Below, piece after piece: positions 1 to 24,585 of a DNA stretch of 24,585 bases. A model generated the notes under the pieces. It worked only from the letters and a program-made list of their open reading frames with translations. It did not search any database and was not told the DNA's origin. The translations under genes and the position numbers were made by a program. The stretch spans positions 1 to 24,585 of the forward strand of contig JBGSMV010000067.1 in assembly GCA_041739995.1 (NCBI GenBank), read 5' to 3'. Numbering within the stretch: position 1 is the first letter of the stretch; each line of letters opens with the position of its first letter. This DNA comes from Bdellovibrionota bacterium (GTDB lineage Bacteria; Bdellovibrionota_C; UBA2361; JBGSMV01).

Positions 1-231
1 ACTCATCAAAGCTTCGATTGGTAGTTGTCCTTGCGCTTCATCTGCTCGAAAGATGTTTTGAGAGCCGTGCACGTGGCTCATGGGTTCGATGCCAGACACA
101 TCTACTTCCATCAACTGTCCGACATACTCAATTATCGCCCCCAGCTTCTTGCACAGTTGTGCTTCGTCTTCAGGATTGACGTGCAGGTGAGCCAATTTTG
201 AAAGCTTTTTAATGTCGTCAGAAGAGAACAT
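1..231 (-). CDS. gatC: Asp-tRNA(Asn)/Glu-tRNA(Gln) amidotransferase subunit C, partial (3' end runs off the window)
   Basis: Not in the ORF track. Manual translation from ATG at 231 gives MFSSDDIKKLSKLAHLHVNPEDEAQLCKKLGAIIEYVGQLMEVDVSGIEPMSHVHGSQNIFRADE..., matching the GatC pattern (KLAxL ... I..YV..L.EVD..GVEP..H ... N.FR.DE). Confidence 0.93.
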   Translation of the reverse strand, partial: MFSSDDIKKLSKLAHLHVNPEDEAQLCKKLGAIIEYVGQLMEVDVSGIEPMSHVHGSQNIFRADEAQGQLPIEALMS

Positions 232-494
232 AGAACTCGCTTAAAAAAGTAACAAAGTGGTTGTCTCTATCTCTACCGTACGGATTAAGAGCATGAATTT
301 GAAGAGTTTGACAGCAGTCGGGCCCCTACCTCCAAATCACCACTGTAGCGGTGAAGTCGGGCTTGATTCGTGGGCTAGAAGGCGCAGGGGCATAAAACGG
401 GGCAAAATGGAGAGTTTCGAGTGTAGTTTATGCGTTTGGTTGATTCCACCGTAGGCGACCGTATATGCTTGTAACGTCTTGAAAAGATGCAGGT

Positions 495-600
495 GGCGTG
501 GAACCTCAGTCGTGCTTACATCGGTGGGGTCTAAGGGCGCATCCGTGTATGCTGAGGTCTATAGAGTCGAGCGAGAATCGCTCGACTGAGGGCCTAAGCC
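495..600. promoter_or_regulatory. Candidate structured RNA element in the gatC/sthA divergent intergenic region
   Basis: Perfect 10-bp hairpin 565-574/578-587, stem 503-509/552-558, and an alternative long-range stem 495-515/580-600. Confidence 0.3.
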
Positions 601-708
601 GTTTAGTGGCGAATTCGCATCGAAATTGCGCATAGTGCTTGTTGCTACGTTACTCTTTAGCTGGCGCATATCGAAAAATAGGCCAGGCGAACTTTAGAAC
701 CTCGTTTT

Positions 709-2109
709 ATGACCACACAGTTTGATTATGACCTTCTGGTAGTTGGCTGCGGCCCGGCTGGGCAACGCGCCGCGGTGCAAGCTGCCAAAATTCGGAAGCG
801 AGTCGCCATCATCGACAAGCGCGAGGTGGTCGGAGGCGTGTGCGTCAACGCCGGTACCATTCCAAGCAAGTCATTCAAGGAAGCGGTCATCTTCCTCTCC
901 GGCTTTCGCCAGCGCAGTATTTACGGTGCGGGCTACCGAGTGAAGGCAGAGATCTCTATGGAGGATCTGACTTTTCGTTGTAACCGCATAATGCAGCAAG
1001 AGATTGACGTGATTCGGGCACAGCTCGCACGGAACCGCGTTGAATCGCTTAGTGGAACGGCAAGGTTCCTTGACGAGCATACTCTCGAGATTGCTTCTGC
1101 TGACGGAAGTGTTCAAACCAAGACCGCCGAAAAATTTGTAGTAGCCGCTGGCGCTTGCCCATTTCGCCCCTCGAATGTCGAGTTTAATGGCCGAACAATT
1201 TTTGACAGCGACGACATTCTTTCGATGAAGGACCTTCCACGCGACATGCTCGTAGTGGGCGGTGGGGTTATTGGCACAGAGTATGGCTCTATGTTCGCGG
1301 CCCTTGGCGTGCACGTCACTATTGTTGATTCAAGAAAGCGTCTGCTGGGTTTTTGTGACGAAGAGATTATTGAGTGCCTTCAGTACCAAATGCGCAGCAT
1401 GGGCGTCACCTTACGTCTTGGCGAAGAGGTGAAGAGTTGCCGCGAGCGTGAGAACGGGCAAGTCGTCACGGAGTTGAAGAGCGGGAAGGTCATTGTTTCA
1501 GATTGCGTTCTCTATTCAGCAGGACGACATAGCGCCACTTCTGAGCTGAATCTTGACGCCGTTGGCGTGAAGACTGATGAGCGCGGCAGAATTATAGTTG
1601 ATGAGAATTATCAAACCGAAGAGCCAAACATATTCGCCGCCGGAGATGTGATCGGATTCCCCGCCCTGGCCTCTACTTCTGCGATGCAGGGGCGGCAAGC
1701 CTCTTGTCGCGCGTTTGGTATTGAAGATGTGCGTATTGAGGTGCCACTCCCTTATGGGATCTATTCGATTCCAGAGATTTCATTCGTGGGGATGAACGAG
1801 GAAGAAGCCACCAAGGCAGAGGTTCCCTATGAAACCGGCCTGGCGCGCTACAAGGAAATTGCTCGTGGTCACATCATCGGCGACGAGAATGGCATGCTAA
1901 AAATTCTGTTTCACCGTGAAACCAAGCAAGTTCTTGGCGTCCATATTATCGGAGAGAGTGCCACTGAGCTTGTGCATACTGGCCAGGCCGTGATCGCGCT
2001 TAAGGGGGGCCTCGGCTACTTGATGGATGCCGTATTTAACTATCCAACATTGGCCGAGTGCTACAAAGTTGCGGCGTATGATGGCTACAACAAGCTGCGA
2101 GCGGTGTAG
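709..2109 (+). CDS. sthA: Soluble (Si-specific) pyridine nucleotide transhydrogenase
   Basis: FAD-binding VVGCGPAG; GGVCVNAGTIPSK with a single Cys (CxxxxT, as in SthA rather than dihydrolipoamide dehydrogenase); NAD-binding VVGGGVIG; C-terminal VFNYPTLAECYKVAA; 466 aa. Confidence 0.93.
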   Translation: MTTQFDYDLLVVGCGPAGQRAAVQAAKIRKRVAIIDKREVVGGVCVNAGTIPSKSFKEAVIFLSGFRQRSIYGAGYRVKAEISMEDLTFRCNRIMQQEIDVIRAQLARNRVESLSGTARFLDEHTLEIASADGSVQTKTAEKFVVAAGACPFRPSNVEFNGRTIFDSDDILSMKDLPRDMLVVGGGVIGTEYGSMFAALGVHVTIVDSRKRLLGFCDEEIIECLQYQMRSMGVTLRLGEEVKSCRERENGQVVTELKSGKVIVSDCVLYSAGRHSATSELNLDAVGVKTDERGRIIVDENYQTEEPNIFAAGDVIGFPALASTSAMQGRQASCRAFGIEDVRIEVPLPYGIYSIPEISFVGMNEEEATKAEVPYETGLARYKEIARGHIIGDENGMLKILFHRETKQVLGVHIIGESATELVHTGQAVIALKGGLGYLMDAVFNYPTLAECYKVAAYDGYNKLRAV

Positions 2110-2202
2110 TGCTGTAGGGACCTGAGCGAGCGTGAATTTGGCTCTGTGATTTTGGTGTCTGCGCTACCCAGTAGGCGCACAAGGCCAGGCAGAAGAAAGG
2201 CC

Positions 2203-2868
2203 ATGCAGAAGAACGAACAGTCAGCTTTAGAGCAACAAACATCTTCAGCCGAATTGATCGGCGCACTGCTGCGATCGCTGGCCCACACTGTGCGCACACC
2301 ACTTTCAGTCGTATCAAATGAAATTCAATATTTTTCGTCTCTGTTGCCTAAGGGAGAGAGCGACCGCGCGCTTACGCGCTGTAGAGATATCGACCAGTTG
2401 TTACGTCGCTATGCGCAGATTTCGTGTGAGGCGCCTTGTTTCGAAGAAGTATCGTTTGCGGAATTGAGAGCGCTCTGTGAGGGGGCCGCCAGCCCTAGTC
2501 CTGGCGAGGCCAGCGCTGACACTCAAGAGAGAAAGGTCAGGATAGACCGGGCGCGGGTGGTCGAACTCTTCGCGCTAGTGCCGAAAGTATTTGGTGCCGA
2601 CTCGGTGTCACTACAGCGACCGTCGTTTGATGAGCATGGGTGTGCTTTTATGTGGCGCGGTGGCGCCCCTGCTTCCTCAAACTCTGAGGCAGTTGGAGAA
2701 GGGCAGATGCATAGTTCGCTCTATCGCATGTTGATGGTCAAAGGCGGTGCAGATATTCCCGAAGCAATTCTGGTTGATGCGTTAGTTCTTACTCTTGGTT
2801 TCATGTTGCAGGCTAAGCTCGAAGATAGCGAGTTGGCGATTCAGGTGAATATTGGCAGATCCGTGTAG
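2203..2868 (+). CDS. Sensor-less HisKA-type (H-box) protein with degenerate ATP-binding domain; putative pseudo-histidine kinase/phosphotransferase
   Basis: H-box LAHTVRTPLSVV (His codon 2284-2286); no N, G1 or G2 boxes visible; ATG 2203 follows AGAAAGG; ends 6 nt before a response regulator. The ORF track gives an alternative GTG start at 2146. Confidence 0.65.
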   Translation: MQKNEQSALEQQTSSAELIGALLRSLAHTVRTPLSVVSNEIQYFSSLLPKGESDRALTRCRDIDQLLRRYAQISCEAPCFEEVSFAELRALCEGAASPSPGEASADTQERKVRIDRARVVELFALVPKVFGADSVSLQRPSFDEHGCAFMWRGGAPASSNSEAVGEGQMHSSLYRMLMVKGGADIPEAILVDALVLTLGFMLQAKLEDSELAIQVNIGRSV

Positions 2869-2874
2869 GGGCAT

Positions 2875-4251
2875 GTGGTGACGACTGAAATTTCTAAGGC
2901 CAGACTTTTGTTGGTTGATGATGACGCCGATGTAGTGGTTAGTCTCTCACGTGCACTGCGTTCTTCTGGTTTTGAAGGGCAGATTGAGGGAGTGGGAACG
3001 GCCGAGAAGGCTCTCACTATTTTGCGCGACAAGGATATTCACGTTGCGGTTATCGATCTTTCGCTCTCAGTAAAGGAAGGCGTCGAAGGTGGGTTTGGTC
3101 TGTTGCGATCTATCATCACTGAGTTTCCTTTGTGTCGCCCAATCGTTTTGACGGGAAGTGCGAGCCGCGAGCATGGCATTCGGGCGTTACACATGGGTGC
3201 GGCGCATTTTTTAGAGAAACCTGCGGACGCAGCCCATCTTCTCGCACTAATTAGAGACTCCATTCAGCAATCCTACTTGAGACGCTCCTATGAGCAGGCA
3301 CGGCAAGAGTCAGGCGGGCAGCTCGATCAATTGATTTTCGGCACCTCGCCACTCGCGGTGCGATTAAGAGAGGAAGTTCAGTTCGCCGCGAGCAATAATC
3401 AGGCTCTTCTGATATCGGGTGAAACGGGTACGGGCAAAGGTCTGTGCGCCAGGGCCGTGCACCTTGAGAGTCAGCGCAGTGGATCGCGTTTCGTGCGTTA
3501 TCAGCCGACGTTTGCCGGTCCTGACTTAGTGAATAGTGATTTGTTCGGGCACGAAAGGGGTGCGTTTACGGGGGCAACTGAACTTCGTCGCGGACTTTTA
3601 ACCGAAGCTCAAGGCGGGACGTTGTTTTTAGACGAGGTGGACGAGCTTCCGCATGAGACTCAAGTGACGCTTTTAGGGGTGATTCAAGAGCGCAAGTTCA
3701 GAGCGCTTGGATCAAGTAAGGAGCAAGAAGCGAATGTACGTTTGATATGTGCGTCGAATCAGGATCTTGCTCGTTGTGTAGAGGTGGGCAAGGTACGTAA
3801 GGATTTTTTTCATCGTATTGCACACGCTCAAATTCATTTGCCGCCATTAAGAGAGCGCATTGAGGATGTGCGAGTGCTTACTGCTGCGTTTCTTGCTGCG
3901 TTACGGGCGCGTGAGCAAGTCTCGGTGTTCGAGGTAAGTGATCGGGCTTTTGTGGTGTTGATGCAATACGCATGGCCCGGAAATATCCGAGAGCTTGAAG
4001 CGGTGATTGAAGGTGCTGCTTACCGAGCGCAGTTCAAGAGGCGCTCGGTGATCGAGGAAAGCGATATTCAAATTCGGCAACCGGCCGGACAAGCTAAGCC
4101 GCAGGTGTCGTTTGCTGGACAGGTGGAGGCGTTTAAGCTTTCGCTTATTCGAGCAGCGTTACAGAGAAGTGATGGCAATCAGGCCAAGGCGGCAGAGGAG
4201 TTGGAGCTCGATCGTTCGACGCTGCGACGTATTCTCGCGCGCGAGGGCTAG
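2875..4251 (+). CDS. Sigma-54-dependent response regulator (NtrC family: REC, AAA+, Fis-type HTH)
   Basis: REC motifs LLVDDD, VIDL, LTG, EKP; Walker A GETGTGK; GAFTGA loop; Walker B LFLDEV; WPGNIREL; HTH GNQAKAAEELELDRSTLRR. Confidence 0.95.
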   Translation: MVTTEISKARLLLVDDDADVVVSLSRALRSSGFEGQIEGVGTAEKALTILRDKDIHVAVIDLSLSVKEGVEGGFGLLRSIITEFPLCRPIVLTGSASREHGIRALHMGAAHFLEKPADAAHLLALIRDSIQQSYLRRSYEQARQESGGQLDQLIFGTSPLAVRLREEVQFAASNNQALLISGETGTGKGLCARAVHLESQRSGSRFVRYQPTFAGPDLVNSDLFGHERGAFTGATELRRGLLTEAQGGTLFLDEVDELPHETQVTLLGVIQERKFRALGSSKEQEANVRLICASNQDLARCVEVGKVRKDFFHRIAHAQIHLPPLRERIEDVRVLTAAFLAALRAREQVSVFEVSDRAFVVLMQYAWPGNIRELEAVIEGAAYRAQFKRRSVIEESDIQIRQPAGQAKPQVSFAGQVEAFKLSLIRAALQRSDGNQAKAAEELELDRSTLRRILAREG

Positions 4252-4304
4252 GAATTGTTGGTCTTCATGCTGGCGGTGGACGCAAGAAAGTGGGGCGGAA
4301 AGAA

Positions 4305-4395
4305 AACTGAGAGGCTTGCAGCGTGCATGCCTTATGTAGAAAGTCGTTGTGGGACGTTCGGGAAGAGATTCCAGAAGGCCACAAACCTCTCAGTT
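4305..4395 (-). repeat. Long inverted repeat (stem-loop)
   Basis: AACTGAGAGGCTTG (4305-4318) and CAAACCTCTCAGTT (4382-4395) are 13/14 complementary. The stem extends to 18 bp (4305-4322/4378-4395) on the minus strand, where the three A/C mismatches become G-U pairs. Confidence 0.6.
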
Positions 4396-4423
4396 GCAAA
4401 GAAGCTCAATCTGACTTGAGCCG

Positions 4424-4469
4424 AAGAAAGGACAAAAAGCGGCCGCGCTCGACTTGGAGACGCGGCCGC
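4424..4469 (-). terminator. Rho-independent terminator of the minus-strand orphan ORF
   Basis: 9-bp all-GC stem GCGGCCGCG (4439-4447)/CGCGGCCGC (4461-4469), followed on the minus strand by TTTTTGTCCTTTCTT; starts 16 nt after the stop codon at 4486. Confidence 0.8.
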
Positions 4470-4485
4470 CGGGGGAGAGATATCG

Positions 4486-5112
4486 TTACTTCGCGTGAGC
4501 GAACTTCTTCCAAGCTGCCCGAACCCCCTGACTCTGGGCGCCCGCATAGAACGGCCACTGCAGGGGCGGGCGATCCATGCGCTGCTCCAGGTAGTGCGCG
4601 ATCCCGCGGGTGCCGCGCTTGCCGACCAACGGCTCCATCGGGAACGAGATGCGACTGCCGTTGGTTCCCACGACTCCGACGAGCATCGGGGAGCCGCGCT
4701 CGACTTCTTGGAGGTCGAACGCCGGCACGAACTCGAGCTCCAGCATGTGATCGTGGCATGCCCTGACCAGCTTCTCGTTGCCGAGACTGAGCTCGCCTGA
4801 GAAGGGCGGTTCAGCCTGAACTCCGCCGTAGAGCGGGTCGCCCACGCTGGCGCCGTGGTACGCCGAGATGGCGAACAACTGCCCGGCCAGAATCCGCGCT
4901 TCTCGTTGGCTGGCTGGCCCTTCGACCTTGATGCGGCTCCTGACGAAGGCCTCGAATGCTTCGACGCCGACTCGTGCGTTGAGCACGACGGGCGTCGGAG
5001 TCCCCGCACTGCTCGCGCATGGTGGGCTGCCTCCCTTCAAGAGCTTTCTGGCGGGACGGGTGCCGCGAACGACTGCGACGCCGCCCGGACCTGAATGATG
5101 TGCTGATCCCAT
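4486..5112 (-). CDS. Hypothetical protein (208 aa), high-GC orphan
   Basis: ATG 5112 preceded by AAGAAGGA; strongly G/C-ending codons in this frame; intrinsic terminator immediately downstream; no recognisable family motif. Confidence 0.7.
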   Translation of the reverse strand: MGSAHHSGPGGVAVVRGTRPARKLLKGGSPPCASSAGTPTPVVLNARVGVEAFEAFVRSRIKVEGPASQREARILAGQLFAISAYHGASVGDPLYGGVQAEPPFSGELSLGNEKLVRACHDHMLELEFVPAFDLQEVERGSPMLVGVVGTNGSRISFPMEPLVGKRGTRGIAHYLEQRMDRPPLQWPFYAGAQSQGVRAAWKKFAHAK

Positions 5113-5129
5113 TTTTCCTTCTTTCTTTG

Positions 5130-5336
5130 CTAAGGAGACCCTACGAGAGATCGTCTGTATACGTGTCAGACGGATCAAGAAGTGCCAAGTGGTTCTCCAG
5201 TTCACTTGACTCTTCGTTCATCCGGCGTGGTGGTGCCGAATGAACGAAGGGCCAAGAGACGAGAGCGACAAATGGAACGATCTTGGGCCAATCGAGACTG
5301 GTGCAACTTGGATCAAGAACGCACGGTCTTTCTTAG
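5130..5336. ncRNA. Candidate multi-helix structured RNA (5' leader of the orphan ORF, or independent ncRNA)
   Basis: Four mutually compatible nested helices: 5130-5145/5320-5336; 5149-5157/5167-5176; 5185-5201/5297-5311; 23-bp hairpin 5205-5227/5234-5256. Confidence 0.55.
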
Positions 5337-5507
5337 ATTTTACAAGAGAGATGTACTGCTATGAGATTTCACACCCTGAGAAGTATCAAAATAATCATCT
5401 TTGCAAACAATGAAACCTTAAAAAATGCACGCTGCTGCCTCTCGCACTCAGCTCCGGGGTGGGAGAATTGCTAGGTTATAATGGACTGCGCATGAGTAGG
5501 GTGCGCT

Positions 5508-5535
5508 CGAGAAAAGTACGCCCGAGAAAAGTACG
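5508..5535. repeat. 13-bp tandem direct repeat CGAGAAAAGTACG x2
   Basis: Exact copies at 5508-5520 and 5523-5535. Confidence 0.8.
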
Positions 5536-5645
5536 AGAGTCAGCTAAAATGAACTATCTACCCTGTCCGGTGACTAAAAGAGCGTGAGGACAACGTCGAA
5601 AAACTCTTATGAAAACCGAGGAGCTTATAGTGTTATGAAGCCAAG

Positions 5646-5665
5646 CTCCTAACAGTCTCCTAACA
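5646..5665. repeat. 9-bp direct repeat CTCCTAACA x2, 11-bp period
   Basis: Exact copies at 5646-5654 and 5657-5665. Confidence 0.7.
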
Positions 5666-6004
5666 TTGGTCGCCAGCCTAGTAAAGCTGCTGAATTTTTG
5701 CGTTTTTACTCATTAAATGAGGAGTTTCCGTGACAGCAAAATTTGGAAGCGTGGGTATTCTACCGTGGGTAAGTCGGCTTGTCCGGTCCAGATGGCCCCA
5801 AGTTTCGGTGAATGTTGGTTACGCCCGCGAAGTCTTCATGGTGTAGCGAGGGGAGGTCGGTGGGTGCAGAGGGGTTCAATCGAACTGTAGATTGCTCGCT
5901 TAAGACATGGTCAAAATGGACTCTAATGCGAGTAGCATAGCTGTGATGAAGTATGTTCCAGTGATGGTTCGTTCTGAGGCTGCTCTTATAATTGGAAAGT
6001 TCTC

Positions 6005-6325
6005 ATGGTTAGAAATATTTCTCCTAAAGATCTTAAAGCGCGACTCGATAGCGGGGAGGACCTGCAGCTGATTGACGTGCGGGAAGAAGATGAGCGAGAA
6101 ATCGCATCCATTGGCGGTGAGTTAATCCCTTTGCAAACGCTTCTAGAGCAAGAACAGAAGATTCGACGCTCCGGCATGGTGGTGGTCTATTGTCGTAGCG
6201 GCGGAAGAAGTTCGCGTGCAGTAGAAGCGCTGCAGAACGAGAAGAAGTTTACCAATCTGTGGAACCTAGACGGCGGCATCTTAGCTTGGAGCGATGATGT
6301 TGACCCCACAGTGCAAAAATATTGA
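6005..6325 (+). CDS. Single-domain rhodanese-like sulfurtransferase
   Basis: LIDVRE, active-site loop YCRSGGRS, NLDGGILAW...DPTVQKY (resembles the C-terminal rhodanese domain of MoeB/MoeZ). Confidence 0.92.
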   Translation: MVRNISPKDLKARLDSGEDLQLIDVREEDEREIASIGGELIPLQTLLEQEQKIRRSGMVVVYCRSGGRSSRAVEALQNEKKFTNLWNLDGGILAWSDDVDPTVQKY

Positions 6326-6363
6326 AGTAATGCGCTGCGCCTACCGATCACTTCGAGATTTAA

Positions 6364-8016
6364 GTGACCATAACAGAACACCTTACCTTTGATGAATTTG
6401 TAGCGCCTAGTTCTGGCGACTGGGAATCGGCGTGTAAAAAGTCAACAAAGCCGTCGGCTCAAGTGTCGACCACAAAGGCGGCAGCGAGTGAATCAATCCT
6501 CCCAGGAGATGTTCGCATTTCCGCGCTTTATGTTGATCGCCCCGAGTCCTCAGCTAAGAGTCAAATCATTCAAGCCAACCTTCCTGCAGCCATTAGTGCT
6601 CGTATTGATGGCGCAAATATCGATATATGTGTGTCGCAGATCGAGCTAGCCGCTCATGGCGGTGCTTCAATCGCTACGCTTGTTCTCGACCAAGCTTGCC
6701 AGAGCGGAGATGCGCTCAGCAAGTCACTTGTGTGCAGAGAGGGCTGCTCTGTCGATTCAGTAGATGAGCTCGCTGCGTTACTCAAAGTGGCGCGTGAGAA
6801 GAGCCTAAACATTTCAATTGAATGTGGACGTAGCGGTGTTGCAATTGCGGCTATGCTCGCCGCACTTCCAAAGAATCTTTCAAGTGTGGTGACGCAACTG
6901 CGCTATGACCCGTTTTTTGTCCCCGCGGCTAAAGAAGATGCGGCTGAGCAAAATGCGGCACCCGTGTCTTGCTCAACTCCACCTGACGAGCTTGTGATGC
7001 TTGCAGAAGTAACGAGCAAGCTTCCCGCGCTTGATTCTTGGGTTTGCTTGGACACTAGAGTCATCACGGAGAGCGGCGGCAGTGTTCCTCAAGAGCTAGC
7101 CTATTGTTTAGCGGGAATGGCTGAGGTTTTACGTGATTGTGAGGCTAACAGCCTTTCGTTCGACTTGGTTCGAGACAAAGTGTCCATTGTTACTTCAGTG
7201 GGCCCAGATATTTTCGTAGAGATTTCAAAGCTACGAGCACTGCGAACTTTGTGGCGTTTTCTTTGGAAGCCGCTTGGTGGGTGTGGAGCACCAGAGATTG
7301 TCGCGGTGAGTTCGCTTTGGAACAGAACTAAAGATGAGCCGCACGTAAACCTGTTGCGTACTGGCGCAAGTGCGTTAGCGAGTGCGTGCGCAGGAGCTAC
7401 GCAAATTGAGCTAATGCCGTTTTCCTTGCCCGGCTCAGAAGACGAAGCGCTGGCTCGGCAGCTTGCAGTTAGCTTTCAGCAAGTGCTGAGATACGAGTCC
7501 ATGCTTGAAGCCGTTACTGACCCTGCAGGTGGGAGCTTCTATGTCGAGCACCTGACCAAGCAGTTGGCAGAATCAGCCTGGACACTATTTCAAAGGTATG
7601 AACAAGACGGTGGACTTTTCCAGCTGCTTGCCAATGGGACTTTGCAGCAAGAAGTGAAGGCCGAGGCTCAAGCGAGAATTCAAAGATTCAACGCCGGCCA
7701 GGATGTTCTAGTGGGACTGAATCGATTTCGAACTGAGGAGAAAAGCAGTTCATCTAAGGCGGCTTCGTCGAATGTAGCTATTTCTAAGTTAGCTAAAGAG
7801 CGCGAGCTGGCGCTTCGTTCTCGAAATCCTCGGTCAACAGTGGATCTTTCTAAGTTGTCAGCCACAGCTTTAATTCAAGCAGCCAAGCAGTCTGCTTCGA
7901 TATCTGAACTTCTTTCTGGGTTTAGGAGTGTGGTGGCGCAGCCGTCGTGCGTGAGCTTCCAGCGTCTCTGCCTGCAAGGCATTTTCTCCATGAGTGAGTC
8001 TAAGGAGGGCGCATGA
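6364..8016 (+). CDS. mutA: Methylmalonyl-CoA mutase small (beta, non-catalytic) subunit, divergent
   Basis: [53 protein letters not shown] overlap with the large subunit. Confidence 0.85.
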
Positions 8017-10262
8017 GTCAGCTGCCTTCATATCAATCCATTGATTTTTCTTGGGAAGTAGAGGCTCAAAGCTCTGCGCGTAACCCGAAGTCAGAAAGGC
8101 CCAGTCATCTGACTACCGAAGGCATTGAGCTACTTCCACAGTATGCGCAATCAGATCTTGAGGACCTCCCCTTGCCGATCGATGCGGGCGGAGCTTCGGA
8201 AGCCCATCTTTTTCCTGGATTCGCTCCCTTTTTGCGGGGGCCTTATCCGACTATGTATTTGCAGAATCCCTGGACGGTTCGCCAGTACGCGGGCTTTTCC
8301 ACTGCCGAAGAGAGCAACGCTTTTTATCGAAGAAATTTAGCAGCGGGGCAACGTGGGTTGTCAGTAGCGTTCGATCTCGCCACTCATCGTGGCTATGACT
8401 CTGATCATCTACGCGTTGAAGGAGATGTCGGAAAGGCGGGAGTCGCAATCGACTCTGTGCTCGACATGAAGATTCTCTTCGATAAGATTCCGCTTGATCA
8501 AATTTCTGTCTCAATGACCATGAACGGGGCGGTGCTACCGATCATGGCGTTCTACATTGTTGCCGCGGAAGAACAGGGGGTTGAAGTCAAGCAGCTCTCT
8601 GGAACCATTCAGAATGACATTCTCAAAGAATACTTAGTCAGAAACACGTACGTGTATCCACCACGCGAATCGCTTGCGATTGTGGGAGATATTTTTTCGT
8701 ACTGCGCGGCCCACATGCCGAAGTTTAACTGCATCAGCGTTTCTGGGTATCACATGCACGAAGCAGGGGCGCCTGCTGACCTTGAGCTTGCATACACTCT
8801 GGCTGATGGCCTGGAGTATGTGCGAAAGGGTTTGGACGTGGGGCTCGCGGTCGATGAGTTTGCGCCGCGGATTTCGTTCTTCTGGGCACTAGGCATGAAC
8901 TGTCTGATGGAAGTGGCGAAGCTGCGCGCAGGTCGGGCCTTGTGGGCAAAGTTGATGTGCCAATTTTCGCCGAAGAATGAGAAGTCCCTGATGCTGCGTG
9001 CACATTGCCAGACTTCCGGTTGGAGTCTTACCGAACAGGCGCCATTTAATAATGTGATGCGCACTCTCATTGAGGCTTTCGCGGGAGTGACGGGGCACAC
9101 GCAATCGCTTCATACAAATTCTCTGGATGAAGCGATTGCGTTGCCGACTGATTTTTCAGCTCGTATTGCTCGTAATACACAGCTCTTTTTGCAGCACGAA
9201 GCAGGATTGTGCCGGCCGATTGACCCGTGGGGTGGTTCATATTGCGTGGAGAGTTTGACGGGCGAGTTGATGAAGCGCGCATGGCAACATCTACGTGAAG
9301 TTGAGTCTCATGGTGGAATGACCCGGGCGATTGAACTCGGCATTCCGGCGCGCCGCATCGATGAAGCGGCAGCACGGCGACAGGCGCGTATAGACTCAGG
9401 CGCTGAAATCATTGTGGGAGTTAATAAGTTTAGGAGCGAAGAGCGCACAGTGCTTCCGATTCTAGAAGTAAGCAACTCAGAAGTTCGTGCTCAGCAGATT
9501 GCGCGACTCTCTGAGCTTCGAAAGTCTCGAAGTGCTGCTGATGTTAAGCGAGCTCTCGAAGCGCTTACCGAATGTGCGCGCGGGATTGGTGAGGCAAAGC
9601 AGGACAAGAACAGGCAATCTGCGAGCAATCTGCTTGGATGCGCAGTCGATGCCGCTCGTGCGCGCGCAACGCTTGGCGAGATATCACTGGCACTCGAAGC
9701 CGTATTTAAGCGACATGTTGCCCCTATTCGTGTAACCACTGGGGTCTACGGGGTAGCGTACTCAGAAGAGACCAAAACTCGAGGCTCGGGAGGCAAGACA
9801 GACATGATCGAACAGGTGAGAAAGCGTACTGCATTATTCGCTGAGAAGTTTGGACGACGGCCTCGCATCTTGGTGGCAAAAGTGGGCCAAGATGGTCACG
9901 ACCGAGGAGCTAAGATTATTGCCAGTGCCTTTGCTGATCTTGGGTTTGATGTCGATGTGGGGCCATTATTTCAGACTCCGGAAGAGGTCTGCCAACAGGC
10001 CATTGATAATGATGTGCATGTCGTCGGGGTGAGCTCGCTTGCGGGGGGGCACAAGACGCTTGTGCCAAAGTTGATTGAGCAACTGAAATCACATGGGCGT
10101 AAAGATATTAAAGTAGTAGTGGGGGGCGTCATCCCAGAGCAAGATTATGCGTCGCTCTTAAAAGCGGGCGCGGTTGCAGTGTATGGTCCTGGCACGAAGA
10201 TCCCAGAGGCTGCCGCAGAGTTGCTTGAACAGCTTGAAAAGCTGGCCGGACGCGCCAAATAA
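8013..10262 (+). CDS. mutB: Methylmalonyl-CoA mutase large (alpha, adenosylcobalamin-binding) subunit
   Basis: [17 protein letters not shown] (specificity Tyr); [14 protein letters not shown] (specificity Arg); [10 protein letters not shown]12-binding DGHDRG and [10 protein letters not shown]. Confidence 0.97.
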
Positions 10263-10273
10263 GTTGAGGTCTG

Positions 10274-11746
10274 ATGATGGGGCGTCAAACCTACCTCGCC
10301 GCGCTGGGTGTGGTGTTTTTGCTCTCTGCTGCGCTACGGGTTGCGGCATCGTCGGGTGACCTTTGGCTCGACGAGATTATGTCGCTTAACGCTGCGCGCG
10401 GCTGCCAGAATATTCTTCAAATATTTTCGCTGAATCACGACAATAACCATCTGCTCAATTCAGTTTGGCTGTTTCTGCTGAGTGGCGTTGATAATCCAAT
10501 GCTGCTGCGGGGATTCTCGCTGTTGAGTGGGTTTGGGACGTTGTTCTTGCTGCTGACTTGGCCTGAGACGAGAACGCGTGGTGCCGAAGGAGGCTCGCCG
10601 CTAACGGATACTTTTGACATCGAGCGAGTCTTGCGGATGCTAATGATTGGCGCTTCCTATCCGTTGGTGCTGTATGACAGTGAGGCTCGCGGGTATGCCA
10701 CTATGATGTTTGGCGGACTCTTGGCGTGGAGAGTCTTGTGGGTCGGCGCGTTTGGGTTTCGAGCAGCGCTCATCTTCTGGATTGGATCTGGTTTGTGTGT
10801 GCTTGGACATTCATCTGGGGTGCAGTGGCATTGTGCACTTCTCGTTTGGTCTCTAGTGACTGTGTGGCTCTCTCCGGCGCGAGGAGTGATAGGTCGAAGT
10901 CTCGCTTTGTTTCACCTGCCGGTAATCATTGGCGTCGGTATTCTTTGGCTTGGATTCATTTCTCAGTTACCTGCCGGTAGTGGTTCACTTCGTTCTTGGT
11001 ATGAGGTGCTGGTCAGTGCGCTGAGCATTGGGTTTGGTGGGCCGCTGGTGTCTGAGCTAGCCCCAGAGGTTTCTTTGTTGGCCTTGCTGATCGCGATTGT
11101 GGTCTTGGTGTTGATAATTCGCGCGTTAGTGAGTCAGTGGAATCAGGACCGTCGTTTTGCGATTACTTGCCTCACGGGCATCGCCCTTGTTCCCATTGCG
11201 GCGGTGGTATTGTTTGATCCGCGCGTAATTTACGAGCGTTATTTTCTGTCGAGTCTTGTATTCATTTATTTCCTGTTGGCAAGATTCGCCGCTGATTTGT
11301 GGCACAAAAATTCTGTTGCGAGAGCGGTAGTCGCAGTGGCGCTTGTGATGTTTGTGATTGGACAAGCACTGAACTTAGCTTCGTTAATGGCTCATCATCG
11401 TGGAAGCTATAAGTCTCTGTTGGTCGAAGTGCTTGCGGTGGATTCCGCAGATCCCTTGGTGGTGACGAGAGATCATTCTTTTAGAATTGATTTGGTCTCG
11501 AGATACTATCAACAACAGATAGAAGGTGGTGAGCGCTTGGTGTTCCAACATGACCCACTAGCTCGCTGGCACATAGTTCATTCCCAAGACAGCGAATGGC
11601 TGCCACCACCGTTCATTCCCGGTCCTGAAGGCGCAAGTTTAGAGAAAGTCTCATGCCGTTTCTCAGCCCCGCTTTCGGGTTGGTCCTGGTGCGCCTACCG
11701 CGCTGCCGTAGAAAGGGAACTTGAAAAGGTACCACCTTCCTTTTAG
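10274..11746 (+). CDS. Polytopic membrane protein, putative GT-C-fold (PMT/ArnT-like) glycosyltransferase
   Basis: LWLDE after the first TM helix, HDNNHLL, SEARGY, ERY; about 10-12 hydrophobic segments and a soluble C-terminal tail. Confidence 0.7.
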   Translation: MMGRQTYLAALGVVFLLSAALRVAASSGDLWLDEIMSLNAARGCQNILQIFSLNHDNNHLLNSVWLFLLSGVDNPMLLRGFSLLSGFGTLFLLLTWPETRTRGAEGGSPLTDTFDIERVLRMLMIGASYPLVLYDSEARGYATMMFGGLLAWRVLWVGAFGFRAALIFWIGSGLCVLGHSSGVQWHCALLVWSLVTVWLSPARGVIGRSLALFHLPVIIGVGILWLGFISQLPAGSGSLRSWYEVLVSALSIGFGGPLVSELAPEVSLLALLIAIVVLVLIIRALVSQWNQDRRFAITCLTGIALVPIAAVVLFDPRVIYERYFLSSLVFIYFLLARFAADLWHKNSVARAVVAVALVMFVIGQALNLASLMAHHRGSYKSLLVEVLAVDSADPLVVTRDHSFRIDLVSRYYQQQIEGGERLVFQHDPLARWHIVHSQDSEWLPPPFIPGPEGASLEKVSCRFSAPLSGWSWCAYRAAVERELEKVPPSF

Positions 11747-11755
11747 GCGCTCTTA

Positions 11756-12004
11756 TTACGATTTAACGGGTCGCTGGGGCTCTTCTTCTTGCTCGCGCAT
11801 GGCCTGTTGAAATGAAAGTTGATATTGACCCTCGATAGCCAGTTCCGCCATTCCTGCATAGGTATCAACACGTTGGACCACAAAGAGACCTCGTCCATGA
11901 CGGGTTACGAGCAGAGGCCCAGGCGCCTCGTTCATTCGTCCCAGCCAATAGTTAAGACTCGACTTAAAAGCAGAGAGTGGAATAACGGTGCGAATGTTGT
12001 TCAT
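11756..12004 (-). CDS. Phd/YefM-family antitoxin-like protein
   Basis: 82 aa; IPLSAFKSSL...GPLLVTRHGRGLFVVQRVDTY fits the Phd/YefM N-terminal pattern; acidic C-terminal tail; GGTGA SD-like sequence upstream. Confidence 0.8.
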   Translation of the reverse strand: MNNIRTVIPLSAFKSSLNYWLGRMNEAPGPLLVTRHGRGLFVVQRVDTYAGMAELAIEGQYQLSFQQAMREQEEEPQRPVKS

Positions 12005-12180
12005 AGTTCACCCATTAATAGAGGTTGCGTGACTCACGTGTGAGCCGTCTCCTTATCGGCAAGCAGCCAGGAAAGTTTCGTCAGTGGATCGTAAGTAGAC
12101 TGAATTTGGATCAAATTCGGTCAAAAGGCCCTTTTGCCGGAGTGCGGCTAAGTAAAGTCAGGTACTTGCGTCCTTGAAGT

Positions 12181-12239
12181 TCAAAAAAGGTAGTAGGTTC
12201 CTTTTAGGGTTGGCTACTCGAAAAAGGTAGAAGTTTCCT
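12181..12239. repeat. Imperfect 22-bp direct repeat (19/22 identical, 37-bp period)
   Basis: TCAAAAAAGGTAGTAGGTTCCT (12181-12202) and TCGAAAAAGGTAGAAGTTTCCT (12218-12239). Confidence 0.75.
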
Positions 12240-12252
12240 CTGTGGGGTAGAC

Positions 12253-13572
12253 TCAGGAAGTGAAGGGCAAAACGCGAGACTCGGGTAAGGTATAATTGGG
12301 AAACAGACTGTCGGGCGGAACGCCAATCCACGCGAGCGCTTCAGCATAGACCTGCCGATAGTCTAACACCGCAGGGAGAGCAGCGAACTGTCCCTGTCCA
12401 GGGTTTGGATCGGAAGCGGAAAGCTCAGCAACAGATGGCGCCCGGCCGATCAGCTGAGTGCCGCTTGAGCCGAAACCGCCCCCGGCGACCAGTGAAATAT
12501 TCCCATGGCCATGCTCGCTCCCTGAAGCTCCGAATAAACTTCTTCCAAACTCAGAGGAAATGACCAGAAGAGTTTGATTCCATGCGGGGCCAAGCAGATC
12601 CGTACGCAGTGCCCCGATATTGCGGTTTATTGAAGCAATCGCGCCACCGAGGCTGCTTATCAAATTCTCATGGTGGTCAAAACCATCGAGACCAATTTGT
12701 ATGAACATACTGCGCGGAGAGTGACCAGGTCGAAATTCGTACTTCAGAATTCGAGCAGTATCAGCAAACAGGGTGCCCCATGAATCTTGAGAGTATGAAC
12801 CTGACAAGCTGGTGCTTTGAATAGGGCGAAGCTCAGGAATGCTGTCGAGTGCATCGGACATGGCTTCTTGCACCTGTCGAGATCTTTCAGGCAGCCCTGA
12901 TTGCACAGCAAGCATTTGTTGAAGTGTATCAGCCGCCAGCCGATTCTCAGCATTCACCCAGTCATACTGCTGGAGAGAGCGAGCGATCGATACTGGGGGT
13001 TGACCACTTGCCCGTTGGAGCGGAAGTCCAGGATTGCTCCCAAAGCGGAATACTTGAGTGGGGGTAAATCCGCACTGGTCCATCAAGCGACCGAGCCACT
13101 GCCCAGGCTCAGATGACTGATATTTAAACATACCGGACATGAGATTTGTCATGGCGTCTGGGTGCGACCGCGAGTCGTGCGGCATGCCAATGCAGGCAAG
13201 CAGCTTTGCCTCACCCTGCTCAAGTAAGTCCTTAACAGAAAGGTTAGAACCTGAATGTTGAGAGAAATTCGAATGCACACCGAGCAGCTCGTTGCCAAAT
13301 GAGAGCGCGGTTGCCCCCGCTCCGCTGGTCGGAAGCACTAGTTGCGGGCGACGTGTGCTGAGCGCACTGCGCATTCCTGAGTGAAGTGGCTGAAAGGCAA
13401 AGAGCCCGTCAAAGCCACCCGCGAGCACGATGTTGACGATAGCTTTTCCAGGGCCTGGGCCACAGTTGCCCTCGGCCAGAAGCAGTGAAGGTCCAAGCGT
13501 GGAGCTTAAGGCAGCGCCACAGCTGCACCAGCCGGCAAGCTTCATCAGTTGTCTTCGAGAAATTTCGCTCAT
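12253..13572 (-). CDS. DUF1501 family protein with Tat signal peptide
   Basis: MSEISRRQLMK twin-arginine signal; GGFDG, SRSH, GFDHH, SEFGR, GSEHGHG, LDYRQVY; AAGGAG SD; ATG 13572 overlaps the upstream TGA (ATGA). Confidence 0.9.
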   Translation of the reverse strand: MSEISRRQLMKLAGWCSCGAALSSTLGPSLLLAEGNCGPGPGKAIVNIVLAGGFDGLFAFQPLHSGMRSALSTRRPQLVLPTSGAGATALSFGNELLGVHSNFSQHSGSNLSVKDLLEQGEAKLLACIGMPHDSRSHPDAMTNLMSGMFKYQSSEPGQWLGRLMDQCGFTPTQVFRFGSNPGLPLQRASGQPPVSIARSLQQYDWVNAENRLAADTLQQMLAVQSGLPERSRQVQEAMSDALDSIPELRPIQSTSLSGSYSQDSWGTLFADTARILKYEFRPGHSPRSMFIQIGLDGFDHHENLISSLGGAIASINRNIGALRTDLLGPAWNQTLLVISSEFGRSLFGASGSEHGHGNISLVAGGGFGSSGTQLIGRAPSVAELSASDPNPGQGQFAALPAVLDYRQVYAEALAWIGVPPDSLFPNYTLPESRVLPFTS

Positions 13573-15884
13573 GTCATGCTCCTTGGGTGCATGCCCAAAA
13601 TCCAAACCAGTCCGCGCATTAATTGACGGGTACGTTCTTGATTAGTCGGATCCCATGGGAAATTAAGTGAGGGTCTATGAATATAGTTCACAAGTACATT
13701 GCGTTCGGCATCAGACAGAGTGATATCAAGTGCTTGCGCGGCTTGTTCGACGACTAAAGCAGGGTCGGCTTCAAGTGAATTGGTGAGTAGCAGCTCGGCC
13801 AGGTTCGCACCTTCGCCCGTTACGTAGAGATTCGAATTTCCCTCAAATATTTCGGTGCGAGGATTCGGATCGGTCTGATTTTCAAGCAGTCGCCACAGCT
13901 CGCGACCTCGATTTACTAGGGACTGTGAATTGAGCCATGTTTCACCATGATTCGCGACACCAGCGCTTATTCTATCCCCGCACTGACGGAAGCCAAAGAC
14001 GTCACCAGGCTCAAATACCGCGTGTCCTGATTGCACAAGTGCAAAGTTCATTCTTCTGAATGCGGCCGTGGAGTTAAGCGGCAATCGGCTCATGCGAGCG
14101 ACAAGCGCAAGATGTTCAGCGGGAGTCTTTATACAGCCATTCTGGCTTTCTGGACTGAACATCGCGGAAGAGTTCAGAATCACTCTAAGGAGCTCGGTCA
14201 TGTCGAAATCAGTTGCTTTGAGATGGACAGCGAGTTGTTCCGTTATCTCGCGTGGGGGACTTGGGTATGCGTATCGTCCAAAGAAGCGATAGGCCAGATT
14301 CTCAGCGGTGCCTGGATGATCAAAGAATAAAAGGTCAACTAGATTGTCGGCACTAAGACTTCGGCCTGGGCGTAAGGCATCTTCTTCGACCCGCATTGTC
14401 TGGTGAGCAGGGTGGTTGCCGAGGGTAGAGAAGATTGACACAGCTCCGCCTGGGTACACCCATTGAGGGACGAAATGCATTCCCATGCCCAGATAAGGAA
14501 CTCCAGACCCAGCTACGTTCCAGTTCTGAAACCCAGGCTGTGCGCCATATCCGGGAAACCATGCGTCGAATCCTGAGAGCAAAAGAGCTGCGGAGGATAC
14601 GTCGCCCTCGGTGTAGGTGGCCTGATAGACTTCGTTACCAGTGGTCGGGTCGATAGTCGGATAGAGACTGTCTTTGCCTAAGGTAAAGCGCTCTAGAACT
14701 TCGCGTCCATAATTGAAGTTGCCGGTTGCCGCAGGATCGCTACCCCAAGAGGGGTAGTAGCGATTTGAGCGATTGTCGAGGGACCAGCCCATGACCGTGT
14801 CGTAGTTCATTTCATGCATGAACTCACGCATGCTTCCCATCGAATAGTGGCGAAGCTTTAGATAGTGGTCCTTACTGGACCAGCGCAGACCAATTTGGCC
14901 CGAGCGCTGTGGCGCGTCTATATTAGCTGCGAAGTGGTCGTGCAGATTGAGCAGCGCCAATTCACGCAAGCCACTGCCCTTTAGTAGCTGAACGCTCCAA
15001 GCCACGCGCGTTGAGTAGGATTCCCAGAGGGCGCGACCGCCAGTCACTTCGGGAAAGCTGTTATTAAGTAGTCCTACGGCAGTGCCCTCGCTTTCACTGC
15101 GATCCTCGATGGCAGAAGAAGCGCTCCAGCTGAGAAGCTCTTCGACAAAGGTAGATCTCTCTGGGTTTGATCGCGCCAGCGTACGCAGGTCATCATTTCC
15201 CCCAAGACCTACTCGGTGCAGTAGTCCCATGGCCTCAGCCGAGGTGAGGTGTGCGCGGTAAGGAACGAGGGAAGCGGAGTCGCCAGCAAAATTCGTAATC
15301 TCGGTGCTGACTAAAATCGTCACGCTGCCGAGCGAGCCTTCGGGCTCAAGTGGGTTCTGAAGTCGATAGGTGAAGGAGTCTTCTCCCAAAAAGTGGGCGT
15401 CGGGGAGGTACAAGATTTCGCCATCGGTGCTTGTGATTGTGCCGTGCTGAGGGTCGCTGATTTCTGCAATAGACGTGGCTAGGCCACATAAGTTAGTGGG
15501 CACTTGTAGGCTTGTAGTAGAGTTCTCTTTGGCTTCAATGCTGACGTGCTGAGGAGCAGGTCGGCAGGCGGCTTTGCGCGGACATACGTTGTTTTTTCCA
15601 CCAAGACGCTTTTTTACAAACTTTAGCTCCGCTTTTGTGAGCGGACGGAACAGAGTTTTTCCGCGTTTAGTTTTAGTGACTCCGATTCTTGTTTGACGGG
15701 AATTAAAGTCGCACACGATCGGAGCGTTTCTGAATTTTCGAGGGAGTTGCTTGTCAGTTGAGGCGACAAGGGATTGGTTTGATACTCTACGAAAGCGCGG
15801 AGCATTATTATTGCTGGCAGCCGACGCCGCGGACGTGAAGAACACGAGCGCTAGCAGAGATAGAATTTTAAGGTACTGCCCCAC
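13569..15884 (-). CDS. DUF1800 family protein with Sec signal, basic N-terminal segment and Ig/cadherin-like domain
   Basis: LLHRVGLG, LRELALLNLHDHFA, SLDNRSN, NFNYGREVLERFTLG, YTEGDV, IKTPAE, GETWLNS; Ig-like PQHGTI...YLPDAHFLGEDSFTY; GTG 15884 lies 6 nt after GGAGGAG (alternative ATG 15902). Confidence 0.88.
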   Translation of the reverse strand: MGQYLKILSLLALVFFTSAASAASNNNAPRFRRVSNQSLVASTDKQLPRKFRNAPIVCDFNSRQTRIGVTKTKRGKTLFRPLTKAELKFVKKRLGGKNNVCPRKAACRPAPQHVSIEAKENSTTSLQVPTNLCGLATSIAEISDPQHGTITSTDGEILYLPDAHFLGEDSFTYRLQNPLEPEGSLGSVTILVSTEITNFAGDSASLVPYRAHLTSAEAMGLLHRVGLGGNDDLRTLARSNPERSTFVEELLSWSASSAIEDRSESEGTAVGLLNNSFPEVTGGRALWESYSTRVAWSVQLLKGSGLRELALLNLHDHFAANIDAPQRSGQIGLRWSSKDHYLKLRHYSMGSMREFMHEMNYDTVMGWSLDNRSNRYYPSWGSDPAATGNFNYGREVLERFTLGKDSLYPTIDPTTGNEVYQATYTEGDVSSAALLLSGFDAWFPGYGAQPGFQNWNVAGSGVPYLGMGMHFVPQWVYPGGAVSIFSTLGNHPAHQTMRVEEDALRPGRSLSADNLVDLLFFDHPGTAENLAYRFFGRYAYPSPPREITEQLAVHLKATDFDMTELLRVILNSSAMFSPESQNGCIKTPAEHLALVARMSRLPLNSTAAFRRMNFALVQSGHAVFEPGDVFGFRQCGDRISAGVANHGETWLNSQSLVNRGRELWRLLENQTDPNPRTEIFEGNSNLYVTGEGANLAELLLTNSLEADPALVVEQAAQALDITLSDAERNVLVNYIHRPSLNFPWDPTNQERTRQLMRGLVWILGMHPRSMT

Positions 15885-15941
15885 CACGGGCTCCTCCGAC
15901 ATGTGACCACCCAACCCAGAGCCTCAATGCAGTTAGAAAAG

Positions 15942-15955
15942 GCAAAAAACGTGCC
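15942..15955 (-). promoter_or_regulatory. Sigma-54 (-24/-12) promoter for the DUF1800-DUF1501 operon
   Basis: Minus strand reads (C)GGCACGTTTTTTGC, matching YTGGCACG-N4-TTGC with exact GG-N10-GC spacing, about 60 nt upstream of the start codon. Confidence 0.8.
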
Positions 15956-16161
15956 GCGGTGCTTACTGGTGGAATTGACGAGTGGAACCAATCTGGCGGA
16001 TGAGGTAATGATTTCGCGTAGGTAGGACGTTACCCAAGGGCGGTTGTTCGCCTAGTGGGGCTGGTTTGGAAAGGTAGCAACCGCACGGGTGGCTCGCACT
16101 GGTTCAACTTCGATGGATTGAGAGCGTTGGTTCGACCTGCAGCATTTAGGAGTTTGATTTC

Positions 16162-18024
16162 ATGGAAACAGGACCCTTTTCTCCCGGGGTGCAGCTCATT
16201 CTGATCATTGCGGTTGGAGCGGCATCCCAGCTCATCGCCTGGAGACTCAAGCTGCCCTCTATTCTCTTTCTTCTCATCGCCGGAGTGCTGTGTGGCCCAG
16301 TAGCGGGCGTACTCACCCCACACGAGATTTTTGGCCCTTCGCTCGAGCCGCTGGTCCAGCTCGCCGTCGCACTCATTTTGTTCGAAGGAGGACTGAGCTT
16401 AAAGCCGCGCGACCGTTCGAGTGCGGGCTCGGTAGCACTCTCGCTGATCACAGTGGGCGCTCTGCTTAACCTAGTTTGTTTGACTGCACTGGCGTATGTC
16501 TTTCTGCCGCTTTCGTTGCCACTTGCGGCGCTGCTGGCAGCTATTCTGGTGGTCACGGGGCCTACGGTGGTCATTCCGTTGCTCCGCACTCTGCGAATTC
16601 GCTCCCCGGTACGCCCCATCCTGCATTGGGAAGGAATTCTGATTGACCCGATCGGCGTTCTTCTTGCCATCTTGATTGCCGAGATCTGCGCCGGCCAAGC
16701 ACAGTCAATTGCTCCAATCCACATGTTGCTTGGAATCGGGATTAGTTTGACCGCTGGTGTGGTGCTCGGCCTATTAGCTGCAAAGTTAGTAACGAGGTTA
16801 ATAGGGGCACACATTCTTCCCGACTACTTACATATCCCTTTCACTATTGCAGTTATATTCGTCACCGTCCTGCTCTCGGACACCATCCATCATGAATCAG
16901 GCCTTGTTGCAGTGACGGTAATGGGCATGTCGCTCGCACGCTGTCGCGAGGCTTGGATTCATTCGATCGAGGAATTCGTCGGACATCTTCAGAGCATTTT
17001 CATAGCAATTCTGTTCGTGGTGCTCTCCGCTGGCTTAAAACCAGAGTACCTTTCTTTCGTGAATCTTGGATTTCCGGTGTTCTTGCTTGGAATGATATTC
17101 ATCGCGCGGCCACTGTCGGTAATGATTGCAACAGTTCGCAGCGATCTTTCACTCAAGCATCGCTTGGCAATTTCTTCGATTGCCCCACGAGGAATTGTGA
17201 GTGCATCTCTCGCATCATCGCTTGGGTTGAGTCTTGCCAGAAACGGTGTCGAGGGTGCTGAAGCGCTTACACCCTATGCTTTCCTCTCCATTATTTTTAC
17301 CGTGATTGTGTATAGCTTCGGCGGGCGTTGGGCTTGTCGCAAGCTGGGCGTGAGTGAGGCCGCACGCGAAGGCGCGTTGTTCGTAGGTGGCACCCCATTT
17401 GCTCGGCATTTTGCGAGTTCGTTGAGAAATCATGGCTTTCAGGTCGCCGTGGTCGATACGAATTACGAGAATATTCGACTCATGGAGCGTGAAGAGCTGA
17501 CCTGTTACTCGGGAAGCATTCTTTCAGAAGGGCTGAAGGATCGTCTTAATCTAGAAGGCATTGGAAAATTACTGGCCCTGACGGCCAATGATGAAGCGAA
17601 CTCGCTGGCCGTGCTGGAATTTCGCTCTGAGTTTGGCGCCGCCTGGGTGTATCAGTTTGCCGGGGCTTCGCAGGCGGATGAGCGCGCCGAGAGCCGACTG
17701 GAAGGGCGTGTGCTTTGCGATGCCGAGTTCTCATGGCCGCGAGTCGAGGAGCTTTGGCGTAAGGGATATCGCATCGATGTGCTCCCGGCGGCAGAAGTAC
17801 TCTCGCGGACATCTTCTGAAAATGATCACGAGCGTGCCGTGGTGCTCGGAACTATTGAAAGCTCAGGTGCCTTACGTCTGCGTGTGGCGGGAGAAGATAA
17901 ATCCATCTCTGAAGAAGCGCGCGTGCTTGTCTTTGCGCCGCCGCATGGTCGATGGTACATAACTCCCCCCGCAGCGCCCAGTAAGGGGATCGCTAAGGTA
18001 TTAGAAAAAGCAGGTGGTGCCTAA
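16162..18024 (+). CDS. Cation:proton antiporter (CPA1/NhaP type) with C-terminal TrkA-N/RCK-like domain
   Basis: LILFEGGL, VTGPTVV, WEGILIDPIG, ESGLVAV, APRGIVSAS; soluble tail with FVGG...VAVVDTN...LALTANDEAN; AGGAG SD. Confidence 0.92.
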   Translation: METGPFSPGVQLILIIAVGAASQLIAWRLKLPSILFLLIAGVLCGPVAGVLTPHEIFGPSLEPLVQLAVALILFEGGLSLKPRDRSSAGSVALSLITVGALLNLVCLTALAYVFLPLSLPLAALLAAILVVTGPTVVIPLLRTLRIRSPVRPILHWEGILIDPIGVLLAILIAEICAGQAQSIAPIHMLLGIGISLTAGVVLGLLAAKLVTRLIGAHILPDYLHIPFTIAVIFVTVLLSDTIHHESGLVAVTVMGMSLARCREAWIHSIEEFVGHLQSIFIAILFVVLSAGLKPEYLSFVNLGFPVFLLGMIFIARPLSVMIATVRSDLSLKHRLAISSIAPRGIVSASLASSLGLSLARNGVEGAEALTPYAFLSIIFTVIVYSFGGRWACRKLGVSEAAREGALFVGGTPFARHFASSLRNHGFQVAVVDTNYENIRLMEREELTCYSGSILSEGLKDRLNLEGIGKLLALTANDEANSLAVLEFRSEFGAAWVYQFAGASQADERAESRLEGRVLCDAEFSWPRVEELWRKGYRIDVLPAAEVLSRTSSENDHERAVVLGTIESSGALRLRVAGEDKSISEEARVLVFAPPHGRWYITPPAAPSKGIAKVLEKAGGA

Positions 18025-18029
18025 ATTCT

Positions 18030-19085
18030 GTGCCAAAGAAAACAGTTAAGAAAAAGTCGGTGAGTCGTAAGGTTGTTAACGATCAGTTGGTCGATTCCTT
18101 GCTCGCTGGAGATCGCGGTGCGCTCGCCCGTGTAATTACCTTTCTTGAGAGTAAGCGCGAAGCGGATCGCCCCGAGCAGCTTCGTGTGCTCGAAGCATTG
18201 CTGGAACATAAGAAATCTTCTCTTCGCATCGGAGTCACGGGCGTTCCGGGAGCCGGAAAGAGCACTCTGATTGACTCGCTTGGGGAAAAATTCATAGGCG
18301 CTGGCAGCAAGGTCGCTGTTTTGGCAGTAGATCCTTCGAGTAGTGTTTCAGGAGGCAGCATCTTAGGCGACAAGACCCGAATGGAACGCCTCTCCCGGGA
18401 GAAAGATGCTTTTGTACGCCCGTCGCCTTCAGCGGGGTTTCTTGGAGGGGTCAGTGTCGCCACCCGGGAAGCCTCGATTGCAGCAGAGGCTGCTGGTTAT
18501 GACGTGGTCATCGTTGAGACCGTTGGGGTAGGGCAAAGTGAAATCGCGGTACGCGGTCTGGTCGATGTGGTGGTGTTGCTCACGCTTACTGGTGGGGGAG
18601 ACGAGCTCCAAGGCATGAAGCGTGGATTACTAGAATTGGCGGATGTAGTGGTGGTGCATAAGGCTGACGGCGAGAATCTCCCGCGTGCTGAAGGGCTTGT
18701 GCATGAACTGCGACAGGCCTATCGCGCATTTTCCCCATATCTTCCGGGCTGGAAAGTTCCTGTCCTCGCGGTGTCTGCGATGGAAGGTATGGGCGTCGGT
18801 GCTCTTGTTGATAATGTACGAGCTTGTCTTGAGCACGCGAGTGTCGGAGGTGTACTTGAGCGCACTCGGAGAGCGCAGGACGCGATTTGGTTTGAGGGCA
18901 GAGTATTGCAAGGATTGAAATCTCGTGCCTTTGGCGGGCATATGCGCGAAAAGTATGAGAGCATTCGTGAGGAAGTTGCTCGTGGCGCATGTTCGGTGCC
19001 GAAGGGCGTGAGAGAGGCCATGAAAGCGCTATCCTCTAAAAAGATGGCACCGTTAAAGGGAAGAGCCTCTAAGAGAAAGAGCTGA
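18030..19085 (+). CDS. meaB: Methylmalonyl-CoA mutase-associated GTPase MeaB/ArgK
   Basis: GVTGVPGAGKST, AVDPSS..SGGSILGDKTRM, ETVGVGQSE, GDELQGMKRG, HKAD. Confidence 0.96.
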   Translation: MPKKTVKKKSVSRKVVNDQLVDSLLAGDRGALARVITFLESKREADRPEQLRVLEALLEHKKSSLRIGVTGVPGAGKSTLIDSLGEKFIGAGSKVAVLAVDPSSSVSGGSILGDKTRMERLSREKDAFVRPSPSAGFLGGVSVATREASIAAEAAGYDVVIVETVGVGQSEIAVRGLVDVVVLLTLTGGGDELQGMKRGLLELADVVVVHKADGENLPRAEGLVHELRQAYRAFSPYLPGWKVPVLAVSAMEGMGVGALVDNVRACLEHASVGGVLERTRRAQDAIWFEGRVLQGLKSRAFGGHMREKYESIREEVARGACSVPKGVREAMKALSSKKMAPLKGRASKRKS

Positions 19086-19116
19086 TGGCTTCTAGGAAAT
19101 AAAGAAGAGGGCGTTT

Positions 19117-19521
19117 ATGTTGCAAAAAATAGACCACATTGCCATCGCCGTTCGCTCCATTGATGAAGCACTTCGATATTATGAGCAAGCGCTAGGCCTC
19201 ACATGTGAGAAGCGCGAGGATGTTCCCTCACAGAAGGTAAGAACGGCATTTTTAAGAGTCGGTGAAATCTATCTCGAATTGCTTGAGCCCATGTCTCTTG
19301 ATGGCACAGTGCAAAAGTTTCTTGATAAGCATGGACCGGGCATCCACCACATTTCTTTTGCGACTGATGATGTCGCAAAACAGCTCTCCCAGGCCAAGCA
19401 GGCGGGATGTCAGCTCATTCATGACCAGCCCTTTGACGGAGCAAACGGGAAATTAGTCGGCTTCCTCCACCCCACTTCAACTTTTGGGGTGCTTACTGAG
19501 TTCTGTCAGAAAAAGAACTGA
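19117..19521 (+). CDS. mce: Methylmalonyl-CoA epimerase
   Basis: VOC fold motifs IDHIAIAV, ELLEP, GPGIHHISF, GANGKLVGFLHP...GVLTE; GAGG SD; adjacent to meaB. Confidence 0.95.
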   Translation: MLQKIDHIAIAVRSIDEALRYYEQALGLTCEKREDVPSQKVRTAFLRVGEIYLELLEPMSLDGTVQKFLDKHGPGIHHISFATDDVAKQLSQAKQAGCQLIHDQPFDGANGKLVGFLHPTSTFGVLTEFCQKKN

Positions 19522-19542
19522 GCATCTTTGACGGTATGAATT

Positions 19543-19554
19543 GGGCTTCGGCCT
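19543..19554 (+). terminator. Short C(UUCG)G hairpin between convergent genes; possible terminator or stabiliser
   Basis: GGGC-TTCG-GCCT in the 39-nt gap; stem is short and the U-tract is poor. Confidence 0.25.
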
Positions 19555-19560
19555 CGATAT

Positions 19561-22500
19561 TTATTCACACGAGGAGACTATGCGCGGCACTGCATTCAGG
19601 TTCTCGCGCAAAGTAGCACGCACCATTTTTGCTCGTCTCAAGCGCTTCTTGTCCCGTCCAGTCAGCGAGCCGATCAGGCGCTTCAGTCTCTTCATGGTTT
19701 GCTCGGTGCTTGCAAGGAACTCATCTGCCTGAGCACCGTAGCGTTCAAGTACTGGCGCGTTGTCTTTTTGCACGCACAGTGCAGAGTTCGTGCAGCTAAC
19801 CACGGTCGGTGGAAGTTCTGCGTATAGCTCCAGTTGTATCTGGTTGTAGCGGAAGTCAATCTTTTTAAGTTCGCGCGGTACGAGTCGTCGCGTGATCTTG
19901 CGATTGATTGGAGCCGCTACTTTGCCTAGGTGTCTGAGTGAGCGCGCATTTAAGTCTCTCAAGGTAAAGAAGTCACGTGTCAACAGAGTCAGTAAGTCTG
20001 ACAAGTTGGTTTCGACACAGCCAAGGCAAGACGTGCCATCCCCGCCGCACACGCCGCAGCGATCGGGCCCTGCCATGCCGTTTGGCGTGCCGGTGCAATC
20101 AAGACAAGCATTTGTGCCGCCGCACACGCCGCATAGATCAATCGACTGCATTCCAAAGGGAGCGCCTGCACAATCCCGACATGAAGTGCCGTCACCGCCA
20201 CACACCCCGCAGATATCGACCGTGGCGCCGCCGTTTGGATTCATCAAGCAGTCCAGCGCGCAGGCACCGATATTCACAGACGTTGAGCTCTGATCCAGTA
20301 ACAGGCCATCGCTGACCTGAACGGTTACGGAACAGGACTGCGCTTGACCAAGGCCAGGTTGCAGTAGGGTCAGCACTGGTTGAGCCGCCTGCGGATTATT
20401 GAAGGAAGCTTGAGCACAGTTGGTTGACCAGTTGTAGCGCAGCGGGTTGCCGTCTGGATCTTGGGAAGCCAGGGCGGAGAGCTGTACATTGGTGAGCGAA
20501 CCCTGACAGATTCCGCTGTATGGTCCTCCAGCGTTCGCAGTGGGTGCGAGGTTTCCCGGAGCGCAGACCTCGGTCGCGAGAGTTGCGGTTGCGGTGACAC
20601 CATCAACAGTCCAGGCTAGGCTTGTTGGTTCAAGCGCGGTCTCGAATGCGCTGGCAATCATACCGTTTAGAAAGTGAGTCGTTTGGCCGCGATTCTCTGG
20701 AGCTGGCGAAAATCGATTGTTTGGTCCCACGGGGATAATCAGCGGACTGACAAATCCATTCGGGTTGGTGTATCCGAAGCGTGCAACAATTTGCCCGATA
20801 GAGTTGATGCTAATGCATTTTGCCTCTGGGGTGATGGGTAAGCAGCGTGGAGACTCGGAATTTGCGGTGACGCTGCGCAAACCCTTGCCCTGGTACTCGA
20901 CATTCCACGTCAGGTCAGTACCATCAAATTCCACACTGAAAGCACCGGGCTGTGAACCTGAAAGGAATTGCGTGACTTGGCCTTGCCCCAGTGTTCCTGG
21001 AGAGAAGAAGTTACGCGATACACCAACATCACCCACTGGGATGGTGACCTCGCCATTGTCGTTTGAGTATCCGAAGTAGGCTCGGAAGGCACCGTTACCA
21101 AGCTCGTAAACGCAGCCGAGACTTACTTCGATCGCTTGAGCAGGAATCGGCTCACACAAACCGTTGTTGAATTGGAATCCTGGACTACACGAGGCCTCGA
21201 ATGATCGAGAAGCGCTTTCGCCATACTGTAGGCTCAGTTGGTGTTGAGTTGGGGTGAAGCTGGTGTTCGCACGAGCAGCAGTTACTACATAGTCATTCGC
21301 CCCAAGTCCCGTGATTTGGAGTAAGCCCGCGGCATTTGTGAAACCTCTGGAGGACCCATTGGTGAAGACCTCCACATTCTGCATAGCCTCGCCCAAGCTC
21401 GAACTTGCTTGTACGGTGAGCGAACTTGAAGCAAGCAGCACAGTCGCCACGTTGCTGCATGGTGTCGCGTTGCTAAAAAGCCCATTTGCACCTGCCGCAC
21501 GTAGCGAGAATGAATGCGTGACATCGAGCGCTAACGGTGAAACCAAGAGGCTTGAGGTGGTAGAAGAGGAAGGTGCACCAGAACAGTCAGCGCTTCTAAA
21601 GACGTGATACTCGGTGGCGCCCGCCAGGGCTGTCCAACTTACCAAGGCTGAATTTTGTGGCTGAGCGGTTGCGGTGACTCCCGTCACTGCTGGCATAGCT
21701 CTAAATCCTTCGTCGAGAGAGCTACATGGTCCAGAGCCGCCAGCGTTAATCGCTTTGACTCGATACTGGTAACTGACGCCTGCGACGGTATTCGAATCTT
21801 GTAGCGAAAGTGTGCCTGCGTCGGTTGTTTGAAGTGGGGTGCCACTGCATGTCGCGTTGTCACGATAGATCTCGTAGCTGCTTGGCGCATCTCCGCTGCT
21901 GGGAGTGTCCCAGGTTACCTGCACCAAGCTGGTTGAAGTGCCGTCTGAGGCTGAAAGGTTGCTGACTACTCCAGGGGCAATGAGTGCGGCGAAGCCAGTG
22001 TCGTTGTTGCTGCATGGTCCAGGCGTTGATGCATTAAATGCTCGTGCAGAGTAGGTAGAGATAACGCCTCTTGTGGCCGAAAGATCTTCGAACGAACTGC
22101 CGTTCGAAGTCCCGATAGGGGTGCCTGTACAATCTGCCTGACGGAAGATTTGGTACTCGGTGACCGTTCCGCTGGCGAGGGTCCAAGTTACCAGCACCTT
22201 GTCGGTAAACGTTCCGTCGCTCGCTGATAATCCGAGGGGTGAGCCTGGAGCTTCGGGAATGAGCTCGATTTGAGTTGGAGCACTGCATGGGGTGCCGCTC
22301 GCGAGCTGGTTGTTCGCCCCGACTCCCTTAACAGAGTAAGTGTAGCTGCCGTATGCCAATCCAGAGAAAAGGTGCGAAGTGCCACTTACAATTTGGTTGG
22401 CGCTTCCGGAGCATGTTCCATTGGTCCAAAGATGGTAGAGGCTCGCGTGCGGTGTCGCACTCCAGCTTACAGAGATTGAAGATGTGGTAGGAGCGGTTGT

Positions 22501-24366
22501 GACTAGGCCCAAAGTCTGAGAAAGCGCTCGGTATCCGGCATCGGATGCGCTTTGGCCGCTAGTGCCGCCACTGTTGCTGGCGTTTACGCTGTACTGGTAC
22601 GTAACGCCTGGAGTCGCACTTGTATCGGAGAATGAGGACGCCCCGACATTGCCGACCTGATTTCCATCACGAAACACATTGTACGAAGAGGCTGCGGGAC
22701 CGCTCGGGGCGTTCCACGAGACCGACACAGACCCCGTTGAGTTTCCGTCGGTTGCGCTCACATTTGTTGGTGGATTCGGAGGTAGCAGAATCCCGGTGAA
22801 ATCAACATTGAGGGTGATTGAAAAAAGCGTTCCGCTTTGATTCGAAGGCGAGAAGGTAAATCCGCTCAGTGTCGGGATCAGTGAGTAGCTAGTTCCGTGG
22901 GCTACCGAAGCGTATTCGTAGTAGCCGCTGCTGTTTGTGGTGCGCGTGCCAAGGGCGCCACCAGAGATGCTCACGCTTGGGATCGGCGCCCCGGTGTTAT
23001 CTCGTATTGTGCCGCCGAGGCGGTAGGTGATGGCGACGCAACTACTTCCGTTGAACTGAAAGCCACTTGCGCATGAGGCGATGAAGTTAACGCCCGTGGC
23101 ACTTGTGCTTTGGATGAAGACTGGAACATTCGATGGAGTAATGCTCACCCCCGACTTCGATGCGGTGACAGTAAAGGATCCAGGAGCAAGGCCGCTAAAG
23201 GTATAGGCCCCGCTTGCGGCCGTGGTGGTCGACGCGCTACCGATTGAAACCGTCGCACCTTGAAGGCCGCCACCAATATCTTTTGTAACCGTACCGCTGA
23301 TCGAATACCCGGGTGGAGTAGCGGAAGCGCTGCTCGCGGTTGAACAGTCGGAGAGTGTTCCGTTTAGTCCTTCAGACCGGACGGCGTAGTAGTAGTTTAC
23401 GGTGGGGAGCAGTCCGGTGCTTGGGCCATCTTGAAATACTGGCGAGCTTCCTGGCACAGTGCCGACTTGTTGTCCGCTGGTGCAGACGCTGCTGCTTGAA
23501 CCGGCGCGTCGATACACACGGTAGCTCACTACGCCGTTGCTGGGTGCGCCACTTGCTGATGGGTGGTTCCAATTGACCGTAACGGCTATTGGTGCGGTGG
23601 CAGCTGCGGTAACGTTGGTCGGCGGCAGCATCTTTCGCCACCCACCACCGCCTTCCGTGAGGCAGGCGCTGTTGCCGCCACCGTTTGAGGCGACACGCTT
23701 AAGTGAATAGTAGTAGGTGACACCAGGAGTTGCCGATGAATCGTTGAGGGAGTTGGAAGTAAGTCCGCTCATCAGCGTGCTTCCGCCGCTTTCACAGCTG
23801 TGTGAGTTTGTTGCTCGATAGAGCGTGAACGTGGAAGGTGAGAAGTTGGTTACTGAAGACCAGGTTACCCCTACATTAGAAGTGTTCGTACCGTCGGTGG
23901 TGTTCAGTAGTGTCGGAGTTGGCGGTGGTGCTCGCCATCCGGTGACTCTCCTTAGGCCCGCCGGGCCCGTTTCTGGGCATATTTCGCTTCCGCCCGATGT
24001 TACCGAGTAACACAGCCAGTAAGAGTACATCTGAGAAGAAGAGATTTCCGTGTCCTGGTAGGTCGCGGCCTCATTGTAGGTTTGGTAAATTTGGGTCCAA
24101 CCGCTACAGCCCGGCTGATTGGGTCGGCAAGTGACAATTCCAGTAGCGCGGTGAAGAAAGTACTGAAAATAGTTTTGCGAATCATTCCAACTGATATTGA
24201 TCTTAGTTCCGAAGTGTCCGTCGCTTGCGCACAGACCGCCGCCGGTCACGCAACTCGCGTGTGCAGTACTTGGTATTGAGGAGTGAATCGACAGGAGCCC
24301 GAGTAGCAAGAGCGAACAATAAGCGACGCGCTTGGCGACTGTAGCCAGGAGAGAGATAACCCGCAT
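19561..24366 (-). CDS. Large secreted multidomain surface protein (~1600 aa): about 8 FN3-like domains, 3 carboxypeptidase-regulatory-like domains, 2 FGYxN domains, PKD-like domain, Cys-rich repeats, basic helical C-terminal domain
   Basis: Signal peptide MRVIS...STAHA; repeated [ST]DG...V.V.W...Y.[IV][FY]R...Y.Y.V.A.N; YSISGTV/YRLGGTI modules; APTANAGGPY...DPDGNPLRYNW; 3x DxCGVCGG; ATG 24366 follows AGGTAGG. Confidence 0.88.
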   Translation of the reverse strand: MRVISLLATVAKRVAYCSLLLLGLLSIHSSIPSTAHASCVTGGGLCASDGHFGTKINISWNDSQNYFQYFLHRATGIVTCRPNQPGCSGWTQIYQTYNEAATYQDTEISSSQMYSYWLCYSVTSGGSEICPETGPAGLRRVTGWRAPPPTPTLLNTTDGTNTSNVGVTWSSVTNFSPSTFTLYRATNSHSCESGGSTLMSGLTSNSLNDSSATPGVTYYYSLKRVASNGGGNSACLTEGGGGWRKMLPPTNVTAAATAPIAVTVNWNHPSASGAPSNGVVSYRVYRRAGSSSSVCTSGQQVGTVPGSSPVFQDGPSTGLLPTVNYYYAVRSEGLNGTLSDCSTASSASATPPGYSISGTVTKDIGGGLQGATVSIGSASTTTAASGAYTFSGLAPGSFTVTASKSGVSITPSNVPVFIQSTSATGVNFIASCASGFQFNGSSCVAITYRLGGTIRDNTGAPIPSVSISGGALGTRTTNSSGYYEYASVAHGTSYSLIPTLSGFTFSPSNQSGTLFSITLNVDFTGILLPPNPPTNVSATDGNSTGSVSVSWNAPSGPAASSYNVFRDGNQVGNVGASSFSDTSATPGVTYQYSVNASNSGGTSGQSASDAGYRALSQTLGLVTTAPTTSSISVSWSATPHASLYHLWTNGTCSGSANQIVSGTSHLFSGLAYGSYTYSVKGVGANNQLASGTPCSAPTQIELIPEAPGSPLGLSASDGTFTDKVLVTWTLASGTVTEYQIFRQADCTGTPIGTSNGSSFEDLSATRGVISTYSARAFNASTPGPCSNNDTGFAALIAPGVVSNLSASDGTSTSLVQVTWDTPSSGDAPSSYEIYRDNATCSGTPLQTTDAGTLSLQDSNTVAGVSYQYRVKAINAGGSGPCSSLDEGFRAMPAVTGVTATAQPQNSALVSWTALAGATEYHVFRSADCSGAPSSSTTSSLLVSPLALDVTHSFSLRAAGANGLFSNATPCSNVATVLLASSSLTVQASSSLGEAMQNVEVFTNGSSRGFTNAAGLLQITGLGANDYVVTAARANTSFTPTQHQLSLQYGESASRSFEASCSPGFQFNNGLCEPIPAQAIEVSLGCVYELGNGAFRAYFGYSNDNGEVTIPVGDVGVSRNFFSPGTLGQGQVTQFLSGSQPGAFSVEFDGTDLTWNVEYQGKGLRSVTANSESPRCLPITPEAKCISINSIGQIVARFGYTNPNGFVSPLIIPVGPNNRFSPAPENRGQTTHFLNGMIASAFETALEPTSLAWTVDGVTATATLATEVCAPGNLAPTANAGGPYSGICQGSLTNVQLSALASQDPDGNPLRYNWSTNCAQASFNNPQAAQPVLTLLQPGLGQAQSCSVTVQVSDGLLLDQSSTSVNIGACALDCLMNPNGGATVDICGVCGGDGTSCRDCAGAPFGMQSIDLCGVCGGTNACLDCTGTPNGMAGPDRCGVCGGDGTSCLGCVETNLSDLLTLLTRDFFTLRDLNARSLRHLGKVAAPINRKITRRLVPRELKKIDFRYNQIQLELYAELPPTVVSCTNSALCVQKDNAPVLERYGAQADEFLASTEQTMKRLKRLIGSLTGRDKKRLRRAKMVRATLRENLNAVPRIVSSCE

Positions 24367-24451
24367 ATGCAACCTACCTGAAGCCGAAGAACCAGCACCA
24401 AACAACCTATAGGGGTTATGGCTGGCCTCTCTGCGGTGTTACTTAGGCGAT

Positions 24452-24519
24452 AAGCCTCATAAAAAAGGTTACCAAAGAGAAGCTGTTTGAGTGGTTGAAG
24501 CCTCATAATTCCAGTTACC
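24452..24519. promoter_or_regulatory. Bipartite direct repeat AAGCCTCATAA-N5-GTTACC x2 upstream of the large secreted protein gene
   Basis: Copies at 24452-24473 and 24498-24519; 17 flanking positions identical, all 5 central positions differ. Confidence 0.55.
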
Positions 24520-24585
24520 GAACTTTTATAAGGTTCTGGAAATATGAGAGAAATAGTAGGTTTTGACGAGTTAAAGCACCGCTAC

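What the first reader, a model, noticed from the sequence alone, without database searches (positions are those of the whole stretch)
5130..5336. ~207-nt multi-helix structured RNA directly upstream of an orphan ORF
Seen: four nested, mutually compatible helices. These are an outer stem CTAAGGAGACCCTACG (5130-5145)/CGCACGGTCTTTCTTAG (5320-5336), a hairpin 5149-5176, a stem CCAAGT..CCAGT (5185-5201)/ACTGG..ACTTGG (5297-5311), and a 23-bp hairpin 5205-5256 with 19 Watson-Crick pairs whose 4 mismatches are all G-T or A-C. The 10-mer GGATCAAGAA occurs twice (5172-5181, 5310-5319); on the minus strand each TTCTTGATCC leads into the 5' arm of a helix, like a duplicated binding module. The fold closes 18 nt before the ATG at 5112, leaving the SD free. 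I recognise no riboswitch, T-box, ribozyme or housekeeping RNA consensus. Inference: an undescribed cis-regulatory leader or the RNA partner of the orphan protein. G-U counts do not resolve the strand.
Basis: partly seen in the sequence, partly recalled or inferred. Interest (0 to 1): 0.75.

Follow-up and report, generated by a model that had tools for sequence, protein, structure and literature searches.

The report
Conserved leader hairpin before rare gene
The stretch is most likely the untranslated leader of a very rare bacterial gene. Its only solid feature is one long hairpin that a sister species also keeps, so it is a modest new regulatory-RNA candidate rather than a complex new RNA.

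Summary
The 207 nt fold better than shuffles: z -3.7 on the plus strand and -5.4 on the minus strand. Against 1500 GC-corrected windows of the same genome it is only in the top ~1%.

Two elements are robust:
- a 22-bp hairpin at 5205-5256, with its imperfect extension 5182-5278;
- a small hairpin at 5153-5171.

Rfam has no match.

The downstream "orphan" ORF (4486-5112, minus strand) is a real gene of a very rare family: 5 representatives among 1.84 billion. The only other species of the genus carries a syntenic homologue. Upstream of it lies a 23-25-bp stem whose 5' arm aligns with the G000 hairpin arm (4 of 500 shuffles score as well). In both species the stem is more stable on the mRNA-sense strand. 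Conserved 17-20-nt inverted repeats bracket gene plus leader in both species.

Best reading: a lineage-specific 5' leader hairpin acting in cis.

The parts
5205..5256 (-). Long hairpin: 22-bp stem with an 8-nt loop. This is the robust core of the finding.
   Evidence: Pair probability is 0.93-1.0 in all contexts. Inverted repeat I1. It is one of 37 such hairpins in the genome. The arm duplex is -33.1 kcal/mol on the minus strand and -28.5 on the plus strand. Its 5' arm aligns with the stem arm upstream of the G001 homologue.
5182..5278 (-). Imperfect extension of the hairpin into a rod of about 97 nt.
   Evidence: The 109-nt piece 5178-5286 folds at -47.4 kcal/mol, z -6.09. Extension helices have probability 0.5-0.99 depending on context and temperature.
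5153..5171 (-). Small hairpin (5-bp stem, 9-nt loop) between the rod and the ribosome-binding site.
   Evidence: Probability 0.78-0.99 in all contexts. G001 has a small hairpin in the corresponding interval.
5130..5145 (-).
   Evidence: It pairs with 5320-5336, but the probability swings from 0.97 to 0.01 with flanking context. No counterpart was seen in G001.
5320..5336 (-).
   Evidence: Same calls as the other arm (54, 85). If the TAAAAT box is a -10 element, transcription would begin inside this arm (inference).
5337..5342 (-). TAAAAT box directly upstream of the structured region; candidate -10 element.
   Evidence: The block CTCT..TAAAATC is present in both species directly upstream of the structured region (sequences; read by eye). 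The promoter scan did not call it.
5116..5121 (-). Shine-Dalgarno-like GAAGGA, 3 nt before the ATG at 5112.
   Evidence: Sequence. Unpaired in the MFE.
4486..5112 (-). Gene for P0001: 208 aa, with a basic glycine/arginine-rich N-terminal tail and a predicted helical body.
   Evidence: GC at codon positions 1/2/3 is 0.69/0.51/0.78, and it is the only positive codon score among the overlapping frames. Homologues are P0002-P0005 and P0010-P0012. A syntenic homologue exists in G001. No Pfam, NCBIfam, PADLOC, PHROG or PDB match.
4427..4469 (-). Terminator-like GC-rich hairpin followed by TTTTT, downstream of the P0001 stop codon.
   Evidence: site 4450-4437, minus strand. The alignment shows the stem plus U-run. 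Sequence.
5425..5444 (.). Right arm of the inverted repeat that brackets leader plus gene.
   Evidence: I9. A 17-mer unique in each genome, 16 of 17 identical between species.
4309..4328 (.). Left arm of the same inverted repeat, 1136 bp from the right arm.
   Evidence: G001 has the same pair 1074 bp apart. The G-to-A difference is present in both arms of G001.
5172..5181 (.). Copy 1 of the 10-mer GGATCAAGAA.
   Evidence: D10. Occurs 19 times in the genome. Not seen in the G001 leader.
5310..5319 (.). Copy 2 of the 10-mer GGATCAAGAA.
   Evidence: D10.

Best explanation
Window 5130-5336 is part of the 5' untranslated leader of a minus-strand gene (4486-5112). That gene encodes a 208-aa basic protein of a very rare, lineage-restricted family. 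The functional core is not a four-helix fold. It is one long hairpin (22 bp, 5205-5256, continued as an imperfect rod 5182-5278), followed by a small hairpin (5153-5171) and a free ribosome-binding site.

I propose that the hairpin is transcribed with the gene and acts in cis on the mRNA. A duplex this long is most likely a processing or stability determinant, for example a substrate for RNase III, which this genome encodes. Alternatively it is a protein-binding operator that sets how much protein is made.

Shown: the hairpin, its rarity in the genome, a related stem at the corresponding place in the sister species, and greater stability on the mRNA-sense strand in both species.

Inferred: that it is transcribed, where the promoter lies, and the whole mechanism.
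For: 1. Gene and orientation. P0001's frame has a coding GC pattern and the only positive codon score among the overlapping frames. It has homologues, an SD-like GAAGGA, and a terminator-like hairpin after the stop.
2. Structure. Minus strand z -5.43 against plus strand -3.72. The rod alone gives z -6.09. Hairpin probability is ~1.0 in all five contexts at 37 and 55 C.
3. Rarity. Only 37 hairpins of this class occur in 3.81 Mb, and this one is single-copy.
4. Conservation. G001, the only other species of the genus, has the homologous gene between the same flanking genes. At this divergence the methylmalonyl-CoA mutase small subunit is only 36% identical. The best local alignment of the two leaders joins the G000 hairpin 5' arm to the 5' arm of a 23-25-bp stem in G001. 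For the whole leaders, 13 of 500 shuffles score as well; for the arm alone, 4 of 500.
5. Pair comparison. Of 26 aligned columns, 14 keep the same pair, 5 differ on one side and still pair, 4 are whole extra base pairs in G001, and 3 are unpaired in one species.
6. Strand asymmetry in both species. Arm duplexes are -33.1 (minus) against -28.5 (plus) in G000, and -40.3 against -32.3 in G001.
7. Feasibility. An RNase III homologue is present in the genome.
Against: - Against real genomic windows the whole 207 nt are only in the top ~1%.
- The outer stem and helix 3 are not robust.
- Only two species are available, so no covariation statistics are possible. In the best-scoring alignment there is no two-sided compensatory substitution (0 of 26 columns).
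- MAFFT preferred a different alignment, and the alignment test used mononucleotide shuffles only.
- Much of G001's extreme z-score (-10.7 to -11.4) comes from a dispersed palindromic repeat sitting in the loop of its stem.
- No promoter was called on the minus strand upstream.
- The inverted repeats that bracket the module show no strand asymmetry and hint at DNA-level biology.
- A palindrome can also be kept at the DNA level.
Confidence: 0.45

Rival explanations
1. Non-functional structure. The hairpin and surrounding pairings are by-products of local duplications and palindromic-repeat activity in a long intergenic region, with no role of their own.
For: - The 207-nt fold is only in the top ~1% of genomic windows.
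- The G000 leader contains internal near-duplicates: CTTGGC.CTTC twice, TCGTTC(C)ATT twice and the 10-mer twice.
- Both genomes carry dispersed palindromic repeats, and one sits inside the G001 stem.
- There are no two-sided compensatory substitutions.
Against: - The hairpin arms remain recognisably similar and paired in two species whose other leader sequence is unalignable.
- The MCM small subunit of these two species is only 36% identical.
- One-sided differences keep pairing on the mRNA strand.
- This hairpin is single-copy, so it is not a member of the repeat families.
Confidence: 0.2
2. DNA-level element. The palindrome, together with the conserved inverted repeats that bracket gene plus leader, serves as protein-binding or recombination sites. 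Possibilities are an operator, a cruciform, or the ends of an invertible or exchangeable ~1.1-kb cassette.
For: - Inverted repeats of 17-20 nt lie 1136 bp (G000) and 1074 bp (G001) apart. They are unique in each genome and 16 of 17 identical between species, and the G/A difference is shared by both arms.
- They show no strand asymmetry.
- The interior has diverged far more than the repeats.
- In G001 a flagellin gene lies further along the minus strand, beyond the left repeat and the orphan gene P0009. This recalls Hin-type switches (recalled knowledge).
Against: - No recombinase or transposase domain is found in P0001 or in any large ORF of the window.
- The family has no invariant Ser or Tyr.
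- Contigs of two runs bridge both repeats only in the reference orientation, and no joints were reported. Contigs do drop rare variants.
- The two species have the same orientation.
- The hairpin stem itself does show mRNA-strand asymmetry.
Confidence: 0.15
3. RNA partner of the protein. P0001, through its arginine/glycine-rich tail, binds the leader hairpin of its own mRNA and autoregulates translation.
For: - Gene and hairpin are kept together in both species.
- The N-terminal ~45 residues are basic and predicted disordered in all full-length members.
Against: - There is no nucleic-acid-binding domain by Pfam, NCBIfam or PDB sequence search.
- The structure model is too poor to judge (pLDDT 45.3 and 43.6).
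- Nothing links protein and RNA beyond adjacency.
Confidence: 0.1
4. Independent small RNA on the plus strand, antisense to the P0001 leader.
For: The plus strand also folds better than shuffles (z -3.72). A plus-strand promoter-like site exists, but downstream of the region at 5368-5395.
Against: - The plus strand is less stable than the minus strand for the conserved stem in both species.
- No promoter-like site was found upstream on the plus strand, and no terminator-like site after 5336.
Confidence: 0.05
5. Ligand-sensing riboswitch-like multi-helix domain, as implied by the four-helix drawing.
For: The leader is long (about 220 nt), has several possible helices, and leaves the SD free.
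Against: - No Rfam match.
- Junction helices are unstable or unpopulated.
- Nothing but the hairpin arm and short boxes is conserved in G001.
- It occurs in one genus only.
Confidence: 0.03

Closest known systems
Long 5'-leader stem-loops processed by RNase III (E. coli rnc and pnp leaders, phage lambda N leader, T7 R1.1); recalled knowledge, no paper read here
   Same: A near-perfect duplex of about two helical turns in the 5' untranslated region of an mRNA, upstream of a free ribosome-binding site. The host encodes RNase III.
   Different: No cleavage or expression data exist. The sequence is unrelated to any described leader (Rfam). It is restricted to one genus and to one very rare gene family.
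5'-terminal stabiliser hairpins of bacterial mRNAs (ompA-type leaders); recalled knowledge
   Same: A stable stem close to the presumed 5' end. In G001 the stem begins about 10 nt after the conserved TAAAAT box.
   Different: In G000 about 80 nt separate the box from the hairpin. The transcription start is unknown in both species.
REP/BIME-like dispersed palindromic repeats and MITE-like foldbacks
   Same: Long intergenic palindromes. Both genomes contain such families, and one copy sits in the loop of the G001 stem.
   Different: The G000 hairpin is single-copy in its genome and in 60 relatives. It does not share the 9-mer building block of those repeats.
Hin/Gin-type invertible segments (about 1 kb, short inverted repeats, small gene and promoter inside); recalled knowledge
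   Same: A module of about 1.1 kb with a ~200-aa gene and its upstream region, bracketed by 17-20-nt inverted repeats. In G001 a flagellin gene lies a few kb away on the same strand.
   Different: P0001 has no serine- or tyrosine-recombinase domain. No second orientation was seen. The orientation is the same in both species.
Translational operators bound by the product of the same operon (ribosomal-protein leaders, phage coat-protein operators); recalled knowledge
   Same: A hairpin in the leader of a gene whose product has a basic, possibly nucleic-acid-binding tail.
   Different: The stem is far longer than typical operators. No binding evidence and no recognisable RNA-binding domain were found.

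Membership tests
Any Rfam family (riboswitch, T-box, ribozyme, housekeeping RNA, known sRNA) | Covariance-model score at or above the curated gathering threshold | tested here: not met
   There are 0 matches at gathering score in the whole window. In 4200-6100 the best sub-threshold hit over the region is a plant microRNA-precursor model at 21.7 bits against a gathering score of 245. The G001 leader gives only microRNA-precursor and snoRNA models, all below threshold.
Type III toxin-antitoxin (ToxIN-like) | Tandem array of antitoxin RNA repeats upstream of an endoribonuclease toxin gene | tested here: not met
   Tandem Repeats Finder finds no array in 5100-5340. The only repeat is a 10-mer twice, 138 nt apart. 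P0001 matches no PADLOC or Pfam model.
Retron (msr-msd RNA plus reverse transcriptase) | Adjacent reverse-transcriptase gene | tested here: not met
   P0001 and the neighbouring ORFs have no RT domain. PADLOC finds none.
IS110 bridge RNA / IS element end | Adjacent DEDD/Tnp recombinase or transposase, and several copies of the element | tested here: not met
   P0001 has no Pfam domain. The 351-nt region is single-copy in its own genome and absent from the 60 relatives searched. It has no match in the phage or plasmid collections.
Intrinsic terminator or attenuator | GC-rich stem immediately followed by a U-run | tested here: not met
   No terminator-like site was called in 5100-5400 on either strand. 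No T-run follows the hairpin on either strand.
REP-like dispersed palindromic repeat | Many related copies in the genome | tested here: not met
   The region is single-copy. Among the 37 long hairpins of the genome it shares no arm sequence with the two recurrent families.
RNase III-processed leader | Duplex of about 20 bp or more in a transcribed leader | tested here: met
   A 22-bp stem in G000 and a stem of 23 contiguous pairs in G001 on the mRNA strand. That the region is transcribed is inferred, not shown.
RNase III-processed leader | Cleavage by RNase III with an effect on expression | not testable with these tools
   There are no RNA data. The enzyme gene is present.
Invertible DNA segment (inverton) | Flanking inverted repeats | tested here: met
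   4309-4328 and 5425-5444, conserved in G001.
Invertible DNA segment (inverton) | Site-specific recombinase, and both orientations present in a population | tested here: inconclusive
   No recombinase domain is present in the window. Contigs of runs X2 and X3 bridge the repeats in the reference orientation only, and no joints were reported. Contigs do not show rare variants.

The most novel reading that the evidence does not exclude
The ~1.1-kb unit bounded by the conserved inverted repeats (4309-5444) is a self-contained module of a new kind. It comprises a very rare basic protein, its own long leader hairpin as cognate nucleic-acid target, and bracketing repeats. It would either flip or exchange as a cassette, or pair as RNA ends. 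That would make it a protein-plus-structured-RNA system unrelated to retrons, toxin-antitoxin pairs or known IS-encoded guide RNAs.
Probability: 0.1. Interest if true: 0.7.

Novelty: new member of a known kind. Interest (0 to 1): 0.35.

Why it matters
If the hairpin is a working leader element, it adds a lineage-specific cis-regulatory RNA in a little-studied group. The G001 record title reads "MAG: Bdellovibrionota bacterium". It also gives a handle on a protein family with only about ten known sequences among billions.

The bracketing inverted repeats are kept across a divergence at which housekeeping proteins are 36-61% identical. They are the more intriguing feature and could point to a switch or cassette mechanism.

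As it stands, the practical value is a caution. A drawing of several compatible helices, with a good z-score against shuffles, shrank to one conserved hairpin once genomic background, ensemble probabilities and a sister genome were consulted.

Tried and rejected
**RNA evidence**
- No RNA holder was listed among the 6 runs found, so expression could not be examined.

- X2 and X3 (same study) carry identical fragments that bridge both edges of the GC-rich gene and both inverted repeats.
- No variants were seen that could serve for covariation.
- No joints were reported.

**Fetching DNA for the other family members**
- Viral contigs: 0 of 14 pattern matches confirmed.
- Metagenome contigs: 0 of 159.
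- Genome contigs: 0 of 32.
- A metagenome scan with P0005 gave one locus, L008. It is spurious: a 25-residue match on the opposite strand of an 820-aa ORF.
- Genome contigs with the P0008 subfamily returned only G001's own contig.

**Protein function**
- No match in Pfam, NCBIfam, PADLOC, PHROGs or PDB sequences.
- The ESM Atlas gave weak PH-domain-like neighbours, with recognition below its own threshold.
- Two AlphaFold runs reached pLDDT 45.3 and 43.6. That is too low for a meaningful fold search, so none was run.
- P0009, the neighbouring GC-rich orphan of G001, is unrelated (hhalign probability 0.1).

**Other checks**
- A covariance model built from the G000 rod alone hit every long palindrome in L006 rather than specifically the homologous stem, so it was uninformative.
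- MAFFT alignments of the leaders were inconsistent with the best local alignment. I report both.
- My first hand alignment gave three 'double compensatory' pairs. They vanished under the scored alignment and are withdrawn.
- The ORF is open upstream to a GTG at the base of the stem in both species, but the extensions do not align. Third-position GC of the G000 extension, counted by hand, is about 0.55 against 0.78 in the gene. I treat the extension as non-coding.
- Read by eye, sigma-54 and sigma-28 promoter consensus sequences do not fit: the spacing is wrong.
- No tRNA lies in the window, and no direct repeats convincingly flank the module.
- One literature search (listing only) showed nothing on such elements in Bdellovibrionota. 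Another was rejected for syntax and not repeated.

Full report
**What is at the coordinates**

As RNA, the 207 nt fold as follows:

| Strand | MFE (kcal/mol) | Shuffle mean | z | Shuffles as good |
|---|---|---|---|---|
| plus | -77.3 | -60.7 | -3.72 | 0 of 200 |
| minus | -79.9 | -54.9 | -5.43 | 0 of 200 |

Dinucleotide shuffles are a lenient background. Among 1500 random 207-nt windows of the same genome, after regressing energy on GC, 16 fold at least as well as the plus strand and 11 at least as well as the minus strand. The region is therefore in the top ~1% of the genome. A reader scanning 24.6 kb on both strands should meet about two such windows by chance.

**Which helices are real**

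I computed ensemble pair probabilities in five sequence contexts, at 37 and 55 C.
- The long hairpin core (5212-5226 / 5235-5249) has probability 0.99-1.0, and its base 0.93-1.0.
- The small hairpin 5153-5171 has 0.78-0.99.
- The outer stem has 0.87-0.97 when the 207 nt are folded alone. It drops to 0.22-0.27 for 5100-5338 and 0.01 for 5080-5345, and is 0.72-0.93 for 5060-5400.
Enforcing it costs 6.4 kcal/mol on the plus strand and 6.2 on the minus strand.

The thermodynamic model instead extends the long hairpin into an imperfect rod, 5182-5278. The piece 5178-5286 containing it, folded alone, has z -6.09. Hairpins with at least 19 of 23 Watson-Crick pairs and loops of 3-12 number only 37 in the 3.81-Mb assembly. 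So the hairpin is unusual; the four-helix architecture is not.

**Known families**

Rfam gives no match at gathering scores in the window. Below threshold there are only generic hairpin (microRNA-precursor) hits. The 351-nt stretch 5100-5450 is single-copy in its genome and absent from the 60 relatives searched. The wider stretch 4400-5450 is absent from the phage and plasmid collections. No tandem repeat lies in the region, no tRNA in the window, and no terminator-like site at the hairpin.

**The gene downstream**

The minus-strand ORF 4486-5112 (P0001, 208 aa) is a real gene, on five grounds.
- GC at its codon positions is 0.69/0.51/0.78.
- It is the only overlapping frame with a positive codon score.
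- It has an SD-like GAAGGA three bases before the ATG.
- It has a GC-rich hairpin with a T-run after the stop.
- It has homologues.

It is GC-rich: 62-64% against 52.4% for the genome. An exhaustive phmmer search of 1.84 billion representatives found 5 proteins including P0001 itself, namely P0002-P0005 at 30-49% identity. A profile search added P0010-P0012. All come from short metagenomic contigs.

No Pfam, NCBIfam, PADLOC, PHROG or PDB-sequence match exists for any member tested. AlphaFold models are poor, with pLDDT 45.3 and 43.6. The family has a basic, glycine/arginine/serine-rich N-terminal tail and a predicted helical body. The invariant residues are few: R47, D92, F128, P130, P158, L162, G164, P187 and W201, and there is no invariant Ser or Tyr.

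**The sister species**

Among 91 genomes of the order and 124 of the phylum as sampled, only G000 and G001 carry the family. G001 is the only other species of the genus. Its contig title reads "MAG: Bdellovibrionota bacterium".

In G001 the homologue P0008 is 25% identical over 151 residues. By alignment with P0007, P0010 and P0012, its likely true start is the ATG at L006 7195, which is preceded by AAGGAG. P0008 lies between the orthologues of the same flanking genes: the sigma-54 response regulator (61% identical) and the rhodanese. G001 has extra genes in between, a flagellin and another GC-rich orphan.

A word-7 blastn of the two intergenic regions gives six short blocks, colinear and on the same strand:

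| Window (G000) | L006 (G001) |
|---|---|
| 5986-5974 | 7877-7865 |
| 5687-5649 | 7730-7691 |
| 5444-5428 | 7505-7489 |
| 4934-4917 (inside the gene) | 6831-6814 |
| 4325-4298 | 6448-6420 |
| 5049-5026 (weakest, E 3.8) | 7518-7495 |

The locus is therefore ancestral to the genus rather than a recent insertion. At this divergence the methylmalonyl-CoA mutase small subunit is only 36% identical.

**Is the structure conserved?**

The G001 leader folds very strongly: z -11.4 for 7270-7560 and -10.7 for 7185-7430. It has a 31-bp inner hairpin nested in an outer stem of 23 contiguous pairs.

The inner hairpin is a copy of a dispersed palindromic repeat built from tandem 9-mers. The same family occurs elsewhere in L006 and in G000. 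I read it as an insertion into the loop, and it does not count as conservation.

The outer stem does count. The best local alignment between the two leaders joins G000 5262-5235 (the hairpin's 5' arm and six preceding bases) to G001 7432-7397 (the outer stem's 5' arm). Of 500 shuffles, 13 score as well; for the arm alone, 4 of 500.

I mapped each base to its own partner and compared the 26 aligned columns.
- 14 keep the same pair.
- 5 differ on one side and still pair.
- 4 are whole extra base pairs in G001.
- 3 are unpaired in one species.
- None is a two-sided substitution.

An alternative alignment to a near-duplicate of the motif 30 nt upstream in G000 scores lower: 17 against 22, with 30 of 500 shuffles as good. 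MAFFT nonetheless preferred it, so the homology is probable but not certain.

Both leaders also have a small hairpin between the long stem and the ribosome-binding site. Both have a TAAAAT box just upstream of the structured part (by eye).

In both species the stem is more stable on the mRNA-sense strand:

| Species | Minus strand (kcal/mol) | Plus strand (kcal/mol) |
|---|---|---|
| G000 | -33.1 | -28.5 |
| G001 | -40.3 | -32.3 |

This is because most non-Watson-Crick positions are G-U on that strand.

**Inverted repeats around the module**

The arm at 4309-4328 and its reverse complement at 5425-5444 bracket leader plus gene, 1136 bp apart. G001 has the same pair 1074 bp apart, at L006 6432-6448 and 7489-7505. 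The right-arm 17-mer and the exact left-arm pattern each have no other close match in either genome, and the right-arm 17-mer is 16 of 17 identical between species. The single difference, G in G000 and A in G001, is present in both arms of each species. As RNA duplexes the repeats show no strand preference.

No recombinase is encoded in the window. Contigs of two runs bridge both repeats in the reference orientation only.

**Independent assemblies**

Contigs of runs X2 and X3 (one study) reproduce the junctions between the GC-rich gene and its flanks without any difference, so the locus is not an assembly chimera. A 151-nt contig identical to 5186-5336 occurs in a run of a second study. A 160-nt contig with 2 differences inside the gene occurs in a run of a third. 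These are single fragments and show only that the sequence exists elsewhere. No RNA run was available.

**Interpretation**

The best-supported reading is a 5' leader whose selected element is one long hairpin. Orientation, strand asymmetry in two species, and retention of the stem next to the homologous gene across deep divergence all point that way.

What the hairpin does is inference. A duplex of two helical turns in a leader is the classical substrate for RNase III, which the genome encodes, and such sites control mRNA stability or translation. A protein-binding operator, possibly for P0001 itself, is the main variant.

Two rivals remain open. One is a DNA-level role tied to the bracketing inverted repeats. 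The other is no function at all. With two sequences, no transcript data and no access to the other family loci, neither can be excluded.

**Verdict**

The finding is a new, narrowly distributed member of a known kind: a structured mRNA leader.

Noticed in passing
G000 contigs C1:7732, C46:28839, C20:24691, C42:80748, C48:40581, C64:294634; L006 2-62, 3708-3828, 7310-7386, 9106-9216: A dispersed family of long palindromes built from tandem 9-mers (of the type CTTTGTGGT / CTCTGTGGT and their complements) is present in both species of the genus. One copy sits in the loop of the G001 leader stem.
   Followed up: partly
G000 contigs C28:16492, C39:64478, C64:245779, C64:317774, C67:109494, C7:21874, C77:6009: A second recurrent hairpin family shares the arm TTTCACAACCCTGCTAG-like. 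It accounts for seven of the 37 longest hairpins in the genome.
   Followed up: no
window 5649-5687; L006 7691-7730: A conserved 40-nt block (77.5% identical between species) contains direct repeats of TGTTAG about 11 nt apart: two in G000 and three in G001 (by eye). It looks like a regulator-binding site upstream of the module.
   Followed up: no
window 4309-4328 and 5425-5444: Conserved inverted repeats bracket the gene and its leader in both species, with a base difference shared by both arms. It is not explained whether this reflects a cassette, an invertible segment, or paired RNA ends.
   Followed up: partly
window 5504-5535: A 15-nt unit CGCCCGAGAAAAGTA is repeated 2.1 times in tandem in the long spacer upstream of the rhodanese gene.
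   Followed up: no
window 5100-5340: Five GATC sites lie in 241 nt, against about 1 expected. Only 62 of 15,783 non-overlapping genome windows have as many.
   Followed up: partly
window 5113-5205; L006 7196-7282: In both species the reading frame of the gene stays open upstream to a GTG at the 3' base of the conserved stem. The two extensions do not align, and I treat them as non-coding.
   Followed up: partly
L006 3837-6153: Between the response-regulator and P0008 genes, G001 carries a flagellin gene and a second GC-rich orphan (P0009, 205 aa). P0009 is unrelated to P0001 by hhalign, and both genes are missing from this position in G000.
   Followed up: partly
window 5186-5336 and 4839-4998: Single short contigs occur in runs of two other studies. 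One is identical to the 151 nt 5186-5336. The other covers 160 nt inside the gene with 2 differences. No flanking pieces were laid from these runs.
   Followed up: no
window 2146-2868 and 10274-11746: Two sizeable ORFs (240 aa and 490 aa) within otherwise housekeeping operons have no Pfam match.
   Followed up: no
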